Shown: one piece after another, positions 1-44,040 of the stretch
Layout: each line of letters opens with the position of its first letter
Position numbering within the stretch: position 1 is the first letter of the stretch
DNA from: Candidatus Woesearchaeota archaeon
GTDB lineage: Archaea > Nanobdellota > Nanobdellia > Woesearchaeales > GW2011-AR4
Assembly: GCA_023266475.1 (NCBI GenBank)
Contig: JAHFQA010000004.1
Span: 1-44,040 of the forward strand
DNA length: 44,040 nt
Direction of reading: 5' to 3'
The notes under the pieces: generated by a model
What the model was told of the DNA's origin: nothing
The model's database searches: none
The model's input: only the letters and a program-made list of their open reading frames with translations
Program-made: the position numbers and the translations under genes

Positions 1-241
1 ACAAGGGAAGAATTTAGATGGCACAGCACTTTTAATTCCTGCAAACAAATATTTGAAAGATAATCCTAATCTCGCTTCTACTTATTTAAATTTAGCTTCA
101 AGTTACGCAAAGGCTAACAACATAGACATACCTTTCCAAGACGAGATTAAAATACGAAGAGCGATTTATGAAGCTGCGACCAATAAATGGAAGAAAGCAG
201 ATGAAGGTATAGAAGGAAGGTTGTTTAAAGGTTCTAAATAA
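1..241 (+). CDS. Hypothetical protein, 3' end only (runs off window start)
   Basis: Frame of the 53..241 ORF is open back to position 2; stop TAA at 239-241, followed by a T-rich tract. Confidence 0.55.
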   Translation, partial: QGKNLDGTALLIPANKYLKDNPNLASTYLNLASSYAKANNIDIPFQDEIKIRRAIYEAATNKWKKADEGIEGRLFKGSK

Positions 242-344
242 TTTATTTTTTATTATAAGGCGTAATACAATAGTTTATGGTGTCACCGAGATTTTTCGTT
301 AACTATTTAAACACATCTTCATTATTTATTACTGGTGGCTTAAA

Positions 345-527
345 ATGCACATAAAAGCGAAATTCCAGGATGGATACCTAGTTCCTTTGGAAAAAGTTAA
401 ATTAAACGAGGGGGAAATTGTTGAGTTAGACTTAGTGCCGCAGAAAAAGTTTTCATGGAAAGGCGCTTTAAAAAACATAAAGCTGACTTCGGTTGGCTTA
501 CAGCATAAGATTAAAGAGAAATGGTAA
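345..527 (+). CDS. Antitoxin, AF2212/DUF104-like family
   Basis: 60 aa, 'IKAKFQDGYLVPLEKVKLNEGEIVEL' matches the AF2212-type pattern; GGTGG SD upstream; directly precedes a PIN gene. Confidence 0.8.
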   Translation: MHIKAKFQDGYLVPLEKVKLNEGEIVELDLVPQKKFSWKGALKNIKLTSVGLQHKIKEKW

Positions 528-528
528 G

Positions 529-924
529 ATGTATTTAATAGATACGAATATATTTCTTGAAATTTTGTTGGAGCAGGAAAAATCAAAAGAATGTGAAGCT
601 TTGATTAACAGGGCAATTAAAAGCAGTGGCTTCCACATTAGTTCTTTCACTCTTCATTCAATTGAGGTCATAATGTTAAGGAATAACAAAGTGAATGAAT
701 TAAAACAATTCTTATCGGATATAAATGAAAGCAGAATTTTGAGGATTGAAACAAATTCCGAAGACGAGCTAAATGCATTATCTATAATGATAAAATTTAA
801 ATTGGATTTTGATGATTCCTTGCAAAATCATATTTGTGAGAAACAAAATCTTAAGATTATAAGCTATGATAAGCACTTTGATAAAACATCGATAAAAAGA
901 TTAGAGCCAAAAGATTTGATATAA
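529..924 (+). CDS. vapC: PIN-domain (VapC-type) ribonuclease toxin
   Basis: Likely start ATG 529 (MYLIDTNIFLE); acidic PIN motifs DTN, E, 'LDFDDS', 'SYDKHFD'. Confidence 0.88.
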   Translation: MYLIDTNIFLEILLEQEKSKECEALINRAIKSSGFHISSFTLHSIEVIMLRNNKVNELKQFLSDINESRILRIETNSEDELNALSIMIKFKLDFDDSLQNHICEKQNLKIISYDKHFDKTSIKRLEPKDLI

Positions 925-927
925 AAA

Positions 928-2568
928 ATGAAAGCAAGCGATTTATTTGTAAAATGCCTTGAAAATGAGGAAGTTGAATATATTTTCGGAGTTCCAGGAG
1001 AGGAAAACGAAGACATAATGATTTCTCTGATAAATTCCAAAATAAAATTTATTCCAACAAGGCATGAGCAAGGTGCTGCTTTCATGGCTGCCATTTTCGG
1101 AAGGCTAACTGGTAAGGCTGGAGTTTGCCTTGCTACACTTGGCCCTGGCGCAATGAATTTGACTACTGGATTGGCAGAGGCGCATCTTGGAAATATGCCT
1201 GTTGTCGCTCTTACCGGCCAAGGAGGCTTACATAGATTCCACAAGCAAAACTTCCAATTTATTGATGTTGTAAATTCGTTTAAGCCGATTACAAAATGGA
1301 ATGCGTCTATTACAACGCCTTCAATTATACCTGAAGCTGTAAGAAAGGCATTCAAGGTTGCAGAGATGGAAAGGCCAGGAGTTGCACATTTGGAGCTGCC
1401 AGAAGATGTTGCAAAAAAAGAGGTTGATGCAAAGCCACTTGCAAGATTGAAGGTAAGAAGGCCAAGCGCCGACCACAAGGCAATTGAGCAAGCTGTTAAG
1501 ATGATAAAAGAAGCCAAAAATCCATTAATTTTGGCAGGAAATGGGTGTGTAAGGACAAGGGTAAGCAAACAGCTGAATTCTTTTGTTGACGAAAGAGGAA
1601 TTCCAATTGTCCACACTCAAATGGGAAAAGGCGCTGTTAGTGACCGCTCAGAATATTCACTCTTTACAACAGGAATTCATGCAAAAGACTACTATGTATG
1701 TGGCTTTGACAGGGCTGATTTAATAATTACATTAGGGTATAACATTGTTGAGTTTTCTCCATTGCACTGGAACAAGAATAAGGACAACAAGATTCTGCAT
1801 ATAGATTTCCTGCCGAGCGAGGTTGATGAATACTACAATCCGGACCTCGAAGTTATTGGTGATATTTCAAACACATTATGGATTTTGAGGGAAAAATTAA
1901 AGAACGAGCAGAAAAAAAACCCGGAGTATTTTTTCAGGCTGAGAAAAACAATTCTGGAAGACCATCATGAAAAAGAAAATGACAATAGCTTTCCTTTAAA
2001 GCCACAGCGAATAATTCATGACATAAGAAAGTCATTGGCTGATTCTGATATTTTAATTTCGGATGTTGGCATGCACAAGATTTGGACTGCAAGGATGTAC
2101 AAAACTTATGAACCGAATACATGCCTAATCGACAATGGATTGTGCTCGATGGGAATATCTCTTCCTGGAGCGGTTGCAGCTAAATTAGTCCATCCCGATA
2201 AAAAGGTTGTTGTTGTTACAGGCGATGGCGGCTTTATGATGAATTCGCAGGAATTAGAGACTGCAATTAGGTTTGGCTTGAGCTTTGTGGTTGTCATATT
2301 TAATGATTCAAAATACGGCATGGTAGAATGGAAGCAGCAAACCCATCATCAGAAAACCTTCGGAATAGATTTTAAAAACCCGGATTTCGTAAAATACGCT
2401 GAAAGCTTTGGTGCAAAAGGCTATCGTGTTGGAAAAGCAGAAGATTTCTCAAGAATTCTGAAAAAGTCTTTGGAAGAAAACACTGTAGCAATAATAGACG
2501 TTCCTGTTGACTATTCAGAGAATTATGAATTGATGAAAAAATTAGGGCAGGAGATTTGTCCTATATAG
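928..2568 (+). CDS. Acetolactate synthase large subunit / ThDP-dependent enzyme
   Basis: 546 aa; 'FGVPGEEN', 'TRHEQGAAFMA', 'TLGPGA', ThDP motif 'GDGGFMMN...FND..YG'; no small subunit nearby. Confidence 0.9.
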   Translation: MKASDLFVKCLENEEVEYIFGVPGEENEDIMISLINSKIKFIPTRHEQGAAFMAAIFGRLTGKAGVCLATLGPGAMNLTTGLAEAHLGNMPVVALTGQGGLHRFHKQNFQFIDVVNSFKPITKWNASITTPSIIPEAVRKAFKVAEMERPGVAHLELPEDVAKKEVDAKPLARLKVRRPSADHKAIEQAVKMIKEAKNPLILAGNGCVRTRVSKQLNSFVDERGIPIVHTQMGKGAVSDRSEYSLFTTGIHAKDYYVCGFDRADLIITLGYNIVEFSPLHWNKNKDNKILHIDFLPSEVDEYYNPDLEVIGDISNTLWILREKLKNEQKKNPEYFFRLRKTILEDHHEKENDNSFPLKPQRIIHDIRKSLADSDILISDVGMHKIWTARMYKTYEPNTCLIDNGLCSMGISLPGAVAAKLVHPDKKVVVVTGDGGFMMNSQELETAIRFGLSFVVVIFNDSKYGMVEWKQQTHHQKTFGIDFKNPDFVKYAESFGAKGYRVGKAEDFSRILKKSLEENTVAIIDVPVDYSENYELMKKLGQEICPI

Positions 2569-2621
2569 AGATTTGGATGATATGAGATAAACTATATTCC
2601 ATAAAATTTTAATTGGTTTGA

Positions 2622-3431
2622 ATGAAAAAAGTCATATTGTTTTTTATTTTTAGTATTTTGTGCTTACCGGTAGTTTTTTCTTTGCCAAAAGAATGTTATC
2701 CGAAATTTAATATCGATCTAAATCTAGTTTCTAAAGTTCGAGGAAGTGAAGAGAATAGTGATTTTCAATTTAATTACTTCAAAGAAGCAGATATTTTATG
2801 GGTTGATAAATTAAGTATATATAATTTTGGAGACTGTGATATCACCGGAATTGTTGTTCATCTGAACATAAGGCCACAAGTTGGTTATAAGTTTAAAGAA
2901 AAACATTCTGCAAATTATAATGATATGCTTATACCATTTCCAGACATTGGTATTAACAAAACTGTGACATTAGTTCGCAGTAATTTTAGTTATTATCATT
3001 TTATCATTAATAATACTACAAACAAAACCTATGGACATTGGGGCATTGACTTAGACGAAACAGGAGACTGGATTATAAGTTACGAAATACGAGATAAAAT
3101 AGGCCATCAAATTCCTTTTTCTGCTAATTTCTGGATAAATAGAGGTAATGTAGAGTGGTTTAAGGTTATAACTCTTTTAGAAGCCTCATTAATAGATTAC
3201 AATAAAACTACTTTGAGTAATAATATTCAAATATTATGGTTAACGAGGTTTCTCTATATTTTAACTGGTTTATTATTTGCTGTATCGGTATTATCTTATT
3301 ATTTTTCTTATAAGTCTGATGTGCATCAAACAAAAGAACTGAAAGAGATTAAAATTATTTTAAAAGAGGTGTTAGAAAAAATCCCTAGAAGAATAGAAGT
3401 AAAAATTGAAAATAAAAAATTTAAAAAATAA
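2622..3431 (+). CDS. Hypothetical secreted/membrane-anchored protein
   Basis: N-terminal signal peptide, several N-x-S/T sequons, C-terminal TM helix and basic tail. Confidence 0.7.
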   Translation: MKKVILFFIFSILCLPVVFSLPKECYPKFNIDLNLVSKVRGSEENSDFQFNYFKEADILWVDKLSIYNFGDCDITGIVVHLNIRPQVGYKFKEKHSANYNDMLIPFPDIGINKTVTLVRSNFSYYHFIINNTTNKTYGHWGIDLDETGDWIISYEIRDKIGHQIPFSANFWINRGNVEWFKVITLLEASLIDYNKTTLSNNIQILWLTRFLYILTGLLFAVSVLSYYFSYKSDVHQTKELKEIKIILKEVLEKIPRRIEVKIENKKFKK

Positions 3432-3471
3432 ATCCTTATGGATAAACAAAAAACACTTTTCAGTCTTTAAT

Positions 3472-3849
3472 CTACAACATCTTCACATTTTCTAAATCCT
3501 TAAAATGGAAGTCTTTTGTAAGAATTTTCAAATTATACAATAATGCAGTAGCCAAAATAAAAGAGTCAATCATTCCCCAATTCTTGACAATTTTCTTTCT
3601 GTCATAGTTGATTTTTCCAGCAGAAATGATAATTGTTTCATCTAATTCCAAAATTTTCGAGCCTTTCTTAATTCCACCTATGTACTCAATAATCTTATCA
3701 TCAATGTTATTCTTCAAGCACCAATTAACAATTTCAGCAAAAGTAATGGCACTTGTGAAATTTTCTTCTGTTTCGAGCACATTTTTGACTATTGCAGTTT
3801 TATCTGATTCCTGAAAAAGTTCAATCCAAGCTGAAGTATCTAGCAACAT
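3472..3849 (-). CDS. vapC: PIN-domain (VapC-type) toxin
   Basis: 'MLLDTSAWIE', 'FAEI', 'GMIDSFILATA', 'LTKDFHF'. Confidence 0.9.
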   Translation of the reverse strand: MLLDTSAWIELFQESDKTAIVKNVLETEENFTSAITFAEIVNWCLKNNIDDKIIEYIGGIKKGSKILELDETIIISAGKINYDRKKIVKNWGMIDSFILATALLYNLKILTKDFHFKDLENVKML

Positions 3850-4070
3850 CAGTATCTGTCCAACCTATCAATCCTATCCCTTTCAAACGGTTTTGTTCCT
3901 TTAGCCGTTCCAATTAGTTTCCATACTTCCTCGAGCTTTCGTCTTTTTAATAGGCTTAATTCCACTTCCTGCCCCTCTTTTATTTCCTCTTCCTCTATTA
4001 CTTGCTTTGGAATCAAAACTCCTAATGAAGTTCCAACTTTCCTAACTTTTGCTTTAAACAAATCTGACAT
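3849..4070 (-). CDS. AbrB/MazE/SpoVT-type antitoxin
   Basis: 'AKVRKVGTSLGVLIPK...IKEGQEV' swapped-hairpin signature; stop overlaps the PIN start; likely ATG at 4070. Confidence 0.88.
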   Translation of the reverse strand: MSDLFKAKVRKVGTSLGVLIPKQVIEEEEIKEGQEVELSLLKRRKLEEVWKLIGTAKGTKPFERDRIDRLDRY

Positions 4071-4270
4071 TTTAATCACATTATAATGTATTATAATAAG
4101 TATATAAAACTTTTGTTTTTTACCTTCTATATAGAAATTAATTCTATTTACTGGTATACTTTTTTCTATATTAATATATAAAAACGTAATATTTAAATAT
4201 AACCTATTCGTAAGAAATAAGGATTATTGAGATAATTATATATTATATATAAATAGTGAGGTGAATGTAG

Positions 4271-5212
4271 ATGAGAAAGATAGCAATTTTCAACCAAAAA
4301 GGTGGTGTCGGAAAAACAACAACAGCTGTTAACCTGGCAGCGGGATTGTCCAGAAACAATAAAAAGGTGTTATTGATTGATTTAGACCCCCAAGGCGATA
4401 TAAGCGTGTGCCACAACACAGATGCACACTACAACCTTTACCATTTTTTAATTGAAGGTGCAGAAATAAATGAATGCGTAAGCAAGCTTGGAAAAAATCT
4501 TGATGTAATTCATTGCGACCACAAGATGGTTGATGCTGAAAGCCAGATTTCAAAGGCAAAAGATAATGTAAGCTATCTTTCAAACAAATTTTCTTTGAAA
4601 CTGGATTATGATTACATAATTCTTGACTGCCCGCCTTCGTTAAGATTACTAAACAAAAATGCGTTGTTCTATGCAAATGAAATTATAATTCCATCTTCAA
4701 CAGATGTTCTTGGCTACGATGCTTTAGAAAAAACCGTAAAAAGGCTTGTGGAATTCAACAGAGTGTATGAGCATAAAATTCTGGTAAGTTCGATCCTGCC
4801 AACAATTTTTGACGCAAGAAACAGTATATGCAATGAAATACTATCAAGAATGAGAAAAGAGTTCACTCCATTGCTTGTTGTAGACCCAATCAGGGCAAAT
4901 TCAAAGCTTAAGGAAGCTCCAAAATCAAAAATGTCCATTTTCACCTACGACAAAAAATCTTCTGGTGCAGAGGACTATTGGAAATTTGTAAAGTCTATAT
5001 TGGAAAACGAGCACATGTATGACTTAAGCATTCCACAATCTCAAAGAGAAAGGTCGATAAGGGATTATTACGTCAACGGCAAGAAAAGAGAAATGATGAT
5101 AGTAAACAACAAAGTGACTTTTGGATTTAAGTTCGTAGCCAATATCAAGGATTCAGTCAGGAATCATTTCACAGAAGGAGCTAAAAGGCAGAAGAAAGCC
5201 GGACATGCTTAA
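4271..5212 (+). CDS. parA: ParA/Soj family ATPase with C-terminal extension
   Basis: 'NQKGGVGKTT' deviant Walker A, 'LIDLDPQG', 'ILDCPPSL'; GAGGTGA SD. Confidence 0.9.
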   Translation: MRKIAIFNQKGGVGKTTTAVNLAAGLSRNNKKVLLIDLDPQGDISVCHNTDAHYNLYHFLIEGAEINECVSKLGKNLDVIHCDHKMVDAESQISKAKDNVSYLSNKFSLKLDYDYIILDCPPSLRLLNKNALFYANEIIIPSSTDVLGYDALEKTVKRLVEFNRVYEHKILVSSILPTIFDARNSICNEILSRMRKEFTPLLVVDPIRANSKLKEAPKSKMSIFTYDKKSSGAEDYWKFVKSILENEHMYDLSIPQSQRERSIRDYYVNGKKREMMIVNNKVTFGFKFVANIKDSVRNHFTEGAKRQKKAGHA

Positions 5213-5329
5213 GAAATTAAAATTTTTGCTGGTTTTTATCCTAAGTTTTTTGAATTTGGGAAGATTTTACGACGCAGATTATTATTTTGTCAAGTCATTG
5301 TTTTATTTAGCAAGAAATAAGATTTTTGG

Positions 5330-5761
5330 CTAAATATCAACAACAACAGTCGCTATCCAATTATTCTTTCCTTTCCTGACTTCAAACATGTGCATTGTAA
5401 TAGCCTTTATATCATTCTCAAGATGCTGTTTCTCGGGATTTATTGTGTCACCCATAAGAATTGATGTCAAATAATATTTTTTATTTTTTTCATTAATTGA
5501 AACTTCCACATCCTTGAAAACCATGTACTTTGAATCTTTTAAAAACAAAATTTCAGATAAAAAATCATATAATAAATTATCAATTTTCTCATGCTCTAGT
5601 TTAATTTCAACTTTTTCTTTGGATTCAATTGTTTTGATGTCGGCGCTTAATTCAAAAATAGCAAGAGCTGCATTCTCAAACATTTCATTTAGGTTTTTGC
5701 CGTATGCCTCATATGCAATGTCAGCGATTGCAACGTCTTCAAGAAATTTGTATTTTGGCAT
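5330..5761 (-). CDS. Archease (RtcB activator)
   Basis: 'YKFLEDVAIADIAYEAYG...FENAALA', C-terminal 'IKAITMH...VVVDI'. Confidence 0.92.
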   Translation of the reverse strand: MPKYKFLEDVAIADIAYEAYGKNLNEMFENAALAIFELSADIKTIESKEKVEIKLEHEKIDNLLYDFLSEILFLKDSKYMVFKDVEVSINEKNKKYYLTSILMGDTINPEKQHLENDIKAITMHMFEVRKGKNNWIATVVVDI

Positions 5762-5771
5762 TTTTTATAAA

Positions 5772-6515
5772 TTAACCGCCTTCAAATGTTTTGCTTATAA
5801 ACCAAATCAATCCTATGCCAAAAATCATAAGCACTAACTGAACAAAAGACCTTTTTATCTCTTTTTCTTTGTGAATTTCAGGTATTAAGTCTGTTGTTGC
5901 AATGTAGATTAGCCCACCTATCGCTAAGGAAGTTATATAAAAATTAATATTCTGTATTCTTGTAGAGTAAAAGTATGCAGCTAAAGCTCCGATTACTGCA
6001 GTCAATGCGCTTATAAAATTATAAAAAGTTGCCTTTAACCTTGAAAATCCTCCGTAGAGCAGTATGGCAAAGTTCCCAAGCTCGTGCGGAATTTCGTGGG
6101 CAACAATTGCAACTGTGGTGGCTATTCCGACTGCAGTGCTGTTCAAAAATGCAATTGCTATTATAACTCCATCTGTAAAATTATGCACGCCATCCCCAAG
6201 AATATTCAAATATGTGAAAGTGTGAATATCTTTCTTGTCAGTGTGGTGATGATGCCAATGAAGGAATTTTTCTATAACAAAAAAAAATAAAATTCCAATT
6301 ATAATAAACATGGGCAATGCCGGCCTGAATCCTTTTTCAATAGCCTCTGGCAGCAAGTCAAAAAATGCAGCTCCAAGCAGTGCGCCTGCTGAAAATGCCA
6401 CCATGTAAAACAAAGATTTTTTCAAAGTTTTTATCATCAAGAATAAGACGCCTAATAGTGATATAATACTGACTATAAAAACAGAAATTAAGATTTGGAA
6501 TAAGATTGATGGCAT
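5772..6515 (-). CDS. ZIP family metal transporter
   Basis: His-rich loop HWHHHH, 'GDGVHNFTDG', 'HEIPHELG', multiple TM helices. Confidence 0.92.
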   Translation of the reverse strand: MPSILFQILISVFIVSIISLLGVLFLMIKTLKKSLFYMVAFSAGALLGAAFFDLLPEAIEKGFRPALPMFIIIGILFFFVIEKFLHWHHHHTDKKDIHTFTYLNILGDGVHNFTDGVIIAIAFLNSTAVGIATTVAIVAHEIPHELGNFAILLYGGFSRLKATFYNFISALTAVIGALAAYFYSTRIQNINFYITSLAIGGLIYIATTDLIPEIHKEKEIKRSFVQLVLMIFGIGLIWFISKTFEGG

Positions 6516-6555
6516 TTTATATATTAAAATAGAACGGGCTTTATAAATCTACTTT

Positions 6556-6732
6556 TTATTTAATCAATTGATTTAATTCCAAAAGAATTGTTAAAAGTTT
6601 TCTTCCCTTATTGGTTATTTCATAATCTACTTTTTGATGCCCAATATCATATTTTACTATAAAACCTTTTTCAGTTAATTCTCTTAAGACAGATGGTAAA
6701 GTAGTATGAGAAACTTTGGTTTTTCTGACCAT
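6556..6732 (-). pseudogene. Winged-helix (HxlR/MarR-like) DNA-binding protein fragment, 58 aa
   Basis: Manual translation MVRKTKVSHTTLPSVLRELTEKGFIVKYDIGHQKVDYEITNKGRKLLTILLELNQLIK; 'YEITNKG' wing motif; N-terminal helices appear missing; overlaps the LAGLIDADG ORF tail in another frame. Confidence 0.6.
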
Positions 6733-7370
6733 TTTGGCATATTTTCTCCTTTGGAGCCTAATAAAAATGAGAAACTTTCTAAATCAACATGGCTTTGAAA
6801 TCTTAACATATGTTTATTTTTAGTTTCTTTATAATTAGTTGGACCATATTTTTCAAATGTTATTTGCAATAAATCCATAAATATCTTATGAGTGGAATGT
6901 GTTATGAGTTTTATAGTATAGTTAGATTTTCTTACTGGAGTTAAATCGCCTAAAACTAAGCCATAGAGATATGCTTTTTCTCGAATAGATAAATCAAATT
7001 TTTGCTTTTCTTTTATGTACCCTATGGCTAATTGAGCTGACCTACTGTCCATTATACTTATTTCATTTTCAACAAGTATCTTTCTTATAGTACCACGATG
7101 AATGTTTGTGTGTCTTGAAACTTTCCTAATCGATTTGCTGTCATTAAAAACTCCTAATAAGTTTTGAATATTGATGCCTTTCCTAAACTTTATTGTAATT
7201 CCTTCTTTATGTGTCCTTAAAATTATTCCAGATTTCTTCAAATGATACTTAACAGTATTTGGATGAATAGAAACTTTATGATTTTGTCCTAGCAATTCAG
7301 CAGTTTCCTTTAAAGAATTACCTTGTTTGTAATATTCACAAGCTAGCTTAATAATTTCATCTGATGTCAT
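6684..7370 (-). pseudogene. Free-standing HTH + LAGLIDADG homing endonuclease, apparently truncated
   Basis: Two N-terminal HTH-like segments, first motif 'KAYLYGLVLGDL', ends shortly after 'MPKW' without a second LAGLIDADG helix; GGAGG SD before ATG 7370. Confidence 0.7.
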
Positions 7371-7420
7371 TTTTATAACCTCCAAAGTTTTTTATTTTCT
7401 TAAAGACTTTGGATTTTCGA

Positions 7421-7511
7421 GAAAAAGAGAACGTTAAGCGAAACTGCGTAATTGATTTTTGTGTTGAAAACCAAAAATCATTATTTGGCAGTTTTGTGTG
7501 TTCTCTTTTTC
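7421..7511. repeat. ~90-nt imperfect palindrome (rod-like hairpin)
   Basis: Nested arms gaaaaagagaac/gttctctttttc, aaactgc/gcagttt, tgatttttg/caaaaatca, apical gtt-GAA-aac. Confidence 0.75.
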
Positions 7512-7601
7512 AGATTTTAGAATAAGAACTAGTTTAAATATTTTAGGCGTAGATGTCCAGTGCTTTTTTGTCCAGTGGTCTATAAATCATTATCTTTTAC
7601 A

Positions 7602-9071
7602 TCAGCCCTTGATATTTCCCAGAGGGAAAAGAGAAACAACAGGCAATGATATTCCAGCTTGTGCCAACGTGTCCACAACTTCATTAATATTCTTATACGC
7701 AAACCCTGCCTCTTCTGCTAATCCCGGCATTGATGTTGCTTTTACATAAATTCCCCTCTTTTCCATATCTTTTTGCAATTCCTCACCCCTAACTTTATGC
7801 TTTGCAGCAGCCCTTGACATTGTTCTTCCGCTTCCATGAGCTGTGCTTCCAAAAGTTTCATCCATTGCTTTTTGAGTTCCTACAAGCAAAAAGCTTCCGG
7901 TTTCCATTGAGCCACCTATAATGACAGGCTGTCCGGTGTCCTTATATAAATTTGCAAGCTCAGGATGATTCGGAGGAAAAGCCCTTGTGCTTCCTTTTCT
8001 GTGCACAATTAATTTTTTCTTTTTTCCGTCAACTATATGCTCTTCAAGTTTTGCAATGTTGTGCGCTACATCGTAGACCATGTGCATATCCAGTTTCTCC
8101 GCTTCTGTTTTGAACACTTTTGAAAATCCCTCCCGTATCCTGTGCAAAATCACTTGCCTGTTTGTGAATGCCATGTTTGCAGCGCAAGCCATAGCCTTGT
8201 AATAGTCCTGGCCTTCATTGCTCTGAAATGGCGCACATGCAAGTTCCCTGTCATAAACTTCAATTTTGTACTTTTTCATAGCACCTTCAAATATTCTCAA
8301 ATAATCAGTTCCAATCTGATGCCCAAATCCTCTTGAGCCGCAATGCACCATAATAACAACCTGCTCCGGCATATTTATTCCAAATTTTTCCGCAATTTTT
8401 CCATCAAAAATATTTTCTGCCCTCGCTACCTGAATTTCTAAATAATGGTTCCCAGATCCAAGAGTCCCTAATTGATTAATTCCTCTTTCCAGCGCTTTTG
8501 AGCTCACTTTTTCTGCATCAGCCCATTCTATTCTTCCATGGCCTTCTGTCCTTTCCATGTCTTCTTTCCATCCATAATTATTTTCTACACACCATTTTGA
8601 GCCATTCTCTATTATTTCTCTGAACTGATTTTTATTTGCACTAACAAATCCTCTTGCTCCAACACCAGAAGGGACTGTTTTGAACATAGTGTCGACTAGT
8701 TCTTTTAATTTTGGCTGGACTTCCTTGAAAGTTAAATTTGTAGTAACCAATCTCATTCCGCAATTTATGTCAAAGCCGATTCCTCCCGGAGAGATTACGC
8801 CTGTTTCCGAATCAAAAGCTGCTACTCCTCCAATTGGAAAACCGTAGCCCCAGTGCCCATCCGGCATACAGAATGAATACTTTTGGATTCCCGGCAGGCA
8901 TGCAACGTTAGTAACTTGGTTGAAAACTCCTGCATCCATATCGTCAAAAAGTTTTTTTGTCGCATAAATTCTTGCAGGAACTAACATACCTTTTTTGTAA
9001 GATGGTGGTATCTCCCAAACAACATCACTAATTTGCTTTACGTCTTTTGGTTTTTCAAAATTCTGTTCCAT
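7602..9071 (-). CDS. rtcB: RtcB RNA 3'-phosphate/5'-OH ligase (tRNA-splicing ligase)
   Basis: 'MPDGHWGYGFPIGG', 'GFDINCG', 'GSGNHYLE', 'VHCGSRG', 'HRKGSTRA', 'STAHGSGR'; no intein. Confidence 0.97.
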   Translation of the reverse strand: MEQNFEKPKDVKQISDVVWEIPPSYKKGMLVPARIYATKKLFDDMDAGVFNQVTNVACLPGIQKYSFCMPDGHWGYGFPIGGVAAFDSETGVISPGGIGFDINCGMRLVTTNLTFKEVQPKLKELVDTMFKTVPSGVGARGFVSANKNQFREIIENGSKWCVENNYGWKEDMERTEGHGRIEWADAEKVSSKALERGINQLGTLGSGNHYLEIQVARAENIFDGKIAEKFGINMPEQVVIMVHCGSRGFGHQIGTDYLRIFEGAMKKYKIEVYDRELACAPFQSNEGQDYYKAMACAANMAFTNRQVILHRIREGFSKVFKTEAEKLDMHMVYDVAHNIAKLEEHIVDGKKKKLIVHRKGSTRAFPPNHPELANLYKDTGQPVIIGGSMETGSFLLVGTQKAMDETFGSTAHGSGRTMSRAAAKHKVRGEELQKDMEKRGIYVKATSMPGLAEEAGFAYKNINEVVDTLAQAGISLPVVSLFPLGNIKG

Positions 9072-9079
9072 TCAATACC

Positions 9080-9826
9080 TCATTGATTTATTTTTAATAC
9101 TTTTAATTCAGCAAAAGGACCTTTTAATTCAGGTAATTTTTCTAATGGCACTAGATTGTACAAAAATCTTGGGCTCTTAGAGTTAACTACAACCCAGTGG
9201 CCAGTGTTAATATCAAAAACTAGTGTTGCATCATGGCCAACTTCTTCTGTTCCTACTCCTATAGCTGTATGTCTAAGGGACGTGTCTAATATTGCCTGGT
9301 CAAATGCTTCTCTTATATATATACCTGCTACTGTACAAATACCAGAGCCAGTTTCGTCGCCTTTCGGTTTGTAATGGGATAAACAACTCTCAAATTCTAG
9401 ATAAGCTTGATGATGTATCGATGGGTCCCTACCATTTTTTTCTGCTTCGAGTGCTAACTTCTGTGTTTTGTCCTTAACTGCCCCCAATGCCCATGAAGAA
9501 TTGTACGTCATTGAACCATTAATCGCTTCTGCTATCATTTCTAGCGATTCATTCAGCGGAGCAAAATTAGTCATAAATAAATTATCCCAAACTCCAATAT
9601 ATCTTTCAGCTAATTCTCTTTCCAAAACTGGACGAGCTATTTTGACTTTACGTTCTTGTGGAAAACCATAATTCTTAAGCTCAAGAGGGATATAAATTCC
9701 AATATCCCAAATATCAATTTCGCAATCGGTTCCTGATGCAAAATAATAAGATCTCCTCTCAAAATTATTGATTACTCTAATTTCAGTTAAACGCGATTCC
9801 AATTCTTCATTACATACTCTTTCCAT
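9080..9826 (-). CDS. Hypothetical protein, possible transglutaminase/papain-like fold
   Basis: 248 aa; 'GICTVAG'...'GHDATLVFD..TGHWVVVNS' resembles a Cys-His-Asn/Asp triad layout. Confidence 0.55.
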   Translation of the reverse strand: MERVCNEELESRLTEIRVINNFERRSYYFASGTDCEIDIWDIGIYIPLELKNYGFPQERKVKIARPVLERELAERYIGVWDNLFMTNFAPLNESLEMIAEAINGSMTYNSSWALGAVKDKTQKLALEAEKNGRDPSIHHQAYLEFESCLSHYKPKGDETGSGICTVAGIYIREAFDQAILDTSLRHTAIGVGTEEVGHDATLVFDINTGHWVVVNSKSPRFLYNLVPLEKLPELKGPFAELKVLKINQ

Positions 9827-9894
9827 TTTAATTTATTTAATAGTTTAGGTATTAATCCCTTTAACTGTTACCTAAGGATCTTAAAAAATAATTA

Positions 9895-9960
9895 TGCGTA
9901 GAATTTGCATTCCACGCACACTCTCTGCAAATATGACTTATTGCGAGCATGCGCAGCTGG
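9895..9960. repeat. GC-rich hairpin element, probable member of a dispersed repeat family
   Basis: On the minus strand a 10-bp stem tgcgtggaat-GCAA-attctacgca; 'gcacactctctgcaaatatg' resembles 'gctcgctctctgccatacg' at ~26732. Confidence 0.55.
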
Positions 9961-10149
9961 TTTTGGTATAATTGCTATTTATTTAAACCTTGTGGTTTAT
10001 TTTCCATATTGCAACACTTTACTCGTAAAATGTTTTCTTTCAATATTAAAACAAAATAAATCTTGTGAGCTTTTTCACAAAGCATTTAAATCAAAAAATG
10101 GCTCGGATTTTTGCCGGCAATTAATTAAAACTCAAGGGAGGTGTCAGAT

Positions 10150-10197
10150 ATGGCAAAGAAGAAAAAAGAACAAATACAAGACCAATGCCAGTGCTAA
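10150..10197 (+). CDS. Putative 15-aa micropeptide MAKKKKEQIQDQCQC
   Basis: TTTAAA box at 10085-10090, GGAGGTG SD at 10137-10143 (6-nt spacing), tandem stops TAA TAG, T-rich tract ~10235-10255. Confidence 0.5.
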   Translation: MAKKKKEQIQDQCQC

Positions 10198-10468
10198 TAG
10201 CATTGAATTGACATTTATTTTAAATTATCTCCTTCTTTTATTTTTTTATTCTTTATATTAAGGGTGCTACTGTAAAGTTCTTCAGATAAGGTATTTAACA
10301 CTGTACAATCATTTCATATACCAATACTGATTATACTTATAGGTAAATGTTTTGTGAGGAGTTGGCAATAAGATTGAAGCAGAATTATAGATAAAAAACA
10401 TAACCAATCCATGTCTTGCCAGCATTTTGGCATAAATTTAAATATAAATTAAATAAATCAATCATAAA

Positions 10469-10888
10469 ATGCAAGTAAAAGACCTAAAGCCAAGGCAAGG
10501 CAATGTTGACATTATTGTTGATGTAGTTGATGTAGGCGAAGCCAGGGAATTCCAGAAGTTTGGAAAGCCAGGCAGAGTTTCAAATGCAATTGCTAAGGAC
10601 GAAACAGGCGACATAAAGCTTACATTATGGAATGAAGATATTGAAAGAGTTCATTCCGGCGACAAAGTTCATTTGACAAACGGATACGTCAACGAATGGC
10701 AAGGGGAGATGCAGCTTACAACAGGAAGGATGGGCAAATTGGAAATTGTGGGTAAAGCAGATGCCGAGTTGAATAAAGGGCCAGATTCTACAATAAGAAC
10801 CAATATTCCGACAGAAAAAAGCGATGACGAAGAAATTAATGTTGAAGAAGAAGATGTAGAAGATGCCAATGATGATGAAGAGATTTAA
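10469..10888 (+). CDS. ssb: Single-stranded DNA-binding protein (single OB fold, archaeal SSB/RPA type) with acidic tail
   Basis: 'KDETGDIKLTLWNE', 'NGYVNEWQGEMQLTTGRMG', D/E-rich C-terminus. Confidence 0.9.
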   Translation: MQVKDLKPRQGNVDIIVDVVDVGEAREFQKFGKPGRVSNAIAKDETGDIKLTLWNEDIERVHSGDKVHLTNGYVNEWQGEMQLTTGRMGKLEIVGKADAELNKGPDSTIRTNIPTEKSDDEEINVEEEDVEDANDDEEI

Positions 10889-10959
10889 TTATTTCATTTC
10901 TTGAATGGTATTTTCTCAATAATCTTTCTAATAAAAATTAAATTCATGAAACACAAATA

Positions 10960-10974
10960 GAAAGTATTTTAAAT
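10960..10974 (+). promoter_or_regulatory. BRE/TATA promoter of the tRNA-Phe gene
   Basis: gaaagtaTTTTAAAT about 25 nt upstream of GG at 10997-10998 (predicted start). Confidence 0.6.
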
Positions 10975-11011
10975 TATTATCTTGTTCTTGATTTTTGGTT
11001 GGGCAGCTTAT

Positions 11012-11220
11012 GGGGATTCTATAAGCATTGTTTATAGGACCAGAACGGTAGCTCAGCCTGAGAAGGAAGCTAAAAGTCTTCGGCTATGGAGAGCACACAA
11101 CTTTTGATGTTGGCTTAAACGGCTGAAGACCGTGGTGAAAGGTTCACGTTTAGTGTACTTCCACAATCATGGATTCAAAACAACCTTAAAAAAGGTTTGC
11201 TGAAAGTTCCATCCGCCCCA
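11012..11220 (+). tRNA. tRNA-Phe(GAA) interrupted by five BHB-type introns
   Basis: Exons 11012-11015, 11046-11060, 11088-11096, 11119-11137, 11167-11179, 11207-11220 join to a 74-nt cloverleaf GGGGCGG TA GCTC AGCCTGGGA GAGC A CACGG CT GAA GA CCGTG GTGTC ATGGA TTCAAAT TCCAT CCGCCCC A with all four stems fully Watson-Crick paired; introns of 30, 27, 22, 29 and 27 nt each fold into a bulge-helix-bulge-like junction; CCA not encoded; T7 tract follows. Confidence 0.9.
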
Positions 11221-11229
11221 TTTTTTTAA

Positions 11230-13404
11230 TCAACCTACAGTTGCTACCAGAATTCTTCCAGCAATTATATTAAACAATAGCATTACAGACCCTGATATAA
11301 AAACATAAAGCAAAGTGCTTCTGATTAAATTATTCCCAAGTTGGTACCTCTCGTTTAACTTATCAGAGCCGTTTTCAACGCCGTTTGCAATAACGGTCAA
11401 TATAAAAGTGATTTGCACAACATAAATTCCCACTATAAGCTGAAAGTAGTATGTCGGAATGCCTTCTCCAAATAATCCAAGAATTCCAGTTGGAGCAGCT
11501 GCACCTTCGCCGCCGACATTTGAAGTGACTTGCTGCAATGAAGTGCTTAACTTTCCCAGAATTGTGGTAATCATAGAAGTAATTCCAATGACAACGCCAG
11601 CAATTGCAGGCGTCAAAAACTTAATCTGGGAATGCATTGAGGAAATTATGTCAGCCATCAGGTCTTTTAGCCTCTCATTAACCTTGTGAATTTCTTTGAT
11701 ATACCTTGCAACATTAGTCAATGCCTGCGCAGCAATCAAAGGGCCCTTTTTTATTGCCTGTGTCAAAACTTTCATAGAACTCTCAATCAAATTGCTTGGA
11801 AATGAAACTAACGCGCCATGCATTGGATCAAATATTGCTTTATCAATACTCATTCCTAATCTTCTTATGTTTAAACTTACCAACTGGAAAAAGCTTCCTG
11901 AAACTGTCCCTTCCATGATATCAGCGACTTTGCCAACAGCAATTTCAACAGGAAGATTGTCTCCAAGCCTATTTCCAAGCTGAAACAAGGCGCTTGCAAA
12001 CTCAAGCTCAAGCTGCTTTGCTTTCTCCCTTATTTTAATGATATTTTTTGACTTAAGCCTGTAATATAATCCAATTGCAAGCCCAAAGCTTAAAGGAATA
12101 AAAAGGCTTGCTAATGCTGCGCCCAAACCATAAGGGCCCCTGTTAAGTGAATCTCCCCTGTATTCCAAAAAGCAATATTTCTGCTTGCACGACGACGTTA
12201 AATCATCTCCGCCAATCCCAAAATCAGGAATTCCCAATGCATGGAATATTAAAGGGCTCAATCCAATCAAAAAAAATAAAACTCCAACAAAAATACTAAT
12301 AATCATTGGAGTAACCTGCAATTCCTGGTTTCCAATTCTTATTATTAGATTTCTGTATTTTTTCAGCTCTGGGTTTTCCTCGGCAATATCGGTATCGCCG
12401 TAGCCAGTTGGCCTTTTAGATAGAATATTTTTTCCAAGATAATATACAACAACTGTTAAAATTACGTTGTAGATAACTGCAAGATGGTACCATTGCACCT
12501 CTTCCATAAAGCTCACAACTAGAGGCAAGATTACTAAGCCAAGGATTGGCAGTATTATTCCAAGCATATGCAGCATCGTAATCGGATTTTGAAGGTTGTG
12601 TGTATAATGAAGCATTTTTTCATAGGTTTCGTCAAGAATCACATCCAATGATTTGTCTAAAGCATTTAACCTCCTCGACTCGTCACCTTCATACAGAGAA
12701 CTCTCAATTAAGTGAAAGGCTTCAATAAACTCAAGATTCCACTTTTTCCATGTTTCAAGGTACATATCAAGGGATTCCTTTACAGAGGAATATTTTTCTG
12801 TCTCGACATCCCACAGCACTTTTTTCAAATCAAGCGACAATGGAGGCGAAAGGTGCTGGCTTGCGAATTCAATTGCATTTTCAAGGTTAGAGGTATGCCT
12901 CATATAGGTCACAGTGTAGAATACGCAAAGAACCATTTGGTTGCTTGCCTTCAGGCGCCAGTTATTTGCAAGAAACTCAGGAATTTTTCCACATGGCCTT
13001 ATCATAACCAATGCCCCAATCAAAAATAAAAAAACAAAAAATGTTGACTGGAATATCAAGTATGCAAGCAATGGAATAAAAATTGCAATAACCGAAGGAA
13101 GCAAAAATGAAAAGGAAACTGCTCCTGAAGGCGTTATCTTAAGGTGAATGATGTCGATTGCCTCCTGTAATTCATTTGCCCTTTGTTGCCCGGGCTTTAT
13201 CCTCAGGATTTTCTCGCTTAGGTTGCATAATTTCTCGTACAAACTCATGTGTTTAGGCAAAAATTCTGCCTTGAATTCTTGGTATTCCCTAGTTGTGGGC
13301 TGAGGCGCAGATTTTTCGAATTTTGCTCCCAGCTCTTTCTCCAAGTGCCTCTTATAAATCTCCATCAATGACAGAAGCTTTTGCTTATCTAATTCCGATG
13401 GCAT
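11230..13404 (-). CDS. Type IV pilus/Tad/T2SS membrane platform protein (TadB/TadC/ArlJ-like, long form)
   Basis: 724 aa polytopic membrane protein with two soluble+TM repeats, immediately downstream of a secretion ATPase. Confidence 0.8.
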   Translation of the reverse strand: MPSELDKQKLLSLMEIYKRHLEKELGAKFEKSAPQPTTREYQEFKAEFLPKHMSLYEKLCNLSEKILRIKPGQQRANELQEAIDIIHLKITPSGAVSFSFLLPSVIAIFIPLLAYLIFQSTFFVFLFLIGALVMIRPCGKIPEFLANNWRLKASNQMVLCVFYTVTYMRHTSNLENAIEFASQHLSPPLSLDLKKVLWDVETEKYSSVKESLDMYLETWKKWNLEFIEAFHLIESSLYEGDESRRLNALDKSLDVILDETYEKMLHYTHNLQNPITMLHMLGIILPILGLVILPLVVSFMEEVQWYHLAVIYNVILTVVVYYLGKNILSKRPTGYGDTDIAEENPELKKYRNLIIRIGNQELQVTPMIISIFVGVLFFLIGLSPLIFHALGIPDFGIGGDDLTSSCKQKYCFLEYRGDSLNRGPYGLGAALASLFIPLSFGLAIGLYYRLKSKNIIKIREKAKQLELEFASALFQLGNRLGDNLPVEIAVGKVADIMEGTVSGSFFQLVSLNIRRLGMSIDKAIFDPMHGALVSFPSNLIESSMKVLTQAIKKGPLIAAQALTNVARYIKEIHKVNERLKDLMADIISSMHSQIKFLTPAIAGVVIGITSMITTILGKLSTSLQQVTSNVGGEGAAAPTGILGLFGEGIPTYYFQLIVGIYVVQITFILTVIANGVENGSDKLNERYQLGNNLIRSTLLYVFISGSVMLLFNIIAGRILVATVG

Positions 13405-13470
13405 AAGTTAGAAATTTTCCATTCACCTCTTTTTCTAATCATTTTATTTGCTATTCTATAAAACACAAAA

Positions 13471-15774
13471 TCAAAGCTTGCTGTGGAAATCCATCTTTTT
13501 GACATGTCTTTTAAGCCATTCATTCCATTCAAAAAAAATTCTTTTTGAGTCAGGAGTGCCAACTTCTTCCTTTATCTTTTCAGAGAGCTTGTGGAACTGA
13601 TCATTGCTTTGTATTACAAAATCTGCCTCAAGCAAATCAGGGTTATTGCTTTTTGCTGAGAAGTCAACCAAAGTTTCCTTTATTTTTGCCCTTAAGGTTA
13701 TGTTATCCCAAACACCATCCCAATTGCCTGCCCATTCCTTTACATTGCCAGCAATTGCCTTAAGAATTTCAGAGTCTCCATTAATAAGCTCCTCGCTTGT
13801 TTGAAGCTCGTCTTTTTTAGAGTCATATTTCATCAGATCTACAAATCCTTTCTCCACTAAAGGATCTTCCTCCCAATGCTTTCTTACTTCTGTAATTTGT
13901 GTAACTCTTCTCCACCGATGCAAGCCGTCTGCGCTTCTCACAGGATTTGCGACTACAATTACATCTGTTGCCTTAAAGCTTGTTCTCGGCACTTGCAGGT
14001 CATTAACAACCCTGTCAAATACTCCGTAAGGTGAATCGCCATGAATTGTTCCAGCTACTATATTAGCAAGTGCTCCAATTCTCATTGCTTCATATAAGGC
14101 AAGCGCTTCCTTGCTCCTTATTTCTCCTATTATCAGGGCAGAATCCCCCATCCTTAACGTTGCCCTAATCCCTTCATCTGCAGGAACTTCGCTTGTTCCT
14201 CTTGTCAAGGCAGCAGCTATTTTCAGAGACTGAATATTATAGCCCAATTTTCTTAACGAATCTGTCGGTAATTCCAAAGTATCTTCTATTGTGATAACAC
14301 GATATTTTCTCATTAGCTCAACCAAGACTGCACCAAGCAAGCTTGTTTTTCCAGCACTCCTTGTTCCTGCAATTAGCATAGATCTTGAGCCATCTATCAA
14401 AAAGCTCAAAATTCCAGCTGCTAAAGGATTCATCATCTTATTTTTTATGTATAGCGGCAAAGTCCATGGCTTGTCACGGTGCCTTCTGAAAGCATATGCT
14501 AATCCGCTTGGATTTAAGGGAGGTGCAACTACCGCAATTCTAGCGTTTGCTCCTGGAATGCTCAGCTCTGTATCAAGAATTGGATTTGCTTCATCCAAAG
14601 GCCTTCCTGAAATCAACCTGAGTTTTGATGCCCAAGACTCAGCTTCCAGAAAAGTCGGGACAATGTTTGTCTTGCAGTCTGCATAATCCTGATGCACTAT
14701 AAACATTGGATTTTCTCCCATTGGAGAGTTTATTGTAATGTCCTGAACTTTCTCGTCCTGTAAAAGCACCTCAATCAATCCAAATCCAACTGTGTACCTT
14801 ACTAAAATTTTAGTCATCTCATCAATCTCCGCTGATGTCACCTTCAAATTTCGGTAATTGACAAGCTCCTCAATCAAATCAGAGCCAATGTTGTAAAATA
14901 CCTGCCTCATCCTTTCAGGATCAATAAATTCCTGCCTCGTGGGCTTGTGCTCTGCCATAATCTTTCTTGCAGTGTCAACAATTTCATATTTCTCTTCGCT
15001 AAGCTTGAATTCCGGCGGCATTAAATGGTATAAATATTGAACATTATCTGGCAATTCAAAAATTGTGACTTCTGTGTTCCTGTCTATATTGTAGCTGTCA
15101 ATTTCCTCGCCATCAGAAGGAAAATTAGCCATCAGTTTCGTAAACATAAAATCAGGCCTGATGTCAGGAGTGAATAGCCGTCTGTAAACAGTGCGCTCAT
15201 TCACCTTGTAGCCTGACAAATAAGGCTTCGCAGCTTCTATTATCTTGGTTTTTTCCATCAAGCTCATCAAAAATTGCAGAACTGAAGCAAATTTCTTTGA
15301 GCATTGCGAATAAGCCTGATCAAGCGATCTGTCACTTTTAATTTTTTCATCCCTTAATGCTCTCTTGAGCTCAACATATGCCCCTATTGGATCTCTTTTT
15401 AGCAGGTCTCCAATAGTCTCTTGAATTATTGCATACCACCGTGCAGCCCATCTGGAGCAATTCGGGTCTGCCAAAAAATTAGTGTAACTTAATAAATCCC
15501 TTTTCTTTGTGAGTTGTGAATAGAGTTTAGCAATCTCCTGAACCATTAGAACTTGGTTGTAATCATACTCATAATTCCTCTTTTGAGTGTAAACAATTTT
15601 TGTAACATTTCCAGCTTCTGCAAGTATGTCAACAGTCCTTGACATGCACACAGGGTCATCTTCCAAAGAGGGTATCTGATTGTATTGCTCTAAATCAATC
15701 AGAAGTATTGTTTCCTCGCCCTCCCTAAGTACATCATATGTAAATGGTTTTTTTGTTTCTCCAAATAATGCCAT
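13471..15774 (-). CDS. Type II/IV secretion (TadA/VirB11/ArlI-like) ATPase
   Basis: Walker A 'GTRSAGKT', Asp box 'TIEDTLEL', Walker B 'IIGEIR', His box 'GTIHG'; long N-terminal extension. Confidence 0.92.
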   Translation of the reverse strand: MALFGETKKPFTYDVLREGEETILLIDLEQYNQIPSLEDDPVCMSRTVDILAEAGNVTKIVYTQKRNYEYDYNQVLMVQEIAKLYSQLTKKRDLLSYTNFLADPNCSRWAARWYAIIQETIGDLLKRDPIGAYVELKRALRDEKIKSDRSLDQAYSQCSKKFASVLQFLMSLMEKTKIIEAAKPYLSGYKVNERTVYRRLFTPDIRPDFMFTKLMANFPSDGEEIDSYNIDRNTEVTIFELPDNVQYLYHLMPPEFKLSEEKYEIVDTARKIMAEHKPTRQEFIDPERMRQVFYNIGSDLIEELVNYRNLKVTSAEIDEMTKILVRYTVGFGLIEVLLQDEKVQDITINSPMGENPMFIVHQDYADCKTNIVPTFLEAESWASKLRLISGRPLDEANPILDTELSIPGANARIAVVAPPLNPSGLAYAFRRHRDKPWTLPLYIKNKMMNPLAAGILSFLIDGSRSMLIAGTRSAGKTSLLGAVLVELMRKYRVITIEDTLELPTDSLRKLGYNIQSLKIAAALTRGTSEVPADEGIRATLRMGDSALIIGEIRSKEALALYEAMRIGALANIVAGTIHGDSPYGVFDRVVNDLQVPRTSFKATDVIVVANPVRSADGLHRWRRVTQITEVRKHWEEDPLVEKGFVDLMKYDSKKDELQTSEELINGDSEILKAIAGNVKEWAGNWDGVWDNITLRAKIKETLVDFSAKSNNPDLLEADFVIQSNDQFHKLSEKIKEEVGTPDSKRIFFEWNEWLKRHVKKMDFHSKL

Positions 15775-16073
15775 TGACTTTCCTCTTTTTTGAAATTAAT
15801 TTTTTATTGAATTTATTTCATTGTTTTATCTTTTAGTATTTTATTGGTTCATTAAAATTTTGTTTAATTTTTAATTTTTAATGTATTTTTTGTCCAATAT
15901 AGTTCTGAATTGATTTTTATGAATGTGAATTTTATGCTTATTGTTATTATTTGCAACCATTCCTAGCGCATTACACGTCTTTGCCATTAATTCTATAATA
16001 TTGAAAAAATATTGAATTTTCCTCTAATTATCAACCGTCATTAAAATTTGTCGTAAATGTTAATTTCATCAAT

Positions 16074-16217
16074 TTATTTTTCTTTTTTTGACTTAAGCAT
16101 TTCAATTGCAAATTCTATCAAATGAGACTTATTCCTGTATTTTCTATTATCATTGACCTCTTTTTCAATCCAAATGATTAAGTCTTGGTCAATTGTGGCG
16201 CTGATTGGTTTTTTCAT
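16074..16217 (-). CDS. Ribbon-helix-helix (CopG/Arc/MetJ-like) protein, 47 aa
   Basis: Manual translation MKKPISATIDQDLIIWIEKEVNDNRKYRNKSHLIEFAIEMLKSKKEK; beta-strand 'ISATID' and 'NKSHLIE.A' RHH signature. Confidence 0.8.
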   Translation of the reverse strand: MKKPISATIDQDLIIWIEKEVNDNRKYRNKSHLIEFAIEMLKSKKEK

Positions 16218-16351
16218 TATAGCTGTATATTATAAAATATATTTTATATTATTTTCTATAGTTTATATTAGATTATAATATATTTGGTATTTAAAGTTTG
16301 TGGTTTGAAATTGGTAAATTTTATATAACAAAGATAAGTAACAATATATAT

Positions 16352-17188
16352 ATGCGTAAAACCAAAATCTGTGCCGTGCAATTTCAAGTGTATCAAAATT
16401 TCAGCAAGAATATTAACAGAGTGGAGCAATTCTTTAAAAAAGCAAACAAAAACAATTGTGATATAATATGTTTTCCTGAAGTGTTTTTGACAGGAGGGCT
16501 AGGCAAAAAAAAATACGATCAAAAAATCCCACTCGAATCAAAAAAATTATTTTCAAAGTTGTCAAAAAAATATGGAATTTATTCTATAATGGGTTCAATT
16601 ATAGAAAAAATCCACTGGAATTTCTATAATATTAGTTATTTGTTTGGCAATACTGGAAATATCATCGGCAATTACAAAAAAAATCATCTGGTCCAAAAAT
16701 CAGAAGGAAAGTATATTACATCAGGCAGTGATATTCCAGTTTTCAGGACCAAAATTGGCAATATAGGAATTCAAATTTGCAGGGACCTGCTCTATCCTGA
16801 AATAACAAGAAGAATGCTGCTTAAAGGTGCAGAATTAGTATTCTGCCCTTCATTCTGGAGTGCAAAATCCTCATCTTATGATTGGATTTACAACAATAAA
16901 TATTTCAAGAATAAAACTCCAAAAGAAGTTGGTGCCTTGGTTTCTGCAAGGGCAATTGAAAGCGAGGCAATATTTGTTTATGTCAACGCTGCGGGAATTT
17001 ATAATTCCAATAAAAGAAAGGATATTTTGCTAGGAAAAACCCAAATTGCATTGCCATTTTACGGTACGGTAAGCATCCTAAACAATAATAAGGAAAGGAC
17101 CCTTATCAAAGAAGTTGATTTAAGCATTGTAAAAGATGCTAAAAAAGTATACAAAATTCAAGAGGATTTAAAGGATTATTACCTCTAA
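16352..17188 (+). CDS. Carbon-nitrogen hydrolase (nitrilase superfamily)
   Basis: Glu-Lys-Cys triad motifs 'CFPEVF', 'YKKNHL', 'QICRDLLYPE'; likely start ATG 16352. Confidence 0.9.
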   Translation: MRKTKICAVQFQVYQNFSKNINRVEQFFKKANKNNCDIICFPEVFLTGGLGKKKYDQKIPLESKKLFSKLSKKYGIYSIMGSIIEKIHWNFYNISYLFGNTGNIIGNYKKNHLVQKSEGKYITSGSDIPVFRTKIGNIGIQICRDLLYPEITRRMLLKGAELVFCPSFWSAKSSSYDWIYNNKYFKNKTPKEVGALVSARAIESEAIFVYVNAAGIYNSNKRKDILLGKTQIALPFYGTVSILNNNKERTLIKEVDLSIVKDAKKVYKIQEDLKDYYL

Positions 17189-17279
17189 AAATTTCCAACA
17201 AAAGCATAATTTCTTTATATTTTAATCATAGTTAATTCTTGAGTAAACTTTTATATACTACCTAGCCATCAGCTTCTGG

Positions 17280-18071
17280 ATGAAAATTAAAAACAGCATA
17301 AAAAACTCATTGTTTATCAGAAGTTTTTATCTTGCCAAATCAAATCCAAATAAAATTGGGCTTATGATTTTATTTGATGCCATGTTTTTAGCATCTCTTT
17401 TTGCCATGTCAAAACTGGGCACTTATTTTGCCCAATTGCTGTTTGTACCCCAGCCATCCGCATCCCTTTATATGCTCATTATATTGACACTAATTTATTA
17501 TCTGATAATACTGATTGCATATTCATTCTTTAAATATTGTGTTCTGGACTTTATAAAATCCTTATTTGGAAGCACCTCTTTTTCCTTCAGAAGGCTTGAC
17601 CAGTTTTGCGTACTTAACATTATGATTTCAGCAATATTCTTCGCCATAATGTTGGTTTTCAACGCCATTTTGTCAGGCATTAAAGAGTCATTTGCTCCAT
17701 TCATCTTTGTTTTTTTGGCTGTGCCTTATCTATTAATATTGTATTTAACAGCGAACATTTCCCAATCATTATTTTATCAAGAATCATCAGCAAAAATATC
17801 CGTCAAAAAAGGTTTAAAAATTATTTTTACAAACATAAAAAGCTACAGAGAAACTATTCTGATTATGATTTTATTTGCATTGTTTTTCGGGCTTTTGTTC
17901 CTAGGCGGCGGTTATCTTATAAGAACTCTAACTTCTAAAAATTACAGCCTGTATTTAGCCTTGTATTCCTATTCCAAGAAAATTTCCATAATAATATTTG
18001 AGGTAGCACTATATGTGATAATATTAATAAACAGGATTTCATTTTACTCAATAGCAAATCAAGGTAAATAA
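17280..18071 (+). CDS. Hypothetical multi-pass membrane protein
   Basis: About 6 hydrophobic segments; stop 1 nt before lgt start. Confidence 0.75.
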   Translation: MKIKNSIKNSLFIRSFYLAKSNPNKIGLMILFDAMFLASLFAMSKLGTYFAQLLFVPQPSASLYMLIILTLIYYLIILIAYSFFKYCVLDFIKSLFGSTSFSFRRLDQFCVLNIMISAIFFAIMLVFNAILSGIKESFAPFIFVFLAVPYLLILYLTANISQSLFYQESSAKISVKKGLKIIFTNIKSYRETILIMILFALFFGLLFLGGGYLIRTLTSKNYSLYLALYSYSKKISIIIFEVALYVIILINRISFYSIANQGK

Positions 18072-18072
18072 A

Positions 18073-18888
18073 ATGTATGACCACAACATAAATCCCGTAT
18101 TTCTTGAACTTGGACCTATCCAGATAAGGTATTATGGATTGTTTTATGCGCTTGGTTTTGTTATTGCCTATTTCTTGATTGCTTATCTTGTCAAAAGAAA
18201 AGAGTTGGCTTTGACTAAAGACGACGTAGCTGACTTTCTGGTTTATGAGATTGTAGGAATTGTCGCTGGCGCAAGATTGGCATATGTGATATTTTACAAC
18301 CCATTATTTTATGTTGAAAACATATTTGAAATACTAGCCGTTTGGCATGGCGGCCTTAGCTTCCACGGCGGCTTGATTGGTGCAATAATTGCTGCATATT
18401 TATTCTGCAAAAAGAAAAAAATGGAATTTTATGACTTAGCCGATATTGTAGTTATTCCTGTAGCTCTTGCACTGTCATTGGGAAGAATTGGCAATTTCAT
18501 AAATGCAGAGCTTTATGGAAGATTAACAGATGTTTCTTGGTGCATAGACTACTCAAAAAACAAGTTTGTTGAAAATCTTCCGGATGGCTGTAGGCACCCT
18601 TCCCAGATTTATGAGTCTTTTAAAAATGTTATAATATTTGGAATTTTATGGATTATTAAAGACAAAAAGCTACCGAAAGGGTTTATGTTCTGGAGCTTTG
18701 TGGCTTTATATGGTTTGTTTAGAACTATTGTTGAGTTTTTCAGGCAGCCTGATGAGCAGATTGGGTTTATTCTTAATTATTTTACAATAGGGCAATTGCT
18801 CAGCTTTCCATTATTTTTGTTAGGAGCTTATATGCTATTTAGGTTTAAACAAGAAAAACAGATAATTCATCAATGGTTAAAGAGATAA
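18073..18888 (+). CDS. lgt: Prolipoprotein diacylglyceryl transferase
   Basis: 'IRYYGL', 'GARLAYV', 'WHGGLSFHGG', 'GRIGNFINAELYG', 'HPSQIYE', 'RTIVEFFRQPD'. Confidence 0.95.
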   Translation: MYDHNINPVFLELGPIQIRYYGLFYALGFVIAYFLIAYLVKRKELALTKDDVADFLVYEIVGIVAGARLAYVIFYNPLFYVENIFEILAVWHGGLSFHGGLIGAIIAAYLFCKKKKMEFYDLADIVVIPVALALSLGRIGNFINAELYGRLTDVSWCIDYSKNKFVENLPDGCRHPSQIYESFKNVIIFGILWIIKDKKLPKGFMFWSFVALYGLFRTIVEFFRQPDEQIGFILNYFTIGQLLSFPLFLLGAYMLFRFKQEKQIIHQWLKR

Positions 18889-19031
18889 AAACGTCAAATA
18901 AATCTTATTTTAAGTGTGAAGAATGTAAGTTTATCTATAAAGATAAAAAAATCGCCCAAGAATGCGAATCCTACTGCAAAGATTATCACTCGTGCAATAC
19001 TGAATTAACAAAACATTCAGTTAGAATATAA
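18873..19031 (+). CDS. Small Cys/His-rich (zinc-finger-like) protein, 52 aa
   Basis: Manual translation [52 protein letters not shown]; overlaps the lgt end and stops 1 nt before the copA ATG. Confidence 0.75.
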
Positions 19032-19032
19032 A

Positions 19033-21693
19033 ATGGCAAAAGACCCTTTCTGCGGAATGGAAATTGATGAAAAGAAAGCAAAGTTTAAGTTAGTCAGGAA
19101 TAGAAGGAAATACTTTTTCTGCAGCAAAAAATGCTTAGATGAATTTAAAAAAAGAAAGTTTCCATTAATTGAAAATCAATCAAAAAAATCAACATTAACA
19201 AAAAAAGCATTAAAAAATTTACAAAAAATAAAGTCAGAGAATATGCAAAAAGTAACTATTTCTATTTCTGGTATGCACTGCGCAACATGCGCGCAGACAA
19301 TTGAAAAAGCCCTTTCAAAAACTGAAGGAGTCGTCAAAGCCAGCGTAAATTTTGCCTCAGAAAAGGCAAACGTAGAATTTGACAAAGATAAGATAAATGA
19401 TGATTCATTAAAAAATGTAGTCAAAAAAGCAGGCTACAAAGTTCAAGAGGGGCACAAAGCATCTGGAAATATAGCAGACATAAAATTAAAAGTTATTGGT
19501 ATGGATAACCCTCATTGCGTTGGAACTGTTGGAGATGCATTGAATACAATTCCAGGAATAGTATCAAAAGAGCTGAATGTAAATCAAAATGCTTCTATTA
19601 AATATGATCCAGCATTGACAAACATTGAAAAAATAAAAAAAATAATCAAACAGGCTGGCTATGAGCCAATCGAGGTTTCTGGAACGATTACGGTTGATGC
19701 AGAAAAAGAGGCAAGGCAAAAAGAGATAAAAAGGCTTAAATGGGAAGTTATTATCGGCTTTATATTAAGTATTCCAATTTTCTTTCTTTCTTTTCCTGAG
19801 TGGTTTAAGATAAATTTACCTTACCAAAATTATATTTTGTTTATTTTAGCAACTCCTGTCCAGCTGGTTTTGGGCTACAGATTTTATGTTGGAACCTACA
19901 TTGCCTTAAGAAACAAGACAGCAAATATGGACACATTAATTGCTGTTGGAACTTCAGCAGCTTATATATATAGTGTTCTTGTAACTTTTTTTCCTTCAAC
20001 TTTCAGCGGAAAAATTTATTATGATACAGCTGCAATAATAATAGCCTTCATCATTCTGGGTAAATACTTTGAAGCTTTAACAAAAGGAAAAGCATCAGAA
20101 GCAATAAGAAAGCTTATCGGGCTGCAGGCAATGACGGCAATTGTCGTTCGAGACGGCAAAGAAATTGAAGTTCCAATTGAAGAGCTGCAGATTGATGATG
20201 TGTTTATTGTAAAGCCAGGGCAAAAAATTGCAACAGATGGAATTGTTGTTTCTGGTGATTCTCATGTTGATGAATCAATGATTACAGGAGAAAGTATTCC
20301 TGTTTCCAAGAAAGAAGGCGACAAGGTCATAGGTGCTACTTTGAACAAAAATGGTTTGCTGAAAGTGAAGACAACCAAAGTTGGAAATGAAACAATGCTT
20401 GCGCAAATTATAAAGCTGGTTGAAGAAGCGCAAGGCTCAAAAGCGCCTATCCAAAGGCTTGCCGACAAAGTATCTTCAATTTTTGTACCAGTTGTAATTC
20501 TAATTGCAATTGCTGCATTTTTGTTTTGGTATTTTATAGCTCCTAATTTCTTGTCGCTGTCCTTTTCACCCTTCATATTTTCGTTTACAGTATTTGTCTC
20601 TGTTTTGATAATTGCGTGCCCATGCGCCCTTGGATTAGCTACTCCAACAGCAATAATGGTCGGCACAGGAAAGGGTGCAGAGAATGGTATTTTGATAAAA
20701 AATGCAGAAGCTCTTGAGACAGCCCATAAATTAACAGCAATTGTTTTTGACAAGACTGGAACATTAACAACAGGGAAGCCTGATGTTACTGATGTTGTTG
20801 TCTTGGATTCAAAATATGTTGAAAATGATGTTATTAAGCTTGCTGCAATAGCTGAAAAAGGCTCAGAGCACCCTCTTGGAGAGGCTATTATAAACTATTC
20901 CAATACAAAAAATACAGTAATAAATGAACCAAATAAATTTGAAGCAATAAATGGAAAAGGTATCGTTGCAAAATACAAGAATTACAATATTCTAGTTGGC
21001 AATGTTAAATTGATGAACCAATTTAAAATAAAAATCAATAATAAAACTGAAGAAAAAATGAAGCAATTAGAGGGGCATGGCAAGACAACAGTTATTTTAG
21101 CGATAAATAATTCTATAATTGGATTGATTGCAATTGCAGATACTTTAAAGGAAAATTCAAAAGAAGCAATTGATGAATTAAAAAAAATAAATATTGAAAC
21201 AATTATGATGACGGGCGATAATGAAAGGGTTGCAAAGGCAATCGCTTTCCAGCTCGGAATTGACAAAGTTATTGCTGAAGTTCTTCCCAAAGACAAGGAA
21301 AATGAAATAAAAAAACTGCAGAAAGAAGAGAAAATTGTTGCAATGGTTGGAGACGGCATAAATGATGCTCCTGCATTGGCTGCAGCAGATGTTGGCATTG
21401 CAATCGGCGCAGGAACGGATGTTGCAATTGAAACAGGCTCTATAGTCCTGATAAAAAATGACCTGAGGGATGTTGTTAAAGCGATAAAATTAAGCTCCTA
21501 CACAATCAAAAAGATAAGGCAGAATTTGTTTTGGGCTTTCTTTTACAATGCAGCAGGAATTCCAATAGCTGCAGGAATATTGTATCCATTTTTTGGCTTT
21601 CTTTTGAATCCGATTATTGCAGGAGCTGCAATGGCATTTTCCTCTGTTTCTGTTGTTTCTAATAGTTTGTTGATGAGAAGATGGAAAGGGTAA
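19033..21693 (+). CDS. copA: Cu(I)-translocating P1B-type ATPase with YHS and HMA domains
   Basis: YHS 'DPFCGM...FCSKKC', HMA 'GMHCATC', second HMA 'GMDNPHC', TGES, CPC, DKTGT, HP, GDGIND, YN and MxxSS Cu(I) motifs. Confidence 0.95.
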
Positions 21694-21906
21694 TTATTTC
21701 TTTTTTAGCTTTATTCTCTCGCTCCTAGTCAATAATTTTGACTCTTTTTCCCTTAACTACTCTTCTAATCTCTCGATTTCCTTTTTGTAATATCCAGCTA
21801 ATTCTATGTTTCCTTCTTCTATAGCCTTTTCAAGCTTTATATTTTTATGAATATCTATCTGATTCTTAATACTTTCAATTCCTTTTTTATATTTCTTTTT
21901 GCTCAC
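21694..21906 (-). pseudogene. Small basic/helical protein with an in-frame TAG
   Basis: GTG start overlaps the upstream TGA (GTGA); 49 codons, TAG at 21757-21759, then 20 more sense codons to TAA at 21694-21696. Confidence 0.5.
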
Positions 21907-22676
21907 TTTAGTAAAACTTTAATTTCTTTTAGTAATTTCTCAGCAATTGTCACTAGTTTTTTTATATCTTCTTTATTTATCAAATCACTTTCTCTAATTT
22001 TTATATTGTTTCTTTCATCTGAATAAATTTTATACAGTTCCTCAACTTTATCTCTAGGCATGTAATTGTTCTCTAAAAATCTAAATAAACTTGATTTAAG
22101 ATATGATTTATTATTTAAAATTAATTTAATCATCAATAATCCCCTTATTCTCAACATTAAGGAGTACACAATGCTTCCTATTTCAATATCTAATTTCGAT
22201 CCTTTCTTATTCAATCCTAAAATTTTTGTGGAGCTATCAGTAAAATATTTTGTATTTCTTCTTGTAAATTTGTATTTTTTATAATTTTCTAATAAATCAG
22301 GATTGATTACAGTTTTGGCTTCTTTAACAATTGGAAGGATTAAAACTGCATTATGTTCCAAGGTCTTCTTAATTTCATCTATGGTTACAGAAACAATTGA
22401 ATAATCATCAATTTTATCTAATATTCTCAATTTTGTATTAGTTATCACTAAAATATCTACATCTGAATCAATAGTCTGCTCATTTCTGGCGAAAGAGCCA
22501 TATAAATATATTCCAAGTATATTCTCTAAATAAGGATTTAAAATCTCCAATATTTCTAATTTTATGTCTTCAAAAGTCTTAGGCTCTGCTACAAACCTTA
22601 TCCTCTTACCTATATATTCCTTCGGTAGCACAATATGGCCGCTGTTTCCAAACTTCTGGACTATTTTTGACTGCAT
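21903..22676 (-). CDS. DUF2080/AbrB-like N-terminus + minimal nucleotidyltransferase
   Basis: 'VQKFGNSGHIVLPKEYIGK' then 'YLYGSFARNEQTIDSDVDILV' (GS...DxD); helical C-terminal domain; likely start 22676. Confidence 0.85.
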   Translation of the reverse strand: MQSKIVQKFGNSGHIVLPKEYIGKRIRFVAEPKTFEDIKLEILEILNPYLENILGIYLYGSFARNEQTIDSDVDILVITNTKLRILDKIDDYSIVSVTIDEIKKTLEHNAVLILPIVKEAKTVINPDLLENYKKYKFTRRNTKYFTDSSTKILGLNKKGSKLDIEIGSIVYSLMLRIRGLLMIKLILNNKSYLKSSLFRFLENNYMPRDKVEELYKIYSDERNNIKIRESDLINKEDIKKLVTIAEKLLKEIKVLLK

Positions 22677-22907
22677 GTATATATGTATATACATTACTAT
22701 TTAAAGGTTTCGGTTTTAACAACAAGATTATTCGAACTTAACAGGGGGAATGTAGTCAATAGTGAGGGAATGTATAATTTTCATTAGAATATAATATTAT
22801 TGTAATTTTACCACTCATATCGCACAAAAAAAGCAAAATCTTAGCCGAAAATTTTAAATACTACCTACTTTGAATATGAAAACTAGCAAAATTTGGGGGT
22901 GTAATTA

Positions 22908-24071
22908 ATGAAAAAAATATTATTAGCAATTCTTGCAGTTTTAGTTTTAATTATTAGCGCCTGCGCTCAGCAACAGCAAGCTCCTCCGCCAAGCAGTGGA
23001 CAAAATCAGCCTGCACAACCACAGGGCTCTTATAAAATTGGAATCATGATGCCTTTGAGCGGCGATGCTGCATCCTATGGCATTCCGGTTCAGAAAACAA
23101 CAAAGTATGCAATCGACGAGATTAATGCAAAAGGCGGTGTAAATGGGAGAAAGCTTGAGGCTATATGGGAAGACAGCAAATGCAATCCAAAAGATGGAAA
23201 CGCTGCTGCGCAAAAGCTGATCAACATTGACAAGGTCAAAGTTATAATTGGCGGAATCTGCTCAGGCGAAACTCTTGGAGCAGCGCCTTTGGCAAATGAC
23301 AATAAAGTAGTAATGATTTCCCCTAGCGCAACTTCTCCAGACATTACAACAAAAGGAGGCGACTTCGTATTTAGATTGAGCCCGAGCGATGCTTTTGCAG
23401 GAGTGGTTGCATCAGATTATGCATACAATAATTTAAATGCCAAAAAGGCAGGTGTCATATCAGAAGCAACTGATTATTCGCAAGGTCTTAGAAGGGTATT
23501 CAAGGAGAATTTTGCCAAACTTGGTGGCGAAATAGTTGCTGACGAAACTTACAATCCAGAAGACACTGATTTCAGGACACAAGTAACAAAAGTAAAGGCA
23601 GCAAACCCTGATGTTGTTTATCTCGTGCCTCAAACCAAGGCAAAAGGTGTTTTGCTTGTCAAGCAGGCTAAGGAAGCTGGCATAAAAACCCAATTGTTGA
23701 CAGCAGAAGTTATGATTGGAAGGGATGTCGTCAAGGAAAGTGCCACTGATGTTGACGGCATGATTGGAGTTGAGCAGAAGTTTGATGATAAAAATCCAAA
23801 GGCAGCTCCAATACTTGCAAAATACAAGCAGGACACAAAGGAAGATGCACCATTCCCGGCTTTCATGTCAGCTTCATACGATATAGTTTACCTGATTTCT
23901 GATGCTATAACAAAGAACGGCTATGATGGAGAAAAGATAAGAGACTACCTTTACAATGTCAAAGATTATGATGGGGCTGTTGGAAAAGTAACTCTTGACA
24001 GCAACGGGGATGTAATTTTGGATTTCTCAGTCAAGCAGATTAAGAATGGCGAGCTTGTAACTTTGAAGTAA
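22908..24071 (+). CDS. livK: Branched-chain amino acid ABC transporter substrate-binding lipoprotein
   Basis: Lipobox-like 'LIISAC', Q/P linker, 'KIGIMMPLSG', 'INAKGGVNGRKL...ED'. Confidence 0.9.
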   Translation: MKKILLAILAVLVLIISACAQQQQAPPPSSGQNQPAQPQGSYKIGIMMPLSGDAASYGIPVQKTTKYAIDEINAKGGVNGRKLEAIWEDSKCNPKDGNAAAQKLINIDKVKVIIGGICSGETLGAAPLANDNKVVMISPSATSPDITTKGGDFVFRLSPSDAFAGVVASDYAYNNLNAKKAGVISEATDYSQGLRRVFKENFAKLGGEIVADETYNPEDTDFRTQVTKVKAANPDVVYLVPQTKAKGVLLVKQAKEAGIKTQLLTAEVMIGRDVVKESATDVDGMIGVEQKFDDKNPKAAPILAKYKQDTKEDAPFPAFMSASYDIVYLISDAITKNGYDGEKIRDYLYNVKDYDGAVGKVTLDSNGDVILDFSVKQIKNGELVTLK

Positions 24072-24146
24072 ATTTTTTATTTTATTTTTTTGATTTAACT
24101 TATTCTGTCAAAAAATTTAAATAATGCAATTTTGCAGTATTGAAAA

Positions 24147-25037
24147 ATGCCATTGCAATCAATTCTTCCACAGCTTTTTATCAACGGCCTGATTGCAGGC
24201 TCCGTCTACGCATTGGCAGCTTGCGGTTTCGCACTAGTTTATTATGTAGTAAAATTTCAATATTTCTCTCAAGGTGCAATACTGACAATAGGCGCATATA
24301 TATTCTTTCTATTTTTGAACTTGATGGGTTTAAATTATATTCTTGCAGCTATTTTGTCAATTATTATTTCAATTTTAGCAGCATTGACAACCAATTGGCT
24401 TGTTTACAGGCCATTGAGAAAAAGAAAAGCAGGAGGTGTTCCATTACTCGTTGCTTCTATTGTGATTCTCATTTTTTCGTCGTCTTTGATGCAGGCATTG
24501 TTTGGATCAAGCACGAAAACTCTGCTATTAAGCAATCAAAATAAAGTTTTCACTTTTGGCTTTTTGACCATAACCTTATTTCAAATCGCGATTATAATCT
24601 TGGCATTTATTTTGTTCTTCTTACTTTTTTATATATTAATGAGGACAAGATTAGGAAAAGCAATGCGAGCCCTGGCTGACAACAAGGATGTTGCACAGAT
24701 TGTTGGCATAAACCCCGAAAAAATATACAATTACACTTTTATAATTTCAGCCGTACTTGGCGGCATCTCTGGAATTTTAATCGGGCTTGAGCAAAATCTC
24801 TATCCAAGAATGGGTGTTCTAATAATAATAAAAGGCTTTATCAGCTCTGTCATAGGCGGCCTCGGTTCTGTTCCTGGCGCGATTGTTGGAGGCTTGTTTA
24901 TAGGATTAGTTGAAAATATTGGCATTTGGTTTCTGCCAAGCAGCTATAAAGATGTGATATCATTCAGCATCATGCTTTTATTTTTGCTTTTCAGGCCGCA
25001 GGGAATTTTAGGGGTGAGGATGAGAGATGATAACTGA
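24147..25037 (+). CDS. livH: BCAA ABC transporter permease LivH
   Basis: 'NGLIAGSVYAL', 'TRLGKAMRALADN..A...GIN', 'GGLGSVPGA', 'FRPQGILG'. Confidence 0.9.
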   Translation: MPLQSILPQLFINGLIAGSVYALAACGFALVYYVVKFQYFSQGAILTIGAYIFFLFLNLMGLNYILAAILSIIISILAALTTNWLVYRPLRKRKAGGVPLLVASIVILIFSSSLMQALFGSSTKTLLLSNQNKVFTFGFLTITLFQIAIIILAFILFFLLFYILMRTRLGKAMRALADNKDVAQIVGINPEKIYNYTFIISAVLGGISGILIGLEQNLYPRMGVLIIIKGFISSVIGGLGSVPGAIVGGLFIGLVENIGIWFLPSSYKDVISFSIMLLFLLFRPQGILGVRMRDDN

Positions 25038-25878
25038 TTTTTTTATATCATTTTCAACTTATGTAATCATCTACATTATCATAGTCTCATCTTTTAATAT
25101 ATCCTTTGGATTCACCGGCTTAGTTAACCTCGGGCATATGGTATTTTTTGGCATTGGGGCGTATACTTCTGCAATCTTGACATTGCATGGAATGCCATGG
25201 TATTTTGCACTAATTCTTGCCGGGTTATTTACTTCTCTAATAGGGGCCGCAATAGCGGCAATTACAGTAAGGTTGAAAGGCGATTATTTTCAGATAGTAA
25301 CTCTTGGATTGGTATTCATTGCAATCGCCATATCAAGAAACTGGATTTCATTGACAAGGGGCGCTTTGGGCCTGCCAGGCATTCCTCCAATTATAAAGGA
25401 TAATTTTAACTACATGCTGTTCACTTTTTTAGTGTGTGTTATCTGCCTGGCATTTTTTTACTGGCTCACAAAATCAGAAACGGGAAAAATATTTCAGGCA
25501 ATTAGGGACGACGAAACTGCTGCATCTATACTAGGCAAGAATACCTATTTTTACAAAGTACTTTCCATAACGATATCAACATTTTTTGCTGGCATTGCGG
25601 GTTCCTTATTTGTACATTTTATAAAATTTGTTGACCCTTCCATATTTGATTTGGATTTTTTCGTGATAATACTGACTATGCTCGTTGCAGGAGGTTTAGC
25701 TTCTATAACCGGCTCGATTATTGGAGTTGTTTCATTAGCAATAACAAGTGAAGCTCTGAGATTTGTAGTAGTCAATCCTGAGCTGATAGGTCCTGTAAGA
25801 CATATGTCCCTTATGCTGATTTTAATTTTAATCTTGATTTATAGGCCAAGGGGAATTCTGGGAAAGGTGAATGTCTGA
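25027..25878 (+). CDS. livM: BCAA ABC transporter permease LivM
   Basis: 'GFTGLVNLGH..FFGIGAY', 'RLKGDYF', 'AIRDDETAA', 'RPRGILG'. Confidence 0.9.
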   Translation: MITDFFISFSTYVIIYIIIVSSFNISFGFTGLVNLGHMVFFGIGAYTSAILTLHGMPWYFALILAGLFTSLIGAAIAAITVRLKGDYFQIVTLGLVFIAIAISRNWISLTRGALGLPGIPPIIKDNFNYMLFTFLVCVICLAFFYWLTKSETGKIFQAIRDDETAASILGKNTYFYKVLSITISTFFAGIAGSLFVHFIKFVDPSIFDLDFFVIILTMLVAGGLASITGSIIGVVSLAITSEALRFVVVNPELIGPVRHMSLMLILILILIYRPRGILGKVNV

Positions 25879-26561
25879 TGCTGTCATTAAAGAATGTTTC
25901 AAAAAGCTTTGGTGGAGTTAAAGCAGTAGAAAGGTGCTCATTTGAAGTAGAGGAATGCACAATCACCTCATTAATAGGCCCAAATGGGGCTGGCAAGACA
26001 ACAGTATTTAACATCACAAGCGGACTTACAAAACCAGATTCAGGAACAATAAAGTTGCTTGGAAAAAATATAACTGGCATGCCTGCTTATAAAATTGCAC
26101 AATCTGGAATAAGCAGAACTTTCCAGATTACAAAAGTATTTAAGAATTTAACTATCAGGGATAATTTGCTGATTGCAAAGAGAACAAATGATACAGAAAT
26201 GAATAGAGTTCTCGAAAGCGTTTACCTAAACAAGCCTCTTGATACAATTGCGTCAGAGCTTTCTTATGGCCAGCAAAGGCTGCTAGAACTTGCACGAGCT
26301 CTTTCTATGCCGCACAATCTTCTATTGCTTGACGAGCCAACTGCAGGAGTAAACCCGCAAATAAGGCAGGAACTGAAATCAATTTTAAGGAACTTGAGAA
26401 AAGAGGGGAAAACCATTCTATTGATCGAGCATGATATGGATTTTGTTATGGACATCAGCAACACAGTTATAGTTTTAAACGAAGGAAGGGTTTTGAAGAC
26501 TGGTAAGCCAAAGGAAATTGTGAAAGATAAAAAAGTATTAGAAGCTTATTTGGGAAAATAG
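25878..26561 (+). CDS. livG: BCAA ABC transporter ATPase LivG
   Basis: 'GPNGAGKTT', 'RTFQ', 'LSYGQQR', 'LLLDEPTAG', 'VLEAYLG'. Confidence 0.92.
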   Translation: MLSLKNVSKSFGGVKAVERCSFEVEECTITSLIGPNGAGKTTVFNITSGLTKPDSGTIKLLGKNITGMPAYKIAQSGISRTFQITKVFKNLTIRDNLLIAKRTNDTEMNRVLESVYLNKPLDTIASELSYGQQRLLELARALSMPHNLLLLDEPTAGVNPQIRQELKSILRNLRKEGKTILLIEHDMDFVMDISNTVIVLNEGRVLKTGKPKEIVKDKKVLEAYLGK

Positions 26562-26702
26562 ATTATTTTTTTATAATTTTTTAAAATTTTATTTTATTGG
26601 ATGTAATTTAATTGAGTTGCCTTATTGTATAGGCAAACAGTAAAAAATAAAATAGCTGGAGAAAACTTTAACTAAAACACTATATTTAATTAACGAAATT
26701 CA

Positions 26703-26760
26703 ATACGCCTTCGGCATAACTTAGTGCTCGAGCTCGCTCTCTGCCATACGCTCGCCCTCA
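26703..26760. repeat. REP-like GC-rich hairpin element between livG and livF
   Basis: gcc-GAA-ggc mini-hairpin on the minus strand (26707-26715); ttagtgctcg (26721-26730) is the exact reverse complement of cgagcactaa (37328-37337). Confidence 0.6.
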
Positions 26761-26793
26761 CCTATGGATACATTAAAAAAAACATCAAATAAA

Positions 26794-27501
26794 ATGCTGT
26801 CAATTAAAAATCTCGAATCAGGGTATGGAAAAATGCAGATTCTATTTGGAGTAAGTTTGAATGTAAAGCCAAACGAAATTTCAATTTTAATTGGACCAAA
26901 TGGAGCTGGCAAATCAACATTGCTGAAAAGCATATTCAATCTTGTTGATGTTTATAAAGGAAATATAATATTCAAAAACAAAAACATAACAAAAATGCTG
27001 ACTCACGAGTTAATCAAGCTTGGAATCGGCTACGTTCCGCAGGGGAGGCAGGTTTTTCCATCATTAACTGTAGAAGAAAACCTTGAGATGGGCGCTTTCC
27101 TCACAAATGAAAAGGATCTAATTCAAAAAAGAATGGAAGAAATTCTTGAATATCATTTTCCTGACTTAAGGAGAAAAATTAAAGATTATGCATTTAACCT
27201 TTCCGGAGGGCAACAGCAGATGCTTGCAATTGGCAGGGCTTTGATGCAGGATCCACAACTTCTTCTTCTTGATGAGCCATCGCTTGGATTATCTCCAAAG
27301 ATAATGAAAGAATTATTCAAAAAAATAAAAGAGATAAATGGTGAAGGCGTCACTATATTAATTGTTGAGCAAAACGTAAGGCAGGCTTCGCAAATTGCTG
27401 ACAGAATTTTTGTCCTTGAAGATGGAAAAGTTGCGTTAAGCGGAGATAAAAGACTGCTAAAAGACAAGAGGATAGAGAAAATTTATTTGGGTGGTAGGTA
27501 A
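26794..27501 (+). CDS. livF: BCAA ABC transporter ATPase LivF
   Basis: 'GPNGAGKST', 'VPQGRQVF..LTVEENL', 'LSGGQQQM', 'LDEPSLGL', 'VEQN'; start 26794 or 26764. Confidence 0.92.
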   Translation: MLSIKNLESGYGKMQILFGVSLNVKPNEISILIGPNGAGKSTLLKSIFNLVDVYKGNIIFKNKNITKMLTHELIKLGIGYVPQGRQVFPSLTVEENLEMGAFLTNEKDLIQKRMEEILEYHFPDLRRKIKDYAFNLSGGQQQMLAIGRALMQDPQLLLLDEPSLGLSPKIMKELFKKIKEINGEGVTILIVEQNVRQASQIADRIFVLEDGKVALSGDKRLLKDKRIEKIYLGGR

Positions 27502-27688
27502 TCCTTATTCATTTAATAATAATTGCCAAAATAGAGCTCAATATAAGATTTAAAATAATGCAGTCAACAGGAGCTTCTATTTAGATATCAATACTATGTA
27601 TAGCACAGTGCTCTATTGAGACTTTCGTAAATATATCTTATGTTTTTCCTTAAAATTTTTAAATAAGGCAATTTTTCAATTTAATAAG

Positions 27689-28594
27689 ATGGATAGCAAT
27701 ACTGTTAGACTTGTATCATCATTCTACAAATACAAAAAAGTTGGAAATCCCATAATATTGCAGCAAAAGCAGCTTGCACTGTGCAAATTATTGAATTTGA
27801 AAGGCAGAATACTAATTGGAGAGGAAGGCATTAATGGATCAGTGTTCGGATTAAAAAGCAATGTTGAAAAGTATAAAAAAGAATTAAGGAAAAACAAATT
27901 GTTCAAAGACATTGAATTCAAGGAGCAGGAAACTGAAAAGCAGGCATTTAGAAAATTGTTTGCGAGGGTAAGAAAGGAAGTGGTTAATTTTGGTGTTGAA
28001 GTGAATCTAAAAAATTCTGCTCCATTTATTACTCCAAGACAATTGAAGGAAACGCTTGACAGAAAAGATAACATAGTTCTTTTGGATGTCAGAAATAATT
28101 ACGAGGTGAAAATAGGAAAATTTAGGGATGCAAGAACATTAAGCATGAGAAATTTTAGAGACCTTCCAAAATACCTAAATGAAATTGAAGACTTAAAGGA
28201 AAAAAGAATTGTGACCTACTGCACAGGCGGAATAAGGTGCGAGAAGGCAACTGCATTCCTGAAGGAAAATGGATTCAAAAAAATTTCACAGCTAAAAGGC
28301 GGCATCTTAAAGTTTGGAGAAGAATTTCCAGATACTTATTGGGAAGGCAAATGCTTTGTTTTTGATGACAGGATTGCCATTGATATCAACCACAAGAACA
28401 GCAAAAAATTGAATGAATGTGTTTGGTGTTTAGAGAAGTGCGATGATTATGTAAATTGTCATAACATTAGCTGTGACAAGCTCTTCATTTGCTGTGAAAA
28501 TTGCAAAGCATTATATAATAAAAGTTGTTCAAATGAGTGCCTCAAAGCTTCAAAAAGACGAAAAGAATATCCCATAATTATTGGGCAATTATAA
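27689..28594 (+). CDS. trhO: Rhodanese-related tRNA U34 hydroxylase (TrhO/UPF0176 family)
   Basis: 'LKGRILIGEEGING', 'DVRNNYE..IGKF', 'YCTGGIRCEK', 'WEGKCFVFDDR', Cys-rich C-terminus. Confidence 0.88.
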   Translation: MDSNTVRLVSSFYKYKKVGNPIILQQKQLALCKLLNLKGRILIGEEGINGSVFGLKSNVEKYKKELRKNKLFKDIEFKEQETEKQAFRKLFARVRKEVVNFGVEVNLKNSAPFITPRQLKETLDRKDNIVLLDVRNNYEVKIGKFRDARTLSMRNFRDLPKYLNEIEDLKEKRIVTYCTGGIRCEKATAFLKENGFKKISQLKGGILKFGEEFPDTYWEGKCFVFDDRIAIDINHKNSKKLNECVWCLEKCDDYVNCHNISCDKLFICCENCKALYNKSCSNECLKASKRRKEYPIIIGQL

Positions 28595-28660
28595 CACAAA
28601 GATATATAAAGTATACACGTGAACTATAAATTATTATAATAGATAATATTTAACAAACAA

Positions 28661-30007
28661 ATGACATCAGACATAAATCTTCAGCCAGAACTAGCAAAGG
28701 CATTCGACGAACTTGGATTTCTTCAAATGACCGATATCCAGATTAAGTGCATACCTTTAATACAGCAAGGCAAAGATGTAATTGGTCAGTCCGCTACAGG
28801 CTCGGGAAAAACAGCGGCATTTGGATTTCCTATTCTGGAAAAAACAATTCATAATAATGGCCTGCAGGCGTTGATTTTGGTTCCCACTCGTGAACTGTGT
28901 GAGCAGGTATCAACTGAAATGCGAAAGTTTGCAAAGCACAAGAGAATGAATATAACTGCTGTTTACGGCGGAGTTTCAATCAACCCGCAGATTCATGCTT
29001 TGATGCATGCAGACATTGTTGTAGCTACTCCAGGAAGAATGCTTGACCACGCGCAAAGAGGCACGATTCAGCTAAATAAAATTAAAGTTCTTGTCCTGGA
29101 TGAGGCTGACAAGATGTTCGAAATGGGGTTTATAGAGGATGTCAAGAAAATAATTTCCCAAGTCCCAAAAGACAGGCAGACATTGCTTTTTAGCGCCACG
29201 ATATCTACTCAAGTGCAGGACATTGTCAGGCATTATATGAAAAATCCTGAAAAAATAAAAGTGCAATCATATGTTGACCAGGGAAAACTTGTGCAGCATT
29301 TCTATTCTGTCAATTCAAGAGACAAATTTTCCCTACTTGTGCATATTTTAAAGAATGAATCCCCTGGGATAACAATCATATTCTGCGCAACACGCAACAG
29401 GGTTGATGCGTTAAGCAAGAACCTTTACAAGCAAGGGATTGACTCGCTTAGAATCCACGGCGGCTTAAGCCAAAACAGGAGAAAGCAGGCAATGGACTTG
29501 TTTCACGACAATAAATCAAGCATTTTGGTTGCAAGCGATGTTGCAGCGCGAGGTTTGGATATAAAAAATGTGAGCCACATAATAAATTATGATATTCCAA
29601 AAACATCTAAGGAATATATACACAGGATTGGAAGGACAGCAAGAGCCGGTGAAGAGGGAAAAGTAATTTCATTGCTGTCAGAGCAAGACCACGACAATTT
29701 TAGGAATGTTTTGGGAGACAGGTCATTAATTGTTGAGCAATTAAAGCTTCCTGAATTTCAAAGAGTGCCATTTATAGCATCAGCTAGGAGGCAAGAATTT
29801 GGACACAGGAGATTTGGAGAGCAAAGGCATGGCTATTCAAGAGGCACTTCACGGCCGCACCATTCGAGAGAAAGAAGTGGCTCCTATGGATCACGAGACG
29901 GAAATTCCAGTTCTGGAGAAAATCAAAAATCATACCAACCAAGAGGAGAAAGAAGCTCATATCAATCAGGGGAAAGAAGAAGCTTTGGGCAGAGAAGGTT
30001 TAGGTAA
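28661..30007 (+). CDS. DEAD-box RNA helicase
   Basis: Q motif, 'TGSGKT', PTREL, DEAD, SAT, 'HRIGRTAR'; R/S/G-rich tail. Confidence 0.95.
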   Translation: MTSDINLQPELAKAFDELGFLQMTDIQIKCIPLIQQGKDVIGQSATGSGKTAAFGFPILEKTIHNNGLQALILVPTRELCEQVSTEMRKFAKHKRMNITAVYGGVSINPQIHALMHADIVVATPGRMLDHAQRGTIQLNKIKVLVLDEADKMFEMGFIEDVKKIISQVPKDRQTLLFSATISTQVQDIVRHYMKNPEKIKVQSYVDQGKLVQHFYSVNSRDKFSLLVHILKNESPGITIIFCATRNRVDALSKNLYKQGIDSLRIHGGLSQNRRKQAMDLFHDNKSSILVASDVAARGLDIKNVSHIINYDIPKTSKEYIHRIGRTARAGEEGKVISLLSEQDHDNFRNVLGDRSLIVEQLKLPEFQRVPFIASARRQEFGHRRFGEQRHGYSRGTSRPHHSRERSGSYGSRDGNSSSGENQKSYQPRGERSSYQSGERRSFGQRRFR

Positions 30008-30156
30008 AGTTAATATTTTATTTTTAATTTGCATATTTTTATTGAATTTTAGTTTAATGTTCAATCGATATTGAATTAAATCTTAATTAATTAACAATAA
30101 TATAACAATGTACTTTTACTAGAAACATTTAAAGATAATAATTAAAGCGATTTAAA

Positions 30157-33100
30157 TTATCCAAATATTCCAAACAATCCCTTTGCCTTCTTTTCTTTGG
30201 ATTTAATCAAGGAATCAATGTCTTCCTGCTGTTTCTTCAAATTCTCAACTTGCTCTTTCAGGATTGATTTTGCAACATCGTTTGGAACTTCATCAAAAAG
30301 CTTTGCTAAGGTATCGATAGAATTCTGTAATTTACTCTTGCTTTCTTCCAATTGATTAATTTCTTCTCTCTCAGCTTTTTTTGCCAGTCCAAAGAACAGC
30401 TTAATCTTGTAGCCAAATCCCTTTTCCGAATCCTTCTTTTCAAGCTCTCCCAGCTGGCCAGAGACATTTAGCACTTCGCTTGCCTTGTCTTCAATAATGT
30501 AAATGTATTCACTAGGAACATTGGAGTCTCGCAGCGAAACCAGCTTGCTTGCAACCTGTTCTGCCTTTAGCCCTGCAACGATTTTTTCTTTAACAAGTTT
30601 AGATTCATCAGAGCTTGCAGGAGCGCTTATTTTTGCATTTACAACAAAAGGAAGCAGTTTTATGTCTCCAAACCTGTTTGGATCAATTGTACCCCTGTAA
30701 ACAGTTGTATCCTGCAGTTTTAAATCCTCTTTTAAATTGTCAACAAAAAGCCTGAGATTCTCAAAATCGCTTGCAGTTGCTGTATTAAGAACAGCCAAAA
30801 CTATTTCTGCTTTTTCAGCATTTCTTACATCGCCTTGGTCCTGGATAATGCCTGTAAACTTGCACCTTTTCTTGACTTCCTCAATAATGAAATTTCTTAA
30901 TTTGTCTTCAGTCATTACCTCGATGCATTTCTCAGCAAGGCCTTTAATCTGCTCGCATCTTTTTATGCTCTGCTCAATGCATCTTTGCCGGTCATTGTCA
31001 ATCCTTGCACATCTTTCCTCAGCATATTTTATTTCAGAACCTGTGTTTATTTCACAATTTTGCTCTATTTTTGCAGTAGAATCCTCGGCATTCTTTTGCT
31101 CATATTCATTGCACTTTTCAATGAAAGTGTCCTTTTCGCAAACGTTTGGGGTGTTTAGGCATAATCTCTGCTGCTCAAGCCAGGATTTTTCACACTGCCT
31201 TAAGAAATCATCATAAGTGCCTAAAGCGCCGATAACATTTCCAGTGATTTTAATTGCGCTGCCTGTTGTTGAGGGTGCTATGGTTACACACACATATGCA
31301 CTTACACAGCCTTTATCATCATATTTTGTTGTTACGCTCTGTCCTTCTGCACATGCTGGTTTTGAAATCTGAGGGCATTGTGGTAATTGATTTGTACATT
31401 GATAGCTTGTCACACAGCCAACATTGTCATAATAAGAGTTTAATGTTTCTCCTGTATTGCACGTTGGCCTTGCAACCTCCTTACATATTGCTGTTGAACC
31501 ATCCGAACAAGTGTAAATTATACAGTTGTTAACATCCCTTTTTCCTGAATCGACTGCACCTTCGCATGCTGGTTTTGGGCAATTAATTACAATGTTTTCA
31601 CAATAATAATATACGCAGCCGTTGGCATCGATTTTTTTTTGCAGGTTAGAATTTTCAGAGCATTTTGGAATTTCACGATACGGACACTGTGGCAATTGGC
31701 AAAGTTCAAAATCACATTTTGGGGGAATTCTCTTAACAAATCTTCCATCAGAACATTGCTGCACATCCGCAGGACATTCAATTTCATACAATTCACAATA
31801 ATATGAAGCACAACCATTACCATCAACTCTTTTTTGGACTCGGTATCCTTCCTTGCACTGTGGAATTTGTTGAGTTGGGCATAATGTACCGGAAGAAACT
31901 AAATTATTTGGCGAGCTTGCACCGCATTCTCCGCTTACGCTGATGCTGTTCAAGCCGCATTTACTTTTATCAGGATAGCAATGCCCTTCACAAGATTTTC
32001 TTGCGAGTCCATTCCAGTTTTCTGAAGGTCTGCATGTTGTTTCGCTTCCTTGGGACTCAGTATGGCCATCATAGCACTCCCATTTTGCATACTTAAATGC
32101 TTTAACAATTTGACTGACAGTTCTCTGGCTTTGGTCAAAATTTTCTTTCTTAATTCCACCCATGCATTGGTTAATATATTTGTCTTTACCACAAATTGTT
32201 GCCTGCTTAAATCTCTCGCATTCCTTCATCAACCTATCGCCTTCATGATTAAACCTCTCCTCACAGGATTTTGCTATTGCACTAATCCTCTGCTGTATTT
32301 TATACTTGTCCCTTAGTTTGCATGCCTGAATTATTGCATCCTTGTTTAAAGGACACGAATAGGCAATTGACTGTATTTTTTCCAACTCAGTTGAATCTTT
32401 ATTAAGCCTAGGTGTTCCAATCTGCGAGCATTCGATTTCCATCATTTCCCTGCATTTCGCTTCATTTTCATCAAATTGGGAGCAAATATCTTGCAAGCCA
32501 CCAACTCTTTCCTTGAATTTGCTTATTACCAAGTCTGCAAATTCGCTCGGATGATCGCAGTATTGCTTAATTTCTCTTGGGTCGATGTCATCCCCTATAA
32601 TTCCAAAAACTCGTCCATAAATCATCTGCTCACTGGAATATCCTTCGTAAGAAGGCCCAAAATCAAAGTGCGCCTCAAAACCTTCATGATTATAAGAAAA
32701 TGCGTCTTTTCTGTTCATTCTCTCTTTGGATTCAAGCATTATTTTCTGAAATTCCATTTCCGAGAATTTATCGCCCATTTTGGCTTGAGCCATTACCCGC
32801 ATATCCTCTTCGGTTACCTCTCCTCGATTAAAGCGCCCCATCATTTCCTTTTCTTTTGCATTGTCCAATTTTTTTTCATTGACACAGCTAAACCGAATGG
32901 TTTCGTCGTCCCCATTAGTAATTGAATATTGGTAGCCGCCGCAGCTGCTTTTCCAAGTAAGTTTCTCTCCGTTAAGGCCTAAAACTTTTATTGAGCAGGT
33001 GCCTTTTCCTTCGCATCCAAATCTTCCATCGTCAGAATAACATTTTTCAATTGAAAAAGACCCTTCAAAAATGCAGGATACTTGCTCTGCCACATTTTCG

Positions 33101-33213
33101 GAACTTGAACTTCCTGAGCCTGAACTTCCTAAACTACTCTGCGCAAAAGCCAGATTGCTGAGAACAAGAAATACTGCTACTAGCAAACTCAATGGCTTTC
33201 CTACTTTAATCAC
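30157..33213 (-). CDS. Large secreted Cys-rich protein with tandem disulfide repeats
   Basis: 1018 aa; signal peptide, Cys-spaced helical regions, central C-x-P-x-C...D..GC...Y.C repeats, coiled-coil C-terminus. Confidence 0.8.
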   Translation of the reverse strand: MIKVGKPLSLLVAVFLVLSNLAFAQSSLGSSGSGSSSSENVAEQVSCIFEGSFSIEKCYSDDGRFGCEGKGTCSIKVLGLNGEKLTWKSSCGGYQYSITNGDDETIRFSCVNEKKLDNAKEKEMMGRFNRGEVTEEDMRVMAQAKMGDKFSEMEFQKIMLESKERMNRKDAFSYNHEGFEAHFDFGPSYEGYSSEQMIYGRVFGIIGDDIDPREIKQYCDHPSEFADLVISKFKERVGGLQDICSQFDENEAKCREMMEIECSQIGTPRLNKDSTELEKIQSIAYSCPLNKDAIIQACKLRDKYKIQQRISAIAKSCEERFNHEGDRLMKECERFKQATICGKDKYINQCMGGIKKENFDQSQRTVSQIVKAFKYAKWECYDGHTESQGSETTCRPSENWNGLARKSCEGHCYPDKSKCGLNSISVSGECGASSPNNLVSSGTLCPTQQIPQCKEGYRVQKRVDGNGCASYYCELYEIECPADVQQCSDGRFVKRIPPKCDFELCQLPQCPYREIPKCSENSNLQKKIDANGCVYYYCENIVINCPKPACEGAVDSGKRDVNNCIIYTCSDGSTAICKEVARPTCNTGETLNSYYDNVGCVTSYQCTNQLPQCPQISKPACAEGQSVTTKYDDKGCVSAYVCVTIAPSTTGSAIKITGNVIGALGTYDDFLRQCEKSWLEQQRLCLNTPNVCEKDTFIEKCNEYEQKNAEDSTAKIEQNCEINTGSEIKYAEERCARIDNDRQRCIEQSIKRCEQIKGLAEKCIEVMTEDKLRNFIIEEVKKRCKFTGIIQDQGDVRNAEKAEIVLAVLNTATASDFENLRLFVDNLKEDLKLQDTTVYRGTIDPNRFGDIKLLPFVVNAKISAPASSDESKLVKEKIVAGLKAEQVASKLVSLRDSNVPSEYIYIIEDKASEVLNVSGQLGELEKKDSEKGFGYKIKLFFGLAKKAEREEINQLEESKSKLQNSIDTLAKLFDEVPNDVAKSILKEQVENLKKQQEDIDSLIKSKEKKAKGLFGIFG

Positions 33214-33253
33214 CTTTTTATGATTTTCTTAACAAACTTCTATATAAACTTAA

Positions 33254-33895
33254 CTAAACCTCAAAGCCGTACTTGCCATACATAGGCGTAAACAAAAATG
33301 GCCCGAAGAATTCCAATGATAAATGCCCTTCCTTATCCTTAACTCCCCTGATCATTTCCTGTTCGTTCTGATTTCCAACAGGACCAACAATTATGCCAAA
33401 AGGCTTTAATTGCTCAAGAAGTGGCTTTGGAAATTCTTTGCAAGCTGCTGTGATTATTATCTTATCAAATGGTGATTCTAAAGGCCTTCCGTTTGAGCCA
33501 TCATCTTCATAAACAGTTACATTTTGTATCTTTGCTTTCTTTAGATTTTCTCTTGCAAACTTCACTAATTCAGGCACTACTTCTGTACTTATGAATTTTC
33601 CCCTTGGTCCTATAATTTTGGCAATTATTGCAGCTTGATAGCCAGATCCGGTTCCAATTTCAAAAACTTTGTCGCCTTTTTTCAGCTCAAGCAAAGAAGT
33701 CATAATCATGACTGTTGTAGGCTGCGAAATTGTTTTTCCCCTAAGCAAAGGCAGTGGCACATCCTGATACGCTGCATTTTTTAAGTTTTCTGGTATAAAA
33801 TCTTCCCTATTTATTTGCTTGAAAGCATTTATTTCAACATCATTAAATTTAAAATTATCCTTCCAAAATTTTATCAATTCCATTTTGTATACCAT
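33254..33895 (-). CDS. pcm: Protein-L-isoaspartate O-methyltransferase
   Basis: 'AYQDVPLP..GKTISQP', 'EIGTGSGYQAA', 'PFDKIIITAA', 'LLEQLK'; exact start uncertain. Confidence 0.92.
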   Translation of the reverse strand: MVYKMELIKFWKDNFKFNDVEINAFKQINREDFIPENLKNAAYQDVPLPLLRGKTISQPTTVMIMTSLLELKKGDKVFEIGTGSGYQAAIIAKIIGPRGKFISTEVVPELVKFARENLKKAKIQNVTVYEDDGSNGRPLESPFDKIIITAACKEFPKPLLEQLKPFGIIVGPVGNQNEQEMIRGVKDKEGHLSLEFFGPFLFTPMYGKYGFEV

Positions 33896-33988
33896 CTTCT
33901 CGAAAGATGCAAAGTTAAGCAAGTACTTAAATTTTTTGAGTTGGATTGAACAAAAACATTTTTATACAATGAAAAGATTTCTTAGATT

Positions 33989-34285
33989 ATGGCGGATAAA
34001 GAGAAGATTATTGAAGTCTTAAAGAAAATTAATGACCCTGAAATACAGCTTGATATCTGGAGCCTTGGGTTGATTTACAATGTTGAAGTTGAAGGAAACA
34101 AGGTAAAGATATTGATGACATTTACAAGCCCAATGTGCCCTTACGGCCCTGCCCTAATGGACGACGTAAGACGACAGGTTTCCGCAATTGACGGAGTTGG
34201 AGAAGTTGCAATAGAATTGACATTCAACCCAGTCTGGGGTCCTGATAAAATGTCAGAAGAAGCGAAGATTGCATTGGGGATTTGA
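33989..34285 (+). CDS. DUF59/SufT (MIP18) Fe-S cluster assembly factor
   Basis: 'DPEI..DIWSLGLIY', 'MTFTSPMCP', 'FNPVW.PDKMS'. Confidence 0.9.
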   Translation: MADKEKIIEVLKKINDPEIQLDIWSLGLIYNVEVEGNKVKILMTFTSPMCPYGPALMDDVRRQVSAIDGVGEVAIELTFNPVWGPDKMSEEAKIALGI

Positions 34286-34310
34286 AATTCTTGAATTTTT
34301 TAGTATTATA

Positions 34311-34384
34311 TGGTGGGCCCAAAGAGAATTGAACTCTTGCCCCAACCCTGTGAAGGTTGTGTTCTGCCACTAGACCATGGGCCC
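34311..34384 (-). tRNA. tRNA-Val(CAC), intronless, CCA encoded
   Basis: GGGCCCA/TGGGCCC acceptor stem, CAACC-TT CAC AG-GGTTG anticodon arm, AAGAG-TTCAATT-CTCTT T arm, 3' ACCA. Confidence 0.93.
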
Positions 34385-34429
34385 CAACGAAAAGGGATTA
34401 TATTGTTAATTTATAAAGTGTTGTTTGGT

Positions 34430-34696
34430 CTACCTGCCTTCAATTATGCCAGCAAAATACAAAGAAATCAATCCAAAAATAAACAACAATATAAGAACTG
34501 GGATGCTAATCAAAACCCTCCTTACATTTTCAGCATCTTCATGCAGCTTATGCTCAAATGAAGTTATTTCGTGCAATGCTTTTAAAGCCTCTTCCTGCTT
34601 TAACCCCCTTTTATTAAGATAGTCTTCAATTCTTGTCAAAGAAAATCCCCTTTCAAAAGCTTCTTTTCCCCATTTGACAAGATGTTCGTGAGCCAT
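34430..34696 (-). CDS. Small hypothetical membrane protein
   Basis: 88 aa; helical N-terminus and one C-terminal TM helix. Confidence 0.65.
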   Translation of the reverse strand: MAHEHLVKWGKEAFERGFSLTRIEDYLNKRGLKQEEALKALHEITSFEHKLHEDAENVRRVLISIPVLILLFIFGLISLYFAGIIEGR

Positions 34697-34733
34697 GAGA
34701 ATAACCCTCTTATCACCTCTTTTTGGATAAGGG

Positions 34734-34804
34734 TTTGGCCCCCCTTATTTTACGTTCATACATGGGGGTGGTTTGAGAAGAAATCGTTTTTTAAGGGGGC
34801 CAAA
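34734..34804. repeat. GC-rich inverted repeat (hairpin)
   Basis: tttggccccc(c)tta ... taagggggccaaa arms enclosing ~45 nt. Confidence 0.6.
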
Positions 34805-34859
34805 TTGAAGAGTTTGAATTTTTGTTATATACATCAATTTTTTGATGATTTTACGTTTT

Positions 34860-35270
34860 TTATCTAACCAATGACTTTGGAGGCTTCCTCATCTCTCTTA
34901 TCCACATAAGTCCTATGTGCTGCAAATCCCTGTTAAATTTGTCGCTGATCCTGTATGTTTTCTTGTAGAGATCATAATCAATGATGCCCATGCTTTTCAT
35001 AGGCGTCAAAATCCTGTCGTAAAACTGCCTTTTATTGTATGAAACCTTGACTTTTTTGCCCTTGTATGGAGGTTCATCTATCAAATCTGTTATCAGATTA
35101 CCTTCATGAAGCTTAGTTGCGAACAAGGACATCTCTGTTTTTCCAATCTCGCCGCCATTGTCCTTCATCATCTCTATAAGCAGTTTAGCAACGATTATCT
35201 GCTGCTTTGTCGCAAATACCACTTCAAATATATCTTCAGGTAGGTTAAACCTGTCAAAAAGGATAACCAT
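34860..35270 (-). CDS. Hypothetical protein, possible winged helix
   Basis: 136 aa; 'FYDRILTPMKSMGIIDYDLYKKTYRIS' resembles a recognition helix + wing. Confidence 0.7.
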   Translation of the reverse strand: MVILFDRFNLPEDIFEVVFATKQQIIVAKLLIEMMKDNGGEIGKTEMSLFATKLHEGNLITDLIDEPPYKGKKVKVSYNKRQFYDRILTPMKSMGIIDYDLYKKTYRISDKFNRDLQHIGLMWIREMRKPPKSLVR

Positions 35271-35364
35271 TTTACATAGAAAGTGTTACCAGTATTTAAA
35301 TGTTTCGCTTTAAGATACTAGTATAGGAAAAGGTATAGTAATAATTTGGGCTGGAAATCTTTAA

Positions 35365-37242
35365 TCACTTTCTCCCAATAAATTCCTTTAAAATATCAAT
35401 GTAATCCATATCAACTTCAATTTCCCAGTCTTCTGGGAAGCATTGGTAATAATTTCGCCATGCATATCTTTCATCAAGGAATATAATTGCGCCTTTGTCT
35501 GTTTCTGAACGGATGCATCTTCCAGCATTTTGCAAACATTTTGTAATTGCAGGCAATACATACCCATACTCCAGCCCTTTGCCATATTTGTCATCATAAT
35601 ATTCAATTAACAATTTAGCTTCAACATCAGGCTTATTCAATGGTAGGCCGGCAATAATAACTGCTTTTAGAATATTTGGCATGTCAATGCCTTCACCAAA
35701 AGAGCCTGTTGAAATGCCCAAAAGAATAGCCCCAATTGATTTATAAGACTTAAATGCATTAAGCAATGACTCTTTTTCTTCTTTTGTCATTTTTTGTTTT
35801 TCTATAAAGATTGGCTTTTGCGTTTCCTTCCTTAAATGCTCATTGATGTTCAGCATCAAATCATAGCTCGGGAAGAATATCGCAGAATTTCCATCAATTA
35901 AATTAGCGATCTCTCCGCAAATCCTAGCTATTTCAGCATATTGTTTGTGGTTTCTTTCAACAAACTTTGTCGTTGTCTTTGGAATTATTAAATTGATCCT
36001 GTTTTTCTTTGGAAATGGGCTTTTGTATTCTTTTTCAATTACATTTTCATTAAAGCCGAGAATATCCTTGTACATTGTGGTTGGAGTCAAAGTTCCAGAC
36101 ATTAAAATCGTTGAATAACTCTTGTCTATAACTTCCCTAGACGCTATTGAAGGATCAAGGCACTTGTATGAAAGACTAATTTTCAGCTTTTTATCAATTT
36201 CTTTTGCAAGTATTCTTCCAAACCCAGCATCAGGCCCCTGCCATGCCCCAAGAAACTTTGCAACACTAAGAACGAAACTTATTTTTTGTTTTTCCCTTAT
36301 TTCATCACCAATAAATTCAAGTTCAGAAGCAACTTGCCCATAATTCTTTCTTTTAATTATTGCTTCAATAAAGGAATTTTTACTTACAACACCTTCTTGT
36401 TCTATATCCTGACCAATCTCAAAAAGTGCATTCTCGACAATTTCGAGGTTTTCAATGGTTGTATCATAACCATATTTTCTAGCCTCTTTTTTTGCATTTT
36501 CAATTGCCAAGCTTGAAGTCTTTTGCGTCAACAAATCCCTTATTCTTGCAGGAAGATTGTGGGCTTCATCAACAATCAGTATGCATTTATCCAGCTCTTT
36601 TTTAATTTTAAGAAAAAAACTATTCCTTATGCTGCTGTTGAAAACATAATAATAGTCAGCAACAATTACTTTTGCATTTCCTGCTGTCAAGACTGCAAGT
36701 TCATAAGGGCACATTTTTTTCTTTTTACCGTGCTCGATAAAGTCCTGAACATGGGAAGGCCCAATAATTTTCAGTTCTTCAATTATTTGCTTTGCTTCCA
36801 CCGTTGCCTGATTGTTTGGCTTCCTCGCATTAATGTAAAACTCGCATTTGCTCTCGTCCCTTAACGATTTGCAGTATTCATGAAACGAGCCCGATGCCAT
36901 CATTTCAACTCCATTCTGCAGGCACATCCATTTCTTTCCAATGACATCCGCGCATTCCAAATCAATATTGAATTTTTGCTTTATTTGCTTCAATGTATCT
37001 ACAACAATTTTGTGCTGTGTCTGCCTGGAAGTTAGGAAAAATATTGTTAGGCTGTTTTTCATAGCAAATGAAAGGGCAGGAGCCAAAACAGCAGCTGTTT
37101 TTCCAATCCCAGTTGGCGCGTGCATTATAATGTGCTTTTTATTTTTTAAAGCATTATAAACATCAGAAATCATGTCTGACTGTATTTCCCTTATTTTAGA
37201 GTAAGGAAAATATATTTCTTTTTGAAATTCCTCACTTAGCAT
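35365..37242 (-). CDS. xpd: XPD/Rad3-family Fe-S DNA helicase
   Basis: 'APTGIGKT', four Fe-S Cys, DEAH, SGT, 'QNAGRCIRSETDKG'. Confidence 0.92.
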   Translation of the reverse strand: MLSEEFQKEIYFPYSKIREIQSDMISDVYNALKNKKHIIMHAPTGIGKTAAVLAPALSFAMKNSLTIFFLTSRQTQHKIVVDTLKQIKQKFNIDLECADVIGKKWMCLQNGVEMMASGSFHEYCKSLRDESKCEFYINARKPNNQATVEAKQIIEELKIIGPSHVQDFIEHGKKKKMCPYELAVLTAGNAKVIVADYYYVFNSSIRNSFFLKIKKELDKCILIVDEAHNLPARIRDLLTQKTSSLAIENAKKEARKYGYDTTIENLEIVENALFEIGQDIEQEGVVSKNSFIEAIIKRKNYGQVASELEFIGDEIREKQKISFVLSVAKFLGAWQGPDAGFGRILAKEIDKKLKISLSYKCLDPSIASREVIDKSYSTILMSGTLTPTTMYKDILGFNENVIEKEYKSPFPKKNRINLIIPKTTTKFVERNHKQYAEIARICGEIANLIDGNSAIFFPSYDLMLNINEHLRKETQKPIFIEKQKMTKEEKESLLNAFKSYKSIGAILLGISTGSFGEGIDMPNILKAVIIAGLPLNKPDVEAKLLIEYYDDKYGKGLEYGYVLPAITKCLQNAGRCIRSETDKGAIIFLDERYAWRNYYQCFPEDWEIEVDMDYIDILKEFIGRK

Positions 37243-37304
37243 AATAAAGGTATAACTTAATCATTTATAAGGATTGTTTTTTGACATGATTAATGCCATA
37301 AATA

Positions 37305-37365
37305 TGCGAGGCTTGAGCGACTGGTGCCGAGCACTAAATTTTGTCGCGAAGCGACGGATTAAAAT
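37305..37365. repeat. REP-like GC-rich hairpin element
   Basis: gagcga...cgagcactaa-attt-gtcgc-GAA-gcgac-ggatt, collinear with the reverse complement of 26703-26745. Confidence 0.6.
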
Positions 37366-37491
37366 TATTTTTCTAAAGAGCTATTTTAATAATTTTTACT
37401 AATTAGATCTATAACTTTCTGTTTGCCTTGCCAGAAGGGCACTTCCAATAATCTAAAAAAAATTAAATTTATAAAAATAAGAAACAAAATT

Positions 37492-37908
37492 TTAGCGCCA
37501 GACTGCCAAGATTCCGCCCATCACAATCATTGCCACTAACCAGTATCCTGAATTAATTGCGAAAAGCTTGAAAGGCTTGCCTTCCCACAATACTTTTCCA
37601 ATCATTACTGTTGCAACAAACCCAAGCCACAGCCAGAACCCTACTTGCAGACCATCCATTATGGAAGAAGCTTGCACATAGCCAACAAAATGCGCCATTA
37701 CATAGCTCATAATTACCGCCGAGACAAATCCGCCTGCTATGGCTTGTTTTGGCGTAACTTTCATCGACTTCATGCTCTTTGGAGTAAAACCCATTAAGTT
37801 CATCCATTGCTTCCCGAATAAAGGCCCATGCCACAAGAAACCAATAATCATATTTGAAATTGCAGCAGATAAAACTGCCAAATAGTTTATGTTAACAATC
37901 GACGCCAT
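37492..37908 (-). CDS. DUF1761 family membrane protein
   Basis: 'INYLAVL.AA....IGFLWHGPLFGKQWM', 'GFWLWLGFV', 'INSGY'; GAGGTGA SD. Confidence 0.85.
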   Translation of the reverse strand: MASIVNINYLAVLSAAISNMIIGFLWHGPLFGKQWMNLMGFTPKSMKSMKVTPKQAIAGGFVSAVIMSYVMAHFVGYVQASSIMDGLQVGFWLWLGFVATVMIGKVLWEGKPFKLFAINSGYWLVAMIVMGGILAVWR

Positions 37909-38008
37909 TTTTTCACCTCACTTATGGATTATTATTGATCTAAATAATTCGGTTTATTTATATTTTTCGAAAGTAAAAATAGTTTGTTTTAATTCTATTA
38001 TGCATTTT

Positions 38009-39538
38009 TTAGTGCTTAAACAATCTTGTCCCTGTAAATACCATAGCAATATTATGCTCATTTGCAGCTTTTATGACTTCTTCATCTCTAATAGAACCGC
38101 CTGGCTGGATTATTGCAGTCACGCCTGCTTTAGCAGATTGATCAACGCCGTCCCTAAATGGGAAGAAAGCGTCAGAACTCATAACGCTACCATATATTTT
38201 TCCTTCTGATTTCATGACTGCTATGTTAACAGCATCAACCCTTGACATCTGGCCTGCGCCAATTCCGACTGTAACATCATCTTTTGCAAAAACAACAGAA
38301 TTTGACTTCACATGCTTATTAACTTTCCATGCAAAAATCATTGCTTTTACTTCCTCCTTTGTCGGCTTTCTCTTAGTCACAACTTTCAAGTTTTTTTGGC
38401 CAAGTTGAATATTTGGCTCAAACTGTGCAAGCAAGCCTCCAGTAACTTTTCTTAAGTCATATTTTTTATTCAATTTTTTTATTGATCCAGCTTCAAGCAA
38501 TCTCATATTTTTCTTATCTTTCAGCATTTCCAACGCCTCTTTTTCAAATCTTGGGCAAACTACAACTTCAATAAATAATGGCTTCATTAGTTCTGCAGTT
38601 TTAGCATTGCAGTTCCTGTTTAGCGCAACAACGCACCCGAACGCGGACTTTGGATCTGCTTGATGCGCTTTATTGTACGCTTCCTCAATTGTACCAGCAC
38701 AAGCAACACCGCTTGGATTTGTGTGCTTTATTACTGCAGCAGCAGGTTTTTCAAATTCTTTGACAAGCTCAAAAGCAGCATCAATGTCCAATATATTATT
38801 GTATGATAGCTCCTTTCCACCCAATTGCTTGGCTGCTGCAACGCATCCTGGCTCTGTAAATATATCCTGATAGAAAGCTGCAGTCTGGTGCGGGTTCTCA
38901 CCATACCTCAGGTTTTGTATTTTCTTGAATGTTATGTTTAGTTTGTCAGGATAATAATTTTTTGACAAATTATTAAAATACCAATTTATAAGGCAATCAT
39001 AATGCGCCGTAAGCGAAAATGCCTTTGCCGCGAGCCTCATCCTATCTTCATTATTTATTTTTTTGTTCTTGATTTTCTCCAAGATTTCATTGTAATCAGA
39101 TTTATCCACTACAACCAGAACATCCTTGTGATTTTTTGCAGCTGCTCTTGCAAGTGAAGGACCACCTATGTCAATGTTCTCAATCATTTCCCCAAAATTT
39201 AATTTTTGCCTAATTGCATCCTCAAAATCATAGAAATTAACAACCACCATGTCCATCGGATCAACTTTAATTTTATTAAGTTCAGCAAGATGTTTTTTGT
39301 TTTTCCTATCAGCCAGAATTCCGGAAAAAATATTTGGATGAATTGACTTGACTCTGCCTTCCAACATCTCTGGAAATTTTGTAATATCAGAAACAAGAAT
39401 TACGTCAATTTTATTTTCTTTCAATAATTTTGCCGTATTGCCTGTTGAGATTATTTTTACTCCAAGCTTGGCTAATTGACTTGCAAAATCCACTATTCCT
39501 TCCTTGTTTGAAACTGAAATCAAAGCTGTCTTTATCAT
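38009..39538 (-). CDS. purH: Bifunctional AICAR transformylase/IMP cyclohydrolase
   Basis: 'ALISVSNK', 'GRVKSIHP', 'IDIGGP', 'RYGENPHQ', 'KHTNP', 'GAGQMSRVD', 'SDAFFPF', 'IIQPGGS'. Confidence 0.97.
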
Positions 39539-39915
39539 TTTGCTCCAAGTTTTTTTATTCTGTCCATGCTTTTTTTGTGCAACTCTTTTGTATAATTGTA
39601 GCTTCTTCTTGGCAGTTTTTTAGTATAATTATATGTCCCTTTTACCGTCTTTTTGACTTGAGATTGAATCCTGTTTTGTATAATTTTGACTGTTTCCCAA
39701 CCAACCAAAAATACCCCTGCAAACAACAAAATCCAGCTAAAAGCATAGATAGATAATCCTGTAACCAGATAAACTGGCTGGTAAAATTTAATAAACAACA
39801 AAACTTTCCCATAAACTCCAAGCACAAAACTTAACCCAACCAGAACAACACCAGCCAATAGCCTTTTGTCTTTCCACCACTTAATTTCTTTTCCACTCTG
39901 ACTTTCGTTTTCCAT
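39535..39915 (-). CDS. Hypothetical two-TM membrane protein
   Basis: Two hydrophobic helices, basic tail with a short duplication (YNYTKKL/YNYTKEL); stop overlaps the purH start. Confidence 0.7.
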   Translation of the reverse strand: MENESQSGKEIKWWKDKRLLAGVVLVGLSFVLGVYGKVLLFIKFYQPVYLVTGLSIYAFSWILLFAGVFLVGWETVKIIQNRIQSQVKKTVKGTYNYTKKLPRRSYNYTKELHKKSMDRIKKLGAK

Positions 39916-39928
39916 GTTTTTAATTTCA

Positions 39929-40537
39929 TCAATTTATTATTACTTTATTTTCTTGAACTTTGAGTTTTCCCTTGCTGTATAAATCAATTGATTTTACAAT
40001 AATTTCCTGCTCTGCCTTCTGGACTTTTTCCTTTAATGATTCAACTGTCTCGTTTTTATCTATTTTAACTTCTTTTTGCATAATAATTGGGCCTGTATCA
40101 GCTCCTTCATCAACAAAATGCAATGTTGCGCCGGTTACTTTTTCCTTGTTTTTTAGAACTTGCTCATGCACATTCCTGTCCATTCCGGCTGCATATTTTG
40201 GCAGCAGGCTTGGATGAATATTCATAATCTTGTTTTTGTATTTGTTGACAAACCACGGGCTCAAAAATCTCATATAGCCAATCAGCAAAATTAAATCAAT
40301 CTTGCTTTGATCGAGAATTCTCGATGCTTCCTTGTCAAACTCCTCCCTTGTCTTGTTTTTTTGCTCTACAAAAACAGCTTTAATGCTGTGCTTTCTTGCT
40401 CTTTCAAGTGCGTACGCATCTTGTCTATTGCTAATAACAACAGAAATCTTTGCATCAAGCTTTTTGGAGTTTATAGCATCAATTACAGCCTGCATATCTG
40501 TGCCTTTTGTCGACGCTAAAATACCAATATTAATCAT
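39929..40537 (-). CDS. purN: Phosphoribosylglycinamide formyltransferase
   Basis: 'NIHPSLLP', 'TGATLHFVDEGADTGPII.Q'. Confidence 0.95.
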   Translation of the reverse strand: MINIGILASTKGTDMQAVIDAINSKKLDAKISVVISNRQDAYALERARKHSIKAVFVEQKNKTREEFDKEASRILDQSKIDLILLIGYMRFLSPWFVNKYKNKIMNIHPSLLPKYAAGMDRNVHEQVLKNKEKVTGATLHFVDEGADTGPIIMQKEVKIDKNETVESLKEKVQKAEQEIIVKSIDLYSKGKLKVQENKVIIN

Positions 40538-40635
40538 GTAGCCCCCTAATGAATCAGATTAAATGGCGATATTTAAAGTTATTGGTTTACAATTAAAATT
40601 TTTCTATATGGAAAAATTCTTTATTCTTATTTTAA

Positions 40636-41337
40636 TTAATACCCAGCAAACTTCTCAATCTTAACATTCTGCTGAAGCACATTCATTGTCTTCAACAAAT
40701 TAGACAATCCTTCAACCATTCCAGGCGGTCCGCAGATGTAAAACATAGCATTGCTTAAATCATTGCAGAATTCTTTTATCATATTTTTATCAATTCTTCC
40801 AGTTTTTCCTTGCCATCCTGTTGCATTTTCAGTTATCGTGTTCACAACTTTTAGGTTGGGATTTTCTTTTTCAAAAACAGGCCATTCTTCTTTGTAAACA
40901 ATGTCATTTGGAGTCCTATTGGAATAAAGCAATGTTAATTTTATTGGCAATTTTTTATCTGTTGCATATTTCACCATATCCCTGAAAGGCGTTATCCCAA
41001 TTCCCCCTCCCAAAAAAACTATTTCTTTTGCATCTTCTTTCAAAACAAAAATTCCCATCGGTCCTTTTATTTTTACTTTATCATTAATTTTCAGATTATT
41101 AAATTTCTGCTTGAATAAAGTGCTGGATATTTTTGTTGAAAATAATAAAAAATTTTCCGTAGGAGAAGAAGCGATTGACAAAGGTCTTGTGTTGCCATTT
41201 TCAGGGTCATCCAAGCCAAGCTCAAACATTGCATACTGTCCTGGATTGAAATTAAAAGATTCCTTTTCTAATTTTACGCTCTTGACATCTGCAGTTTCTG
41301 ATTTTGTTTCAATAACTTTAAATTCACTGTTTATCAT
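40636..41337 (-). CDS. FAD/NAD(P)-binding oxidoreductase (ferredoxin-NADP reductase family)
   Basis: 'PGQY', 'RPLSIASSP', 'GPMG.F', 'GGGIGITP', 'YICGPPGM'. Confidence 0.9.
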   Translation of the reverse strand: MINSEFKVIETKSETADVKSVKLEKESFNFNPGQYAMFELGLDDPENGNTRPLSIASSPTENFLLFSTKISSTLFKQKFNNLKINDKVKIKGPMGIFVLKEDAKEIVFLGGGIGITPFRDMVKYATDKKLPIKLTLLYSNRTPNDIVYKEEWPVFEKENPNLKVVNTITENATGWQGKTGRIDKNMIKEFCNDLSNAMFYICGPPGMVEGLSNLLKTMNVLQQNVKIEKFAGY

Positions 41338-41478
41338 TTTTGGATAATATTAATATTATTGGCGCCCATGTAACTCAGACTTTGTATTGATCTTTTATTA
41401 TTTCATATCATAATTTTATATAATGATATTTTTATATTAAGATATTCACATACTATAAAATACAACTAAAAAATAAAA

Positions 41479-42321
41479 TTATATCTTCTTAGACAATCCC
41501 ATTGCCTTCAAAGTGTTATCCATGAGCATTGCTCTTGTCATTGGACCAACTCCGCCTGGAACAGGCGTTATATAGCCTGCAACTTCCTTTACATTTTCAA
41601 AATCAACATCGCCGACTAACTTGCCGTTAACCCTATTTATTCCGACATCAATGACAACAGCGCCTTCTTTCACCATGTCTTTTCTTATCAAATTTTGTTT
41701 TCCAACAGCGACAACAAGTATATCTGCTTTTTTTGTATAACCGGCCAAATATTTTGTTTTTGAATGGCAGATAGTAACAGTTGCATTTCTTTCTAGAAGC
41801 ATCATGGCAGTGGGCTTTCCGACTATGTTGCTCCTTCCCAAAACAACTGCATTCTTTCCTTCAATCCTTACTCCAGTTGATTCAACCAGATAGATTACAG
41901 CCCTTGCAGTTGCAGGAGCCAAAATCATATTTTCACAAATTAAATTTCCAAGGCTTAAAGGTGTAAATCCATCAACATCCTTATGAGGCAATATTGAATT
42001 TATTATTAATTTTTCATCAATATGGCTTGGCAGCGGCAACTGAACCAATATTCCATGCAGACTCTCCTTCTGATTCAAATCTCCAATCAGCTTCAGCAAA
42101 TCTATTTCGCTCGTTTCTTCGCTTAGATTATATCTTTCGCAATAAAATCCCGCTTCCTTAGAATCCTTTTCCTTGAAATTAACATAAACTTCAGAAGCGG
42201 GGTTGTTTCCCACTAAAACTAAAGCCAATCCTGGCTTTTCCTTCATGTTTTTTACTTTATTTTTTATATTTTCAAGAATGCTTTTTGCAATTTTGTTCCC
42301 ATCGATGATTTTTGCTGGCAT
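41479..42321 (-). CDS. folD: Methylenetetrahydrofolate dehydrogenase/cyclohydrolase
   Basis: 'IIDG', 'YVNFK', 'GILVQLPLP', 'KDVDG', 'GRSNIVGKP', 'TPVPGGVGPMT'; likely start 42321. Confidence 0.96.
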   Translation of the reverse strand: MPAKIIDGNKIAKSILENIKNKVKNMKEKPGLALVLVGNNPASEVYVNFKEKDSKEAGFYCERYNLSEETSEIDLLKLIGDLNQKESLHGILVQLPLPSHIDEKLIINSILPHKDVDGFTPLSLGNLICENMILAPATARAVIYLVESTGVRIEGKNAVVLGRSNIVGKPTAMMLLERNATVTICHSKTKYLAGYTKKADILVVAVGKQNLIRKDMVKEGAVVIDVGINRVNGKLVGDVDFENVKEVAGYITPVPGGVGPMTRAMLMDNTLKAMGLSKKI

Positions 42322-42466
42322 TTTAATGTTATTTTTATTTTTCCATAACTCGGTTTTATTAATGTTCAATGAATATAAATCCTATTCCTTTATTTTATGT
42401 ATTTGTGTCTCACATGATGCATTAATTATTTTGCAACAATAAAATTTTAAGTTCAAAAAAAATCAA

Positions 42467-43819
42467 TTATCTCAAAATATCAAAATCTGGGTAAAGAGGA
42501 AATTCTTTGCACAATTCCATAACTTCTTTTCTAATTTGATGTATTTTTTTATTCTTTGCTATGGATTCTTTAAAGTTTTTCAGGTACTCCTTGATTTCGT
42601 CTTTATTTTCAGGCAAATTAAATTGCTTTACCTCCATTATTATTTCAGCAATCCACTTCCCAATAATTTGCATCTCTTTTTCTTGCATTCCCCTAGTTGT
42701 CAATGACGGAGTTCCCATCCTCAACCCGCTCGGATAAAATGGAGAGCTTGGATCCGCAGGAATTGTGTTTTTATTCATTGTAATATTGGCTTCGTCAAGA
42801 GCTTCCTGCGCAAAAATTCCTTTCCCCTTCCCGAATGGCGTCAAATCGATTAGTATAAGATGATTATCGCTTCCGTTTGTCACAACTTTTATTCCGTTGT
42901 CAATCAATGATTTTGCAAGCGCTCTTGAATTATTTACAATCTGCTCGCAGTATTTTCTGAATTCTGGCTTGCCCATTTCTTTCAGCGCAACTGCAATCGC
43001 TGCTGTCGTATGGTCATGAGGTCCGCCTTGAAGTCCGGGAAAAACAGCCTTGTCTATTTTTGCAGAAAGCTCAGGGTCCTTGTCAATTCCTTTCTGAGTT
43101 ATCATTATAATCCCGCCGCGCGGCCCCCTGAAAGTCTTATGAGTTGTTGTAGTTATGATATGCACATATCTTGACGGGCTTTTGTGAACACCTGAAGCAA
43201 CCAATCCTGAAATATGGGCAATATCAGCTGCAAGATATGCCCCAACTTTGTCTGCGATTTTTCCAAACTCCTCAAAAGGAAATTCCCTCGCATAAGCTGT
43301 AAATCCGACCCACATAAGCTTCGGCTTGTGCTCCATTGCAAGTTTTTCAACCTCCTCAAGGTCAATGTAGCCGTCTTTTCTAACGTGATATGGTACTGAA
43401 TTAAACAATTGGCCAGTATAACTTGCCTTAAATCCATGCGTCAAATGCCCGCCATCAGGCAGATGGAGTCCCATAATTGTGTCATTAGGCTGGCAAACTG
43501 CCATATACACTGCAAAATTTGCAGGGCTTCCGGAATAGGGCTGGATATTGGCATGAACAACATTGAAGGTTTTTTTTACCCTTTCAATTGCGATCAATTC
43601 AACTTCATCAATAAACTGGTTGCCGCCGTAATATCTTTTTTTTGGATAACCCTCAGAATATTTATTTGTCAGAATTGAGCCCATTGCCTGCAAAACGGCT
43701 TTGCTTACATTATTTTCAGAAGGAATCATTTCCAAGCCAAGCTGCTGCCTCTCAAGCTCACTTTTTATTAAATCATATATTTCGGGATCAGATTTTGAAA
43801 TATCATCCATCATTGACAA
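42467..43819 (-). CDS. glyA: Serine hydroxymethyltransferase (bacterial-type)
   Basis: 'NKYSEGYP.KRYYGG', 'GGHLTHG', 'TTTTHKTFRGPRGG' (PLP Lys), 'FPGLQGGP'; start TTG 43819 or ATG 43813/43810. Confidence 0.97.
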   Translation of the reverse strand: MSMMDDISKSDPEIYDLIKSELERQQLGLEMIPSENNVSKAVLQAMGSILTNKYSEGYPKKRYYGGNQFIDEVELIAIERVKKTFNVVHANIQPYSGSPANFAVYMAVCQPNDTIMGLHLPDGGHLTHGFKASYTGQLFNSVPYHVRKDGYIDLEEVEKLAMEHKPKLMWVGFTAYAREFPFEEFGKIADKVGAYLAADIAHISGLVASGVHKSPSRYVHIITTTTHKTFRGPRGGIIMITQKGIDKDPELSAKIDKAVFPGLQGGPHDHTTAAIAVALKEMGKPEFRKYCEQIVNNSRALAKSLIDNGIKVVTNGSDNHLILIDLTPFGKGKGIFAQEALDEANITMNKNTIPADPSSPFYPSGLRMGTPSLTTRGMQEKEMQIIGKWIAEIIMEVKQFNLPENKDEIKEYLKNFKESIAKNKKIHQIRKEVMELCKEFPLYPDFDILR

Positions 43820-43922
43820 TTAAACCACCACTATAGAAAAGACAAGATGAATTGTTTATATAATTTTTGGATTTTATTAGAAAGATTTCGCAAGTTTTTT
43901 AATGCAAAAAAAATAAAAATAA

Positions 43923-44040
43923 ATCAATTACCCAATCGCCCCAAGGGGCGGGGTATGTTTAAAATTCTGATAACTTGAGTTGATTATCATCTCGTCCTTG
44001 TTCCTTAACATATTTCTTTATTCTGTCTAATCCACCAAAT
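43923..44040 (-). mobile_element. tnpA: Right end of an IS200/IS605-family element: TnpA C-terminus plus subterminal hairpin
   Basis: Minus-strand frame 44039..43959 reads FGGLDRIKKYVKEQGRDDNQLKLSEF* (YxxxQ catalytic helix of Y1 HUH transposases), followed by hairpin taccc..cgccc-caag-gggcg-gggta (43929-43955). Confidence 0.75.

Follow-up and report, generated by a model that had tools for sequence, protein, structure and literature searches.

The tRNA-Phe(GAA) gene of a Woesearchaeota-like archaeon contains five bulge-helix-bulge (BHB) introns, and the first of these, located between nucleotides 4 and 5 of the tRNA, is preceded by a 5' leader that pairs with the second exon. The pairing is conserved in all identified homologs with the 4/5 intron and strictly co-occurs with the intron, and the processing enzymes are present in the genome. 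Taken together, the sequences make it very likely that the leader assists in the splicing of the 4/5 intron. In the reading that we prefer, and to which we assign a probability of about 0.75, the leader completes the outer helix of intron 1 and tethers the exon of only four nucleotides, and splicing would then precede cleavage by RNase P. The gene is located in a stretch of 44,040 nucleotides from a Candidatus Woesearchaeota archaeon, here called the window, and the host lineage is, judging by its relatives, a small Woesearchaeota-like DPANN archaeon from groundwater.

The gene covers positions 11012-11220 of the window, and this and all other features of the locus described below are located on the forward strand (+) unless otherwise stated. 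Exon 1 (11012..11015) consists of GGGG, nucleotides 1-4 of the tRNA, and is followed by intron 1 (11016..11045), which is 30 nt long and located at position 4/5. Exon 2 (11046..11060) provides nucleotides 5-18 and contains the guide target GCTCAGCC, and intron 2 (11061..11087) interrupts the D-loop with a central helix formed by AGCC (11055-58) and GGCT (11082-85). The 3' part of the D-loop, the 3' strand of the D-stem and nucleotides 26-27 are contained in exon 3 (11088..11096), which is separated by intron 3 (11097..11118, position 27/28; central helix GAGC 11091-94 with GCTT 11113-16) from exon 4 (11119..11137), which holds the anticodon arm with the loop CTGAAGA and the anticodon GAA. Intron 4 (11138..11166) is located at position 46/47 with a central helix of GTGG (11132-35) and CCAC (11161-64), and it is followed by exon 5 (11167..11179, nucleotides 47-59) and by intron 5 (11180..11206) in the T-loop at position 59/60, where the central helix pairs TTCA (11174-77) with TGAA (11201-04) and the T-stem serves as the outer helix. 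Exon 6 (11207..11220) comprises nucleotides 60-73 with no encoded CCA, and the run of seven T residues immediately downstream (11221..11227) is likely the transcription terminator. The six exons are arranged collinearly over 209 nt and have one promoter, which rules out a split, trans-spliced tRNA.

Joining the six exons in silico resulted in a 74-nt perfect cloverleaf that ARAGORN identified as tRNA-Phe(GAA). The unspliced gene was invisible both to ARAGORN and to Rfam, including a whole-genome Rfam scan, and was only seen once spliced in silico. The same five-intron model was recovered independently, from the raw window as well as from the whole genome, by a BHB-aware cloverleaf search that used the BHB register and generic cloverleaf rules as its only input knowledge. 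All five introns share one register on both sides, with a central strand of 4 nt, 2 nt, the cut and 1 nt. The number of pairs in the central helix is three in intron 1 and four in each of introns 2-5, while the inner helix contains at least six pairs in intron 1 and five, four, three and none in introns 2, 3, 4 and 5, respectively. The adjacent outer helix contains two, three, zero, zero and five pairs in introns 1 to 5. Introns 3 and 4 thus have no outer helix between exons, and the anticodon stem and the T-stem presumably stand in as the flanking helix. Intron 1 has two 3-nt bulges in the register of the other four introns, and its removal restores a canonical tRNA with all stems perfect according to ARAGORN. 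An outer helix between exon 1 and exon 2 is absent, and a helix between the leader and exon 2 is found instead. The T-stem (11169-11173 / 11208-11212) closes with A53-U61, as it also does in the orthologues, where the usual and nearly universal closing pair of T-stems is G53-C61.

The guide in the leader, GGTTGGGC (10997..11004), is located at the predicted 5' end of the transcript and forms the 5' strand of a long outer helix. It is antiparallel to GCTCAGCC (11051-11058), which corresponds to tRNA nucleotides 10-17 in the 5' strand of the D-stem and the D-loop, and all eight positions are paired, six of them by Watson-Crick pairs and two by G-U pairs. An A/A mismatch (11005/11050) follows, after which GCT (11006-11008) in the leader spacer AGCTTAT (11005..11011) pairs with GGT (11047-11049). 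The last part of the spacer contributes A11010 and T11011 to the central helix of intron 1, in which these two nucleotides and G1 and G2 (11010-13) are placed against CCAG (11040-43) in three pairs plus A/G. The two bulges consist of G3-G4-A (11014-16) and A-A-C5 (11044-46), and the inner helix contains 8 bp (11017-24 with 11032-39). With its four nucleotides placed in the central helix and the bulge, exon 1 is too short to provide the exon side of the splicing motif, and the leader contributes the complete outer helix of intron 1 and two of the four nucleotides in its central strand. The motif is irregular in that the central helix contains the A/G apposition and an unpaired T or a mismatch is located beside the 3' bulge.

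The segment 10997-11060 has a minimum free energy (MFE) of -25.6 kcal/mol (z -3.7), a stability that was reached by 1 of 200 shuffled sequences. Both leader helices are part of this MFE structure, and also of the MFE and centroid structures of the 227-nt precursor. The MFE structure has G3G4:CC as its register, and the probability of the BHB central helix of intron 1 is only P=0.10. A match of at least 8 bp with exon 2 was observed in 2.6% of 40,000 random 30-nt windows from this genome (p about 0.026), and the pairing in the single sequence is therefore only suggestive, while its weight rests on the orthologues.

A preliminary description of this DNA had put forward the 8-bp pairing, its extension beyond the A-A mismatch and the supply of the outer helix and part of the central helix of the 4/5 intron by the leader, and the sequence bears it out on these points. 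It had also assigned AGCC to the central helix of intron 2, GAGC in the 3' strand of the D-stem to intron 3 and GTGG to intron 4, for each of which four central pairs are observed, while the fifth intron (11180-11206) was absent from its text. The AGCC at 11055-58 is required both by the leader helix and by the central helix of intron 2, and it would follow from the sequence that the mutually exclusive motifs of introns 1 and 2 are resolved one after the other. The description had further suggested that GCTTAT in the leader (11006-11011) alternatively pairs with ATAAGC (11021-11026) in intron 1. This pairing can form in the window, but GCTTAT is present in only two of the 17 aligned orthologues, and we consider the hairpin to be incidental.

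An archaeal promoter is predicted at 10960..10974, with a BRE-like GAAAGTA and the TATA box TTTTAAAT at 10967-10974. It is part of a block of about 30 nt (10960-10991, AAAG..TTTTAAATTATTATCTTGTTCT) that is 90-97% identical upstream of the tRNA-Phe genes in many genomes of the genus. The block is better conserved than the introns, and a second copy is found elsewhere in some of the genomes. Directly upstream (10469-10888, +) lies a gene for an OB-fold protein that resembles SSB and ends in an acidic tail, and a similar acidic gene end precedes tRNA-Phe in several relatives. The distance from the TATA hexamer to the start of the guide is 29 nt in the window and 29-31 nt in 13 of the 18 intron-bearing genes, and the distance to G1 is 30-34 nt in 17 of the 18 intron-less genes. 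Archaeal TATA boxes are centred near -26/-27, which together with this geometry places the predicted transcription start at about 10997. Transcription is thus predicted from the sequence to begin at the first base of the guide, and hardly any leader is to be expected in the intron-less genes.

We collected homologous loci by a DNA search of relatives, by spliced alignment of the mature tRNA and by an exon pattern applied to 43 genomes of the genus. An order-level pattern, in which GGGGA, a gap and the D-arm were fixed while the leader was left free, was applied to 401 genomes of the order. It yielded 16 matches, of which 12 represent true 4/5 introns of tRNA-Phe, including the one in the window, while L091, L092, L094 and L102 are not 4/5 introns of tRNA-Phe and were dropped. 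Altogether, the 4/5 intron was identified in 18 genomes from nine families of one Woesearchaeota-like order, eight of which belong to the same genus as the window and ten of which are found elsewhere. The longest helix between leader and exon 2 is 7-10 bp in all 18 intron-bearing genes, always placed on GCTCAGCC(TG) and ending 4-7 nt before G1. In the 18 tRNA-Phe genes without the 4/5 intron, the longest match of the leader is a chance match of 4-6 bp at scattered places. Leader complementarity is thus present in all 17 further genomes with the intron and in none of the 18 intron-less genes. Orthologues that have the 4/5 intron but show no such complementarity, which the preliminary description had named as a refutation, were not encountered. 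A close relative (G006), in which introns 2-4 are 91% identical to those in the window, lacks both intron 1 and the guide. The comparison of the sequences with those of relatives thus strongly supports the interpretation of the leader as a guide.

The exons are retained in the orthologues of 35 other genomes while the introns vary. Within the genus, the set of tRNA-Phe introns differs between species and includes positions of about 13/14, 18/19, 20/21, 27/28, 37/38, 46/47 and 59/60, with two to five introns per gene in the genus (relatives L002-L019, L021-L089). After the five introns in the window, the next-highest number in the fetched orthologues is four (G025). These differences between species point to fast gain and loss of introns. 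In L021, L026, L029, L031 and others, a tRNA gene starting with GGGCCGGTAGCTC is preceded, at a distance of some tens of nucleotides, by the end of another tRNA gene with an intron in the T-loop, which suggests that neighbouring tRNA genes in many relatives are arranged in tandem and are possibly co-transcribed.

The pattern of substitutions in the leader was analysed in an alignment of 17 intron-bearing sequences; G252, an unpublished genome counted among the 18 carriers, was left out of the alignment. The leader helix was predicted de novo by RNAalifold from these 17 sequences, and 99.3% of its cells are paired in the specified structure (n=17). Seven distinct guide 8-mers are present among the 17 sequences, and the variation is concentrated in three leader columns, where the pairs alternate between U-G and C-G (13/4), A-U and G-U (11/6), and C-G and U-G (12/5). 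Changes were observed in 15 of 51 cells in these three transition-tolerant columns and in 1 of 85 cells in the five intolerant columns, a difference with a Fisher p-value of about 1e-6 in which the kinship of the genes is uncorrected. In the guide, the commonest letter accounts for a share of 0.88, compared to 0.43 in the upstream flank and 0.51 in the spacer, which varies in sequence among the orthologues and is 4-7 nt long before G1. The preliminary description had looked to covariation between leader and exon 2, and the substitutions do preserve pairing, with the covariation being one-sided because the partner in the exon is the invariant D-arm. Most variants in the D-loop would be tolerable through G-U wobble without compensation. 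The inner helix of intron 1 shows compensatory double changes at five of its eight pairs, with 94.9% of the cells paired (n=17). In the central helix, the outermost pair (columns 26/61) is standard in eight of the 17 sequences, while the other three pairs are standard in all 17. In many orthologues, a single unpaired T offsets the proximal outer helix, or the helix contains mismatches.

The order of processing was modelled with partition functions. In the primary transcript, the leader helix has a probability of P=0.73, the acceptor stem of about 0.03 or less and the central helix of intron 1 of P=0.10. Once the leader is removed, G1-G4 are bound to the 3' end with P=0.99, and intron 1 is left without its central helix (P=0.00). 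With intron 1 removed in silico, the leader helix is lost (P=0.00) and the acceptor stem forms with a probability of about 1.0. When the folds were constrained to the BHB motif, the leader helix was kept in all 17 sequences, at about 0-3 kcal/mol from the free MFE in 16 of them, and removal of the leader cost 9-20 kcal/mol. The model thus makes it plausible that intron 1 leaves before RNase P cleavage, as the preliminary description had proposed. The central helix of intron 2 has P=0.00 in every modelled state, and the model is therefore silent on the timing of intron 2.

The genome encodes one EndA protein of the alpha type (200 aa, PF02778 and PF01974, G000:C34:963-1565). No paralogue was found by tblastn searches down to E=50 in this 88%-complete assembly, and 33 genomes of the genus had an EndA match over the cut-off, which was a single strong one in 32 of them. 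The protein aligns collinearly with the alpha4 enzyme of M. jannaschii without insertions and is a candidate homotetramer. The gene for the RtcB ligase (7602-9071, -; an ORF of 489 aa with 570 bits to PF01139) is located in the window, 2 kb from the five-intron tRNA gene, and the genome contains the RNase P RNA. All three enzymes required by the proposed pathway are represented.

Based on these results, we propose that the first 8 nt of a leader of about 15 nt pair with tRNA nucleotides 10-17 and three more with nucleotides 6-8, and that this pairing would set both splice sites in 3-nt bulges, with a register as in introns 2-5. After the cuts by EndA, the leader helix would keep the leader-GGGG fragment on the tRNA body, where RtcB could join it to exon 2. 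The joining would allow the 7-bp acceptor stem to form and the leader to be displaced, whereupon RNase P would trim the leader. Since the acceptor stem would form only after the joining of the exons, intron 1 would be removed before 5' maturation. Exon tethering for ligation may be an equally good role for the leader as cleavage. If this reading is correct, the gene shows that an intron almost at the 5' end of a tRNA can be tolerated when the leader provides the missing helix on the exon side.

A more far-reaching version, in which the leader is an obligatory and co-evolving cis guide and a one-way conformational switch that hard-wires the order from splicing to 5' end formation to the next intron, is one that we regard as tentative and somewhat doubtful. 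According to this version, the guide at the start of the transcript would capture the 5' half of the D-arm, present the 4/5 intron to EndA and tether the 4-nt exon, and the acceptor stem, formed upon ligation, would then eject the guide, license RNase P and free AGCC for the intron in the D-loop. An order in which the ends are processed first is known for tRNAs in archaea and eukaryotes, and the order in this gene would be the reverse, if the switch operates as outlined. By extension, introns in the first or last few nucleotides of archaeal tRNAs would need a guide in the leader or trailer, and searches for such guides could reveal many tRNA genes that are still hidden in DPANN genomes.

A more modest alternative is that the leader helix is only a tether or folding chaperone, which keeps the leader-GGGG fragment of 19 nt in place for RtcB or blocks premature pairing of G1-G4 with the 3' end, and that EndA cuts intron 1 without the leader by use of a relaxed motif or the 3' strand of the acceptor. 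We consider this unlikely as a full account, even though several observations agree with it. No outer helix between exons exists for introns 3 and 4, and their splicing would imply that EndA tolerates flanking helices from elsewhere and that the leader may not be strictly needed for cleavage; the 3' acceptor strand might act as flanking helix for intron 1 in the same manner. The leaderless model, with G1-G4 bound to C69-C72 (P=0.99) and no central helix left in intron 1, and the irregular proximal outer helix in many orthologues are also consistent with a tether. However, a tether is compatible with the preferred reading and predicts the same pattern of conservation. Furthermore, EndA of the alpha4 type is regarded as needing strict BHB motifs in the accessible text of Kaneta 2018 (PMC5829648), and the presence of a single alpha-type EndA thus favours a role in cleavage as well. 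The accessible text of the same study also describes DPANN alpha4 EndA proteins with an extra loop that accompany disrupted tRNA genes (Kaneta 2018, PMC5829648).

It is considerably less probable that the conserved block in the leader acts at the DNA level, as an initiator or factor-binding site, or that it is a neutral remnant inherited with the intron, in both cases with no pairing in the RNA. The location of the block exactly at the predicted transcription start would suit such an element, and the carriers all share one homologous intron, so that common descent explains part of the co-occurrence; the p-value for the single sequence is, as noted above, only 0.026. However, the 8-mer is kept across nine families in which its flanks are scrambled, and it changes almost only where pairing, including G-U, survives (15/51 versus 1/85). 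Seventeen intron-less genes use the same promoter with no such block, and the block and the intron were lost together in the close relative G006. It is hardly credible that the gene is an artefact of the assembly or a pseudogene in decay and its pairing incidental, since its invisibility to ARAGORN and Rfam and the A53-U61 pair in place of G53-C61 are set against a perfect cloverleaf after splicing, the lack of any other tRNA-Phe among the genes found in the 88%-complete assembly, exons kept in 35 other genomes while the introns vary, an A53-U61 pair common to the orthologues and the presence of the stretch in DNA runs from several samples. With no second tRNA-Phe found in these 1.32 Mb, the five-intron gene should be functional.

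About 45 tRNAs are expected. The BHB-aware finder identified 17 tRNAs in this genome (G000), and the fetched loci yielded 55 different mature sequences. Among these, a credible intron within nucleotides 1-8 was only found in tRNA-Phe, although this does not imply that guides are unique to tRNA-Phe, as the finder misses many tRNAs. Putative introns that the finder placed at positions 66-74 arose from alternative 3' anchors and are artefacts. The Rfam tRNA model gave 18 matches over the cut-off in this genome, and ARAGORN made 25 calls, several of which are doubtful. One of the calls, a tRNA-Phe with a 66-nt intron (G000:C30:400-620, -), is a mis-call of a tRNA-like gene with a long variable arm and several insertions. 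Many tRNA genes of this genome are thus still hidden. Genes of the type described here are part of the reason why standard tools miss about half of the tRNAs in DPANN genomes like this one, and a guide complementary to the D-arm at the transcription start provides a signature by which they can be searched for.

The construction of a BHB motif from the flank of a precursor has similarities to several known systems. In archaeal rRNA precursors, the processing stems of leader and trailer form a BHB motif that is cut by EndA. The accessible part of PMC5829648 mentions the BHB processing of archaeal rRNA, and the 5' leader and 3' trailer of permuted tRNA genes likewise pair into a BHB motif cut by EndA, according to the accessible parts of three articles (PMC4090602, PMC3218864, PMC3728597). 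The permuted tRNA genes of Cyanidioschyzon merolae and Thermofilum pendens and the archaeal rRNA stems resemble the gene studied here in that a precursor flank builds the BHB motif. However, the leader in those systems pairs with the trailer and the flank is excised, whereas the leader here completes the motif of an intron inside the gene and is itself not the part that is excised. In split and tri-split tRNAs, flanking non-tRNA sequences pair into a BHB motif that is cut by EndA and hold the pieces for ligation, as described in the accessible parts of two articles (PMC4090602, PMC4033280). The split tRNA genes of Nanoarchaeum equitans and Caldivirga maquilingensis are similar in both these respects, the building of the motif by flank pairing and the holding of the pieces. 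They differ in that two flanks of separate transcripts pair in trans, whereas this is one contiguous gene, the leader of which pairs in cis with nucleotides 10-17 in the D-stem and D-loop of the mature tRNA and is later trimmed off at the usual RNase P site.

The Thermoproteales and ARMAN also have short introns of the BHB type at many positions, with rapid gain and loss, and their motifs are relaxed (HBh', hBH, BHL). The EndA enzymes of these archaea are of the (alpha-beta)2 or epsilon2 type with extra loops, whereas the genome studied here has a single alpha-type gene without such insertions relative to M. jannaschii. No involvement of the leader is described for tRNA introns in the Thermoproteales or ARMAN in the accessible parts of the literature. 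The number of introns also differs, in that this gene has five, whereas the accessible parts of reviews of archaeal tRNAs give a maximum of three introns per gene (PMC4033280, PMC4390854). A helix formed in cis between leader and exon for a 5'-proximal tRNA intron was not described in the accessible parts of the literature, and surveys of intron positions or supplements could hold a precedent. Provided that they do not, flanks that pair with each other into a BHB motif represent the known part, and a leader that is paired in cis with bases of the mature tRNA represents the new part.

The order of events can be compared with that in Methanopyrus kandleri, where the same enzymes, RNase P, EndA and ligase, are at work. 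RNA-seq data from this archaeon showed that the tRNA ends are trimmed before the introns are removed, according to the accessible text of PMC3695527, whereas the leader guide would imply the opposite order for intron 1. The three enzymes of the organism itself allow a test of the prediction that, for this tRNA, splicing precedes the cut by RNase P.

Follow-up and report, generated by a model that had tools for sequence, protein, structure and literature searches.

The question addressed here is whether 209 nt of intergenic DNA, in which annotation tools see no gene, can hold a complete tRNA-Phe(GAA) in six pieces, and how such a gene would be processed. We studied it in the window, the whole analysed stretch of 44,040 nt, which belongs to a Candidatus Woesearchaeota (DPANN) metagenome-assembled genome (MAG) of 1.32 Mb in 80 contigs with 35% G+C (87.9% complete, hereafter 88%). 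A preliminary description, made from the letters alone, had read the locus as a tRNA-Phe(GAA) interrupted by five BHB-type introns, none of them at 37/38, and had given exon and intron coordinates and a 74-nt cloverleaf.

Six colinear exons join into a complete tRNA-Phe(GAA)

The locus at 11012-11220 sits in a 342-nt intergenic gap between an SSB-like OB-fold gene and a large ORF on the opposite strand (Table 1). When the predicted introns, 135 of the 209 nt in total, were removed, the exons (4+15+9+19+13+14 nt) gave a 74-nt product with 60.8% G+C and four fully paired stems, which ARAGORN called as tRNA-Phe(gaa). The coordinates, the cloverleaf and the count of five introns, with none at 37/38, were therefore borne out, and the Sprinzl sites 4/5, 18/19, 27/28, 46/47 and 59/60 agreed with the linear positions 4, 19, 28, 47 and 60 of the product.

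A tRNA-Phe is recognised by a GAA anticodon in a 7-nt loop, U33, a purine at position 37, the discriminator A73 and G20. All of these elements were found in the joined product, which has the anticodon loop CTGAAGA, the D loop AGCCTGGGA and an A at the 3′ end. G53:C61 is a near-universal tertiary pair of tRNA; here the T stem was closed by A53:U61 instead, which retains a Watson-Crick pair and was common to 9 of the 12 resolved orthologues described below, the other 3 carrying G:C.

Upstream of the gene, a purine-rich BRE-like stretch is followed by a TATA-like box, together a putative promoter of the archaeal type. A BRE/TATA-like motif 30-45 nt upstream was kept in the orthologous genes of 10 genomes of the same genus; the upstream box was similar in G028, a genome of another family, and more divergent and AT-rich in G025. 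T-rich trailers were also found downstream of the orthologues.

Table 1. Features of the tRNA-Phe(GAA) locus and of its surroundings in the window
Feature	Position	Strand	Description
Archease gene (RtcB cofactor)	5333..5752	-	PF01951, E 8.8e-40
RtcB tRNA-splicing ligase gene	7605..8918	-	PF01139, E 2.5e-171
SSB-like OB-fold gene	10469-10888	+	left neighbour of the gap
Putative archaeal promoter	10959..10974	+	purine-rich BRE-like stretch, then TATA-like box TTTTAAAT at 10967-10974
5′ leader	10997..11011	+	10997-11004 can pair with exon 2 (11051-11058)
Exon 1	11012..11015	+	tRNA positions 1-4
Intron 1	11016..11045	+	30 nt, site 4/5; central helix 3/4, 10-bp inner hairpin
Exon 2	11046..11060	+	tRNA positions 5-18
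Intron 2	11061..11087	+	27 nt, site 18/19; outer helix 3, central 4/4, inner 5
Exon 3	11088..11096	+	tRNA positions 19-27
Intron 3	11097..11118	+	22 nt, site 27/28; central 4/4, inner 4, outer helix absent
Exon 4	11119..11137	+	tRNA positions 28-46; entire anticodon arm including GAA
Intron 4	11138..11166	+	29 nt, site 46/47; central 4/4, inner 3, outer helix absent
Exon 5	11167..11179	+	tRNA positions 47-59
Intron 5	11180..11206	+	27 nt, site 59/60 (T loop); central 4/4, outer 5
Exon 6	11207..11220	+	tRNA positions 60-73; discriminator A at end; CCA not encoded
Run of seven T	11221..11227	+	likely transcription stop (putative function)
724-aa ORF	11230-13404	-	right neighbour of the gap; Pfam match: none

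The gene escapes standard annotation

The expectation that standard annotators would miss the gene was confirmed for ARAGORN and Infernal/Rfam on the genomic sequence. ARAGORN reported no gene in the unspliced segment 10950-11280, nor at the locus within the window. Rfam gave no match at the locus at the gathering score, and none of the 25 matches to RF00005 at E≤1 in the whole genome fell there. The intron-free orthologue of G028, identical to the joined product at 59 of 74 positions, scored 67.2 bits with RF00005.

It had also been proposed that the lineage would seem tRNA-poor to such tools. Indeed, Rfam tRNA matches above the cut-off numbered 18 in this genome and 14 in a closed genome of the same order. 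We further counted RF00005 matches (E≤1e-5, with stricter filters) in one genome per family of the order, each at least 90% complete (n=60). The counts ranged from 4 to 43, with 14 or fewer detectable tRNAs in the genomes of 18 of the 60 families and 30 or more in those of 21; a genome from a different genus of the same family gave 31. Low tRNA detectability across the order is patchy.

All five junctions lie in the exact BHB register

In the geometry used here, the 5′ side of a BHB motif consists of four exon nt, two further exon nt and the cut, and the 3′ side of four intron nt, two further intron nt and the cut. The register was exact at all five junctions, with four of four central pairs in introns 2-5 and three of four in intron 1, and the central helices listed in the preliminary description, each with the cut past the second nt of a 3-nt bulge, were reproduced. 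Its broader claim, that every intron is a BHB intron, stood for the register but not for the strict form of the motif. The strict form (hBHBh′) requires exon-side and intron-side helices that are each 2 bp or longer; it was complete in intron 2 alone (3 and 5 bp), and the other four introns were relaxed. In intron 1 the flanking helices are both present, with 2 bp and an 8-bp leader helix on the exon side and 10 bp on the intron side, and only the central helix falls short. The exon-side helix is missing from introns 3 and 4, whose intron-side helices have 4 and 3 bp, and in intron 5 the inner hairpin is set back and a 5-nt unpaired stretch replaces the 3-nt 5′ bulge. These relaxed introns fit the relaxed BHB classes of the literature. 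In the minimum free energy (MFE) fold of the full precursor, which had a z-score of -2.4, the central helices of introns 3 and 5 only were formed (2 of 5).

The same register was found among 43 introns of 12 orthologous genes, where 41 had at least three of the four central pairs and 29 had all four, while sliding the boundaries by 1-3 nt left 0-1 of the 43 with four. The remaining two introns, whose boundaries the aligner had shifted, were placed by the structure-based finder at 4/5 and 27/28, with three of four pairs each, and a product-preserving boundary shift was required in 3 of the 43 junctions only.

A cloverleaf might also be obtained by chance from arbitrary deletions in AT-rich intergenic DNA. 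This was measured with a cloverleaf-plus-BHB search, in which the cloverleaf was walked through optional BHB-bounded skips, over 697 regions that contain no ORF of 110 aa or longer (both strands of 236 kb). Eighteen loci scored 36 or more; 17 were confirmed by ARAGORN once spliced, all 17 with scores of at least 51, and the tRNA-Phe locus came top of the 18 with a score of 58 and no mismatches. In reversed-sequence controls, 7 solutions appeared at 2 loci, the best scoring 38. The relaxed finder does yield spurious solutions, among them a false GAA solution of score 55 on contig C30 besides the control matches. However, beyond the clean score of 58, the exons have 61% G+C compared with 35% for the whole genome, and the same product is obtained from orthologues with other intron sets. 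The orthologues already refute the chance reading, whose probability we regard as negligible.

Relatives carry the same tRNA with other sets of introns

When 40 relatives were searched with the locus by BLAST and the matches put through motif-free spliced alignment, the gene was recovered from 11 genomes, and a second fetch of 20 regions added 8 usable loci (L072-L075, L081, L083, L084-L086, L088 and L089 were dropped as noise, and L080 was a partial second match only). The structure-based finder resolved 12 of the 20 Phe loci, all with no stem mismatches. For the other eight the counts came from the motif-free alignment; four of them have a 20/21 intron with the inner helix set back, and the others are divergent or at a contig end. 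The gene was present in all 20 genomes examined and interrupted in 19, and the intron number was settled in 16, with G005, G032, G040 and G004 left out of the counts. Five introns were found in the source genome (G000), four in G022, G009, G024, G025 and G011 and, by alignment only, in G021, three in G006, G016 and G003 and, by alignment only, in G001, G018 and G007, two in G002 and G013, and none in G028.

The introns of the relatives occupy eight sites of the tRNA, 4/5, 14/15, 18/19, 20/21, 27/28, 37/38, 46/47 and 59/60, and no genome examined had introns at more than one of the three D-loop sites. All five sites of the source genome recur in relatives with recognisably similar intron sequence. 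Site 18/19 was also filled in G006, G025 and G003, site 46/47 in G006, G022, G024, G025, G003 and G011, and site 59/60 in G022, G024, G009, G003, G021 and G007; homologous introns at 27/28 were present in G006, G009, G011, G025, G021, G001, G005 and G018. Conversely, each of the five junctions was continuous DNA, identical to the predicted splice product, in at least one relative. Site 4/5, for example, was empty and its junction continuous in G006, G022, G024, G003, G011, G002 and G013, and G006, with 91% identity over introns 2-4, exactly lacks introns 1 and 5.

The 12 resolved mature sequences had standard pairs in 252 of 252 stem cells. Both-sided, compensatory changes were seen in 11 of the 21 stem pairs and only 3 unpaired positions varied, in genomes that are kin, so that these counts are not independent events. 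Given the continuous junctions, the intact stems and the compensatory pairs, the comparison of these sequences indicates that the locus is a real and functional tRNA-Phe gene under selection, neither a chance product nor a relic.

The intron and upstream sequences had no significant second copy in the genome. A mobile repeat family as the source of the introns was therefore rejected, and tracing hidden tRNAs through a shared promoter was dropped. The possible protection from integrases put forward in the preliminary description found no support in these data, and the locus showed nothing indicative of an integration site.

Contigs of four DNA runs link each pair of adjacent introns

The locus was covered with no differences by DNA contigs of four runs (Logan). 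Since all four come from a single study whose samples may include the source, they do not count as independent evidence. Exact-match pieces at 10972-11060, 11031-11103, 11074-11136, 11107-11148 and 11127-11500 link every adjacent pair of introns. These data bear on whether strains with fewer introns each were stitched by the assembly into one five-intron gene. The same metagenomes hold many gene variants with other intron sets, including forms with exon 1 directly joined to exon 2, and no single Logan contig spans the whole gene, as a chimera would predict. However, the exact-match contigs join introns 1-2-3, 2-3, 3-4 and 4-5, and all five sites are found in other assembled genomes, four of them together in several. 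We thus consider a chimera very unlikely.

The 5′ leader takes part in the first intron motif

Exon 1 has 4 nt only, and the central helix of intron 1 begins with two nucleotides of the leader, 11010-11011. Moreover, the MFE fold of the precursor contained an 8-bp helix between the leader and exon 2, which also appeared in the RNAalifold consensus of the 4 orthologues with a 4/5 intron. All 4 genes with the 4/5 intron, and none of the 8 without it, have a leader element that can pair with the D-arm portion of exon 2. The genes with this intron also have a longer leader, in which one-sided changes preserve the pairing. We infer that an exon of 4 nt is too short to provide the exon-side half of the motif and that the leader provides it instead.

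Two points on the order of processing follow from this arrangement. The central helix of intron 1 uses leader nucleotides and is supported by the leader helix, suggesting that intron 1 would be removed ahead of leader trimming by RNase P. In addition, the leader helix and the BHB of intron 2 share the same four D-loop nucleotides and cannot coexist; their competition would impose an ordered removal.

Interrupted tRNA genes are widespread in the genome

About 34 tRNA genes were resolved in the genome, some 30 of them interrupted. The strict finder contributed 17, the relaxed finder 7 and a homology scan 10, the last using 30 intron-free tRNAs of G028 as queries and giving approximate boundaries. 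Four genes had no intron, 16 had one, 10 had two, and two had three (an initiator-like Met at C61:16574-16722 and a class-II gene at C17:2048-2246). Four introns were found in one gene, Trp CCA at C40:23954-24139, and five in Phe only. The mean of about 1.5 introns per gene is a lower bound, several isoacceptors being missing from the census, in which Tyr, Ala-TGC and other expected isoacceptors were not found. By these predicted gene structures, tRNA-Phe is the most interrupted gene found in the genome and interruption is the rule in the lineage; the census being incomplete, five may not be the maximum of the genome.

ARAGORN, Infernal, the cloverleaf finder and the homology scan with the Phe tRNA of G028 detected no further GAA tRNA in the 88%-complete assembly. 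An ARAGORN call of 'Phe gaa' on C30 was rejected, as the gene is a tRNA-Leu(CAA) with two introns; its Leu identity was established by similarity and alignment to the genome's own tRNA-Leu(TAG) on C1 and to the intron-free Leu(CAA) of G028. A class-I GAA solution of the relaxed finder on C30 (score 55, with a 1-nt exon) was rejected after the same comparisons.

The incompleteness of the assembly means that a second Phe gene could be unassembled, and the locus might then be a decaying pseudogene, with a working tRNA-Phe in the missing part (about 12%) of the genome. Such a relic would also suit the unusual A53:U61 pair and the failure to find an RNA run covering the stretch. Nevertheless, none of the 21 stem pairs is broken, either here or in any of the 12 resolved orthologues, and 11 of the pairs show compensatory changes. 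The gene persists in all 20 genomes, interrupted in 19 and with its introns settled in 16, four separate searches found no replacement, and A53:U61 is the common state among the orthologues (9 of 12). Taken together, these results make a pseudogene extremely improbable.

A single EndA gene and a ligase with its cofactor are encoded

The EndA gene at C34:963-1565 encodes 200 aa with an N and a C domain (PF02778 plus PF01974). In alpha4-type EndA, one gene encodes about 180 aa comprising a single N and a single C domain, and a beta paralogue is absent; judged by its sequence, the Woesearchaeote enzyme is of this single-gene type. No EndA paralogue was found among the six-frame ORFs, where phmmer returned the gene itself and a next match with an E-value of 2.3. 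Five related genomes, among them the closed G039 and the intron-poor G028, had one PF01974 match apiece. The nearest solved structures were the alpha subunit of N. equitans (3IEY_A, E 1.7e-36) and the M. jannaschii enzyme (1A79, E 2.9e-34). Residues 36-200 aligned with residues 9-171 of 1A79 with no indel beyond about 2 residues, and the 'L3' loop of Kaneta et al. (PMC5829648) could not be placed on this EndA from the description available in that article. Relatives of the gene came from Candidatus Woesearchaeota, Nanoarchaeota or Nanoarchaeia MAGs. Several TPA records among these relatives are labelled "uncultured Methanosarcinales" and some "archaeon", the named sources being groundwater.

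The genome also encodes RtcB and archease, both in the window and 2-6 kb upstream of tRNA-Phe, and an RNase P RNA on C57. It is very probable that the locus is a tRNA-Phe(GAA) gene, the only one found in the genome, and that its five-intron precursor is cut by EndA and joined by RtcB with archease. A precursor of about 230 nt would be transcribed with five introns of 22-30 nt, which interrupt the acceptor stem, the D loop, the junction of the D stem and anticodon stem, the variable loop and the T loop. Each intron would fold with its flanking exon, and intron 1 also with the 5′ leader, into a BHB of two 3-nt bulges with a 4-bp helix between them. The single alpha-type EndA would then cut every bulge, ten cuts altogether, and RtcB with archease would ligate the six exons before RNase P and CCA addition complete the tRNA. 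No RNA run covering the tRNA-Phe stretch was found, and for this reason we treat splicing as inferred; transcription, cleavage, ligation and their order are predicted from the gene anatomy, the BHB register, the conservation and covariation of the spliced product and the enzyme genes, all of which were directly observed.

It is also conceivable that the gene is real and that at least one relaxed insertion (3, 4 or 5) is removed by a non-EndA route, sequentially, or with a helper. Four of the five motifs are relaxed, the only EndA is of the alpha type and has no insert relative to the M. jannaschii enzyme, and the central helices of introns 1, 2 and 4 are missing from the MFE fold. On the other hand, the register of 4-bp helix and 3-nt bulges is exact at the five junctions and conserved at the same sites in relatives, and inserts of 22-30 nt fit no other intron type. 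Further, alpha4-type EndAs with the L3 loop occur in DPANN lineages with much tRNA disruption, according to the available part of PMC5829648. This reading is therefore distinctly unlikely, and under removal by EndA the lone alpha-type enzyme would appear to serve ten sites, most of them relaxed, which makes the rule that "alpha4 is strict" directly testable.

Comparison with other interrupted tRNA genes

Split and permuted tRNA genes, which PMC8450103 also mentions, are known in Nanoarchaeum equitans and Caldivirga maquilingensis. They resemble the present case in that BHB-like motifs formed partly from the leader or trailer guide EndA. In contrast, the six exons of the Woesearchaeote tRNA-Phe are colinear, on one strand and within 209 nt, and the gene, which is neither split nor permuted, would be spliced in cis.

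The accessible text of the tRNAscan-SE 2.0 paper (PMC8450103) gives up to three introns in archaeal tRNA genes, 0.84 per gene in Thermoproteales, and for Pyrobaculum calidifontis 71 introns in 46 tRNA genes with at most three per gene. The maximum of about three given in the preliminary description agrees with this source. It does not agree with an Asgard preprint of 15 Oct 2026 (10.64898/2026.10.13.758758), the available part of which reports 'up to five in a single gene' and a mean of 2.2 intervening sequences per tRNA gene in the focal families. Because of that preprint, the five introns of tRNA-Phe tie, and do not exceed, the highest number reported per tRNA gene. Apart from the Asgard preprint, our search of the main text of open articles found no archaeal tRNA gene with four or five introns, and within the same scope it found no gene-level account for Woesearchaeota or DPANN. 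The tRNA-Phe gene is thus the first gene-level description for DPANN that we could find.

The gene shares with those of Thermoproteales the short BHB introns at canonical and non-canonical sites, several per gene, strict and relaxed motifs, and EndA and RtcB. It differs in having five introns in a 74-nt tRNA, none at 37/38, and a first exon of 4 nt. Its mesophilic DPANN host has a single alpha-type EndA gene and not an (alpha-beta)2 enzyme with the crenarchaeal loop, and the intron sequences are not repeated between genes of the genome. In the Asgard archaea, as far as the accessible part of the preprint goes, most tRNA genes are likewise interrupted at BHB sites, many are missed by a standard annotator, and the intron burden is not explained by EndA architecture. 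The Woesearchaeote belongs to another superphylum (DPANN) and habitat. Moreover, in the available Asgard text the genes were found and some introns missed, whereas here the entire gene is invisible to ARAGORN and Infernal.

Kaneta et al. 2018 (PMC5829648), in the part of the article available, describe alpha4-type EndAs as strict. They also report that alpha4-type EndAs in DPANN, including one Woesearchaeota MAG, go with more tRNA disruption, and that gaps in the predicted tRNA sets suggest disrupted genes still to be identified. That part of the article gives no gene-level description of the hidden genes. The broad specificity is there attributed to the 'L3' loop, which was not located in the Woesearchaeote EndA.

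Implications

These comparisons raise the question of whether Woesearchaeales are a second, independent hot spot of extreme tRNA fragmentation besides Asgard archaea and Thermoproteales. This reading draws on at least eight sites in one tRNA within the genus, up to five introns per gene, a 4-nt exon with a leader-built motif, and a plain alpha4-type EndA that has no recognisable specificity loop. We put it forward tentatively, as a little short of an even chance. If it is true, a third of the families of the order would have mostly unannotated tRNA sets, among them families with closed genomes showing 4-14 detectable tRNAs, and alpha4 enzymes would not be intrinsically strict.

In any case, the known phenomenon of tRNA interruption is extended to DPANN at the current record level, by way of a mechanism that probably involves EndA and RtcB, and how an apparently plain alpha-type EndA copes with relaxed motifs is open to test. 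The presence or absence of introns at eight sites among close species offers a clean system for dating gain and loss. Since whole genes such as Phe and Trp are invisible and few tRNAs are detectable in 18 of the 60 families, the tRNA counts used in MAG quality standards and the inference of codon usage are badly biased for this Woesearchaeote lineage.

Splicing genes, upstream region and T arm of the tRNA-Phe gene

Archease and RtcB, the machinery that joins tRNA exons, are encoded upstream of the five-intron tRNA-Phe gene, at a distance of 2-6 kb. EndA is encoded on another contig of the source genome (G000). Its N terminus is extended by about 30 residues, rich in Lys and Glu, that have no counterpart in the solved EndA structures from M. 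jannaschii and N. equitans. The length of the EndA ORF in relatives ranges from 179 to 231 aa.

Upstream of the tRNA-Phe gene, at window 10943-10996, the summed depth of contigs from four metagenomes was 5-15 times that of the flanks, which fits a conserved BRE/TATA-like upstream element common to many related organisms.

In the T arm of the spliced tRNA-Phe (window 11167-11220), the T stem is closed by A53:U61 instead of the near-universal G53:C61. We identified the same pair in 9 of the 12 resolved tRNA-Phe orthologues, each of them with the T loop TTCAAAT. Among the resolved genes, the intron site 59/60 in the T loop was found only in this A53:U61/TTCAAAT type.

Other tRNA genes of the window, the genome and the order

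The only tRNA of the window detected by standard tools was tRNA-Val(CAC), the D stem of which has a C12-A23 mismatch. Elsewhere in the genome, tRNA-Trp(CCA) was undetected by both ARAGORN and Infernal, and ranks second in interruption among the genes found. The D loop of tRNA-Thr(GGT) has no GG dinucleotide and its T loop reads TGCAAAT, with G at position 55. ARAGORN also called a Phe(gaa) with a 66-nt intron at C30:428-588; this call was rejected and the gene was assigned to tRNA-Leu(CAA), because it shows homology to two leucine tRNAs, Leu(TAG) of the same genome and Leu(CAA) of G028, an intron-poor relative from another family.

Features of the window and of the source genome G000
Feature	Location	Strand	Introns	Basis or role
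Archease gene	window 5333-5752	-		tRNA exon-joining machinery
RtcB ligase gene	window 7605-8918	-		tRNA exon-joining machinery
EndA gene	L001 963-1565 (G000:C34)	-		
tRNA-Val(CAC)	window 34311-34384	-	none	standard tools
tRNA-Trp(CCA)	G000:C40:23954-24139	+	four BHB (17, 45, 29, 21 nt)	
tRNA-Thr(GGT)	G000:C15:27400-27483	-	one (11 nt)	
tRNA-Leu(CAA)	G000:C30:428-588	-	two	homology

Matches to the Rfam tRNA model RF00005 numbered 40-42 in G028, and were very few in members of the order with complete or almost complete genomes: 12-14 in the closed genome G039, 9 in G086 and 4 in G091. In these three genomes, the majority of tRNA genes presumably escape detection in the same manner.
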